Below the pieces are notes generated by a model that made no database searches, was not told the origin of the DNA, and saw only the letters and a program-made list of their open reading frames with translations. Positions 1 through 43,339 of a DNA stretch of 43,339 nt are shown here, one piece after another. The position numbers and the translations under genes are program-made. Source of the DNA: a virus; IMG/VR virus record IMGVR_UViG_3300031949_000080, positions 1 to 43,339 of that record. One strand, written 5' to 3'. Each line of letters begins with the position of its first letter. The stretch's first letter is position 1.

Positions 1-127
1 CTTTGGTGTTTAACTAAAACAGGTAATAAACAGTTATGCGTAGCTATAGCTATAGCTTTCGCTGAGGATGTATTGAATATATTTGAGAGTAAGTACCCTT
101 CAGACACTAGACCGAGAAAAGCTATAG
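1..127. repeat. Exact terminal overlap: bases 1-127 are identical to 43213-43339 (circular closure or assembly redundancy; unique length 43,212 bp)
   Basis: Direct comparison of the first and last 127 nt (ctttggtgtttaactaaaac...agaaaagctatag) shows identity. The overlap lies inside a reading frame that continues across the junction. Confidence 0.95.
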
Positions 128-609
128 AAGCAGCTACACAGTACATAGCACTAGGTAATGCTAATGCTGCTTATGCTGCTGTTGCTTATGCTACTAATGC
201 TGCTAATGCTGCTGATGCTGCTGCTGATGCTGCTGCTTATGCTGCTTATGCTGCTAATGCTGCTAATGCTGCTTATGCTGCTGATGCTGCTGATGCTGCT
301 GATGCTGCTGATGCTGCTAATGCTGCTAATGCTGCTAATGCTGCTGATGCTGCTGATGCTGCTGCTGCTGCTGCTGCTGCTGCTTATGCTGCTGCTGCTG
401 CTGCTTATGCTGCTAATGCTGCTAATGCTAATGCTGCTGCTGCTAATGCTGATGCTGCTAATGCTGCTGCTGCTAATGCTGCTGATGCTGCTGTTGCTTA
501 TGCTGCTAATGCTGCTAATGCTGCTAATGCTGCTGATGCTGCTGCTTATGCTGTTGCTTATGCTGTTGCTTACAAGCTTCGCATAATTGAAACTGTACTT
601 ACTTATTAA
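1..609 (+). CDS. 3' part of junction-spanning gene for an Ala-rich tandem-repeat protein (full gene = 43033..43212 joined to 1..609, 262 aa)
   Basis: Frame 1 is open from base 1 and is the same frame as the ATG at 43033. The track ORF 73..609 is only the part after an internal TTG. The stop is TAA at 607-609. The product has an N-terminal ~110 aa of normal complexity followed by (Ala-Ala-[Asn/Asp/Tyr])n. Confidence 0.7.
   Translation, partial: LWCLTKTGNKQLCVAIAIAFAEDVLNIFESKYPSDTRPRKAIEAATQYIALGNANAAYAAVAYATNAANAADAAADAAAYAAYAANAANAAYAADAADAADAADAANAANAANAADAADAAAAAAAAAYAAAAAAYAANAANANAAAANADAANAAAANAADAAVAYAANAANAANAADAAAYAVAYAVAYKLRIIETVLTY
157..573 (+). repeat. GCT-GCT-NAT trinucleotide/9-bp tandem array inside the junction-spanning CDS
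   Basis: Virtually every codon is GCT, AAT, GAT, TAT or GTT, and Ala is always GCT. All overlapping frames on both strands stay open (track ORFs 158..586 + and 151..654 -), as expected for low complexity. Confidence 0.95.
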
Positions 610-625
610 AGAGAGGTCAGTAATC

Positions 626-853
626 ATGCCTAACACCAAATTACAGCTTTCCACACTCAGTGATACTGTACGTATTCATACCTCAGTATCACCTTCCGGT
701 ATCATAACTCATCACACTGTACCAGTAGAGCTAACACTCGCTGACCTCATTGATGATACACTCTTAGCAGAACAACAAGAACAAGAGCAACTATTCTTGC
801 AATCTACTGTGCAAGATTTTTCGCCTCTTGACACAAACGAAGGGATAGTATAA
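626..853 (+). CDS. Hypothetical early protein (75 aa, acidic C-terminal half)
   Basis: An ATG at 626 is preceded by gagAGGTcagtaatc, 17 nt after the upstream stop. The track ORF starts earlier at an unlikely upstream codon. Confidence 0.6.
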   Translation: MPNTKLQLSTLSDTVRIHTSVSPSGIITHHTVPVELTLADLIDDTLLAEQQEQEQLFLQSTVQDFSPLDTNEGIV

Positions 854-854
854 C

Positions 855-1046
855 ATGACAAACTCAATCAATCTGACTGACTTAGAGTTTCTAGCAGTTC
901 TCTCTGGTTGGCTGGTAACTCTATTTTGTTTCTCATACTTCTGGGTAGTGATAGCTCCACTGGTTCCAGAACTATTGCATGACCTCTGGAATCGTTTTAT
1001 CTGTGATACTAAACAGGTAACAGATTGGGAGGATAATAGAGATTAG
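855..1046 (+). CDS. Small membrane protein (63 aa, one long hydrophobic segment LEFLAVLSGWLVTLFCFSYFWVVIAPLV)
   Basis: The ATG lies 1 nt after the upstream TAA. A hydrophobic helix is evident in the translation. The stop is TAG. Confidence 0.6.
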   Translation: MTNSINLTDLEFLAVLSGWLVTLFCFSYFWVVIAPLVPELLHDLWNRFICDTKQVTDWEDNRD

Positions 1047-1057
1047 TAGATATTATC

Positions 1058-1084
1058 ACTCATACTCATACTCATACTCACACT
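1058..1084. repeat. Hexanucleotide microsatellite (ACTCAT)x3 + ACTCAC + ACT in an intergenic spacer
   Basis: Read directly: actcatactcatactcatactcacact. Confidence 0.9.
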
Positions 1085-1104
1085 AATAACTTAGGAGACT
1101 AATC

Positions 1105-1320
1105 ATGACTAACAACACTAACACTGCTACAATCCATCCTGACACCTCCGGTCGTATCTATAATGTAACAGCTGACGGAGTTACAATAGACATGCTCGGT
1201 AACTGGAACACTGCATTTACTCTCATGCAAGAGCTTGGTAAACGTCTAGGGTTTCACCGAGTACGCGTACTGAGTATCAAGGATACTAGAACAGCGGCAC
1301 AGAGAGGTGGAGGTAAGTAA
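1105..1320 (+). CDS. Hypothetical early protein (71 aa)
   Basis: AGGAG lies 7 nt upstream of the ATG (cttAGGAGactaatcATG). Confidence 0.6.
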   Translation: MTNNTNTATIHPDTSGRIYNVTADGVTIDMLGNWNTAFTLMQELGKRLGFHRVRVLSIKDTRTAAQRGGGK

Positions 1321-1322
1321 TC

Positions 1323-1493
1323 ATGGCTAAATATATTATATGCCCTTGTACTGGTGAAGTACCTTTTGCAACAGATGATATACTGGAGGTTATGAACTGT
1401 GTTGTTACACAGGAATACTATGCAGTAAATTTGTCTACTATGAAACTGGTAGAAGAAGATGGTACAGATGGGGAAGATTTAAATGTAGTGTAG
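1323..1493 (+). CDS. Hypothetical small protein (56 aa, MAKYIICPCTGEVPF...), below the track length cut-off
   Basis: GGAGG lies upstream (gGGAGGtaagtaatcATG). The ATG is 2 nt after the upstream TAA. The frame is open to the TAG at 1491-1493. Confidence 0.5.
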   Translation: MAKYIICPCTGEVPFATDDILEVMNCVVTQEYYAVNLSTMKLVEEDGTDGEDLNVV

Positions 1494-1582
1494 GCTTCAC
1501 ATAGTAATCATTAAGTATCTTTAGTGATTACTGTGGGAACCCTCCCGCTATGGACACAATAGAAAGGTAAGGTAAACAGCTT

Positions 1583-2617
1583 ATGGCTCACGCTATCTGT
1601 GCTAAATCAGGCATACCATTCGATATACAATACTTCCCCTACAACTTCACAGAAGGTGAATTGCATCATCCAGTATTTGATCTTACATATGAACAACTAA
1701 CTTCCGAGCGGTTACTATCTCGCTGGTTAAATCGTTCTATGACAGAGATAGATACTAAACTGTACTTCCTGGCTCTACTGCATTCTTCAGGTCTGGTAGA
1801 GTTCACTACCTACGCTCGACCTACTCTAGCTGTTTGTGAGCTTAACATGGAAGCATTACTAGATATTCTAGGCTGGACTCATACTATCATCCATCCTCGC
1901 CTAGCGATGCCTCGCATGTGTATCTCACAAGATACAGCATCTCTTGATAATGTGCGAAATTGGATAGCTGCATGGAATTCCGCACGCTCCGACTTCGAGA
2001 ACGGGTACAAAGAACTAACACGCAATCAACTCATGATGCGTAAAGAAGATACACTGCAAAGGTTAATCAAAGATCAACAGAAAGAGTTACATGACTTCGC
2101 AGGAATACTTGCTGATTGGGCAACACTGTCAGCTGAGTTTCCTACATTCTCCACTACAGTTAACGGAGTTACTATACCTCTCTGCGATTACTGGAAGCAG
2201 ATACTTATCACCTGCTCTAAATCTCCGACCCATATTTGGCGCTTAGATGTAGATGACATGCGCGAGTTACTGGATCACCTAGAAGATAATCTGGAGCATG
2301 GCTCTATTTACGCTCATGCAGTAATGAAACTTATTCGTGATGGTATAGCAACTCATAACAACTATCTCGGATTCAGTATCATTAACTATGCAGAAGATGT
2401 ACAAGTAGCGAATCAGAAGATACTTGCAGATAATGCACCATCGCAAGAACCTAAGCTGATAGATTACCCGAATAAGATTATGTATCTGAAAGATAAGATA
2501 CGTTGGGATCAGTCACAGAAACTAGCTGCAGCATCCTCCACTGTAGTGCGAGTAACAACTACTACTGAGATAATCACACCTATAACTATAGTAGATACTG
2601 ATGTGGAGGATTTGTGA
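1583..2617 (+). CDS. Hypothetical early protein (344 aa), the largest orphan of the early arm
   Basis: Long ORF in gene-dense context. The stop TGA overlaps the next start (TGATG). I recognise no motif. Confidence 0.7.
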   Translation: MAHAICAKSGIPFDIQYFPYNFTEGELHHPVFDLTYEQLTSERLLSRWLNRSMTEIDTKLYFLALLHSSGLVEFTTYARPTLAVCELNMEALLDILGWTHTIIHPRLAMPRMCISQDTASLDNVRNWIAAWNSARSDFENGYKELTRNQLMMRKEDTLQRLIKDQQKELHDFAGILADWATLSAEFPTFSTTVNGVTIPLCDYWKQILITCSKSPTHIWRLDVDDMRELLDHLEDNLEHGSIYAHAVMKLIRDGIATHNNYLGFSIINYAEDVQVANQKILADNAPSQEPKLIDYPNKIMYLKDKIRWDQSQKLAAASSTVVRVTTTTEIITPITIVDTDVEDL

Positions 2618-2955
2618 TGCCTAAGCCAACTATCTCCGCATTAACTCTTGCTAAACAAGGACTGTCTAAATCTAAAGTACTGTCCATGTTAACTAATGAG
2701 TGGGATTTAACTACCTCACAACAAAAACTGCTTGACATACACGAATACTATGTACGTCGTTGGGAGGCATCATACATCAGAAATATTATCCGTGACGGAT
2801 TAATAACTCATGAGACAGTAACGTACGCAGTGATATACCGCTCTTGTACTCCTGCAAGCTTGAGGCTAGCTGCTGAAGTTAAGTGCAGTTTCAGAGCTTC
2901 TGGTAATGGTAACTTTGTACTCATTCAACCAATAACTAACTCCAAGGAACTCTAA
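2617..2955 (+). CDS. Hypothetical protein (112 aa) with an N-terminal helix-turn-helix-like segment (ISALTLAKQGLSKSKVLSML)
   Basis: The ATG at 2617 overlaps the upstream stop. The HTH call is by eye only. Confidence 0.5.
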   Translation: MPKPTISALTLAKQGLSKSKVLSMLTNEWDLTTSQQKLLDIHEYYVRRWEASYIRNIIRDGLITHETVTYAVIYRSCTPASLRLAAEVKCSFRASGNGNFVLIQPITNSKEL

Positions 2956-4670
2956 TGGCAATCACTCCAGAACGTTTAGCTCAATTACTAGCTGAAGCTA
3001 GAGCTAAGAAAGCTCAAGTACTAGGCACTCCACAAGAGCCTACAGTAACAGTTATTACTGCAGATGCACCAGTACTCTCTCACCTAACTCACTCTGTAGG
3101 AATGCACGGCGAAGTAATCACATACAACTCTAAACAACAAGAAGCAGTTACTCTAGGAGCTACAGGCAAGAGCTTTGTACTTCTTGGTGCAGCAGGTACA
3201 GGTAAATCTACCTCCCAACGTGGTGTAGTACAAGCTCTTATAACCGCAGGTATGGCAGGTATCATGGCAGATGATGGTCACAAGTACTTACCATCCGGAA
3301 CTCCTGGCGTAGTAGTCTGTGCGTATACTAGACGCGCGGTTAATAACATTCGCAAAGTTATGCCAGCAGATATGAAGAACAACTGTATCACCATTCACAA
3401 ACTTCTCGAATACCAACCAGTGTATTACGAAGAGTACGACGAAGAGCAAGGTAAGGATGTTAAGACTATGCGTTTTGAGGCAACTCGTAACGTAGTTCGA
3501 CCACTGTCTACCTCCATTCGTACTATCATATTTGAGGAATCCTCTATGATATCTACAGAACTATTCTCTGAGGTACTCGGAGCTATTCACCATCCAGTAC
3601 AATTCATATTCATTGGAGATATTCAACAATTACCTCCAGTGTTTGGCTCTGCAGTTCTTGGTTACAAGATGTTAGAGCTTTCAGTAGTAGAGCTTACTGA
3701 AGTTTACCGACAAGCTCTGGAATCTCCGATCATACGTCTTGCACATCACATACTCAGTGGTGTACCTATTACTGCTGAACAGTTACCTGAGTGGGAAGTA
3801 CCTAACAAACTCAAACTCCATCCATGGAAGAAGAAGCTCAGCGTAGATTTAGGTGTTCTCACTATTGCTAAGTTCTTCTCTCAAGCTATAGATACAGGAG
3901 CTTACAATTACGAAGAGGATATGATATTAATTCCCTTTAATAAGAGTTTCGGAACAGATGAAGTAAACAAGTACATCGCACAACACATCACAGCTAAGTC
4001 AGGTGCGCTGGTACATGAGATTATCGCAGGCTTCGACAAACATTACTTCGCTGTAGGTGATAGAGTTATGTATGAGAAAGAGGATGCAACTATCACAGGT
4101 ATCGCAATGAATGCAAGTTTTGTAGGAGCTAAATACCTAGCTGCATCTAATCTTCTAGATCGCTGGGGTAATTATAGGGCAGCCTCAGAAGCCTCTAGCG
4201 AACGCGCTACAAGCCACAAACCTGTAGAGCCAACCGAGGCAGATATAGATGCAATGCTAGATGCTATGAGTTTCTCTGGAGGTGATGATGAAGATAGAAC
4301 CAGACAAGCCTCGCACTCTATTACTCTACGACTGCATGAGTCCGGTGAAGAAGTTACTATAGATTCCGCCGCAGCAGTTAACAAACTAGCTCTAGGTTAT
4401 GCTATCACAGTACATAAAGCGCAAGGTTCTGAGGCTCGCAAAGTGTTTCTAATTCTTCATGAGTCTCATGCTACCATGCTGCAACGAGAGTTATTGTACA
4501 CAGCAGTAACCAGAGCTAGAGAATCACTGTACGTAATCTGCCCACCGGATGCATTTGTTAAAGGAATTACAAGACAGAAGATACTTGGTAATACTATAGC
4601 CGAAAAAGCTAAGTACTTCCAAGGGAAACAAGAGCGTAATGAGATGCAATCTAAACTTGTAACTAACTGA
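2955..4670 (+). CDS. SF1 DNA helicase, RecD/Dda-like
   Basis: Walker A LLGAAGTGKST, Walker B-like IIFEESSMIS, and C-terminal motifs ITVHKAQGSE and LLYTAVTRARESLYV typical of RecD/Dda-type SF1 helicases. Confidence 0.85.
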   Translation: MAITPERLAQLLAEARAKKAQVLGTPQEPTVTVITADAPVLSHLTHSVGMHGEVITYNSKQQEAVTLGATGKSFVLLGAAGTGKSTSQRGVVQALITAGMAGIMADDGHKYLPSGTPGVVVCAYTRRAVNNIRKVMPADMKNNCITIHKLLEYQPVYYEEYDEEQGKDVKTMRFEATRNVVRPLSTSIRTIIFEESSMISTELFSEVLGAIHHPVQFIFIGDIQQLPPVFGSAVLGYKMLELSVVELTEVYRQALESPIIRLAHHILSGVPITAEQLPEWEVPNKLKLHPWKKKLSVDLGVLTIAKFFSQAIDTGAYNYEEDMILIPFNKSFGTDEVNKYIAQHITAKSGALVHEIIAGFDKHYFAVGDRVMYEKEDATITGIAMNASFVGAKYLAASNLLDRWGNYRAASEASSERATSHKPVEPTEADIDAMLDAMSFSGGDDEDRTRQASHSITLRLHESGEEVTIDSAAAVNKLALGYAITVHKAQGSEARKVFLILHESHATMLQRELLYTAVTRARESLYVICPPDAFVKGITRQKILGNTIAEKAKYFQGKQERNEMQSKLVTN

Positions 4671-4682
4671 TAGGAGACACTG

Positions 4683-5015
4683 ATGGCTAACTTTAAACAA
4701 GACATTCTTCATGCTGTAGGTTCAGAGGTTATAGAAGCTATTGTTATTTTAAATCTTCTGGAGCCTTATGAGTACGAGTGGCGTATTTCTGAGCTGCGTG
4801 ATGCGTCTATTAAACCGTTTGTAGGTAAAATACTTACTTGGGAAGAGGCAGCCCCTCTACTAGATTACAATTATGATGACGGATTTGGTTCTATGGACTG
4901 TCATGACGTAGAGATATACACAGCTACAAATGTATATTACATTCATGAGTATGATGGGTCTACCCCCATTCGCTCTGTACCTCGCAATCCTACAGCACAC
5001 AAGCAGGAGATATAA
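4683..5015 (+). CDS. Hypothetical protein (110 aa)
   Basis: AGGAG lies 7 nt upstream (tAGGAGacactgATG). Confidence 0.6.
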   Translation: MANFKQDILHAVGSEVIEAIVILNLLEPYEYEWRISELRDASIKPFVGKILTWEEAAPLLDYNYDDGFGSMDCHDVEIYTATNVYYIHEYDGSTPIRSVPRNPTAHKQEI

Positions 5016-5019
5016 TATC

Positions 5020-5331
5020 ATGCCACAATTTCAACTCGTAACATCTAAAGCTACTCGCCCTCTAGGTAAGTTCAACTCCATAACCGATGTAGCTAAACTA
5101 CGATTCTTCAAAGATAACCCAGACTTAATGCAGTTTGTATCAGAGGTGAGGGTGACTAAGCCAATTTACCGCTCTGTACGCTGGAGAGTTATTCTCTCAG
5201 AGAGTTATTACGACCTTCTTGGGCTATACTCTAGGGAGGAGGCTGAAGCCGTACTTATGGGGCACATGCACGGAGGTACTCTAAGACTTGTACACAAGTA
5301 TGAGTATCATGAATCTGATGGTATCATCTAA
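5020..5331 (+). CDS. Hypothetical protein (103 aa)
   Basis: The internal ATG at 5020 of track ORF 4930..5331 is preceded by AGGAGA and follows the upstream stop by 4 nt. Confidence 0.6.
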   Translation: MPQFQLVTSKATRPLGKFNSITDVAKLRFFKDNPDLMQFVSEVRVTKPIYRSVRWRVILSESYYDLLGLYSREEAEAVLMGHMHGGTLRLVHKYEYHESDGII

Positions 5332-5349
5332 CGCAGAAAAAATTGGTAC

Positions 5350-5378
5350 TTGACGCCCAAACCAATCCCCTATACAAT
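5350..5378 (+). promoter_or_regulatory. Strong sigma70-type promoter: TTGACG - 17 nt - TACAAT, with an upstream A-tract
   Basis: ttgacg (5350-5355), the 17-nt spacer cccaaaccaatccccta, tacaat (5373-5378), preceded by agaaaaaatt. It sits in a 149-bp intergenic gap ahead of 5481..6113. Confidence 0.7.
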
Positions 5379-5480
5379 GCGCGTCCTGACTCAGAAAACC
5401 GAGTTAGTTATTAGCTAGTAACTTGCAACTCGTAATACTCTTACTCAACCAGTAACAACTTAACTAAAGGAACTACAATC

Positions 5481-6113
5481 ATGAACGACCAAACAACTGG
5501 CATTAACGTACCTGCTTCTCTCTCTACTTACGCAGAGAAGGAAGTTAAATTCAACTTCCGCAAGAATGCAGAACTCGGAACCAAGCGCCCCAGCGTAGCA
5601 CTTAACCTGAAGTTTCTTACACTCGCTGGTCTGGTAAACATTCTGGAGTCTGGTGATGAGAAGCAAGTTAACCTGATTCTGGAAACTCTGCAAACTCCGG
5701 TGCTGGATCAGGCACGTAACCAAGTAGATGAGAATGAAGCTATCACACAAGAGACTCTGGATAACTCCAAACTGTCTTGGGAATATATCTCTCGTCTGGA
5801 GCCTGCTGCACGTCGCGGTGGCGGCATTCCGAAAGAGACTTGGGAAGCTTATGTGCAGGACTACATCGAAGTTATGCCTGGAGTTACTGGCAAGACTGCG
5901 GAACAAGTTACTCGTGCTGCATCTCTGTTGGGTAACAAGCTCTCCAGCGTCAAGGGTAACAAGCCTGTTCTGTCCTTCTTGCGTGAAGCAATTGATCTGC
6001 ACTTCGCTAGCTCTGCTAAGTCCGAAGAGTTCGTTGATTGTTATGAGTTCTTGAAGAACAAGGCTGATGCACTGTTGCAAGCATCGGATGCAGATTTGCT
6101 GAAGAATCTGTAA
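5481..6113 (+). CDS. Abundant-looking early protein of unknown function (210 aa), a paralogue of 41049..41765
   Basis: It has its own promoter and an SD aAAGGAa. No TTA/CTA/TCA codons occur across 5481-6080 (the codon-aligned antisense frame is open). It shares EQV-x9-KLSS-x(1-4)-KPV and other blocks with the 238-aa protein. Confidence 0.85.
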   Translation: MNDQTTGINVPASLSTYAEKEVKFNFRKNAELGTKRPSVALNLKFLTLAGLVNILESGDEKQVNLILETLQTPVLDQARNQVDENEAITQETLDNSKLSWEYISRLEPAARRGGGIPKETWEAYVQDYIEVMPGVTGKTAEQVTRAASLLGNKLSSVKGNKPVLSFLREAIDLHFASSAKSEEFVDCYEFLKNKADALLQASDADLLKNL

Positions 6114-6130
6114 GTAGTAGTTCCTAGGTC

Positions 6131-6164
6131 TAGTCTGCTACAAGAGCGAAAGCTACGCAGACTA
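6131..6164 (+). terminator. Hairpin directly after the 210-aa gene (TAGTCTGC ... GCAGACTA); candidate terminator without a U-tract
   Basis: An 8-bp perfect inverted repeat with an 18-nt loop, starting 18 nt after the stop codon. Confidence 0.35.
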
Positions 6165-6171
6165 CTTCCCT

Positions 6172-6212
6172 CAGCACATTAGATGAAGTTCAAGTTGTAA
6201 TCTAGTGTGCTG
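6172..6212 (+). other. Long RNA/DNA hairpin: 13-bp stem (CAGCACATTAGAT / ATCTAGTGTGCTG, one G-U) with a 15-nt loop
   Basis: Read directly. It lies in the 298-bp non-coding gap 6114-6411. Confidence 0.6.
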
Positions 6213-6411
6213 TAAGAAGTAATAGGTAGAGAAGTAACCTTGCACTTTAGGTATTGCGCACAGAACCTTTAGCATCCCACAGTGGCCACTGCTATTAACA
6301 TGTAAGAGACCAACTTTCTGTATGTCTCAAACCAAGCTATCGTAAGCTGGAGCGGCTCACAAAGCTGCTGAAAACTCTGAAGCCAAACTACCACTATGGA
6401 GCCAACTCATT

Positions 6412-6711
6412 ATGTCTATGCAACTAGAACTACTACTCGCCACCAGTTCTCCAGCCTCTCCAACTCTCTCAGATATAATTCACGGTAACTGTTGCCGAGT
6501 TAAATCCTCAGGTAAGATACTGATGAAACTGAAACCTACAGGATTTCTGTTAAACTCCAACATCGTAGCCGATGTACTTAATCGTGGAGATTGTTTCGTA
6601 GTTGATATGGCGAAGGGTACGCTGTATGCTACCTCCGCAACTCAGGCAGTAACTCCTCTGGACTCTAAGTTACAGTACAAGGTTAAGATTGTAGAGGAGA
6701 GTGGCAAATGA
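6412..6711 (+). CDS. Hypothetical protein (99 aa)
   Basis: GGAG lies 10 nt upstream. The stop overlaps the next start (ATGA). Confidence 0.5.
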   Translation: MSMQLELLLATSSPASPTLSDIIHGNCCRVKSSGKILMKLKPTGFLLNSNIVADVLNRGDCFVVDMAKGTLYATSATQAVTPLDSKLQYKVKIVEESGK

Positions 6712-7202
6712 CCGACCTGATACAAGAAGTAGACAGCCTTGCCAAGCTGTGCGAGGAGAAGTATAAGCAAGTAGCAGAGCGTGATGCGCTGCTGAAAGAG
6801 AAGGATGCGGCGCTACGGTTAATTATGGATGATCAGCACATGGAAGAGAACCGCTATGTGTTCATCACTGCCAAAGATGCACTCTCCAAAACTTTCCCCT
6901 CCGAAGCTCTGGAGAGAGCGCTGGCAGTAGAGCGGGAGAAGTTTGCTGCTGACACAGAGACAGAGAGGGTGTTGATTGACGTATCTAACGAACGACTTCG
7001 TCAGCATAGCAAGTGGGACGGAGTATTCAGCGATGATGCTTACACGCCGCTTGACTGGCACGAAATGATCGCCGACTACAACGGCTGGGCGCGGCGTATG
7101 GCCTGCATGGGTAGCGAGGATAAGGCGAGGACTCGCTACGTGCAGATTGCCGCGCTGGCTGCTGCTGCTGTGGAAGCGTTAGATAGGAGGAGCATGAAAT
7201 GA
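6708..7202 (+). CDS. Hypothetical protein (164 aa) whose C-terminal half resembles all-alpha NTP pyrophosphohydrolase (MazG-like) phage domains
   Basis: The segment ERLRQHSKW...DD...W..MIADYNGWARRM...RYVQIAALAAAAVEALDR matches the ER-x-RQ..KW ... AALA.AA.E..DR pattern I recall for that superfamily. It is the first gene of a GC-richer block. Confidence 0.4.
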   Translation: MTDLIQEVDSLAKLCEEKYKQVAERDALLKEKDAALRLIMDDQHMEENRYVFITAKDALSKTFPSEALERALAVEREKFAADTETERVLIDVSNERLRQHSKWDGVFSDDAYTPLDWHEMIADYNGWARRMACMGSEDKARTRYVQIAALAAAAVEALDRRSMK

Positions 7203-7594
7203 ACAACGAGATACTGAAACTGGCGGAAGAGTGCGGGGCTTATCAAGTGATAGCTGATGAGTTCTACGAGTGTAGAAAAGACGAAATTGTATTTGAAACG
7301 CCCGAAGAGCTCCAAGCCTTCTACGACCGCGCATTTCAAGCGGGCAGAGATTCGATGCAGCTTGAGATGAGCCAGCAGAAGCCGGATGGATATATCTATC
7401 CAGCCCTCTATGGGAGTCGAGCATCACTATGTAAAAATAACAAACCCGTCGGATGGGATGATTCAGACGATGAAATTGAGTGGTTTGAAAAGTTGCTAAT
7501 CATCCGCCCGCAACCGCCGCAGATTAAGGAAGCTGGTAGCAGCGACAAGTCAAATGGTAAGGATTTCAGAGACTACATACACCCCGCAGACTAA
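7199..7594 (+). CDS. Hypothetical protein (131 aa)
   Basis: ATGA overlap with the upstream gene, within the GC-richer block. Confidence 0.6.
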   Translation: MNNEILKLAEECGAYQVIADEFYECRKDEIVFETPEELQAFYDRAFQAGRDSMQLEMSQQKPDGYIYPALYGSRASLCKNNKPVGWDDSDDEIEWFEKLLIIRPQPPQIKEAGSSDKSNGKDFRDYIHPAD

Positions 7595-7612
7595 CAAGGA
7601 AGGGAGTTAAAG

Positions 7613-8035
7613 ATGTTACCAACAAAACAAACTGTGCTGCACGATCCATCAAACGGAAAGCACGGCAATTGCCTTTCTGCCGTAATAGCATCACTACTGC
7701 ATTTGCCGATTGATGAGGTGCCGCTATTTGTAAATCCTGTCACGTGGGTAAAAGACCTTAACGAGTGGCTTCGTCCATATGGCATTGCTTATTGCATGAT
7801 TGAGGATTTTGAGTGTCATATTGACGCATATGGAATCAAAGGACTGTGGCATGAAGTGTCTGGCAACACTAGCCGCAGCACAGATGTTATACATGCTTGC
7901 GTTGCTAAAGATGGCGAAATGGTATTCGACCCTCATCCAGACAATACAGGCCTGACAAAGCTAACCAGTCACGGATTTTTTATATTGCTGGAGCCTTGGA
8001 AAGTAGCGCAACCAACAGATGAAAGGAAGCCATGA
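7613..8035 (+). CDS. Candidate papain-fold Cys-His hydrolase (140 aa)
   Basis: A good SD (AAGGAAGGGAG). It has an N-terminal GNC-LSAVIASLL motif (Cys at a helix start) and a downstream IHACVAKDGEMVFDPH (His/Asp), an arrangement typical of small papain-like or NlpC-like enzymes. By eye only. Confidence 0.35.
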   Translation: MLPTKQTVLHDPSNGKHGNCLSAVIASLLHLPIDEVPLFVNPVTWVKDLNEWLRPYGIAYCMIEDFECHIDAYGIKGLWHEVSGNTSRSTDVIHACVAKDGEMVFDPHPDNTGLTKLTSHGFFILLEPWKVAQPTDERKP

Positions 8036-8508
8036 TGCAAGATACCAAAGAAGGACAAACGCACCACTGCGCAGGATGTGAAACTGCTGGTAAAGAGAAC
8101 TCCGAACTGAAGCAGAAGTTGGCAGCGGCGGAAGTATCCATCGGAAAGCTGACAGCAGCAAACGAGGAGATGAAGGCCCGTGACAAAGATGGCAGAAAGT
8201 TGCTACGCCAAGAAGCGGCGAAGCAGTCCGCCTTGAATGCCGTGTTAGGCATTCTAACCACGGAGAGGTGTATGATGATACAAAACAAAATAATTGAGCA
8301 GCAGGTTATTTTTGAATCTGCGACAGGTAAAAAGGCGCGCAACGTCTATCTCGGCAGGGAAGACATGAAAGACCTTTTGAAATGGGCGCAACTGAACTGC
8401 TACATCATGGAAGCTGGCTCGGCGAACATCGAAGGTTTGGATAGGCCTAAGGTAAGCGGATTGAAATGTTTTGAGGTGAACGCGGACAGGCATATTGAAT
8501 GTGCCTAA
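8032..8508 (+). CDS. Hypothetical protein (158 aa) with an N-terminal CxxC and a coiled-coil-like segment
   Basis: ATGATG overlap with the upstream stop, within the GC-richer block. Confidence 0.6.
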   Translation: MMQDTKEGQTHHCAGCETAGKENSELKQKLAAAEVSIGKLTAANEEMKARDKDGRKLLRQEAAKQSALNAVLGILTTERCMMIQNKIIEQQVIFESATGKKARNVYLGREDMKDLLKWAQLNCYIMEAGSANIEGLDRPKVSGLKCFEVNADRHIECA

Positions 8509-8584
8509 CGAATGATATACACCGCCCTAGGTGCCTAACTTGTAACAAGCCATAAGATAACATCGAAGAACTGAGGAGAAAGAC

Positions 8585-8683
8585 ATGACAGAAATAACCA
8601 CAACCGATATTCTTTGGCTACTGGGTGCGTATCTGATCTTTGTCGGCTATGTTATTTATCTGAATACGAAAGGCGAACTATGA
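8585..8683 (+). CDS. Tiny single-pass membrane peptide (32 aa, MTEITTTDILWLLGAYLIFVGYVIYLNTKGEL), below the track cut-off
   Basis: A strong SD (ctGAGGAGaaagacATG). The stop TGA overlaps the next ATG (ATGA). Confidence 0.5.
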   Translation: MTEITTTDILWLLGAYLIFVGYVIYLNTKGEL

Positions 8684-8919
8684 AAGCAATCTGCTGGGCT
8701 GTCATCACAATCCTTCTCACCATCAATATCTATTTCGGTACAGCGAACAGCGAAGCAATTCAGGCTCAGTACGTCAATATGTCAGCCGAGGAACGGGCAG
8801 ACTTCCTGACTTGGTTACTCACCGCAGATATGCGCTACGCTATCGCGGAGGACTTCTGCGCAACTAACCAGAACACGAAAAGAATCTGTTTCAATGCTTC
8901 TCGTACTGGAGCGAAATAA
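8680..8919 (+). CDS. Small membrane/secreted protein (79 aa, N-terminal MKAICWAVITILLTINIYFGTANSEA)
   Basis: The internal ATG at 8680 of track ORF 8614..8919 is start-stop coupled to the upstream peptide. It has a signal-peptide-like or TM N-terminus. Confidence 0.55.
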   Translation: MKAICWAVITILLTINIYFGTANSEAIQAQYVNMSAEERADFLTWLLTADMRYAIAEDFCATNQNTKRICFNASRTGAK

Positions 8920-8922
8920 TTT

Positions 8923-9222
8923 ATGACTACTTCTACCTCTGCTACCATACCAGAACTGTATGAAACACTAGCTGCTGGAGCTAAGTTCCGCTTAGCCTTC
9001 ACCTGTAAAGCTGAGGCAGAACACTTTCGCCAGCGGTTAGCTAATACAAAGTACAGAAGCGAGAAATCTATTAAGTCTCTAGGTATCCCACTAGATAAGA
9101 TGATACTTACTATGGAGTTTGACTCCTTAACTAATACTGCTACATACTTCTTGCGACCACCTGAGGTACAGCGATTTGAGATACTAGAACTAATTCCACC
9201 AACTCCACCAACCACTACTTAA
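8923..9222 (+). CDS. Hypothetical protein (99 aa)
   Basis: ORF in a tightly packed array. Confidence 0.55.
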   Translation: MTTSTSATIPELYETLAAGAKFRLAFTCKAEAEHFRQRLANTKYRSEKSIKSLGIPLDKMILTMEFDSLTNTATYFLRPPEVQRFEILELIPPTPPTTT

Positions 9223-9229
9223 CCTGTTT

Positions 9230-9493
9230 ATGCGAAAGTACCAAAGCATCTGGGTAGCAATCAAGACTACCGGTTCCTGTATCATAGCTGCTCATCCTAG
9301 CTTACATAAGCGGGTTAAGAAAGCTGTGACTAAAGAAAAGTGGAAAGATGTAGGGTACAAGGTGCAATGGGATTTGGCTGGAACGGAACAACCAACACTT
9401 GTTATTACAGTACCGCGCGATGCCACAGGTAAGCCAGTTAAGAATCAATTACTATTCACGCTGGTTAAGCCAGTGTTATTAACGGAGTTATAA
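9230..9493 (+). CDS. Hypothetical protein (87 aa)
   Basis: ORF in a tightly packed array with no obvious SD. Confidence 0.5.
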   Translation: MRKYQSIWVAIKTTGSCIIAAHPSLHKRVKKAVTKEKWKDVGYKVQWDLAGTEQPTLVITVPRDATGKPVKNQLLFTLVKPVLLTEL

Positions 9494-9495
9494 AC

Positions 9496-9792
9496 ATGAA
9501 CGAACGTGACCCTAACACTACCTATGATACACCATTCGACGAATTAGGTAGGGCTAAACCACTGCCTAAACCTGCAATTAAAGGGTACACGGTTGTACCT
9601 TGTATCATACTACATGAGACAGAGAAGGCAGTACTGGTGCAGCTAGAGATAGCTGCTGCTGAGTTCTGGTTTCCTCTCAGTTACACTAATTACATTTACC
9701 GTAAACACGGATACCTACAGCAGAACACTGAGTTCACTGATGTAATTCATGTAGCTGATTGGTTGATTGCAAAGAAGGGAATCATACTATGA
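9496..9792 (+). CDS. Hypothetical protein (98 aa)
   Basis: GGAG lies 8 nt upstream. The stop overlaps the next start (ATGA). Confidence 0.6.
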   Translation: MNERDPNTTYDTPFDELGRAKPLPKPAIKGYTVVPCIILHETEKAVLVQLEIAAAEFWFPLSYTNYIYRKHGYLQQNTEFTDVIHVADWLIAKKGIIL

Positions 9793-10052
9793 CACCAGCT
9801 GAGCAGCTTCAAGAGCAGATACTACAGCTACAAACAGCGCTAACTACAGCTAATCCTGGGATGCCTACAATGCTGCGTACTATTCACACAGCGCTAAGAG
9901 CTGACCCAGCTATTGTTACACTGCTATCTCCGGAAGAGGTTGGAACCATTGTAGCTAGCTTGATGAAGCAAACGAATACGATTATAGCTACAGCAGCAGT
10001 GAGTAAAAAGTCCTCAAAGTCTTTGAAGGCTATCTCAGTAGCTGATCTGTGA
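9789..10052 (+). CDS. Hypothetical protein (87 aa)
   Basis: The internal ATG at 9789 of track ORF 9759..10052 is coupled to the upstream stop. Confidence 0.55.
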   Translation: MTPAEQLQEQILQLQTALTTANPGMPTMLRTIHTALRADPAIVTLLSPEEVGTIVASLMKQTNTIIATAAVSKKSSKSLKAISVADL

Positions 10053-10063
10053 GCGACTAAGCT

Positions 10064-10390
10064 ATGACAGAGCATACTCAATCAAAACTAGATATATTGT
10101 ACAAAGGAAAGATACTTGGAACTTGCTCAGTGGTGTTGTTCACTACAGCTATTCCAGATGTTATCTCTTATGAGATAGCAGATAACCTTAACCTATTAGC
10201 AGCTGATACCTGGGTTAGTAACTTTAAACCTGTCAGCGAATCCGGCGCTTTTAATATCTCGAGATATAAACACAATCATGGATACAGTGCGGAACTATTA
10301 GTTACAGATTTGTTAAAGCTTCTAACTGACAGATACGCAAGTATTAGTTTACAGATGTATACAGAGGAGATAACTCATGGAACCCACTGA
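10064..10390 (+). CDS. Hypothetical protein (108 aa)
   Basis: ORF in a packed array that overlaps the next gene by 14 nt. Confidence 0.55.
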   Translation: MTEHTQSKLDILYKGKILGTCSVVLFTTAIPDVISYEIADNLNLLAADTWVSNFKPVSESGAFNISRYKHNHGYSAELLVTDLLKLLTDRYASISLQMYTEEITHGTH

Positions 10391-10715
10391 CACTCAGGCG
10401 CCTAAGTTTTGCATTAACTGTAAGTGGGTAGGAACTAATAGTTCTGGAGATTGGACTAAGTATAAATGCTTTGCCCCTCAGAATACATCAGGAACTAATC
10501 TTGTTACTGGCGCACAGATGTTGCTGCATGAATTATGTGAGGAGCAGCGTAAACAGGGTGTTGCTATGACTAGTTATTGTGGTGCTGAGGGCAGATGGTT
10601 TGAGCAGGCACCTACTAAGATAGTTTACAACGAAGTGTACAAACCTCCGCAGTCTGCTAAGCAAGTACTAAAGATTAAAGTAGGTACAAACCTTCTTGAG
10701 GACTTAGGATTATGA
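10377..10715 (+). CDS. Cys-rich hypothetical protein (112 aa, FCINCKW...KYKCF) ending in ...NLLEDLGL
   Basis: ORF with a zinc-ribbon-like CxxC...C spacing. ATGA overlap with the nuclease gene. Confidence 0.6.
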   Translation: MEPTDTQAPKFCINCKWVGTNSSGDWTKYKCFAPQNTSGTNLVTGAQMLLHELCEEQRKQGVAMTSYCGAEGRWFEQAPTKIVYNEVYKPPQSAKQVLKIKVGTNLLEDLGL

Positions 10716-11641
10716 CACAAATTATTGATCCAAGACTTAAACGACTAAGCTATTCCTCCCGCACTACACTACATCGTTGTCCTCGCAAGTACCAGTTGAG
10801 TAAGATTTCTACTACTCCTATCGAAGGTCGCTCCGAATCTGTTACATTCGCATTCGGTCATGCAGTAGGTGTAGGCATTCAATGTGTGCTGGAGAATAAA
10901 GATTGGAACAGTGTAGTTATTGAGATGCTTTTATCCTGGGATATTTCTGACTTATACGATGAGGAGCCTAAATCTAATAAGAGTTTCTGGACTGCTGTGT
11001 TTGCTGTTCAACAGTTCGCAAGTATTCGCACTGGCGCACTGGCAGATTACGAGCTGGCGTACTTTAAAGATTTACCGGCTGTAGAGCTTAGCTTTCGTAT
11101 CTCTCTTCTTGACGATTTTGTTTATCGTGGTCATGTGGATGTAGTATTAAAGCATAAGATTACTGGTAAGTTCTTAGTTATCGAAGTTAAGACTACTGGC
11201 TCTAGCTCTGTATCTGAAGCTAGTTATAAGAACTCTTCACAAGCTCTAGGTTACAGTATTATCCTAGATACTATCGCCCCAGGTCAAAGCGAGTACGAAG
11301 TATGGTATCTAGTATACAAGACTAAGATTCAAGAGTACGAGATACTCCCATTCCGTAAACACTACAGTGATAGGGCAGCTTGGATTAAAGAGCTGATCAT
11401 GGACGTACAGCGGATACAGACTTATGAGGCTGAGGATTGGTATCCTAGTTATGGAGAGAGCTGCAACGATTTCTTCAAGCCGTGCGAATTTTTCAGTAAC
11501 TGTAAGATGTCAACAGGACTACTGGCTACACCATATGATGAGGTAACTCATAGAGATAAACAAGACGATAAGGGTGGTTACACGCTAGAGTTATCTCTTG
11601 TCGATTTAATTGATGCTCAACTTGATAGGAAACAATTATGA
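10712..11641 (+). CDS. PD-(D/E)XK nuclease, Cas4-like, with a probable Fe-S Cys cluster
   Basis: Core GHVDVVLKH...LVIEVKT (D...E-x-K). An N-terminal Cys (LHRCPRKY) plus a C-terminal C-x7-C-x5-C (CNDFFKPCEFFSNC) fit the Cas4/AddB-type arrangement. Confidence 0.75.
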   Translation: MTQIIDPRLKRLSYSSRTTLHRCPRKYQLSKISTTPIEGRSESVTFAFGHAVGVGIQCVLENKDWNSVVIEMLLSWDISDLYDEEPKSNKSFWTAVFAVQQFASIRTGALADYELAYFKDLPAVELSFRISLLDDFVYRGHVDVVLKHKITGKFLVIEVKTTGSSSVSEASYKNSSQALGYSIILDTIAPGQSEYEVWYLVYKTKIQEYEILPFRKHYSDRAAWIKELIMDVQRIQTYEAEDWYPSYGESCNDFFKPCEFFSNCKMSTGLLATPYDEVTHRDKQDDKGGYTLELSLVDLIDAQLDRKQL

Positions 11642-12495
11642 AACTCTCATCCATTGCCCCAGAAACTACTCATCGAGTTATAGTTTACGGTGGCCCAAAG
11701 GTAGGTAAGACAGAGCTAGTAGGTAATCTGTCCAAAGACTTTAACCTGCTATGGCTAGATACAGAGCGCGGATACAGCACACTGACCAAGCTACCTAGCC
11801 CCCAGCAAGAACGTATCGAGATTGTATCTCTTCCAGATACTCGCGATTTCCCTATCGCAATCGAAACATTACTCAAGGTGTTCACTGGTAATCGCGTAGA
11901 AATTTGTGAAGCCCACGGTAAGTGTGGCTGTATGCTCTGCAAGAAAGACTCTCGCCCGTTTACAGTTGTAGAACTAAACGCACTTGACAACAACACCATT
12001 GTAGTGTTAGACTCATTAACTCAGACCGCTGTATCTGCTATCGCTCACATCACTAAAGGTAAGCCTGATGATTACCGCTATGATTGGGAAGATTACCGGA
12101 AGCAGGGTACGCTGATGGATAAGTTGCTCAGTAACATGCAGCAAGCTCGCTATAATCTATGTGTCATTACTCATGAAGTGGAGGTGGAACTTGAGGATGG
12201 TAGAAAGAAAATTGTTCCGTGCGCTGGGACTTCGAATTTCTCCCGCAACACAGCCAAGTATTTTGACCATGTTGTTTACTGCCAAGTACAGAACAAGAAA
12301 CACACGTTTGGTTCTAGTACGACATTTGGGGTGTCCTTGGTTACTGGTTCCCGCACTGACGTTAGTATCGAGAAGGAAGTTGTCCCTACGCTTTTGGATA
12401 TATTCAAAGGTAAAGCGGTAGGGGCTGTAACAGTAACTAAGGACTCGGCTGCGACAGCAACTTTGCAGAAACTTAAGGAAGGATTGAAGACATGA
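11638..12495 (+). CDS. RecA-fold ATPase, AAA_24/Sak4-like
   Basis: Walker A VYGGPKVGKTE and Walker B IVVLDSLT. Its position next to the nuclease and SSB is typical of this replication/recombination module. Confidence 0.7.
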   Translation: MKLSSIAPETTHRVIVYGGPKVGKTELVGNLSKDFNLLWLDTERGYSTLTKLPSPQQERIEIVSLPDTRDFPIAIETLLKVFTGNRVEICEAHGKCGCMLCKKDSRPFTVVELNALDNNTIVVLDSLTQTAVSAIAHITKGKPDDYRYDWEDYRKQGTLMDKLLSNMQQARYNLCVITHEVEVELEDGRKKIVPCAGTSNFSRNTAKYFDHVVYCQVQNKKHTFGSSTTFGVSLVTGSRTDVSIEKEVVPTLLDIFKGKAVGAVTVTKDSAATATLQKLKEGLKT

Positions 12496-12755
12496 GCGAA
12501 GCTACTGACATTGATGCAATACTCAAAGATCGAGGTAATAACTATGGAGACTTCTCCGGTCACGCACTAATTACTCAACGTATTAAATATGCTATGCAAG
12601 AAGGAGTATCTTAGAACAGTCTAACTGAGTCTCAGAAAGAGGCTCTTGAAATGATAGCACACAAGATTGGCCGTATCTGTAATGGTAATCCAGCGTACAA
12701 GAATTCTTGGACAGATATTATTGGCTATACTAAACTCGTAGAACAAACTCTGTAA
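12492..12755 (+). pseudogene. Small conserved replication-module gene (DUF6378-like, from memory) interrupted by an in-frame TAG at 12612-12614
   Basis: The ATG at 12492 overlaps the upstream stop (ATGA). The frame reads MSEATDIDAILKDRGNNYGDF...QEGVS-TAG-NSLTESQKEALEMIAHKIGRICNGNPAYKNSWTDIIGYTKLVEQTL-TAA. Both halves are in one frame and together span 87 codons. Confidence 0.6.
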
Positions 12756-12834
12756 TCGAGTAGGCAGTCAGTAGCTGAGTATTGTACTGACATATAACGT
12801 AACTTCATTCATTCACTAACTAAAGGAATTAACC

Positions 12835-13272
12835 ATGTCTCTTGATAATATCTCATCCCTTCTCGACGCTAACTTGGACGATCTCGCTGACTTGCCGGAA
12901 TTTGTAGTACCTCCCGCAGGTGCTTACATGGCAACTATCGTTGCCATTACTGAGAAGAAAGTTGGCGAACACCCTGCTGTAGAATTCAAGTTCCGTCTTG
13001 ACTCTACTGTAGAACTCGCCTCTGCTACTGATGCTCCAGTAAAAGATGGTACTGAGTGTGGCGTAGCGTTCATGTTGGATAACGAGTTCGGCGTAGGTAA
13101 GCTGAAGGCTGTTATGAAACCATTGCAAGTAGCTTGCGGAACCTCAACTGTTCGCGAGACTATGCTTGCTGCTAAGGGTTGTAGCATCATGCTGGTTACT
13201 AAGGTTCGCAGCGGTAAAGGTGATAAGGCGGATCAAAAGTATCTGGACGTCCACAAAGTCGAGGTTTTGTAA
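12835..13272 (+). CDS. DUF669-like ssDNA-binding protein (145 aa)
   Basis: The N-terminal ...DLPEFVVPPAGAYMATIV... matches the DUF669 pattern I recall. The SD context aactAAAGGAa is near-identical to that of the 210-aa gene. No TTA/CTA/TCA codons occur over most of its length. Confidence 0.55.
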   Translation: MSLDNISSLLDANLDDLADLPEFVVPPAGAYMATIVAITEKKVGEHPAVEFKFRLDSTVELASATDAPVKDGTECGVAFMLDNEFGVGKLKAVMKPLQVACGTSTVRETMLAAKGCSIMLVTKVRSGKGDKADQKYLDVHKVEVL

Positions 13273-13340
13273 GTTATAAGACCTGTACATCTCTCTGTAA
13301 TAGGAGGGGTGTACATATAATATAACTTCTTTGAGGTGTT

Positions 13341-13808
13341 ATGAAACTTTTACTTTTAGTAAGTGCTGACAAGAGAATCTTACTTGATGATACAGACTTA
13401 CAGCTCTTAGGGCACTTATACTGCAGTATATCGCAGACTAACAAACTAATTGTTAGTTGTCCCTTAAAGACTCTTCGTACACAGTATCTACACAGGCTGA
13501 TACTACAACCTCTAGATACTCAAGTGGTAGATCATATTAACGGTAACGGGCTAGATAACCGTAGAATCAATTTACGTATCTGTGAACAACTTCATAATAC
13601 ACAAAATCGTGCACTGAATAAAAATTCCTCTACAGGGTATAAAGGCGTATCACGGCGTACGGCAACAAGTAAGTTTACGGCCTCTATACGGGTAAAAGGT
13701 ACTAAAATTCATTTAGGTAACTTTACCTTTGCAGTTGATGCAGCTAGAGCTTATAATGAAGCAGCTGTTAAATATTTTGGCGACTTTGCTAGACTAAATA
13801 AATTATGA
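13341..13808 (+). CDS. HNH homing endonuclease with a C-terminal AP2 DNA-binding domain
   Basis: HNH core VDHINGNGLDNRRINL...H and AP2-like YKGVSRR...FTASIRVKGTKIHLGNF...AARAYNEAAVKYFG. It is wedged between the SSB and the DNA polymerase. Confidence 0.8.
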   Translation: MKLLLLVSADKRILLDDTDLQLLGHLYCSISQTNKLIVSCPLKTLRTQYLHRLILQPLDTQVVDHINGNGLDNRRINLRICEQLHNTQNRALNKNSSTGYKGVSRRTATSKFTASIRVKGTKIHLGNFTFAVDAARAYNEAAVKYFGDFARLNKL

Positions 13809-16024
13809 ATTTACTTTTCTTGGGAACTGCTGATGATGAACCGTATCTTCCGCGACTTAAACCTCTAGTCGGAGTAGGTACGTTCGTTAAAGTTATTACT
13901 CAGCGAGCTACAACTCTTGCAGAGATTATCCTATACTGCCGCAAGAATAACATTACTGCGGTAGCTACAACTCAAGCTCAACTTATAGAGAAACTAACTC
14001 ATGAAGATTACCAAGGCAAGACTCCCTCGCTTGATAATTATGCAGGTTCGTACTTCTCTCATAGCGATATATCTTGGGTATTTGTTCATCCTCTTGCTCA
14101 TACTATCACTGTACCTTTCGGTACTTTTCTTCTTCAGCGTTATATTAGTAAGCTTGTCGCTCCTGATTCCTGGTATACAAGCACGCCGTTTAGCTGGGAA
14201 GTCGCAAATGAATCCTCCATAGGAGCGTTGTATGAAAAGTTTAAAACAGCAACTCTACTGGCTGTGGATATTGAAACCAAGCAAGTACCTCTTAGTATCA
14301 CTTGTTGTGGCTTTTGCGCTCTGTTCATTTCTTCTACTGGACAGCTTAGTTCTCATAGCATCGTTATTCCATTCACTTCCCAACTTCTTATCACGTGGAC
14401 TGGAAAGTTTGCAGCCTTGGCTGGAGGTAAGATTCTGCAGAATGGGAAATATGATATCGCGTATCTCGGAAGATATGGTATAATACTGGAGAACTGGTAC
14501 TGGGATACAGCCACAGCTATGCACTGTTGGTACTCTGAACTGCCTAAAGACCTTGGAGCTATTAATGCGTTCATGGTACGAGATGCTAGGTATTGGAAAC
14601 ATACCTCTGGCTCTGCGTACAGCGAAGAGAATTATATGTATAATGCCAAGGATACTCACGCTACCCTTAATGCTATGATAGCTTGGCTATTAGCTGCTCC
14701 GGCTTGGGCAAAGAAGAATTACCTAATGGAGTTTCCTCTTAACTATCCTTGTCACTTGTCTGAGATGACAGGACTGAAACGTGATATGGAGATGACTCAG
14801 AAACAAATTATTAAAATACAGTCCCGTATGGATAAGCAATTAGAAGCTGTGCGAGTTATGACTGCGACTCCTAACTTTAATCCTAACAGCCCTCTGCAGG
14901 TTAAGAATTTGCTACGAGTGCTGGGTTGTGGTGATATAACCAGCACTAAAGAGCAAGAATTAAACAAGGCTAGCTTTCGCCACCCACTTAATGAAAGGAT
15001 ACTAGGTGATATACTTGAGATACGAGGTGATCGCAAACTCCTTAGTACGTATTTCGGAGAGAAAGTATCGGGAACTGAAGCGAAAGAGTTTAACGGTAGA
15101 ATCTTATACGACCTCAATCCTCATGGTACAGACACCGGAAGACTTGCTTCTACTGAACACCATTTCTGGTGTGGCTTACAACTGCAGAATATCCCAAGAG
15201 GTGATGAAGTTAAGTGCACACTTGTTGCCGATGAAGGTTTCTACTTGGGAGAGGCGGACTATGCACAAGCGGAATCAAGAGACACAGCCTACATTACTGG
15301 AGATACTAATCTCATTAAAGCCGTTGAAGGTAACAGGGACTTCCACGCAGTTAACGCTTCCGCTTTTTTCGGAGTAGCTTACGAATTAATATACAATGAC
15401 GAACTGCGCAAGACTATTGATAAAGCATTACGAGACTTAGCCAAACGTACTAATCATGGAGCCTCCTACTGCATGGGCGATCAAGTAATGCTTGAGACTA
15501 TGGGTATTAGAAAAGTACTGGAAGCTCAAAGGTTACTAAACCTCAACCCTCTATGGACTCCACTACAAGTTACAGGTCATCTGCTCCGCGTATTTGCTGA
15601 GACTTATCCTATAGTTGCCAGAGATTACCCTGAGTGGGTAGTTGCTACAGTGCTTGCAACTCGTATGTTAGTTGGAGCTACAGGCTGGACTCGCTACTGC
15701 TTCAAGAATCCGAAACTAGATAAGCGCGCACGCAACGGTTATGTAGCGCACAATCCTCAGAGTCTTAACGCACTGACACTGAATCGCGCATACATGAATG
15801 TGTTCTACCGCGTATGGATTCCGAATACAGAGAACTTCAAACTGTACGGACAAATTCACGACTCCATTCTATTCGGTTATCGCATAGGTCATGAGTATCT
15901 CGCAGAACAAGTTAAGCGCGAAATGGAATTTGATGTACCAGTTACGGATATAAAAGGAACAACTCGTACATTACGTGTACCTGTTGACTTAAAAATTGGG
16001 CTTACAAGATGGAGCGGGGAATAA
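13805..16024 (+). CDS. Family A DNA polymerase with a 3'-5' exonuclease domain
   Basis: Exo I LAVDIETK, motif A DYAQAESR, motif B RDLAKRTNHGASYCMG and motif C QIHDSILF. Confidence 0.9.
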   Translation: MNLLFLGTADDEPYLPRLKPLVGVGTFVKVITQRATTLAEIILYCRKNNITAVATTQAQLIEKLTHEDYQGKTPSLDNYAGSYFSHSDISWVFVHPLAHTITVPFGTFLLQRYISKLVAPDSWYTSTPFSWEVANESSIGALYEKFKTATLLAVDIETKQVPLSITCCGFCALFISSTGQLSSHSIVIPFTSQLLITWTGKFAALAGGKILQNGKYDIAYLGRYGIILENWYWDTATAMHCWYSELPKDLGAINAFMVRDARYWKHTSGSAYSEENYMYNAKDTHATLNAMIAWLLAAPAWAKKNYLMEFPLNYPCHLSEMTGLKRDMEMTQKQIIKIQSRMDKQLEAVRVMTATPNFNPNSPLQVKNLLRVLGCGDITSTKEQELNKASFRHPLNERILGDILEIRGDRKLLSTYFGEKVSGTEAKEFNGRILYDLNPHGTDTGRLASTEHHFWCGLQLQNIPRGDEVKCTLVADEGFYLGEADYAQAESRDTAYITGDTNLIKAVEGNRDFHAVNASAFFGVAYELIYNDELRKTIDKALRDLAKRTNHGASYCMGDQVMLETMGIRKVLEAQRLLNLNPLWTPLQVTGHLLRVFAETYPIVARDYPEWVVATVLATRMLVGATGWTRYCFKNPKLDKRARNGYVAHNPQSLNALTLNRAYMNVFYRVWIPNTENFKLYGQIHDSILFGYRIGHEYLAEQVKREMEFDVPVTDIKGTTRTLRVPVDLKIGLTRWSGE

Positions 16025-16027
16025 CAA

Positions 16028-16207
16028 ATGATATTTGAAATTAAAACTGACGCCGGAGCTACGCTACTTATTCTCCGTACCACACCGCAGCAGGAGGCGG
16101 AACTCACAAAGTTTGTGGCCCGAGGAATTAATACTTGGGACACTGCACCTAAGTGGATTAAAGATTTGAGTGATACACTGAGCGGTAATCCAATAACTCC
16201 AGCATAG
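16028..16207 (+). CDS. Hypothetical small protein (59 aa), below the track cut-off
   Basis: The ATG is 3 nt after the polymerase stop, with GGGGA upstream. The frame is open to the TAG at 16205-16207. Confidence 0.45.
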   Translation: MIFEIKTDAGATLLILRTTPQQEAELTKFVARGINTWDTAPKWIKDLSDTLSGNPITPA

Positions 16208-16217
16208 AAAGTTTCTG

Positions 16218-17474
16218 ATGCCATCAACTGATGATTTTTTTCATCGTTATCTCTCCTATATCGGAGCTACTGAGTGTCCAGATGTATACCATCGCTGGTG
16301 TATTATGGCAGGAGTTGGTGCATTATTAGGCCGTAACTTCTCACTATCTCATGGACACTTTACAGTGCATCCTAACTTGTACACTATGCTGATTGGGGAG
16401 GCAGGAGCTAGAAAGTCTACTGCGATTAAGATAACTAAGACGCTTATTAAACGAGCAGGTTATACCTCTATTGCAGCAGATAAGACTACGAAAGAGAAGT
16501 TTCTTCTAGACCTTTCTGGTGAAGAAGAAGATACAAAGAGTTCCGACGATATACTTGATTCTAACTTATGGGGAGACGGTGATGAAGAATCTTCTACACG
16601 ACCTGTCGCAGAGTGTTTTATCATGGCTGATGAGTGGAACGAATTTACGAGTTTGGGCAATATTGAATTTTATTCTATGCTGGGTAATCTTTGGGATTAT
16701 GATGGAGTGTTCAAAAATAGAATCAAGACAGGAAAAAGTGTTAGTATTAATAATCCTACTATCTCTATCCTTGCTGGAAACACTGCTACTGGCTTTGCTC
16801 TGGCTTTCCCCTCCGAGATAATAGGTCAAGGATTCTTTAGCCGCTTACTATTGATTCATGGAGAGGTAACAGGTAGAAAGATTACATTCCCTAAAGCTCC
16901 AAGCCTTGCAGCTACAGCGGAGATGGTAGAATACTTGCAGCGAATCCGAGCTACTTGTCAAGGTACAGTACAACTTGATGTAGATGCAGAGTATCTGTTA
17001 GATAAGATATATAAAGAGTTTGTGGGATTTGACGATGTGCGATTTGCAAGTTACCTTAACCGCAGATTCACTCAGTTAATGAAGCTGTGTATTATAGTTA
17101 CAGCTACAAGGTTATCTAAGGTAGTATCTGGTGCTGATGTTGTAACAGCGAATACTATACTGACTCATGCTGAGCTGGGAATGCCTAAAGCATTAGGAGA
17201 GTTCGGTAAAGGTAAGCACTCTGATGTAGCTAATAACATAATTGACGCACTAACTACTACAACTAAAGGACTTAACTTTAAAGACTTGTGGGCATTAGTA
17301 GGCCATGACTTAACTAAGCAGTCAGAGTTAGGGGAGATAGTTTCTAACCTGAGAGCTGCAGAAAAAATTCAACAAGCTGGCGCTGTGTTCTTGGCGAAGA
17401 AGAAGATTAGAGTTGCAGTAAGCAGTGAGCTGGTAAACTGGAATTTGTTAACTAAAGAAGAGAGGGGAAATTAA
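16218..17474 (+). CDS. DUF3987-like P-loop NTPase (replicative helicase or primase-associated)
   Basis: Walker A LIGEAGARKST and an acidic FIMADEW box. The overall layout resembles DUF3987/VirE-associated ATPases found next to phage PolA genes. Confidence 0.6.
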   Translation: MPSTDDFFHRYLSYIGATECPDVYHRWCIMAGVGALLGRNFSLSHGHFTVHPNLYTMLIGEAGARKSTAIKITKTLIKRAGYTSIAADKTTKEKFLLDLSGEEEDTKSSDDILDSNLWGDGDEESSTRPVAECFIMADEWNEFTSLGNIEFYSMLGNLWDYDGVFKNRIKTGKSVSINNPTISILAGNTATGFALAFPSEIIGQGFFSRLLLIHGEVTGRKITFPKAPSLAATAEMVEYLQRIRATCQGTVQLDVDAEYLLDKIYKEFVGFDDVRFASYLNRRFTQLMKLCIIVTATRLSKVVSGADVVTANTILTHAELGMPKALGEFGKGKHSDVANNIIDALTTTTKGLNFKDLWALVGHDLTKQSELGEIVSNLRAAEKIQQAGAVFLAKKKIRVAVSSELVNWNLLTKEERGN

Positions 17475-17475
17475 C

Positions 17476-18009
17476 ATGAGTAACAGTTATGATAATGATG
17501 TAATGCTTGATCTGGAAACTACCGGTATTAGCGCAGGTTGTTGCGTACTAAGTATCGGAGCTTGTACACTAGATCGTAAGTTCTCTATATATCTAGGTAT
17601 CTCTCACGAATCTTGTCTTGATTATGCGCTAAGAGATGCTCAGTCTACTATGGACTGGTGGGATAAGCAACCTGCAGCAGCTTATGGTGAAGCTTTTAGT
17701 GGAACACTTAGTTTGCCTGAGGCGCTAACTAAGTTCAATGCGTGGCTTAGTTCTGTCAAGCCTCAACGTATCTGGGGTAATGGAGCAGCGTTCGATCTAC
17801 CAATCCTTGGTACTGCTTATGAAGCTGCTGCTATGACTCCTGCATGGCCGCGATTCAGTGATCGCTGCTATCGTACTATGAAGGATATTTATAGTGGAGT
17901 ACCTAAGCCACCATTTGTAGGAGTTAAACATAACGCATTAGCTGATGCAAGATTTCAAGCCGAGCACTTGTACACAATACTGGAGATCCATGATTATGCC
18001 AAGTCTTGA
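17476..18009 (+). CDS. DnaQ-like 3'-5' exonuclease
   Basis: Exo I MLDLETTG and Exo III HNALADARFQAEH. Confidence 0.75.
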   Translation: MSNSYDNDVMLDLETTGISAGCCVLSIGACTLDRKFSIYLGISHESCLDYALRDAQSTMDWWDKQPAAAYGEAFSGTLSLPEALTKFNAWLSSVKPQRIWGNGAAFDLPILGTAYEAAAMTPAWPRFSDRCYRTMKDIYSGVPKPPFVGVKHNALADARFQAEHLYTILEIHDYAKS

Positions 18010-18292
18010 ATACTATGATCCTGTATACGAGCAGCTGCAAGCTGAGTTATACCTACAAGACTCAGAAGGTAAACCAGTACATGAACAGTTACTAATTAAC
18101 TTACTTCAACTTCCTCGCGGTGCTTCTCCTGAAGAGAAACTAGGAGAGATTGCTGTCTACGTTGATGTGATACTGGATGGAACTTATACTCCTGAGGATG
18201 TAGAGAGATTGTGTCACACGTTACTGAAGAAACTTAAACAGAAGCGTGGAGAGTTTGTACTAGAGTTAATAGCTCCGAACGTAGTTCAGTAA
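17996..18292 (+). CDS. Hypothetical protein (98 aa), the last gene of the + arm
   Basis: An internal ATG of track ORF 17945..18292 that overlaps the exonuclease end. It is followed by a terminator. Confidence 0.55.
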   Translation: MPSLEYYDPVYEQLQAELYLQDSEGKPVHEQLLINLLQLPRGASPEEKLGEIAVYVDVILDGTYTPEDVERLCHTLLKKLKQKRGEFVLELIAPNVVQ

Positions 18293-18307
18293 TCTAGGTG
18301 TAAAAAA

Positions 18308-18340
18308 GAAACTCCCTAGTCGTAATGATTAGGGAGTTTT
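18308..18340. terminator. Bidirectional rho-independent terminator between the convergent arms
   Basis: aaaaaaGAAACTCCCTAgtcgtaatgatTAGGGAGTTTttagtttt: a 10-11 bp stem with an A-run on one side and a T-run on the other. Confidence 0.8.
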
Positions 18341-18365
18341 TAGTTTTGCGGACTACAATTACTAT

Positions 18366-18596
18366 CTACTCCTCAGGCTTATCATCGACAGGTTTTTCCT
18401 TACCCTTCTGCCACACCTTCGCAGTCAGGATCGCCATGATTACCAGACTGATCGTTTCCGGCAAGTCCATCAGAGCTTCCTTCCACAGACTGATAATGGC
18501 CCACACAACGAATACGCCAATGCACCACCACGCCATTATTAAGCGTAGGGAGGACTCGCCGCCGTTATCTTCTTGTAGGTACTTGTTGAGTTTCAT
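18366..18596 (-). CDS. Two-TM small membrane protein (76 aa) in a GC-rich moron (holin-like or exclusion-type)
   Basis: The ATG at 18596 is preceded by GAGGA. It has hydrophobic segments LIMAWWCIGVFVVWAIISLW and ISLVIMAILTAKVW and a charged C-terminus KGKEKPVDDKPEE. Confidence 0.55.
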   Translation of the reverse strand: MKLNKYLQEDNGGESSLRLIMAWWCIGVFVVWAIISLWKEALMDLPETISLVIMAILTAKVWQKGKEKPVDDKPEE

Positions 18597-18598
18597 CT

Positions 18599-18682
18599 TC
18601 AATTATCCTCAGTGTGCTGATACGCCCCGATGGCTTCCCATTCTTCGGCTTCGATTTCCTGTGCGCGGGCCGCTGGCTTCAT
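18599..18682 (-). CDS. Possible 27-aa acidic peptide (MKPAARAQEIEAEEWEAIGAYQHTEDN)
   Basis: An open frame ending 2 nt before the 76-aa gene start. No SD, so very tentative. Confidence 0.2.
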   Translation of the reverse strand: MKPAARAQEIEAEEWEAIGAYQHTEDN

Positions 18683-18717
18683 ACTAATTTAATGTATTGC
18701 CAAACCCACCTGCGCCA

Positions 18718-18777
18718 TCAATGTGCGACAGACTGCGCCAATATCGAAGCCAACCTAATACCTATTCCGATAAACAT
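18718..18777 (-). CDS. Possible 19-aa hydrophobic peptide (MFIGIGIRLASILAQSVAH)
   Basis: A good SD (ctAGGAGttaataATG) just downstream of the last structural gene. Tentative because of its size. Confidence 0.25.
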   Translation of the reverse strand: MFIGIGIRLASILAQSVAH

Positions 18778-18806
18778 TATTAACTCCTAGAGGCTATCAA
18801 TTAGAT

Positions 18807-19046
18807 TTACAGTCCTACCAAAGCTGTAGCAGTAGTAGATGTATCATTAACTCTGACAGCTTGTATAGGCAGTATAGTGCCAACCGGTACTGCTGTAAAC
18901 AACACAGCTACACCTGCAGCGTTTACTGCTACTACATTACCAGCACCTCCTACATATATACCTTTCACTGCACCATTAGTAAAATCTACTGTATCGCTAG
19001 GCGTGATTGCAAAGAATGTTTTTGACGGATCGCTTTCATGACTCAT
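18807..19046 (-). CDS. Small beta-rich virion-associated protein (79 aa, FAITPSDT...GGAGNV...TSTTA)
   Basis: A strong SD (GAGGAG). It is the last gene of the structural operon. The motif pattern is one I recall from small phage spike/base proteins. Confidence 0.6.
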   Translation of the reverse strand: MSHESDPSKTFFAITPSDTVDFTNGAVKGIYVGGAGNVVAVNAAGVAVLFTAVPVGTILPIQAVRVNDTSTTATALVGL

Positions 19047-19052
19047 AATTAT

Positions 19053-22000
19053 TTACTCCTCTTCAGATGTGTTGTTAAAATCGCTTAGACTGTAACCGCC
19101 CATAATCTTCTGCATGTATCGAGAACCTGGAGTATTAGCGTTATCAATCATACTGTTGACTTTGGACTTATTAGCATTTAATGTTTGCCTAACCCAGAAT
19201 TTGTTAAACTGTTCCTGCTTACCGCCAGCAGCTGCATACTCTGCAGCAAACTTAGTTATCTCCTCAGGGCTGGGGATATTACCTGCAGCTACTGTTACCT
19301 TAATACTCTCACCTAACAGATTCATCTTCTTTCTATTAGCTGCATCGTACACAGTAACGCGATGATACGCGTCAGTTGCGATAGCTTCATCTAGGGGTTT
19401 GGCGCCCATGATTCTAGCAGCAGTCATCAGAGAGAACAAATCATTCTGCATAGAAATGTTACCTGCGTTATCTGTACTGAACACTGCACCTCTAGGATTG
19501 TTTGTAGCTTGCATAGCTTGAGCAAATCCTGCAAGAGGTCTGGAGATACCAGAGTGTTCTACACCTTGCAGGAAACTTCCCCAGATAGCTGCTCCCTTAT
19601 CTATCTTCTGCGTAGCTTCGTAGAGAGAGCCGAAGAATTTACTTGTAGCGCCTATTAACGGAACATCAGCTAACGCTGTAGGTATCACAGTTACCTGTCT
19701 AGGATTAATATCTCCGCGAGAGTACAGGTTAACTTTAGCGTCAGGGTGTAAAAGGAAGTTAGAAGCTACACCGTATAGTAACCAATCTCCTGCCTCTTTA
19801 CCTGCCGCATCATAAGTTGCTGTGATTACATCACTATGCTCTTTATTACCTGCAGCGTTACCTACCAGATAATTGTTCATAGCATTGAATGCAGGTAAGC
19901 CGTTCATGCCATAGACTGAGCCTTGTAATCCGAGAAGTGTACCAACTCTTCCCTTATTACCCTCTCCTACATACCGGAATAGTTGTTGCAGCATGTTAAA
20001 CTGGTAGGTTTGAAACAATCCTACGGCTTGACCAATCGCGCCCTTAAATAGCAACGGGCGTTGTTGAGCTAACATAACTCCTTGAGTACGATTTACAAAC
20101 GTATTGATTACAGAGTTCTTAAGCTCAGGTAATAGTACTCCGTGCTTAATCGCTATATCTGCAACTGCATTCGCTGTATGAGCTGCTACAAATCTATTCA
20201 TCTCTTCAGCAAATCTATTACCTGTAACCTTCTCAGCCGTGTCTCCAAACTTCTTCGCAGCCTCCACTGCCTTATACATGCGAGACTCAAGTTCAGCAGC
20301 AGTCTCTGTACCTCTCAGAGTTAACTGATCTTGCATCACCTTGAACTGGTCAGTGAAAGATGGAATCCAGTTATTAGTCTTGAAGTTCTGGTACATAGCG
20401 CCAGCATCTGCATCACCAAGTACTTTCTTAAACCAATCTGAATACGCGTTAGCTGCAAGTTTGGCTGGACTCAGTAGCTCTGTAGGAGTTCCAGGTACTT
20501 TAATGTGCGCCATGTCTCGCAGTTCTTGTGCTCCGGCAGTCTTGAATATATCATCAATCATTCCTTTCATCTCAGTACCATACAGTACAGCATGACCGAA
20601 GCCATTATTAAGTGCGTTCAGAGGATCAGAGCGCAGCATTGTGAATGTCAGGAGAGAGTTAGCTTGACGAATCCAGTTACTCAGTACTGGTTTAGGTGCA
20701 GTGTGATTAGCCAGCGCAAACGTAGCTGCATCCTCATACACTGCACAGCCTATAGATTTCAACTCGCGATTAATGAGTTCCAAATCAGCAGGAGTTTTAA
20801 CTTGCTTCCAAGTATCTTGCAGCTTACTGACTGCGGAAGCTACACCAGTTTCAGCGAGCCTGTTCACTGCACTCCAGATAGGAGTAGTATCCTCTCTGCC
20901 TTGATACAGCGCGGTCTTAATGTAATCAGTATACGGATTCGACTGTTTAGCTTTAAACATCTTATCAACATAACCTACGCGCGAGTTAGCAGCTAGATCG
21001 TATTGTGCGCCTTGTCTACGCAACTCTGCAAACTCTGGACTAAATCTGTGTTCTAGCATATCGCGCAGTAATCCTGAGTCTTGATTCTTTCTCCACTGCA
21101 TAAGCTCTTCCCACAAAACTTTAGGGTCAGTTCTAGGAAAGTAAGAAGCAGATACTCCAGAACGCTTGAGCGCGGAATCGATGTAGTTCTCATTAATACC
21201 TAGATCGTAATCATAATCCTTCATAGCTCTGTGCCAGCGCTCTGATTGATCCTTGTAAATTACTTTCAGCCCACCCTCAGTAGGAACTTTAGCAGCGAGA
21301 GCTTCCAGCTCGGTAGCAGAGTTAGCGTGAATAGTACTGATATGTCCTGTACCTGTGATGGAATCATCAACTACAAACGCGAAGTGCGGGAACTGTCTAC
21401 CGTCTACTGGAGGTACATAGAATGTACGAGCGATAGTGTCAGAGGTAGAGAGTCCTTGAGAGTTGCGAAGATTAGTCTTATGAGTTAAGTGTTCGCGATG
21501 GTAAGAGTTCCAATCTTCTGCGAACTGTCTCATACCAGCAGATTCCAGAGGTATCTCTACAGGTGCGCGAGTATCTTCAAATACAGGCTTAGCAATCTTA
21601 GAGACATCTCCACCAGAAGTTGCTGCGGCCTTAATCTCTGCTTCATAATCCAGCTGTTTAATGTTAACCAACCCGCGCCCAGATACCAGCTCGTACTTCT
21701 CAGGTGTTTGCCGTAACTGTTGAGTTACTTTCCAGAACTCAGTTCCATCTGCAGAGCCTTCCATGAGTAACTTAGAGCCACTAGGAGCGAATCTATCTGC
21801 AAGTTGTGTAGCTTTCTTTTGCAGCATGTTCGCTGTAGTCTTGCCAATCTCCTGTACAAAGGAGCCAAGAGTTTTATATCCTGCGTTCTGGCTTGTAAAC
21901 AAACCTCCACCTACAGACTGGCGATCAGCTCCAGTCATAAGAACTCCTGGAATTTGCTTAGGAACTAGAGCGGCGTCCGCTTCTCCTAAATACTTATCAC

Positions 22001-23924
22001 TAACAGTGATTGCCTGCTCCCTATATATCCTCTGCTGCTCCTTAAGCGCTACCATACCAGAGATTTCATGACCTGAGATTGCTTCTACCTTACTCGTGTC
22101 CAGTACCATCTTCGCATACTGCGGCTGCAAATACGTTTTAATCATACCCTTCGTCTCATGCCAAGCTCCCAGTTCAATCTGCTTCTTAGTAAACGCAGCT
22201 GCCTCGGATTGTATAGCAAAGAAATCGGCTGCAGGATCAGCATGATTCATCTGACCTTCCAGATACGACTGTTTAACATTAGTGAATTTAGCTATATCGC
22301 CAGTAGTAAATGGAGCTGCAGCTTTACCTTCGATACCTAAACCTTGCAGAGCAGATACTTCTTGCAACCTATTAGCCTCTACACCTTTGAGGTCAGTAAG
22401 GTGATGAAATAGCCCTGATTTATCTAGAGTAGTTCCATCTCGCAGAGTTATGATTTGAGTTGTACCCTTAGTCATCTCTTGATACGCGCGCTCAAGGAAC
22501 GGGATATCTTGCGCACCAATCTTAATCGCAGGGTCAAACTCTCCTATCTGCGCTGCAATGTATCGAGACTCAATAGCATCAGTTTCTGCCGATGCTGCAA
22601 CTACATTCCAATCCTGGCCTTGTTTGTGCTTGTAGCTTCGTACCTCTTCCAGTACTCGCGCCTCATTAGGTAACTTGTCTGACATACGCAGAGTTGCAGG
22701 CGCATCGTACAGTTTACCTGCGTCAGTCCCGTGAAGCTTAAGGTACGTTACTTCCCCAGAATCTCCTAAGGCTTTCAGCTCTGGAACTTCCCAGCCTGCG
22801 CGAGAGATGCGAACTACTCCAGCCAGCTTGTTACTAGCATCTTCGCTAGAACCGCGAGATACAGTATCAAAGAATGTATTACCTAACTCCGTATCACTCT
22901 TTGCTAAATCATGTGCTGCGAGTCTGCCATTATCCAACTCATCTAATCTAGTCTCCGCCGCACCTTTCATCTTCAGCTTATACAGTGGGTCATCTTTAGC
23001 TACTGTAGGAATAGCTTCAATGTTATTCAATCTAATAGCTAACGCCTCATTCGCAGGAGTACCTTTAGTTGGCTCAGTTAACACTGTGCGCCAAGCATGA
23101 GTAGCTTCATCTACAGCCTTACCTGCAGCTCTCACTGCAAATATAGTTTGCGCTGCTGTAACAGTGCCCATAACTCCTGCACCAATCATACCACCACCAA
23201 GCAGTGCATTATACGCTATGTCGGAAGCATCATGATCTTTAAATAGTGGAGAAGTATTACCCATAGTCAGGGCTGCAGCTGTATCAAACGCTGCAAACTC
23301 CAGTGCATTCTGCAAGTATCCTGCACCGAGGCTCTTCGCCAGATTCGCATTAATCATCGAGTACGCACTGGTAGAGGATGCCATATCCGCAGCTGCAAGT
23401 TTAGCGAATTGCGACTGTTTACTAGCTAGAGTCCCGAAGTGAGCGGCTAAGCTCAATCCTGCGCGACCTTCAGCAGCTAACGCGATACCTTTTTGTGCCC
23501 AGTTAAACACTTTAATACCTGCCATACCTGGAGCAAACATTCCTACTACATCACCTACAGTATCTACAGAGGATTGATTGCGAGTGTAATATTGTGCCAA
23601 ATCGTCATCCATACCTTGCAGCCAGTCTTTAGTACTGGCGCGGTCAGTCTCGTCAGCAACTCCAACAAGTTCACCTACAGATACTACAGAGTTAAACGCA
23701 GAGGCTGTAGCTCTGGTCAGTGCTGAGACTGAAAATTTAAATCCGTGATCTACTCTATCTCCCCAAGTAGAAGGGTTGAGAATACTGGTTCCAGTATTAC
23801 CTATCTGATGATTATCAGCACCGATAAGATAGCTAGGTACAGCAGGAATATCACCAAAACCTGAGATAGTATCAGAGGTATCTTCACCAGCAGCTGCGGA
23901 GTTATAATCAGTTAACGAGCTCAT
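19053..23924 (-). CDS. Giant internal virion / DNA-ejection protein (1623 aa; T7 gp16-like position)
   Basis: Its size and its position as the last of three consecutive large genes after the lysis cassette. ATGA overlap with the upstream gene. No enzymatic motif recognised. Confidence 0.6.
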   Translation of the reverse strand: MSSLTDYNSAAAGEDTSDTISGFGDIPAVPSYLIGADNHQIGNTGTSILNPSTWGDRVDHGFKFSVSALTRATASAFNSVVSVGELVGVADETDRASTKDWLQGMDDDLAQYYTRNQSSVDTVGDVVGMFAPGMAGIKVFNWAQKGIALAAEGRAGLSLAAHFGTLASKQSQFAKLAAADMASSTSAYSMINANLAKSLGAGYLQNALEFAAFDTAAALTMGNTSPLFKDHDASDIAYNALLGGGMIGAGVMGTVTAAQTIFAVRAAGKAVDEATHAWRTVLTEPTKGTPANEALAIRLNNIEAIPTVAKDDPLYKLKMKGAAETRLDELDNGRLAAHDLAKSDTELGNTFFDTVSRGSSEDASNKLAGVVRISRAGWEVPELKALGDSGEVTYLKLHGTDAGKLYDAPATLRMSDKLPNEARVLEEVRSYKHKQGQDWNVVAASAETDAIESRYIAAQIGEFDPAIKIGAQDIPFLERAYQEMTKGTTQIITLRDGTTLDKSGLFHHLTDLKGVEANRLQEVSALQGLGIEGKAAAPFTTGDIAKFTNVKQSYLEGQMNHADPAADFFAIQSEAAAFTKKQIELGAWHETKGMIKTYLQPQYAKMVLDTSKVEAISGHEISGMVALKEQQRIYREQAITVSDKYLGEADAALVPKQIPGVLMTGADRQSVGGGLFTSQNAGYKTLGSFVQEIGKTTANMLQKKATQLADRFAPSGSKLLMEGSADGTEFWKVTQQLRQTPEKYELVSGRGLVNIKQLDYEAEIKAAATSGGDVSKIAKPVFEDTRAPVEIPLESAGMRQFAEDWNSYHREHLTHKTNLRNSQGLSTSDTIARTFYVPPVDGRQFPHFAFVVDDSITGTGHISTIHANSATELEALAAKVPTEGGLKVIYKDQSERWHRAMKDYDYDLGINENYIDSALKRSGVSASYFPRTDPKVLWEELMQWRKNQDSGLLRDMLEHRFSPEFAELRRQGAQYDLAANSRVGYVDKMFKAKQSNPYTDYIKTALYQGREDTTPIWSAVNRLAETGVASAVSKLQDTWKQVKTPADLELINRELKSIGCAVYEDAATFALANHTAPKPVLSNWIRQANSLLTFTMLRSDPLNALNNGFGHAVLYGTEMKGMIDDIFKTAGAQELRDMAHIKVPGTPTELLSPAKLAANAYSDWFKKVLGDADAGAMYQNFKTNNWIPSFTDQFKVMQDQLTLRGTETAAELESRMYKAVEAAKKFGDTAEKVTGNRFAEEMNRFVAAHTANAVADIAIKHGVLLPELKNSVINTFVNRTQGVMLAQQRPLLFKGAIGQAVGLFQTYQFNMLQQLFRYVGEGNKGRVGTLLGLQGSVYGMNGLPAFNAMNNYLVGNAAGNKEHSDVITATYDAAGKEAGDWLLYGVASNFLLHPDAKVNLYSRGDINPRQVTVIPTALADVPLIGATSKFFGSLYEATQKIDKGAAIWGSFLQGVEHSGISRPLAGFAQAMQATNNPRGAVFSTDNAGNISMQNDLFSLMTAARIMGAKPLDEAIATDAYHRVTVYDAANRKKMNLLGESIKVTVAAGNIPSPEEITKFAAEYAAAGGKQEQFNKFWVRQTLNANKSKVNSMIDNANTPGSRYMQKIMGGYSLSDFNNTSEEE

Positions 23925-25684
23925 TGAGGCTTCTCCTTACCTGCGATGATAGTTGCTGCAGCAGCGTCAACAATAGTTAACGAGTTAGTCTTAGCTTTCT
24001 GATACATCTTAGTCTTAAACAGGTAATCTCTAACAGATTTCTCGTCCTTGAGATTAACATTAATTTTCGACCCGAACAAGCTGCCACTGGATGCTGTTGC
24101 GGTATACGGTAATGCAGAAGCTGCAGGCAACCCTACTAACTGAGGTCTACCAAGAGCATCTATTTGAGCAGAAGCAGAATTTGCATACGCTATAAGTCCT
24201 GCAATTTTAACTGACTCAGGTAAGTCAGAGCTCTTAACCGCAGCCAGCAGTACCTCAGCAGACACCGTAGGATTCGCAGCAGCTAGCGGTCTAAGTATCT
24301 TCGCAGTAAATGAGGACACCTCTGGTGTGTTCATACTGGCCATCTCAGTAAGCGGTGCTAATACTGGTTGACCGTACTCAGAGCTATCAGTATCTCGCAC
24401 CACCTCATCTACATACATACTAGCTGCACCATTAATCCTAGCTGCCTGATCTGCAGGCTTAACCGCACCTCCTGCACTATCTCTATCAGTACCAGCTGCC
24501 AGTGTCATTAACCTTGATTGGAACTTTTCAGATCCTTGAGGTAACTTACCATTAACAGTGCTCAACAGCGTATAGGCTTCTGCAGGAGAGCCAAATACAG
24601 GAGGAAGTGGAGAGTCAGCATTACTCAGTTGGTGACCTACAAGCTGCATTCCAGCATTTGCTAGTGTGTCAATCATTGCACCCTGTTTAGGATTCATAGA
24701 TTTATACTCACCTACGTACTGAGCTGTGTACAAATCCGCATCAGGTCTGCCTAGCGACTTCATAGCTACTCGAACATAACCTGCAAGTACTGCTGGATCT
24801 TTATCCTTAGCTCCCAATAAGGCCCACTGACGCTTAGCGTTTTCGACTCCTAGAGCGAGACTCCCTGTTTGATACGCTGTAGCTTGTTTATGCTGTGAAG
24901 CACTCATTATACGAGTTGCGTAATCTGCACCAATAGCTAATGCGGACTCTCTCGCACTATTTGCCTCAGTCATAAGTTTCTCAGCCGCAACTGTTTGCGC
25001 GTCAGCTGCTGCTCCAGCATACAGTGTAACTTCTGTAGCCTTATTAATCTGTGCCTGCCCTGATACAATTCCTTGAAGCTCTTTAATTCTATTAGCCTCT
25101 GCTGCAATTACTGTAGCATCAGTGGCTGCGTGTTCCTCATAACCAGAAGCTGGGTGAGAGAACTTAGCATCATACCACTCAGAAAATGTGGCATTACCAC
25201 GAAGCATAGCACCAACAGTCATGTCTCCTTGATGCCTAGCCAGTTCAACATTCTTTACATAACTGTCTGTGCGCTCATTAATAGCTTTTATAGAGTTACC
25301 GAGAACTCCAGCTACGTCAAGACCTGCAGTTTCCCGCAGTGACTTATTCTTTAACTGTGTTTCATAATCTGCAGCTACCTGCGCCTCAGTTAATTTACCT
25401 GTAGCTAACGCTGCAGCAGTCTTAGTTCCTGCAGTGCTAGTAGCTAACTCTGCTCTAGCTGCTGCGATCTTACCTTCAGTCTCAAGAACTAATTTTTGTT
25501 TTGCACTCTCAGCAGCTACTGCTCCTGTAGCAGTTTGCAGTATCTGCGTTAATGTATCCAGATTTGCAGGACTCTGTACTTTTGCTGACACACTTGTACC
25601 TCCAGTACTTTCGGAAGCTTTTAAAGAGCTAGATACAATACCTGCCAGATCAAAACCAGAAGTACCTGCAGAAGTCTCAGCCAC
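23921..25684 (-). CDS. Internal virion protein (about 587 aa; T7 gp15-like position)
   Basis: I prefer the GTG at 25684, 6 nt after GGGAGG, to the track TTG at 25708. The product is Ala-rich and helical. Confidence 0.55.
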   Translation of the reverse strand: MAETSAGTSGFDLAGIVSSSLKASESTGGTSVSAKVQSPANLDTLTQILQTATGAVAAESAKQKLVLETEGKIAAARAELATSTAGTKTAAALATGKLTEAQVAADYETQLKNKSLRETAGLDVAGVLGNSIKAINERTDSYVKNVELARHQGDMTVGAMLRGNATFSEWYDAKFSHPASGYEEHAATDATVIAAEANRIKELQGIVSGQAQINKATEVTLYAGAAADAQTVAAEKLMTEANSARESALAIGADYATRIMSASQHKQATAYQTGSLALGVENAKRQWALLGAKDKDPAVLAGYVRVAMKSLGRPDADLYTAQYVGEYKSMNPKQGAMIDTLANAGMQLVGHQLSNADSPLPPVFGSPAEAYTLLSTVNGKLPQGSEKFQSRLMTLAAGTDRDSAGGAVKPADQAARINGAASMYVDEVVRDTDSSEYGQPVLAPLTEMASMNTPEVSSFTAKILRPLAAANPTVSAEVLLAAVKSSDLPESVKIAGLIAYANSASAQIDALGRPQLVGLPAASALPYTATASSGSLFGSKINVNLKDEKSVRDYLFKTKMYQKAKTNSLTIVDAAAATIIAGKEKPQ

Positions 25685-26684
25685 GATTAGCCTCCCAAAG
25701 AGTGTCAAACTCTGTGTCAGTTACAACAGTTCCGATAACAAAACAGATAGGAGCTACGAAGGTACTCATAATCCAACCTGTAACATTATGTTCGCAGGAA
25801 TCAAGATAGTACGCTGCACAGTGTTTACTCCACCGTACTCCGAAGAACTTACCTACAGCGTAGGCTACGGAATTTCTCCTCATAAACTGTACAAACGGTA
25901 CAGCCCAGTAACGATAACCGCGAGCAGTAGCTTGCTTGAAATTATTCCTGACATAGCGATTATCTGCAATATACTCTTCACGGGTGAGAAATCCATCCAG
26001 ATACATTTGAGTACAAATTACTGTACCGAACGGACTACTGCCAGTTTGGCTGCCAGAGCCGCTATACCTGCCGCCAGCAACATCTCCAGGATTCATAGAA
26101 TCCCACAAGGCTCCTGCAGATCGTTCCTGATTAACAGATGTAGTATCAGTGATAGCAAGACTGTCAGAGGTAGAGGAACTATCACTAGTCGAAGTATTAG
26201 CAGCTGTAGATTTTTTACCTGTTGTTGCGTTCACTGCTCCAGTAGCTGCATTAATATTCGATGCGTTAGCGTTAGCATATTTAGTAATTGTGTCTAACAG
26301 TACCGCACTCTGAGTAGCTGAGGCTTTAGCACTAAGATCATTAGTAAGCATTTCTTTTGTTGTATTATTATAACCTCCAGCAGATTTAGCCGCCCCAGAA
26401 ATTCCTGGCATACCAGACTTTAGCACTTCTTTCATTGCATAATCTGCAGCCTGTTTAGAGTCTGCAATAGCTGCTGCCTTGCTTAACTCTCCACTGGTTA
26501 ACGATTTATCTAAAGCATCTTTTGCTGTAGAATCAAATGTAAGTGAGAGGTCTTGTACTGAGGTAGATTGCGCAGCCGTAGATTGAGTAGCAGAAGTGCT
26601 AGTGTCTACTGTACCATCTGTTGCTAGTGTAGTATCTTTATTGCTTGGGCCGAGAAACTCAAACCCTTGGATTCCTGTACCCAT
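25677..26684 (-). CDS. Internal virion protein (about 335 aa) with a hydrophobic C-terminal segment
   Basis: The ATG at 26684 lies 6 nt after AAGGAG. It has a Ser/Thr/Ala-rich N-half and a C-terminal WIMSTFVAPICFVIGTVV. Confidence 0.55.
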   Translation of the reverse strand: MGTGIQGFEFLGPSNKDTTLATDGTVDTSTSATQSTAAQSTSVQDLSLTFDSTAKDALDKSLTSGELSKAAAIADSKQAADYAMKEVLKSGMPGISGAAKSAGGYNNTTKEMLTNDLSAKASATQSAVLLDTITKYANANASNINAATGAVNATTGKKSTAANTSTSDSSSTSDSLAITDTTSVNQERSAGALWDSMNPGDVAGGRYSGSGSQTGSSPFGTVICTQMYLDGFLTREEYIADNRYVRNNFKQATARGYRYWAVPFVQFMRRNSVAYAVGKFFGVRWSKHCAAYYLDSCEHNVTGWIMSTFVAPICFVIGTVVTDTEFDTLWEANRG

Positions 26685-26720
26685 AATCATCTCCTTATTA
26701 CTGCAGTAGGTTATTTAAGT

Positions 26721-27119
26721 TTATTTAATTCCGTTACTTCTAATAGCAGACTTGTTCAATTCGTCTGCTTCGAGGAATAACTCTCCAGCTCTGAGTTGAA
26801 GAGTTCCAAAGCTTTCATCCACTCGGATTGAAAGTAACCTACTGGCTTCGTCTGTATCTGTACTTGCTGTACAGGAGCTGGTGGGAATATGCACGCGCAT
26901 CCTTGCAAGTTTAGCAGTAAGAGTATTAATAGTAACTGTGTTTTTATCATCATTTGCAAGTACCTCTTTAACCCTGTTTGCGTAACTAATAAGCGCATCA
27001 CGCTGAGACTCTACCTGCGCTGCTTCTTGATACTGTATACCCTTGTAAAATGCGCCTCCTATAGAGGCAAGGTAGATTACGACAGCTGCAAGAATTACCC
27101 AAGGATTAACTAAGCCCAT
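26721..27119 (-). CDS. Rz: i-spanin (Rz-like)
   Basis: The ATG at 27119 follows GAGGGTGA. It has an N-terminal TM WVILAAVVIYLASIGGAFY and a coiled-coil periplasmic part. The segment ARMRVHIPTSSC...ASRL recalls lambda Rz RLHIKAVC.... Confidence 0.7.
   Translation of the reverse strand: MGLVNPWVILAAVVIYLASIGGAFYKGIQYQEAAQVESQRDALISYANRVKEVLANDDKNTVTINTLTAKLARMRVHIPTSSCTASTDTDEASRLLSIRVDESFGTLQLRAGELFLEADELNKSAIRSNGIK
26756..26953 (-). CDS. Rz1: o-spanin (Rz1-like lipoprotein) fully embedded in the Rz gene in another frame
   Basis: MMIKTQLLLILLLLNLQGCACIFPPAPV...: a signal peptide plus a lipobox-like LQGC, followed by a Pro-rich mature part. It lies within 26721..27119. Confidence 0.65.
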   Translation of the reverse strand: MMIKTQLLLILLLLNLQGCACIFPPAPVQQVQIQTKPVGYFQSEWMKALELFNSELESYSSKQTN

Positions 27120-27447
27120 TATCACCCTCTCTGTGTTTGCGGTCTCTGCGCTCTGACTCATTGCTGGTACCACTGTACGCTGCGATATGTTCTATAACTC
27201 TAAACCGCTCATCAAGATACTGTTTAAATCTGTCAAACATATCACTCAGTTCAGGTTTAGTAGGATACTCTTTAACCAGTGTGTGCTTAAGAGTGTTGAG
27301 TTCAGCTACATCTACTACATGAGCTTTCTCCAGCTCCTCTATATCCCTGTCCATACGATTAACTTTGAACATGATTAATACTCCAATGATGCCGAACAGT
27401 GTCCCAAATATGGCAAGCATCACAGTTACCCAATCAGCTGTTGTCAT
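27106..27447 (-). CDS. Candidate holin (113 aa, single N-terminal TM, charged C-terminus)
   Basis: TM WVTVMLAIFGTLFGIIGVLIMF. ATGA overlap with the endolysin stop. It sits between the endolysin and the spanins. Confidence 0.55.
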   Translation of the reverse strand: MTTADWVTVMLAIFGTLFGIIGVLIMFKVNRMDRDIEELEKAHVVDVAELNTLKHTLVKEYPTKPELSDMFDRFKQYLDERFRVIEHIAAYSGTSNESERRDRKHREGDNGLS

Positions 27448-27923
27448 GAGATAATTACCTTACCTTCTATATCCGTTAATCCCTTAGCGTATCTGCCAGT
27501 CTTAAGTAATGTTAGCACCTGACCTCTAGGCTTGGAATCAGGGGAGCAGAATGAGATGTGTACCCAAGTGTGTTCAAGTATCAACTGATCAAATCGTAAT
27601 AGGTCTTGGTACTGGATAAGTTTCTGACATATAGCTAACGGAGTTCCGAAGGTTGGGGAGACAAAATCTACTGCCAAACCTAACAGATGCTGTGAAGTAT
27701 CTTTAGATTTAAGTGCGCGATTGAGCAGTAAACATCGAATCCATGAATCAATATGAATAGGAGATTCCAGTATGAGCCTAACTTTTTCCATACGAGTAGC
27801 TGTAAGTCTAGCATTAGCTAATACTTCTGGAGATACCTGAGTATTATCTATACCTAACCTAGCTGCTGTAGATGAACGAGTAGCTTCAGTTAGGCTGAAA
27901 TGTTCTGAGAGATATAAAGTCAT
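27444..27923 (-). CDS. Endolysin, zinc peptidase of the M15/LAS type
   Basis: H-x6-D (HLLGLAVD) and a distal His (EHTWVHISF). The N-terminal LSEHFSLTEATRS motif is typical of phage M15 peptidases. The ATG at 27923 overlaps the upstream stop (ATGA). Confidence 0.8.
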   Translation of the reverse strand: MTLYLSEHFSLTEATRSSTAARLGIDNTQVSPEVLANARLTATRMEKVRLILESPIHIDSWIRCLLLNRALKSKDTSQHLLGLAVDFVSPTFGTPLAICQKLIQYQDLLRFDQLILEHTWVHISFCSPDSKPRGQVLTLLKTGRYAKGLTDIEGKVIIS

Positions 27924-28180
27924 ACTGAAGTCACCACTTCCCAAGCAGCTGCCCCACCAACCACAAGTTTGTGTATAGTGATATCGTAAATGAGCAAGCC
28001 TTCTCTGTAATCTGGGCGAGTTGCAGTAGTGTACTGTGGAACTATTGAAGCTTGCAGTGTTCTTAGTGCTTGATACACTGCAAGTAATTCCTCGTAGACC
28101 GCAGGATCAGTGACAGCGTTATCAGGTATCATGGGTAATCCTAGATCAATAGCACTGGTAATTGGGGCGTTAATAGGCAT
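27920..28180 (-). CDS. Hypothetical structural-operon protein (86 aa)
   Basis: AGGAG upstream, packed between the tail gene and the endolysin. Confidence 0.6.
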   Translation of the reverse strand: MPINAPITSAIDLGLPMIPDNAVTDPAVYEELLAVYQALRTLQASIVPQYTTATRPDYREGLLIYDITIHKLVVGGAAAWEVVTSV

Positions 28181-28186
28181 GGCTGG

Positions 28187-29812
28187 TTATCTCCTAGAAC
28201 CGAGTACTGCAGTAATTTCAATAGTGCTGAAATCGAAACTCCCTATAGCTGTTAACAAATGATTCTTACCGATTGCGCGAATTGCGTAAGTTCTCATCAA
28301 TTCACCTCTTGTAAGTTCTGTAGGAGTACGAGCTGCAGCTAAATCCTTACCATTCAGTGAGGAGGTTACAAGTAGGGCGAAATTATCATTACTGGTTGCG
28401 ATACTCTCTACTTCTATACCTTGCAGTTCTAACAAGTGAGAACGAACTGCTTGGTACTTACCGAGCACCAGTACTGCGGTACCTTCATGAGAGTCATAAT
28501 CCATTAACGCAATTAATACTGCCCCACTATTCTGCAGCACTCCAAATATTCTACCCATCTGAGGGGCTTGATTCAGCGATATAGCAGATGAGCCATAAGT
28601 TTCTGGGGAGGCAGCGGCATAACTAAGTCCAAGCTCTGAAGCTTCATTATACGCACCTATTACACCTTCCATGTTTGTTTCTATCTCAAATATACATGCA
28701 TGAGTAATATGCAATTTACCCCAACGCTTGAGAGCTGAGTCGTATACAAGACAGTCAGTGTATGATTGCACAGTACCAGAAGAGGCAGTGATACCGTAAC
28801 TCAAAACAATCCAGCGAGCACCTAGTACTGTGATACGTGTAGCTAGATTAGTAACTAGTGCTGTGGAGTCTATTTTGTCCGTACTGAAATTGTACGCTTC
28901 GTAAACTCTAGCAGCCAGAAAGTCTGTAACCTCTGGTACAATTACAGTGCAGCCTTGCATGGTAACTTGCAGCGCTCCAGCAAATGTTAATGCTACATGA
29001 TATGTTAGATTATGACTTAGAGATACTTTCTTATAACTATCTATACCTGAACCACTTGGAGCACGACGAAATACCCAAGGAAATTGTGTGTTATTACTAA
29101 AACTTGCCAGTACTATATTCTGCGTAGTATATATTACGAACCCCGTACCTAAAGGGATTATGATTACTATCAGTCCTGCGAGATCGGTAGGTATGCTAGA
29201 GCCTGCACCAGTGATAAGAGATGGTACAAAATCCAGAGGATCAATAGTAGAACTCCAGTATACTGTACCTGTAGCATCCCAGAGGATTAGATAGTTTAAT
29301 GCGCTGGTCATACCTAGAATATTAGCTGCAGTGATACCGGCTAGTGCAGTAAGTGTGAGAGCTACTGTAGCAATGTCAACTAGATAACAACCATTATTTG
29401 CAAGATACAGGTAGGAGACACCATTTGCTACACCTACAGTTACTGCGTCAGCGCCCGCCCAACTTGCAGGAGTTACATCTACCCAAGTAGGTGCGTCCTC
29501 TGTGAGCATGTAAATAGCGGAATCCAGAGTAACGCCAATAAGCGCTTTATTCTGTGATGTATCTCGAACAGTGAATACTTGAATAAAGTTAAGGTTAGCT
29601 GGATCAGCAGCTGCTACTAAATCTTTATATCTTACAGATTTACAGCCTTGCTGTGTTGGCAATACATCCTGACAGTACAGTATTTGAGGTGTTTGCAGAG
29701 CTGCTGAGTTCTGACCATCTTGGGTTGGCTGCACAACAGTTCTCGCTGCCCAGCTATAGAGCAGAGGAAACTCAGCTTCATTTAGGTTAATACGAGATTT
29801 AAGTTGTGCCAT
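28187..29812 (-). CDS. Tail structural protein (541 aa; nozzle or tubular-B-like by position)
   Basis: Its size and position in the late operon, and a beta-rich sequence. No motif recognised. Confidence 0.45.
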   Translation of the reverse strand: MAQLKSRINLNEAEFPLLYSWAARTVVQPTQDGQNSAALQTPQILYCQDVLPTQQGCKSVRYKDLVAAADPANLNFIQVFTVRDTSQNKALIGVTLDSAIYMLTEDAPTWVDVTPASWAGADAVTVGVANGVSYLYLANNGCYLVDIATVALTLTALAGITAANILGMTSALNYLILWDATGTVYWSSTIDPLDFVPSLITGAGSSIPTDLAGLIVIIIPLGTGFVIYTTQNIVLASFSNNTQFPWVFRRAPSGSGIDSYKKVSLSHNLTYHVALTFAGALQVTMQGCTVIVPEVTDFLAARVYEAYNFSTDKIDSTALVTNLATRITVLGARWIVLSYGITASSGTVQSYTDCLVYDSALKRWGKLHITHACIFEIETNMEGVIGAYNEASELGLSYAAASPETYGSSAISLNQAPQMGRIFGVLQNSGAVLIALMDYDSHEGTAVLVLGKYQAVRSHLLELQGIEVESIATSNDNFALLVTSSLNGKDLAAARTPTELTRGELMRTYAIRAIGKNHLLTAIGSFDFSTIEITAVLGSRR

Positions 29813-29823
29813 GGTGTAGGATA

Positions 29824-30159
29824 TTATGGTTTATTAGCTATATGAAACGGAGAGATGTAATCCACTCTATCTCCAAGGTATCTAGCGCGCTCACCTTTCC
29901 AGCCTGTGTCATAATAATGATAACGGAGCCTGCCGCTGATAGTCCACTTGTAAGGCATAATCTCGTGAAACACTAAGATGCCAAATACTGGAGCTAACGT
30001 TATATCTACGATACCAGCTATTATGATGATAGGAGCACAAGGTAAAACTACCCACCAGCGGCGTGCCCTTATTGCGGGCAGTAAACCAGCGTATAACACA
30101 AATCCGATATAAAATACCCAGAGGCTACTAGCTGCAATAGCGAGCGACATTAGTTCCAT
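29824..30159 (-). CDS. Three-TM membrane protein (111 aa) inside the tail gene block
   Basis: GGAGG lies 7 nt upstream. It has three hydrophobic segments followed by a basic/aromatic tail. Confidence 0.6.
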   Translation of the reverse strand: MELMSLAIAASSLWVFYIGFVLYAGLLPAIRARRWWVVLPCAPIIIIAGIVDITLAPVFGILVFHEIMPYKWTISGRLRYHYYDTGWKGERARYLGDRVDYISPFHIANKP

Positions 30160-30659
30160 GTCACTGCCTCCACCTCAGCAGTAGTTATTGCAGAGCGCAC
30201 TTGCTGCTTGCGAGTTTGCAACTGGATGAACGCCGCCTTGCCGCGCGCCAGCATCGCACCGGAGAGGCCCTGGAGTTCGGCGAATGTGACGGCGTGGATT
30301 ACGTTGGCGGCGTCCTGCCAAAAGTCCGGAGCGTAGAGCGCACCACCAGACAGCGACTTTACCAGAACCTGCTGGCTGTACTCATCTGCTTGGAACATCG
30401 CGTCAAGGTATTCGATGTTCGCGTAGATGGTGGCATCGTAGGCGGCTTGCAGTTCGGCAAACTTCTCCGCCTGCGCTGTTGCCAGCGGCTTGACGTACGG
30501 CGTCACAGCGCCGAACTCACCGGAGAGCGCGGCTGCGTACATCTCAGCAGTGGGTGCGTCATCAGGATGCGTTGAGCAGGGTAACCAGCCGCGCTTCGGA
30601 TGGTTGAATTCGAGGTCGATACCGCCGACGTGATTCTGTTTCAGGTTTCTAAGTTCCAT
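30150..30659 (-). CDS. Tail-fibre accessory/chaperone-like protein (DUF4376-like, 169 aa)
   Basis: It lies immediately downstream of the fibre gene with AGGAG upstream. The C-terminal pattern (...TFAELQGL...AAFIQLQTRKQQVRSAITTAEVEAV) resembles DUF4376 as I recall it. It is strongly GC-rich. Confidence 0.5.
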   Translation of the reverse strand: MELRNLKQNHVGGIDLEFNHPKRGWLPCSTHPDDAPTAEMYAAALSGEFGAVTPYVKPLATAQAEKFAELQAAYDATIYANIEYLDAMFQADEYSQQVLVKSLSGGALYAPDFWQDAANVIHAVTFAELQGLSGAMLARGKAAFIQLQTRKQQVRSAITTAEVEAVTWN

Positions 30660-30667
30660 GATTTCTC

Positions 30668-31651
30668 CTATGCGATGCGCTGCGTAACCACTACATGCTC
30701 TGCTGCATCGGCAGGAATAGTCCCTGACACATTACGCCAAGTCCCATTCCGCGCAGTATTTGGGGTAAACCCGCCTGCATTAAGACACACGCTGCTGATC
30801 GAGCTGCCAGCAATCGTATCCCCGGCAGCCCACGCGCCAGATAGGTGGTGGTATGAAAGTGCATAGCACCCAATGTCGGCAACATCAGTATCATTATTCA
30901 CAAAACCCGCCATGCAGTACGCAGTCGTTGCAAGCTGCGTGTTGTTCGTGCCGACCGATTCTGTGTTGCTGGTGCAGTTATCCAGCGCGCCGGATGCCGG
31001 AGTGTTCAGCGCACCGCCGTTGGTAAGGGCGGCAGAAGTAGTTGCACTGGTTGCACTGGTTGCACTGGTCGCCGTATCCGCATTCCCAACCAAATCCCCA
31101 ACAAACCCTGCAGCAGTCAGCGTGTTAGTATTCGCGTTATACGTCAGCCCAGAATCAATAAATGGGAGTTGATTACCCGTAGCCGCGGCACCAACCAGCA
31201 CTACCTGCGTCGTTGTGTCTGTCGATGTCGTTGCGCTGATGTTGATAGAACTTGATGCTACAACAGGATACAGCTGAATCATTCGGAACTGTGTCGCAGT
31301 AATCGCCAGAACCTTAAATATAGTCCCAGCCGCTACAGTTAATGTATCTCCACTAGCAGTACCATCTATCAACAGATTTGCGCCAGCAGTAAACTGCGCA
31401 GCTCCTGCACACACCAGAGTTCTTTCGTGTTGGCCTGCATTGGCAGCTGCCGCAAATCCAGTAGCTACTGCAGTTCCGGTGTAATTAATCGTCAGTGCTG
31501 CCGTAGCGAATATATCTGGAGTAGTAGCGGACGCCACTGTACTAATCGTACTCAACGCAGTCTTCAGTGTTCTGAATTCCGCAGCTGCAGTACTTCTATC
31601 TACAGTATCCAGCGGGTTAGTGATATCATTTGCATCTGCTGTATAAGCCAT
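30668..31651 (-). CDS. Tail fibre / receptor-binding protein (327 aa)
   Basis: Gly/Ala/Thr/Ser-rich with an ATSATSATSATT repeat and an NTQLATTAY collar-like motif common in tail fibres. Its C-terminal two-thirds are GC-rich. Confidence 0.65.
   Translation of the reverse strand: MAYTADANDITNPLDTVDRSTAAAEFRTLKTALSTISTVASATTPDIFATAALTINYTGTAVATGFAAAANAGQHERTLVCAGAAQFTAGANLLIDGTASGDTLTVAAGTIFKVLAITATQFRMIQLYPVVASSSINISATTSTDTTTQVVLVGAAATGNQLPFIDSGLTYNANTNTLTAAGFVGDLVGNADTATSATSATSATTSAALTNGGALNTPASGALDNCTSNTESVGTNNTQLATTAYCMAGFVNNDTDVADIGCYALSYHHLSGAWAAGDTIAGSSISSVCLNAGGFTPNTARNGTWRNVSGTIPADAAEHVVVTQRIA
31041..31067. repeat. Perfect 9-bp tandem repeat (GTTGCACTG)x3 inside the fibre gene
   Basis: Read directly. 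It encodes the (ATS)n stretch on the minus strand. Confidence 0.9.
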
Positions 31652-31652
31652 G

Positions 31653-32258
31653 TTAAATCTCCGACATTCTTAGAAGTTGTAAACTCTCTTGGAACATTCC
31701 AGCGTATCTTGCAGCTTCCGCATCTTTACCGATAGTGGCAAATACTGTTGCAGCAGCTTCTACTACAATATTATCTTTGAACTGTTCTGCTATCCATGAA
31801 TCATAAACTGTAGGAGCTACATCAGGGAAGCGATAATAGTTAACTCTCAGCGTAGTTAACAACTTGTTTGCCCTGAGGCTTACTTGTCTACCTGCCTGAT
31901 ACCAATAGTTCACCATCTCAATCGCATAACTATCCATTATGCGATCTTGATCTAGTTCTGTGAACTGTAACTCATAACCTGTAGGAGTTACATTGTACTC
32001 TGAGATACTTGCTACTTTACGCACCAGAGGGTATGTAGCTGAAACGGTGAGATCAAGCGTGTAGCGAAATGACTCAGCACTAGAGTCTAATACAGGTACA
32101 GTAATAAGTGCGAATGTGATATCATTCTTCCACAAATCTGCTAGATGAAACTTCATAGTAGCTTTTCTCAGAGCCAACGCAGATTCCGCCAACAGGTCTG
32201 GGCGACCAGTGAGTGCGTACATGTCATCCAACAGTGCTAAATATGTTGCTTGGCTCAT
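31653..32258 (-). CDS. Head-tail adaptor or tail tubular-A-like structural protein (201 aa)
   Basis: Its position after the capsid genes and a size similar to T7 gp11-class proteins. AAGGAA upstream. Confidence 0.4.
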   Translation of the reverse strand: MSQATYLALLDDMYALTGRPDLLAESALALRKATMKFHLADLWKNDITFALITVPVLDSSAESFRYTLDLTVSATYPLVRKVASISEYNVTPTGYELQFTELDQDRIMDSYAIEMVNYWYQAGRQVSLRANKLLTTLRVNYYRFPDVAPTVYDSWIAEQFKDNIVVEAAATVFATIGKDAEAARYAGMFQESLQLLRMSEI

Positions 32259-32347
32259 AAGAGTTCCTTAGTAAGGAGGTATTAACTAATATTAACTAAT
32301 TAGGTTACACACTGATTGGCAATGCGTAACCTAGTAATTATCAGCAG

Positions 32348-32869
32348 TTAAGGTTTGGAGGGGAGGCTGATACTTACTTTTGCTGGCGCTGCTACAGTAG
32401 AATCACTGCTCGCTGCGCCATCACCGATTGTAGTACTATTCGCTACGTTTAACTTAGTCTGAATAGAGCTACCTGCATCGTTAGATTTAACCACACTAGC
32501 AGCTTGCAGTTTCGTAAACTCCTCAAAGTGTTTCTTTTTTAGCATTTCCAGCGGTTCGATAGATGCAGCAGCTACTACCTCATCTGCCTTGCTGCTGATA
32601 TTCGGATGATTCATTGCAATCTCAGCATCCAGCTCCTGAATCTCGTGTTCGATATTCGTAGCGTATTCTGAGTTAACTCCGTTCTTAGTCAGGAACGGTG
32701 CTACTTTACCATTCTTAAATACGTAGCGCGCAGATACTAGACTCATCCTGAATACTCGCGCAGGTACTTTAGCCATTGAACTGTTCTTAAGATTTGCAAG
32801 TAACGCGGCCGAGTGTGCTGTCATACTAGATTCGTTCTGGGATGCTGCTACAGTTACAGGGTCTGCCAT
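32348..32869 (-). CDS. Hypothetical head-associated protein (173 aa)
   Basis: AAGGAG upstream, directly downstream of the major capsid gene. Confidence 0.6.
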   Translation of the reverse strand: MADPVTVAASQNESSMTAHSAALLANLKNSSMAKVPARVFRMSLVSARYVFKNGKVAPFLTKNGVNSEYATNIEHEIQELDAEIAMNHPNISSKADEVVAAASIEPLEMLKKKHFEEFTKLQAASVVKSNDAGSSIQTKLNVANSTTIGDGAASSDSTVAAPAKVSISLPSKP

Positions 32870-32946
32870 GATTGAAACTCCTTAGGTTATGTTACAGGGT
32901 GTGGACTAACTATGCTGCACCCCTCCGAAGAGAGATGCAGAGTTAC

Positions 32947-34170
32947 TTAGCCCGCAGCACCAGCAGTCAGGTTGGTGATGATAGCGTTGGCCGGAGGGTT
33001 CTTGATTACGCAAGTTACCTCAGTTGTCAACGTACCACCAACTGCGTCGATACCGTTATCAACCGGCTGATTACCTTGGTTAAACTCTTCATTCTGAGTC
33101 TTACGATCACCAAGATAAGCCAGACGGAAGGTGGTAAGATCAACAGCTACTGCCATCTTACTCCAGCTTGCATTCGTGTTAAACAGCGGATGCTCAATAA
33201 CACGGAATGTACCACGAGTAGTTTTGAACGTACCGAACTGCAGGCCCCAAGAAGTCTGACCATCAGCAATGTAGTACGTACCATTCAAGCGACCAATGTT
33301 ATTGATAACTCGATGAGCTGCACCACCAACAAACAGCACACGCTCATTAGCTACTTTAGGGTCAGTAGCTTGGTTGAACACTGGATCGAGGAAACCTTCC
33401 AGTTGTGTGAAGTTAGTAGTAGCTCCTGCAGCGTTTACGTTAACTGCGGCGTAGCTGGAAGGATAGTAGGAAAGGGTTCCTACAATACTTACCAAGCCAT
33501 CCATAGTACGGAACGGTTGACCGTTGCGAGTACCTTGGAACTTCTGACCAAAGAACAGTGCTTTCTCGATATCTGCTGCGTGGAAAGCTGCACAGTCTTG
33601 ACGAGATTCAGCAACATTGGTATCACCTGCAATCATCTGAGTAGCACGAACTGTATCAGAGAGCGCCCAAGTATTACGGAAGATCTGAGTCAGGTTAGTG
33701 ATACGAACAGGGTTGATAATCAACGAGTTCGGACGAGTAGAAGCTTCTTCGAACGCATTACCTACCTGATACAGATTGGTACTCAGGGTAATCTCAGCAG
33801 CAGCTACAATACCAACAGCACGAGTTACAACTACGTGAGTAGCATCAGGAATACTGTTGATGATGAGGTTCTCGCCAGTAGCATCTGCGCGCATAATCAT
33901 GCCAGGCAAGATATTAGCAGTAGACAGAACTGTGAGAGTTGTATCACCAGCAGCAGCAGCCGCTGCAGACAGAGTCATCTGCGGAAACAGCATAGTTTTA
34001 GTGAAGAAGCCGTGCTCAATCTGGACAGCAGTTTCTTCGCCCAGCATAGAAGTCATGCCAAACAGAGGGGCTGTACCGTTAGGCATCAGACGAGTAATCA
34101 TTCCTGCAAACGACTTCTTCGCAAGATCCGTAGTGAAGTTAGAGGTATTAAATACGCCAGCAGTTGCCAT
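32947..34170 (-). CDS. Major capsid protein (407 aa)
   Basis: Its position after the scaffold, a typical size and a strong SD AGGAG. The total absence of TTA/CTA/TCA codons (the codon-aligned antisense ORF 32872..34191 is open) indicates very high expression. Confidence 0.75.
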   Translation of the reverse strand: MATAGVFNTSNFTTDLAKKSFAGMITRLMPNGTAPLFGMTSMLGEETAVQIEHGFFTKTMLFPQMTLSAAAAAAGDTTLTVLSTANILPGMIMRADATGENLIINSIPDATHVVVTRAVGIVAAAEITLSTNLYQVGNAFEEASTRPNSLIINPVRITNLTQIFRNTWALSDTVRATQMIAGDTNVAESRQDCAAFHAADIEKALFFGQKFQGTRNGQPFRTMDGLVSIVGTLSYYPSSYAAVNVNAAGATTNFTQLEGFLDPVFNQATDPKVANERVLFVGGAAHRVINNIGRLNGTYYIADGQTSWGLQFGTFKTTRGTFRVIEHPLFNTNASWSKMAVAVDLTTFRLAYLGDRKTQNEEFNQGNQPVDNGIDAVGGTLTTEVTCVIKNPPANAIITNLTAGAAG

Positions 34171-34218
34171 GATTTGTATCTCCTAAATTAAGTATTAAGT
34201 ATCAGTTAAGTGCTGGGA

Positions 34219-34635
34219 TTAGATTACGTACATGTCGTACGTAGCAGTACCAGTCTTAACGAAGTGCAGCAGTCGAGTAGTGAACGCTGCTTGAGCGTTA
34301 TTACCTGCCGCAGTTTTCAGTGTAACTCCAGTAGCTGCGGTGTGGGTCAGAACAAAGTTCACCTGATTAGCGTAAAATACATCCAGAGTATCACCAACAG
34401 CGAGGTCTGGAAATGCTGTATCAATGTTAGCACCAGTGTCGATTGTATCTGCTACTGCGCCAGTTGGGCCAGTACGGATAATAAGACCGCTTGCGAGCAG
34501 TGCTGCCAACACTGTACCTGCACCAGCAGTAGACAGAGCTGTAGGTGCAAGGTTCAAGAACGGGCCATCTCCAGGCATTGCAATAGCAGGCAAGCCTTTA
34601 TTGGGTTGAATAAGCAAACGATTCGGACGAGCCAT
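34219..34635 (-). CDS. Abundant small head-associated protein (138 aa; decoration or minor capsid candidate)
   Basis: AGGAG upstream, between the scaffold and the capsid. It has the same codon signature as the capsid gene (antisense ORF 34210..34656 open). Confidence 0.5.
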   Translation of the reverse strand: MARPNRLLIQPNKGLPAIAMPGDGPFLNLAPTALSTAGAGTVLAALLASGLIIRTGPTGAVADTIDTGANIDTAFPDLAVGDTLDVFYANQVNFVLTHTAATGVTLKTAAGNNAQAAFTTRLLHFVKTGTATYDMYVI

Positions 34636-34700
34636 GATGTAATTCTCCTAAAATAGATTAAAATTAAATGATTAACACACACAAAGTAGTTCTGGGACTT

Positions 34701-35426
34701 TCAGCCTTCAACAAACAACGACCAATCAGTAGAAGGTTTCTTAGTCTTATCCACCGGAGTTGGCCGCTGGCCCATGATGCGATCTGCTGCACCATTAAGA
34801 AACTCATTAACATGATCGTTAATTTGCACTGCTGTTGCTTGAGGGTATTTGGTGGTGAACTGCTGCTGAAGAGCACTAATCATCGGTGCCATAGCAGGGT
34901 CAGCCATCAGAGGGTTTGTTTGCTTCAGGTTGTCTGTTACTGTGTGTTGTTTAATCAAATTCGGGAGCATTGCTTTGAATCGTTCTTCTTGCTGCTGTAA
35001 CGCTGCTTCTGTAATCTTAGCTGCTGCATGAGAGGATTGAGCGAAAGACATCTGAGTCATGTTATTCATTGCTGTCATCATAGCTTGTTGGGCTTCCGGG
35101 CCACCAGCTGCAATAACTTTCATAATCTCTGGAGTTACTACCTTAGTAAAATCTACTGTCTTAGCTGCGTCTATTAGTTTAGATGGATCAGAGTTAAAAC
35201 TAAAAGGTGTCTCCGGTTTCGCATTAGGATCAGTTTTCCACAAATCCTTAAACTGGTCTAGTGGGGATGCACTAGCGTCTGTTGCTGCATCAGTAGCCCC
35301 GGCAACTGTAGATGCCTGAGGGTTTGCAGCAGGGGTATTAGTAGCGTTAGGTACAGTAGGATTAGTGGCTGCAGAAGATGTGGCTGCAGGTGCCGCTTGT
35401 TTAAACATATCGAAGATAGATGCCAT
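34701..35426 (-). CDS. Scaffolding protein (241 aa)
   Basis: Between the portal and the capsid. It has a low-complexity Ala/Thr/Pro N-terminus followed by helical Gln/Ala/Met-rich sequence. AAGGAG upstream. Confidence 0.55.
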   Translation of the reverse strand: MASIFDMFKQAAPAATSSAATNPTVPNATNTPAANPQASTVAGATDAATDASASPLDQFKDLWKTDPNAKPETPFSFNSDPSKLIDAAKTVDFTKVVTPEIMKVIAAGGPEAQQAMMTAMNNMTQMSFAQSSHAAAKITEAALQQQEERFKAMLPNLIKQHTVTDNLKQTNPLMADPAMAPMISALQQQFTTKYPQATAVQINDHVNEFLNGAADRIMGQRPTPVDKTKKPSTDWSLFVEG

Positions 35427-35486
35427 GATGTAATACTCCTTAGTAGATTGTTGTTGGTGATACTGGTGGGTGGATGATACTATTGT

Positions 35487-35777
35487 TTACTGATCAGTGC
35501 TGTTAGCGGCTACTCTTTTTGCTATCTCCTCCTCAATAGTGTTAGAGGAATCAAGGAGCCAGGAGATAATATCTAGCTGACCCTGCAGGTAGCCAATCTG
35601 CTGTACAAAGATTAACGGTTTCAGCGGGTCGTATACTTCATTAATCTTTTGTGTAGCTATCTGGCTTAGTTTATTCTGCAGTACCATTTTCTGGTATCCA
35701 TTAAGTACTGAGCCAGACTCCTCCTCTTCTGGAGTCAGAGAGAATGAAGAGAAGGTATTAGGAATTAGCTGAGCCAT
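35487..35777 (-). CDS. Hypothetical protein (96 aa)
   Basis: Overlaps the portal 3' end by 20 nt, within the late operon. Confidence 0.55.
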   Translation of the reverse strand: MAQLIPNTFSSFSLTPEEEESGSVLNGYQKMVLQNKLSQIATQKINEVYDPLKPLIFVQQIGYLQGQLDIISWLLDSSNTIEEEIAKRVAANSTDQ

Positions 35778-37818
35778 TTGGTGCTCCAGGTTGTGGTTGA
35801 GAAGAAGCTATTACTTGCTGCAGTATTGTAGGCTGCTGTTGGGTTGTAGCTGTCTGTGAGATAGAGCCAGGAGTGTAACCAAACTGTTCCGGTAATGGCT
35901 GGGGCGGAAATGATTTAGTTGTAACTTCCTGTTTAGCTTTAGCTAGGGAGTCTGCTATCTGAGCTACAGTTTGCTGCCACTGCGCTACAGCTTGCTCGTA
36001 CGCTACTTGCTGAGAAGTTTTCTCGAACGGTTTAAGGTCAGCTCCCTGAGTTTTAATAAGGTAACTGAACATCGGAGATAAGTTGTAACCTGCACCAATT
36101 TGCGGAGAGCTTGCGATAGTTTGCATAGCTACCTGCAGCGTGTCTGTGTCGATCTGTTTAGCTACTGGCATCAACCCGTCAGCCATCTTAAAGTTGATTA
36201 CAGCTTTACGTAGGGCGATTGGATCAATAGTTACAGGTTGTTGTTGAGGGCCGGAGTAAAGAGTTGTACCGCCTTGGTATTGTAGAATGTTGATCTTCAG
36301 CAACTCTTTCAGTGGGGTAAAGATCTGTGCCTCTAACAGCTGGGAGGTGAGCATATCGCGACCACCAGCATTACCCATAATATCAGAGTACTCTTCTTTA
36401 GTTCTATTACCTTTCGTGAACAGTCCTCGTTGTGCACGATTACGACCTGTAACTTCGTCAGTCATCATCCCAAGTTGTTGCAGTTTCACAAACACTTGTT
36501 GCGATTGATCATCACGGAAAGGTACAGCGGAGTAGGCTTCCGCTACAGGCTTACCATAAGCTGCTGGACGCACCGGAATCTTAGACGCAGGGTTAGGATT
36601 ATTAATGTCACCTTCACGGATACGAGATGGATCGTATATCATGCGGTCGAATATAGCTTTACGAGAAGCTGCAATAGACTGATTGAGGAGAGTAGAAGAT
36701 ACTTGCTGAAACGGTATAGTATCATCTGCCAGAGATTTAGTTTGATACTTCAGTCCATCTTCGTAAGGTACACCAAACAGTACTGGAATCAGATTATGTG
36801 CATTAGTTTGGCGCTCCGCATAAATTAGTACTTGACCGTTAACGATCAGAAACTTCCATACTTGCGGAGTATTAGCTCCAGGAACTTTGAGCCCAAAATC
36901 TGAGGGGATAATTCTACCATACAGTGTAGTCAGCTCGTATAGATTCTTATACTGTATACTAGGATTCGGATTACCTAATGCTGCCCAAGCCATCCAATCA
37001 GTGGAGGCCCTAGAGTTGCGAGACATTAACGCATCTTGGTTTAACTGGGGCTGATAATAAGTTTCAGCTGACAGACTTCCTGCACCTCCGATACCAGATT
37101 CAAATGCACGAGTAATATTCTCAATGATTTTAATAGGTAACTTGTTAATGCGAGTTTTTAGTGCAGTGCGAGAGAGCAGTTCTGTCTTACCTACGAACTC
37201 TCCGTGAACAGGGATAGCTGTAGGTTCACAACGAGTATCGAAGAACGTATTATACATGTCCCAGCGATTAAGAGTATTACCTTCCCAGAGTACTTCTTTA
37301 GGTTTAGCCTCTGTAGCAGAATAGGTTAAATCTGTCTCTACTGCTGCAGTTACAATACTATCCCAAGTAACTTCCAGTGCGGATATATTGTATTTAAATC
37401 CGTCCCGTAAGAACATCTGAATCTCGCGAACCCACCCACCACGAATAGATTGATCTTCAATAATAGTGTTAAGTTGCATAGCCTCATCCTCAAATTCAGG
37501 ATTAGCTACGGATTGGAAGATAGGTAGGCCAGAGAGGAATACTGCAGCCTGAGCTGCTACTGCTGCTTCTACTTGCGGTTTAACTACAGGTACTGTAATA
37601 TTCTGTAACTTATCTGAGTCTCCATAACGATTAGCCAGTTTCGCTCGCTTAGTCTCTATAGTCCAATCTTGTTCGCGCATGTAAGCTAAATCTATAGTGC
37701 GCATCTGCTCTCTGATGTTCCAGTGCTGCATCTGGAGATTCTGACAAGACCTGTGAAATTGAATAATACCTTCCTGAGATTTCGCAGGCACGTAAACCGG
37801 TATTGTAGGAGAGGCCAT
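35758..37818 (-). CDS. Portal protein (686 aa)
   Basis: Its size and position between the terminase and the scaffold. Confidence 0.7.
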   Translation of the reverse strand: MASPTIPVYVPAKSQEGIIQFHRSCQNLQMQHWNIREQMRTIDLAYMREQDWTIETKRAKLANRYGDSDKLQNITVPVVKPQVEAAVAAQAAVFLSGLPIFQSVANPEFEDEAMQLNTIIEDQSIRGGWVREIQMFLRDGFKYNISALEVTWDSIVTAAVETDLTYSATEAKPKEVLWEGNTLNRWDMYNTFFDTRCEPTAIPVHGEFVGKTELLSRTALKTRINKLPIKIIENITRAFESGIGGAGSLSAETYYQPQLNQDALMSRNSRASTDWMAWAALGNPNPSIQYKNLYELTTLYGRIIPSDFGLKVPGANTPQVWKFLIVNGQVLIYAERQTNAHNLIPVLFGVPYEDGLKYQTKSLADDTIPFQQVSSTLLNQSIAASRKAIFDRMIYDPSRIREGDINNPNPASKIPVRPAAYGKPVAEAYSAVPFRDDQSQQVFVKLQQLGMMTDEVTGRNRAQRGLFTKGNRTKEEYSDIMGNAGGRDMLTSQLLEAQIFTPLKELLKINILQYQGGTTLYSGPQQQPVTIDPIALRKAVINFKMADGLMPVAKQIDTDTLQVAMQTIASSPQIGAGYNLSPMFSYLIKTQGADLKPFEKTSQQVAYEQAVAQWQQTVAQIADSLAKAKQEVTTKSFPPQPLPEQFGYTPGSISQTATTQQQPTILQQVIASSQPQPGAPNGSANS

Positions 37819-37820
37819 AA

Positions 37821-38297
37821 TTATTTACCTTTAGAGTTTGCAGATTTAACGGCTGCGGAAAGTTCTGTAGCGTAAGTAGACAGCTCTTTAAGTTTGGACT
37901 TCATTCCATGAGCTGCCATATCCACTAAGCCCTCGATCATCCCAGTAGATAGTGCAGAAGAGTCCTTGGAGTTAGCTGTTTCGCGCTCTTTACCAGCTGC
38001 TACTGCCATGTCTGAAATAGCTTGGTTACGAATACGAGATTCACGAGCTTCAGCGGTTTCTACCTCTGGTGAACTGTTTGGAGCTGAGTTATTAGGATGA
38101 GCGATAGTATCTACTCCGGCGTCTTTAGCTGCACGCTGTTCGTTAGTAGACATTACATCTTGTCTGGTTCCAGTACCTAAAGCTGCACGAATCTTCTCTA
38201 CAGCTCCAGGAGTATCTGGGTGCTTTGCTATAGCTTCTGCCTTGTCAGCTGGCATGGAAGATAGGGCATCAGCTACAAGTTCTGCTAAATCAGTCAT
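37821..38297 (-). CDS. Hypothetical, probably disordered protein (158 aa)
   Basis: ORF between TerL and the portal, with its stop 3 nt before the portal start. Confidence 0.55.
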   Translation of the reverse strand: MTDLAELVADALSSMPADKAEAIAKHPDTPGAVEKIRAALGTGTRQDVMSTNEQRAAKDAGVDTIAHPNNSAPNSSPEVETAEARESRIRNQAISDMAVAAGKERETANSKDSSALSTGMIEGLVDMAAHGMKSKLKELSTYATELSAAVKSANSKGK

Positions 38298-38328
38298 GAT
38301 ATGGTATCCTTCAGTAAACTAATGAGAG

Positions 38329-39891
38329 TTAACAGGAACAGTTAGATTCAATTCCTAGTACTTGCGCAGCTCCTAACTCTTGTGAGGCAACTGGCGCCTG
38401 CATTGCAATAAACTGCTCGTACTCAGCTAAAACTCGTGGTGAGTACGTAAGAAGGTCGAGTATCCCATCAGTATTATCTCGTTTCAGAGGCTTAAACTGA
38501 GATATTTGATAATGTACTGCGGTACGAACAGACTCGTGTACGAATATATCACCTGCAAGGTATTCTTTAAACATGTTAAGTATGCGAGTTACCTTAGAGA
38601 GACTACCAGAGTATATTGGTACACACTCAATTCCAATAATTTCTAGTTGGGCTGCGATAAAATTGAACCAGTAGAGAAGCGAGTACTGATATGCGTTAGC
38701 TTCTATCGCTATCAAAGTACAATTATGCGTAAATGCCATTGTAAATGCTGTTCTAATTGTATCTCCTGGACTAAATCTACCTTCTTCTAGGTGCATCAGT
38801 ACTGGTACTGGGCCTTTAGGTCTACCGAAGATTCGGAAATGGCCGATAGATACTGCATCACTGTTCTGTTTATCATTAGATGGATCAATGATGATGTAAT
38901 CACCTAGAGATAACTCAGCATCATCGAATGGGTACTCTGGAAGCTTAGCTAAATCTATGTTAGTGTTAGCGTTTGCGTTCTCATCATTGAGTACTTCAGC
39001 GTAAAATATCTCTGGGTGACCAGAATTCAAGTCCGCTTGAAACTCTTCCATAAGCTGTTCTATAGGCTGTAACTCTTCCCACAAAGATTCACCGTTAGAA
39101 AGTATTCCACCTACAATGAACTTAGTCCAACTCGGATTCGCTTTTAACTTACGAAGTATGCTCCATTTAGTAGGATACATATTAGCAACAAATATGTATA
39201 AGCAGCCAGACGGGGACTTAGCTTTCATAGCTGTACCTATCATCCACTGTTCGATGGATTCGGAAACAGTTTGGCTGTCTGCTTCTTCGCGAGTTTGTAT
39301 GTCCTCGAATATCATTAAGTCTGGCCGCTCGTTATCTCGGTTAGTTCCGCGAACTGCGCCACCCTTACCGATAGCTTCTAACATTATAGTACGCCCACGA
39401 TAACCGAACACTTTAAAGGCTTGAGTGTCAGTAGTAACTCCAATGTGATAATCACCGAATACTGAGAGAATGTTAGAGTTCGCTAGCATGGTACATACAT
39501 CGGTAATGATATTAATTGCGTGCTTCTCTGTCGCAGATATTACCATGATATAACGACGGGAAGTAAATAAAATACAATAGATGATGAAGAATTTGATAAA
39601 TGTAGTTTTACCGAAACCGCGAGGTAGTCCGAGAGCTAGTTTAGAGAAATCGCGAGGCTTGTGGATAAAGGATAGTAACCAGTTCCAGGCAGCAATGAAT
39701 ACTGGAGGGAATAAGTACTTAACCATAGTTGGTGCAGCTAACGCAGCCAGGAAATCTAGTGAGGATTTAGCTGCCTCATGAACTTGAGCGTGCTCGTAAT
39801 TAGCAGAACTCAGCTGCTCCTCTGGCTCAGCAGTCTGGCCAGTATCTGTAATTCCTAATTGTTCTTCGAGATTAGTAGGTAAATGAGGCAT
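38329..39891 (-). CDS. terL: Terminase large subunit
   Basis: Walker A GLPRGFGKTTF, Walker B DLMIFEDIQ and a C-terminal nuclease-sized domain. Confidence 0.85.
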   Translation of the reverse strand: MPHLPTNLEEQLGITDTGQTAEPEEQLSSANYEHAQVHEAAKSSLDFLAALAAPTMVKYLFPPVFIAAWNWLLSFIHKPRDFSKLALGLPRGFGKTTFIKFFIIYCILFTSRRYIMVISATEKHAINIITDVCTMLANSNILSVFGDYHIGVTTDTQAFKVFGYRGRTIMLEAIGKGGAVRGTNRDNERPDLMIFEDIQTREEADSQTVSESIEQWMIGTAMKAKSPSGCLYIFVANMYPTKWSILRKLKANPSWTKFIVGGILSNGESLWEELQPIEQLMEEFQADLNSGHPEIFYAEVLNDENANANTNIDLAKLPEYPFDDAELSLGDYIIIDPSNDKQNSDAVSIGHFRIFGRPKGPVPVLMHLEEGRFSPGDTIRTAFTMAFTHNCTLIAIEANAYQYSLLYWFNFIAAQLEIIGIECVPIYSGSLSKVTRILNMFKEYLAGDIFVHESVRTAVHYQISQFKPLKRDNTDGILDLLTYSPRVLAEYEQFIAMQAPVASQELGAAQVLGIESNCSC

Positions 39892-40018
39892 AGCTGACTA
39901 GAGTTATTTCACCTCGGTTGAAGATACATTGCGAGAGAGTTGAAATTTAAGTTGTAATAGTATATCTGTAGCACGATCGCGATCTGCTACCAATAATCTG
40001 GCAGTTGTAGAGAGACTC

Positions 40019-40621
40019 TTAACCTCTACTTGCGACAATGTCTGCGCTAATACTTGTGGCTGAGTCTGTGAGTTGTTCATTTGACGAGTTCCTAGAGGGG
40101 AGTGTTGCGAGTTTAGACTTCAGGGTTTTAGTTTCAATTGTTATTAATTCTTGCTCACCAGCTTCTATCACTTGATTGTTAATATTAGTTACAAATCGTG
40201 AGGTAATTGCTGCAGGTAACGTGAGCTGTACTATCGTGTTATGAACAACAGTGTTGTCTGGAGCATCGGCGCCCCTGCGTTTAGCAGCGTTGATTACTGT
40301 AATAGCGCGAAGCACTTCCATAGGTTTGTACATCATTGGAAGCAAGTCTTTCATCTTCGCTATTAGTGCATCTTCAATACTATCGTAATCGCGATCTCTG
40401 GTAGTTGCAGCCTGAAGATTAGCAAACCGTTTAGCTGTAACTTGTGCGGAAAATTGCTCCTCCCCAAGAAGCTGGGAGATGTAACTTTCGCTTATTCCTA
40501 ACGCTGAGGAAACTACTACTGGAGCTAAACCATTACCTAACATTTCCAGCGCGCGACCAGCTGTACCTTCGTAAATCTTAATGTTACTGTCTGTGTTAAC
40601 TACTATTGGATTTGCGGCCAT
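40019..40621 (-). CDS. terS: Terminase small subunit candidate (200 aa, N-terminal HTH LGISESYISQLL)
   Basis: It is the first gene of the late operon, directly upstream of terL, and has an HTH-like segment. Confidence 0.5.
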   Translation of the reverse strand: MAANPIVVNTDSNIKIYEGTAGRALEMLGNGLAPVVVSSALGISESYISQLLGEEQFSAQVTAKRFANLQAATTRDRDYDSIEDALIAKMKDLLPMMYKPMEVLRAITVINAAKRRGADAPDNTVVHNTIVQLTLPAAITSRFVTNINNQVIEAGEQELITIETKTLKSKLATLPSRNSSNEQLTDSATSISADIVASRG

Positions 40622-40662
40622 GATTGAGTACTCCGAGAGGTTTACTAAACTAATTATAACTT

Positions 40663-40691
40663 ATTATATGTTGTTAGTTACTAAGATGCAA
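40663..40691 (-). promoter_or_regulatory. Consensus-like sigma70 promoter for the late (-) operon: TTGCAT - 17 nt - TATAAT
   Basis: The minus strand reads TTGCATcttagtaactaacaacaTATAAT, with the -10 about 42 nt upstream of the terS ATG. Confidence 0.7.
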
Positions 40692-40822
40692 CAGGGGATG
40701 CTTGAAAAAGTTTAGGAAATTGTGGAGATTGTCATAGGTATAGGAAGCACCTCAGACCAAAAAAGGGTCGCTACCCCCTCCGGCAGTGAGTGAGTACTTA
40801 CTGCAATGATTGGCGCAGGTAG

Positions 40823-40905
40823 TGACAATAATTGTCAGTGAGTTAGTTGTTAGTAATTAGGGAGTTACAAGGGAAGTGACAATAATTGGTAGTAGAGGTG
40901 ACAAT
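40823..40905. promoter_or_regulatory. Operator-like sites: a perfect 15-bp palindrome TGACAATAATTGTCA plus two further GTGACAAT(A/T)... copies
   Basis: 40823-40837 is TGACAATAATTGTCA (7-1-7). 40877-40889 is TGACAATAATTGG. 40899-40905 is TGACAAT. All lie in the divergent intergenic region. Confidence 0.6.
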
Positions 40906-40976
40906 TTGCGGCAGTCAAGAATCATTATTGCAGGTTATAATGTAGTGTAATCAATGAGTTAGCAGTGAGCGCGGCT

Positions 40977-40992
40977 TGGCATGAGTATTGCT
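40977..40992 (+). promoter_or_regulatory. Sigma54-type -24/-12 promoter candidate TGGCATGAGTATTGCT
   Basis: Matches TGGCACG-N4-TTGCW at every fixed position but one, with the canonical GG-N10-GC spacing. It lies 57 nt upstream of the 41049 ATG on the correct strand. Confidence 0.45.
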
Positions 40993-41006
40993 TCCTATAA
41001 GGGTAG

Positions 41007-41025
41007 GTGTAGCATCTCGCTACAC
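41007..41025 (+). promoter_or_regulatory. 7-bp perfect inverted repeat GTGTAGC-atctc-GCTACAC in the leader of the 238-aa gene
   Basis: Read directly. It is flanked by further imperfect symmetry (cctataag...cttatatagg). Confidence 0.5.
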
Positions 41026-41048
41026 TCTTATATAGGAGTTACGACATC

Positions 41049-41765
41049 ATGGAAACAACAACCAACAATCTGAGCAACAACAACCAACTGCCCGCTAGCA
41101 CCTTGGCACCAGTGCTGCACTCTGCTGCCTTTGTTCCGATGGACAGCATCAAGGGCAAGAGCGTAAGCAGTGGTAATCGCTGGTGCAAGCTAATCAAGAA
41201 GGGGGAAAACTCCAAGCTTGGCATGAGCCTCGCAGTGGAAGTGCCAGAGATTACAGGCTTGGCAGATTACAGCCAATACCCTGCAATCACAGCGTACTTG
41301 ATTGACGCGCTGCATGGCCTGCAAGCGGAAGCAGTGAAACAGCGGGCGATTGCAGGTGATAAGGTGTTGCAGTTCTCCGCACTGTCTGTTGCCAACCTTG
41401 AAGCCGTAGCAGTAGCTATCAACGAATCCAGCGGTATCGGACAACTCTCTGAAGAGCGTATCAAGAGTTGGTTCGATGCAGATGCGCGGGAGCTGGTACT
41501 GGTCGCACTGGCTGACAGGCTTGGTATTAGCGAGTCTGCTACTGAGGGAGACATCAAGCGCATTGAGCAGGTAGCTAATCAGATGCGTGATAACTTGGCT
41601 AAACTGTCCAGCCGTAAGCCTGTGCAATTTGATGAACGAGTTAAGAAGGCACTTAACATGGCGCTGGATGCAAGCGATACAGGTGACAACATGACTGGTC
41701 GCTTGAGGGAAAAACTGAATCAGACAGTTGGTGCAGATGACATGCTGATGAATTTGGGACTGTAA
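41049..41765 (+). CDS. Early protein of unknown function (238 aa), a paralogue of 5481..6113, ending ...DDMLMNLGL
   Basis: SD TAGGAG. It is GC-richer and codon-optimised (no TTA/CTA/TCA codons from 41190 on; antisense ORF open) and shares blocks with the 210-aa protein. Confidence 0.85.
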   Translation: METTTNNLSNNNQLPASTLAPVLHSAAFVPMDSIKGKSVSSGNRWCKLIKKGENSKLGMSLAVEVPEITGLADYSQYPAITAYLIDALHGLQAEAVKQRAIAGDKVLQFSALSVANLEAVAVAINESSGIGQLSEERIKSWFDADARELVLVALADRLGISESATEGDIKRIEQVANQMRDNLAKLSSRKPVQFDERVKKALNMALDASDTGDNMTGRLREKLNQTVGADDMLMNLGL

Positions 41766-41782
41766 GGCTAGCAGATAGTTCC

Positions 41783-41817
41783 TAACTTGCGCATTGTATA
41801 TCACAGTGTGCAAGTTA
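41783..41817 (+). terminator. Hairpin after the 238-aa gene (TAACTTGCGCA ... TGTGCAAGTTA, one G-U)
   Basis: An 11-bp stem with a 13-nt loop, 18 nt after the stop. No U-tract. Confidence 0.4.
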
Positions 41818-41834
41818 ATGAACTAACAATGAAT

Positions 41835-41929
41835 CCCCCATATAACTGGAATATCCGGCATAACTGACATACCTCACATATACAGGATACCTCACATACC
41901 TCACATATCCACATATCACGTGAGGTATG
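41835..41929. repeat. Left iteron array (IR-L): CCCCCATATA...(ATACCTCACATA)x3...CATATCAC plus a local 10-bp hairpin CATACCTCAC/GTGAGGTATG
   Basis: Read directly. It is the reverse-complement partner of 42171-42246. Confidence 0.85.
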
Positions 41930-42170
41930 CGGGAAATCCGACCCCTTTTTCGGGTTTGGTTAGTTAGCAACTAGTCAGGGTACAAACAGGTAAGTTAGTA
42001 GTTATGTATAGCAGTAGTTGGTAACTAGGGGGTATGATGTATTTTGAAAATTTATTGACGGCCTAAAAGTTACACTAAGAGAATTATGTCAGATATTACA
42101 GGTCTTGGGCATGAGTAGTTGGTAAACAGGAAAGACTGAAAAAGAGGGGTAAATTACAGTGAGGGGTGGG

Positions 42171-42246
42171 GTGATATGAAGATATATGGGGTATGTGAGG
42201 TATACTGGGTATACTGGGTATGTCAGGTATATGAGATATATGGGGG
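42171..42246. repeat. Right iteron array (IR-R): GTGATATG...TATGTGAGGTAT, (GGGTATACT)x2, GGTATGTCAGGTAT...TATATGGGGG
   Basis: Its reverse complement begins CCCCCATATA and ends CATATCAC like IR-L, and shares the CTGACATACC and ATACCTCACATA blocks. It has ~9-bp periodicity. Confidence 0.85.
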
Positions 42247-42256
42247 ACTGAAATAA
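42176..42256 (+). CDS. Possible 26-aa leader ORF (MKIYGVCEVYWVYWVCQVYEIYGGLK) encoded by IR-R and stop-start coupled (TAATG) to the SprT-like gene
   Basis: The ATG at 42176 follows gaGGGGtGGGGtgat. Its TAA at 42254-42256 shares an A with the ATG at 42256. A mirror 37-aa frame exists on the minus strand of IR-L (41801..41914). Confidence 0.25.
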   Translation: MKIYGVCEVYWVYWVCQVYEIYGGLK

Positions 42257-42687
42257 TGCTTAATAGTTATGACGCAGAACAATACATTCTAGCTACCAGT
42301 TCAGCTATATGGAAAATAGCTAGAATGTATTATGAAGAGTTGCCAGAACAGCCACCTAAAATTGTGTGCAGTTCTGAAGCAACAAAGTATGCGGGAGTGG
42401 CATACTTTAATCTAACTAAAGGGATTAAGTATAATCTAGCCTTTATATGTTCTATGGAGAATCATACAGAATTCGATAGAACAATTGCACACGAATTAGC
42501 ACATGTAATACAGTTTAGGTTATACCCTAGAGCTAAACAAGCTCACGGCCCAGAGTTTAGAGCTATTATGTTGGTGTTAGGGTATAATGGTAGTACGTAT
42601 CACAGTTATAGTGTTAGTAAAGCAAAGAGTATAGCAAAGAGTTTACAGCAGGATGATCTGCTAAAAGAGTTAGGAATAGATTTATAG
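42256..42687 (+). CDS. SprT-like zinc metallopeptidase (143 aa) ending ...DDLLKELGIDL
   Basis: HExxH (TIAHELAHVIQF) with downstream HGPEF, and an SprT-like N-terminal YAGVAYF... Confidence 0.65.
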   Translation: MLNSYDAEQYILATSSAIWKIARMYYEELPEQPPKIVCSSEATKYAGVAYFNLTKGIKYNLAFICSMENHTEFDRTIAHELAHVIQFRLYPRAKQAHGPEFRAIMLVLGYNGSTYHSYSVSKAKSIAKSLQQDDLLKELGIDL

Positions 42688-42717
42688 TCAGAGTAACTAA
42701 TAGAGATGGAGACAATC

Positions 42718-42858
42718 ATGGTTAAAAGATTTCGCATATTTACTTCCGTATATCAGTATCATAGCTGGTTACGGGGTATTGACAGGAGACTGGTACAGGT
42801 GTACAGTGTGGTAAAATGGGATAACTTGAGGATTGAAGTAAGTTATTGGGAGGTATAG
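42718..42858 (+). CDS. Hypothetical small protein (46 aa), below the track cut-off
   Basis: GGAGA lies 7 nt upstream of the ATG at 42718. The frame is open to the TAG at 42856-42858. Confidence 0.35.
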   Translation: MVKRFRIFTSVYQYHSWLRGIDRRLVQVYSVVKWDNLRIEVSYWEV

Positions 42859-42991
42859 CCAAAGGCTACTGCATCATCTTCAGCACTGCTGTTTATCACT
42901 ATTGCGTGGCAGATTAATAACTGGCAAATGTGAGAAAGTCTGCACTGTGTAGTACACTATGTAGCATGATATGCTGTGACAGAGTGTATCA

Positions 42992-43009
42992 TGATGCAAT
43001 GTTGCATCA
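42992..43009. promoter_or_regulatory. Perfect 18-bp palindrome TGATGCAA-TG-TTGCATCA upstream of the Ala-repeat gene
   Basis: Read directly, 24 nt upstream of the ATG at 43033. It contains a TTGCAT hexamer. Confidence 0.55.
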
Positions 43010-43032
43010 CCCTAAAAGAAAGGTCAGTAATC

Positions 43033-43339
43033 ATGGAATCAGTAATCATGAAGGGGAAACACAAAGTAACAGTTACAATAGCAGATATTGTAGCTGCTAA
43101 ACCATGTAGCGATGAGTGGAAAGACAGGCTGCCTGCTGATATGGATGCAGCAAAATTTTTGGTACCTGTCAATGTGTTAGATATATACAAATCTCATGGT
43201 ATGAAAGACATGCTTTGGTGTTTAACTAAAACAGGTAATAAACAGTTATGCGTAGCTATAGCTATAGCTTTCGCTGAGGATGTATTGAATATATTTGAGA
43301 GTAAGTACCCTTCAGACACTAGACCGAGAAAAGCTATAG
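43033..43339 (+). CDS. 5' part of the junction-spanning Ala-repeat protein gene (continues at base 128 of the window; 43213-43339 duplicates 1-127)
   Basis: The ATG at 43033 is preceded by aaAGGTcagtaatc. The frame is open to the window end and in phase with frame 1 at the window start. It encodes MESVIMKGKHKVTVTIADIVAAKPCSDEWKDRL.... Confidence 0.7.
   Translation, partial: MESVIMKGKHKVTVTIADIVAAKPCSDEWKDRLPADMDAAKFLVPVNVLDIYKSHGMKDMLWCLTKTGNKQLCVAIAIAFAEDVLNIFESKYPSDTRPRKAI

Follow-up and report, generated by a model that had tools for sequence, protein, structure and literature searches.

Mirror-image repeat arms around a conserved non-coding core in a large group of podoviruses: a candidate type-specific control site

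Two inverted arrays of 9-bp units, lying 251 nt apart, bracket a non-coding core in the window analysed here, the whole 43,339-nucleotide stretch of the viral record IMGVR_UViG_3300031949_000080 (IMG/VR). About 50 related podovirus contigs of 41-47 kb show this layout at the matching place of their maps, and in them the arms are rapidly replaced and co-vary with a neighbouring gene. This constancy of the layout, together with the change of the arms from phage to phage, would mark the module as a protein-recognised control site of fast-evolving specificity. In the reading tentatively favoured here, which draws on sequence comparison and falls somewhat short of an even chance, the arms would be type-specific sites for a small phage protein, clamping a conserved core that harbours an early promoter and/or a replication origin.

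Anatomy of the module

The left arm (IR-L) and the right arm (IR-R), which mirror each other position by position (Table 1), form the strongest inverted repeat of the genome, and the module occurs in a single copy per genome. An ungapped inverted-repeat scan of the whole genome gave the pair a score of 30 (41860-41919 / 42171-42230, 80% identity), as compared to 13 for the runner-up, an unrelated inverted repeat, and to a maximum of 14 in 20 whole-genome mononucleotide shuffles, whereas a repeat search delimited 69-nt arms (41851-41919 / 42171-42239) with 77% complementarity and a spacer of 251 nt. The two inverted arrays of about 80 bp described in the first-pass annotation are thus real. The arm unit, nRGGTATRY, is present in 8-9 copies in each arm, and the autocorrelation at a lag of 9 reaches 0.49 in IR-L and 0.57 in IR-R, neither value being attained in any of 2000 shuffles, which confirms the phasing of about 9 bp noted at first for IR-R and extends it to IR-L. 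Also present is the perfect 10-bp local dyad or hairpin reported before, formed by CATACCTCAC (41895-41904) in IR-L and the adjacent GTGAGGTATG. The inner edges of the module, GACCCCTTTTT and AAAAAGAGGGGT, are mirror images of each other, as are the outer ones.

Table 1. Coordinates of the module and its flanking features in the window
Feature	Positions	Strand	Description
p238 gene	41049..41765	+	early gene, always directly 5' of the module
Hairpin TAACTTGCGCATTGT / ACAGTGTGCAAGTTA	41783..41817	+	after the p238 stop codon, conserved
37-aa frame	41801..41914	-	open frame
Outer boundary ATCCCCC	41833..41839		mirror partner is GGGGGA, 42242-42247
Left arm, IR-L	41835..41919		about 9 tandem 9-bp units RYATACCnn; lag-9 autocorrelation 0.49
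Opposite-orientation unit GTGAGGTATG	41920..41929		abuts IR-L
Core	41930..42170		about 250 nt, non-coding, alignable between relatives
Inner boundary GACCCCTTTTT	41940..41950		C-run then T-run; mirrors 42139-42150
Conserved centre	41997..42061		AGTAGTT/TAGTTAC-type motifs, TAGGGGGTAT, AT-rich block ATGATGTATTTTGAAAATTTATTGA, TTGACG
Inner boundary AAAAAGAGGGGT	42139..42150		A-run then G-run; read from the sequence
Right arm, IR-R	42171..42247		8 tandem 9-bp units nRGGTATRY, GGGGGA at the end
26-aa frame	42176..42256	+	open frame inside IR-R; TAATG overlap onto the SprT-like gene
SprT-like gene	42256..42687	+	Pfam SprT-like, E 2.6e-10; first gene 3' of the module
p50	42706..42858	+	small fast-evolving gene, at most 0.5 kb 3' of IR-R in the window clade

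Within the core, the centre block can be aligned across the window and six relatives (L001, L033, L037, L041, L217 and L218). The motif AGTAGTT occurs three times in the 246-nt core (0.09 expected), and the direct repeat AGTAGTTGGTAA of the first-pass annotation was recovered by a repeat search at 42013 and 42114. The AT-rich block covers about 25 nt at 84% AT, while all sampled 30-nt windows of the region stay below 80%. As for the TTGACG proposed before as a -35-like box, the sequence is there at 42055, but TTGACG-18-GAGAAT (42055-42084) matches the sigma-70-like consensus, which may not be that of the host, at only 9 of 12 positions, a value within the range of shuffles, and no convincing conserved sigma-70 promoter was found in the core. 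The sole match of a host search among genome contigs was a MAG, 'bacterium isolate nzgw467', which is itself the phage. The non-coding gap at the module spans 420-540 bp, a considerable length in so compact a genome.

The p238 gene has homologs of 40-77% identity at the same position in L001-L004, L033, L037 and L217, and its family (ORF family 3) was found at 36 of 41 loci. The protein gave no match in Pfam, PHROG or the PDB, a PDB profile search included, and none in a tblastn search against phages. The hairpin downstream of its stop codon, kept in L217 at 3600-3633, lacks a T-run and was not called by terminator prediction; it is possibly the end of the upstream transcript. On the other side of the module, the SprT-like gene is not a constant neighbour, being missing at this place in L001, L033, L037 and L217, although the module of the Polaromonas phage Tiera is also followed by one. 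Further 3' lies a replication block with a Dda-like helicase, an exonuclease, a Sak4-like protein, PolA and a DUF3987 primase/helicase.

The arms also carry two small open frames. That of 26 aa, regarded at first as a leader coupled to the SprT-like gene, is open and does overlap the ATG of this gene through TAATG, but neither the peptide nor the gene downstream nor this overlap is conserved. The peptide is not conserved because the arm sequence that encodes it is not, and the frame corresponding to it in L001 is interrupted by a stop. With arm and peptide replaced even in close relatives, the suggested inverted duplication of a small-peptide gene is not supported either. The 37-aa frame of the minus strand exists as described; comparison of the sequences leads us to judge both ORFs to be by-products of the repeats and not genes, and small ORFs within such arrays should not become gene calls. 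As the first-pass annotation stated, no annotated gene explains the structure.

Conservation of the layout and turnover of the arms

A large group of podoviruses of 41-47 kb, related to the Fredfastierviridae (PaMx41/PaP2/119X), is characterised by the module; the group comprises at least 185 IMG/VR stretches with the family primase/helicase and 90 with the family helicase. The module is placed after the p238-like early gene and ahead of further early genes, and its carriers include nine contigs (L001, L002, L033, L037, L039, L041, L054, L217 and L218), about 40 of the helicase-anchored IMG/VR loci, the Pseudomonas phages PaMx41 and TF17, and Tiera. The position is unchanged in PaMx41 and Tiera, whose TerL proteins are 31-33% identical to that of the window. 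A DNA search of positions 41000-43339 against GenBank phages gave no match, and the whole module is missing at the expected position in L038. Relatives keep the mirror symmetry, the spacing (an inter-arm spacer of 205-440 nt in about 45 of them), the C-run/G-run boundaries and the central motif cluster with its AT-rich block. The outer boundary motif of the window is also found at the outer arm edges of L001, L002, L033 and L037; the inner boundary GACCCCTTTTT is conserved in L001, L002, L033 and L091, and equivalents of AAAAAGAGGGGT exist in L001 and L033. Many relatives show an extra inverted unit at one arm edge, an arrangement that may be likened to composite dimer-plus-array sites.

The sequence of the arms, in contrast, is not conserved. 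The window, L001, L002, L033 and L037 each have their own unit, and units across relatives measure 7-12 bp in 3-9 copies. L217 and the window share TerL, p344 and helicase proteins that are 88-89% identical, yet their arms are unrelated, those of L217 being essentially non-repetitive. The first-pass annotation had asked whether relatives would conserve the DNA periodicity or the peptide, and had considered that homologous phages might lack any repeat structure at this position. Their shared layout goes against the latter; layout and symmetry are kept, whereas neither the periodicity of 9 bp nor the peptide is constant.

Tandem repetition, being dispensable in L217, behaves in an unusual way for cooperative array binders, an observation that counts against the favoured reading.

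Candidate readers of the arms

The HTH of the terminase small subunit (GNGLAPxVVSSALGVSESYISQLL) is invariant in five phages with differing arms, and the C-terminal winged-helix-like segment of the DUF3987 primase/helicase (SNLRAAEKIQQ), putatively DNA-binding, is kept where the arms are unrelated. Since these regions remain constant while the arms change, both proteins were discarded as arm readers; the invariant HTH could read the conserved boundary motifs instead. A Pfam search of about 30 early ORFs found no DNA-binding domain save for a homing-endonuclease-like ORF (HNH_3+AP2).

In most relatives, the gene that comes first after the right arm encodes a protein of about 125 aa, called family 12, whose N-terminal motif follows the arm unit: RPV/RPS goes with TGCCA units in 10 of 10 cases, and RPY with units of the GAC[TC] type. 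Among pairs of phages with 55-70% helicase identity, all 26 sharing the family 12 residue also share the unit class, as compared to 9 of the 70 with different residues, a correlation confounded by phylogeny as well as by physical linkage, given the 0.05-1.2 kb between gene and arm. This co-variation applies to the wider family, as family 12 is missing from the window. The protein matched no DNA-binding family and no PDB sequence or fold, while its AF2 model (pLDDT 83), with an extended N-terminus followed by helices at 12-25 and 29-43, would at most suggest a ribbon-helix-helix (RHH) fold. In the window clade, the corresponding candidate is p50, with homologs directly after IR-R in L217, L033 and L037 and nearby in L001. 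The p50 proteins of the window and L217 are 48% identical (88-89% for the core proteins), and no relation to family 12 is detectable (hhalign probability 0.2). A homolog search with p50 returned the window's own protein only, and from its place and rate of change we infer that it may be the arm-binding protein of this clade. The p344 family shows the highest partial association with arm similarity; its profile found no PDB sequence match, and its AF2 model (pLDDT 78.5) no PDB fold match (best E 0.19).

In the favoured mechanism, a small phage DNA-binding protein that differs by phage type would bind the arms, and would be encoded just 3' of the module, by family 12 in most relatives and by p50 in the window clade. 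Protomers would line up along each arm, on adjoining short units, and the opposed orientation of the arms would let the two nucleoprotein assemblies pair, clamping or looping the core. The core, read by conserved factors, would act as the start point of the downstream early/replication block, as a promoter, as an origin, or as an origin activated by transcription. Arm and protein would thus together act as a specificity determinant, similar to those of immunity or incompatibility. RHH proteins such as MetJ, omega, ParR and CopG usually target contiguous subsites of 7-11 bp, and contiguous tandem units of 9 bp here and of 7-12 bp in relatives were found; co-variation of protein and site was likewise found for family 12, linkage-confounded as it is, in the wider family and not in the window clade.

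Alternative explanations and known systems

The module could also be regarded as a bidirectional origin, where each arm would nucleate an oppositely oriented initiator/helicase assembly and the AT-rich centre would melt; this reading is still viable, although we consider it unlikely. It accords with inverted arrays flanking a conserved centre with an AT-rich block and repeated conserved motifs, with the large non-coding gap, with the replication genes downstream and with the ORC2/Cdc6-like annotation (by HHpred) of the DUF3987 homolog in the PaMx41 record. Moreover, origin/initiator pairs are generally known to diversify in specificity, as in lambdoid phages, iteron plasmids and SaPIs, and inverted initiator sites are used by SF3-type initiators (SV40 large T, papillomavirus E1) and in archaeal ORB elements, whereas SaPI origins have two iteron sets around an AT-rich region. 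However, the SNLRAAEKIQQ segment does not change with the arms, the AT-rich block is short, p344, adjoining the module, has no recognisable fold, and no initiator with a variable DNA-binding domain co-varying with the repeats was found, DUF3987 being the one initiator-like protein available for the comparison. Of the phased-iteron origin put forward in the first-pass annotation, protein-binding-like arrays around a conserved centre remain, but not an obligatory phasing of 9 bp, given the other unit lengths and the non-repetitive L217.

A role in packaging, with the core being or containing the terminal repeat or cut site and the arms placing the terminase symmetrically about the concatemer junction, appears improbable, and the evidence for genome ends here is weak and confounded. 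The terminase small subunit gene begins 1.2-1.6 kb downstream of the module, and the GenBank records of PaP2, 119X and the PaMx phages begin inside the homologous core; however, these shared starts are not independent because 119X was numbered after PaP2, and the records of PaP2, 119X and PaMx41 carry no terminal repeat. Six ends of metagenomic contigs lie in the core (L091/L052, L127, L114, L117 and L002), L114 and L117 beginning at the AAAAAGAGGGGT G-run and several contigs breaking at the GACCCCTTTTT homopolymer, but C/G homopolymers of 8-9 nt, with which the breaks of partial contigs coincide, can break assemblies alone, and about 20 full-length contigs have their breaks at unrelated sites, which speaks against cos ends at the module. 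In the core of Tiera there is a perfect 72-bp tandem duplication resembling an untrimmed k-1 contig-end overlap, and phage Shea has been reported as terminally redundant by PhageTerm (PMC13348215). Short-repeat arrays also adjoin the terminal repeat of T7, and inverted GGGCAGT arrays straddle the boundary of the PhageTerm-determined 606-bp DTR in the Caulobacter phage Kuura, but the former are direct rather than inverted and the latter phage is distant (TerL 23% identical). Finally, the terminase small subunit HTH is invariant across phages with different arms. The abstract of the PaMx41 genome paper (AEM 2016) reportedly describes the genome as 'linear, terminally redundant'.

Pairing of the arms in a read-through transcript, controlling downstream translation with or without the 26-aa leader ORF, is scarcely probable. 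A long stem (-142.9 kcal/mol, z -5.7) is predicted for the plus-strand RNA of 41825-42260; it includes the GGGGGA found 9 nt upstream of the SprT start codon, but such a fold follows automatically from any inverted repeat. Among 41 relatives, arm mismatches numbered 63 and 49 of the G-U type as compared to 122 others, so that non-wobble mismatches account for more than half, without bias between the strands; in the absence of a wobble bias, an RNA stem is not supported, and sequence constraint seems to favour the DNA level over the RNA level. Relatives also differ in the gene downstream, in how far away it lies and in its ribosome site, the peptide is not conserved, and Rfam gave no match for 40500-43339 with E up to 1. 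The earlier suggestion that RNA pairing hides the SprT ribosome site is accordingly abandoned. Very improbable as well is a lack of function, the module being then a MITE-like insertion in decay or a self-propagating quasi-palindrome whose symmetry is maintained by template switching. The fast drift of the arms and the module-free L038 would suit such an origin, but a single copy per genome, a fixed map position from the window phage out to PaMx41 and Tiera, conserved boundaries and centre, and no flanking target-site duplication speak against it; the multiple copies, target-site duplications and variable positions of mobile insertions were not found.

Turning back to type-specific sites for a small phage protein, a close likeness in general knowledge is with R1 parC/ParR and the omega heptads of pSM19035, which also show contiguous units of 7-11 bp in arrays, two of them flanking a promoter-containing core in R1 parC. 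In these systems, as proposed here, the binding protein is small, encoded beside its site, and differs in specificity between close relatives. However, the arms of the module are mirror-oriented and about 250 bp apart (about 40 bp in R1 parC), and no partition NTPase gene was found. SaPI origins, as well as those of SV40, papillomavirus and archaeal ORB type, likewise have repeat sets flanking an AT-rich centre and a specificity that co-evolves with the element, and their orientation-dependent loading would explain the mirror symmetry, but the spacing of the module is larger and no co-varying initiator domain was found. The T7 SRL/SRR and Kuura GGGCAGT arrays resemble the module in placing short repeats next to a few hundred bp of non-coding DNA close to podovirus packaging genes, although the CCTAAAG repeats of T7 all point the same way and are found within the terminal repeat as well. 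Temperate-phage immunity regions (P22 immI, with the RHH repressors Arc and Mnt) combine a fast-diversifying cis site with a small DNA-binding gene, as predicted here, but no integrase or classical repressor is present, and the arrays of the module are far larger than ordinary operators.

A last question concerns the role of this module in the life of the group, which includes the Pseudomonas aeruginosa phages PaMx41 and PaP2, used as models for defence systems and regarded as therapy candidates. No description of origin, termini or early regulation for the group was found in the literature searched, and the module, non-coding and conserved but with symmetric arms that change fast, is where one would first look for all three. 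Because the arms are exchangeable between types, it offers a natural swap experiment. Turbid plaques, resistance to superinfection and an episomal carrier state have been described for the relative Shea (PMC13348215), and a link of the module to pseudolysogeny is a matter of speculation. That the arms and the co-varying neighbour protein constitute a previously unrecognised type-specificity switch, clamping an early promoter/origin across the podovirus family, is rather unlikely; if true, it would explain the carrier state and superinfection resistance of the PaP2/Shea group of Pseudomonas phages. Should the arms set phage-type specificity, they would be of use in engineering, in the prediction of cross-immunity within cocktails and in making sense of pseudolysogeny.

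The inverted arms and their genomic setting

The first 126 nt of the window recur unchanged as its last 126 (1-126 and 43214-43339), and the assembly is thus a circle of 43,213 bp; this identity is an assembly overlap, uninformative on the physical genome ends. The large terminase subunit is 31-35% identical to those of PaMx41, PaP2 and 119X (Pseudomonas, Fredfastierviridae), Aeromonas phage P5 and Polaromonas phage Tiera, with which the gene order is also shared. G+C content reaches 55% in one 1-kb window (30001-31000) against 40-49% elsewhere in the genome.

Features of the window around the inverted-repeat module
Feature	Position (nt)	Strand	Remarks
Early/replication genes	41049 round to ~18.7 kb	plus	SprT-like, Dda-like helicase, PD-(D/E)XK exonuclease, Sak4-like ATPase, family A polymerase, DUF3987 primase/helicase
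ORF, likely homing endonuclease	13341-13808		HNH_3 and AP2 matches, neither reaching its Pfam cut-off; immediately 5′ of DNA polymerase gene
Structural genes	19053-40621	minus	end with the terminase subunits
Terminase large subunit	38329-39891	minus	
Terminase small subunit	40019-40621	minus	
GTGACAATAATTGTCA-type dyads	40822-40837, 40876-40889, 40898-40910		divergent gap, small terminase/p238
p238	41049-41765	plus	first plus-strand gene
Non-coding gap with module			490 nt, between p238 and SprT-like gene
Hairpin	41783-41817		directly after p238 stop, without T-run
Left arm	41835-41919		
Right arm	42171-42247		
SprT-like gene	42256-42687	plus	
Palindrome GATGCAATGTTGCATC	42993-43008		perfect; upstream of alanine-rich gene
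Alanine-rich early gene	43034-43339 and 127-609		N-terminal domain, then ~140 residues of AAxAAx repeats with N/D/Y

The arms align over 69 nt each, are 77% complementary and lie 251 nt apart. An ungapped scanner gives this pair a score of 30, as compared to 13 for the best unrelated inverted repeat genome-wide and a maximum of 14 in 20 shuffled genomes, and the 9-bp phasing of both arms (autocorrelation 0.49 and 0.57) was reached in none of 2000 shuffles. The inverted, phased arrays described in the first-pass annotation are thereby confirmed, and so are the other items that it listed: a local dyad of 10 bp, the TTGACG box, the AGTAGTTGGTAA repeat and two short open frames (26 and 37 aa). Moreover, the outer arm edges mirror each other (ATCCCCC ... 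GGGGGA), as do the inner ones (GACCCCTTTTT ... AAAAAGAGGGGT), so that the symmetry exceeds the arrays.

Several neighbouring elements recur in relatives. The hairpin after p238, a possible site of termination or processing of the upstream transcript, is kept in L217 (3600-3633), a 43,121-bp Logan contig. The GTGACAATAATTGTCA-type motif is conserved in the related locus L001 (~5750-5800), and these dyads probably form a conventional operator set for the divergent promoters and would have nothing to do with the hypervariable arms. The GATGCAATGTTGCATC palindrome is found unchanged at the corresponding site of L001 and L038, with a close variant, GATGTAATGTTGCATGTTGC, in L037, and resembles an operator or a promoter element distinct from the arrays. 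Alanine-rich genes of the same kind are found at the same place in L001 (7697-8248), L054/L077, L066 and L217 (5393-5998); these repeats contain the break points of several contigs, L066 and L077 included, and the window itself is broken a short way upstream of them.

The module in related phages

Close relatives, gathered via p238, the small terminase and p344 (a protein encoded beside the module), show the same layout directly 3′ of the p238 homolog with a different unit in each: AAACTTC in L001 (10-bp period), TTATC in L002 (9-bp period), ATATTTC in L033, CATTAT in L037, ATACAGAC in L039 and TGTTTTC in L218. Of the 80 loci that a helicase alignment retrieved from IMG/VR, many lie on 41-47 kb contigs; among the loci with sufficient upstream sequence, about 45 have a mirror arm pair 2.2-5 kb upstream of the helicase, with spacers of 205-440 nt, units of 7-12 bp and two recurrent unit types, TAGACCGC/TAGACTGT and AATGCCAG. 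The repeat structure extends to the homologous gap of PaMx41/TF17 (CAAGGT-type arms, core of ~230 nt) and to Tiera (ATGTTCG-type arms). The core can be aligned among relatives, its centre carrying AGTTA-type motifs, TAGGGGGTAT and an AT-rich block. No description of the module was found in the searchable literature, a scope without the genome paper likeliest to carry one. At one locus, L038/L051 (IMGVR_UViG_3300031669_007248, same sample as L037), the entire array module is absent, the first 140 nt running from the p238 stop through a hairpin and the GATGCAATGTTGCATC palindrome to the next gene; this contig stops 60 nt further on, and the absence is a variant, a deletion or a mis-join.

The turnover of the arms is best seen in L217, whose TerL, p344 and helicase are 88-89% identical to those of the window. 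This contig retains the flanking hairpin and the core centre, and its arms are a 47-nt inverted repeat, essentially non-repetitive and unrelated to those of the window. Selection thus acts on mirror symmetry and spacing, not on unit sequence, period or tandem repetition. The first-pass annotation had set conserved DNA periodicity against a conserved arm-encoded peptide; symmetry and spacing are what is kept, and period, unit sequence and peptide all vary. Arms mirror each other position by position, unit variants included, and many relatives carry an extra single unit in opposite orientation at an arm edge.

The replacement of arm sequence between relatives also rules out the 26-aa and 37-aa frames as genes. 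The start-coupled leader or small-peptide gene proposed earlier fails on a further count, as the downstream gene itself varies, being SprT-like in the window and Tiera, and p50 or p54 in others. In Tiera the first downstream gene is Tiera_053 (L022, 42972-43391), and like its counterpart in the window it shows the SprT-like HExxH...HGxEF motif; in close relatives of the window no SprT-like gene occupies this place. The suggested long-range RNA pairing is likewise rejected: the stem forms in silico (z -5.7), as is automatic for any inverted repeat, arm mismatches in 41 pairs include 63 and 49 of wobble type for the two strands versus 122 non-wobble, and the region has no Rfam match. A MITE is excluded by the one copy, the fixed position and the lack of target duplication.

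Candidate readers of the arms

The HTH of the small terminase is invariant in five phages with different arms. The DUF3987 protein keeps its winged-helix-like C-terminal part in the window and in three close relatives, among which L139 (the L001 phage) has a known, unrelated arm unit. Both proteins stay constant while the arms vary, and therefore neither reads the variable part, although either could read conserved boundary or centre motifs.

When protein identity was regressed on arm 6-mer sharing, with helicase identity controlled for, two module neighbours ranked at the top: p344, whose model is confident yet matched no known fold, and family 12, a protein of ~125 aa whose gene is the first one past the right arm in most members of the wider family. 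The N-terminal motif of family 12, K[FY]RP[YVS][FL]T, tracks the arm unit type, RPY going with GAC[TC]-type and RPV/RPS with TGCCA units. Among pairs matched for helicase identity, unit class was shared in 26/26 with the same residue and in 9/70 with a different one, correlative evidence that is confounded by linkage. In the family 12 model an extended N-terminal stretch precedes two helices, the arrangement that a ribbon-helix-helix domain would show; sequence and fold searches gave no support for such a domain. Family 12 is absent from the window clade, where the small p50 gene, at just 48% identity between L217 and the window, occupies the equivalent position with no detectable relatedness to it.

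Termini and function

A packaging or terminus site, ranked after an origin, is improbable, even though several records open or end in the core. Those of PaP2, 119X and PaMx begin midway through the homologous core, but 119X was laid out after PaP2, and no terminal repeat was found in the PaP2, 119X and PaMx41 records checked. The 43.5-kb contig L091/L052 both starts and ends just inside the left arm, the starts of L127, L114 and L117 lie at inner C/G runs, and the end of L002 falls within the core, whereas about 20 full-length contigs break elsewhere. Partial-contig breaks coincide with 8-9-nt homopolymers, a confounder: the starts of L091 (1-60, opening with an odd CCCCCCCCGGGGCCCCCC string), L127 (1-30), L114 (1-50) and L117 (1-20) fall at such C or G runs at the inner module edges, which mark a genuine DNA end or else a weak point of the sequencing. 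The Tiera core holds a perfect 72-bp tandem duplication (L022, OQ067478.1, 43928-44071) that may be an untrimmed k-1 overlap from re-opening of the record, in which case the original contig ended there. Phage Shea is reported to be terminally redundant (PMC13348215), and a terminal repeat equal to the core is still conceivable, cohesive ends being unlikely. Inverted short-repeat arrays at a mapped terminus have a distant precedent in Caulobacter phage Kuura (L028), where GGGCAGT arrays (10-bp period, 43046-43075 and 43219-43248) lie on both sides of the point (~43206) at which the right copy of a 606-bp terminal repeat begins.

The first-ranked alternative, a classical bidirectional origin, appears rather doubtful. 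Tentatively, we favour a small neighbouring protein that would bind the arms in a type-specific manner and, once bound, would clamp a core containing an early promoter and/or origin. In any case, the safest reading is that of a conserved, symmetric, protein-recognised control module, in which the inner elements are conserved and the outer arms evolve fast.
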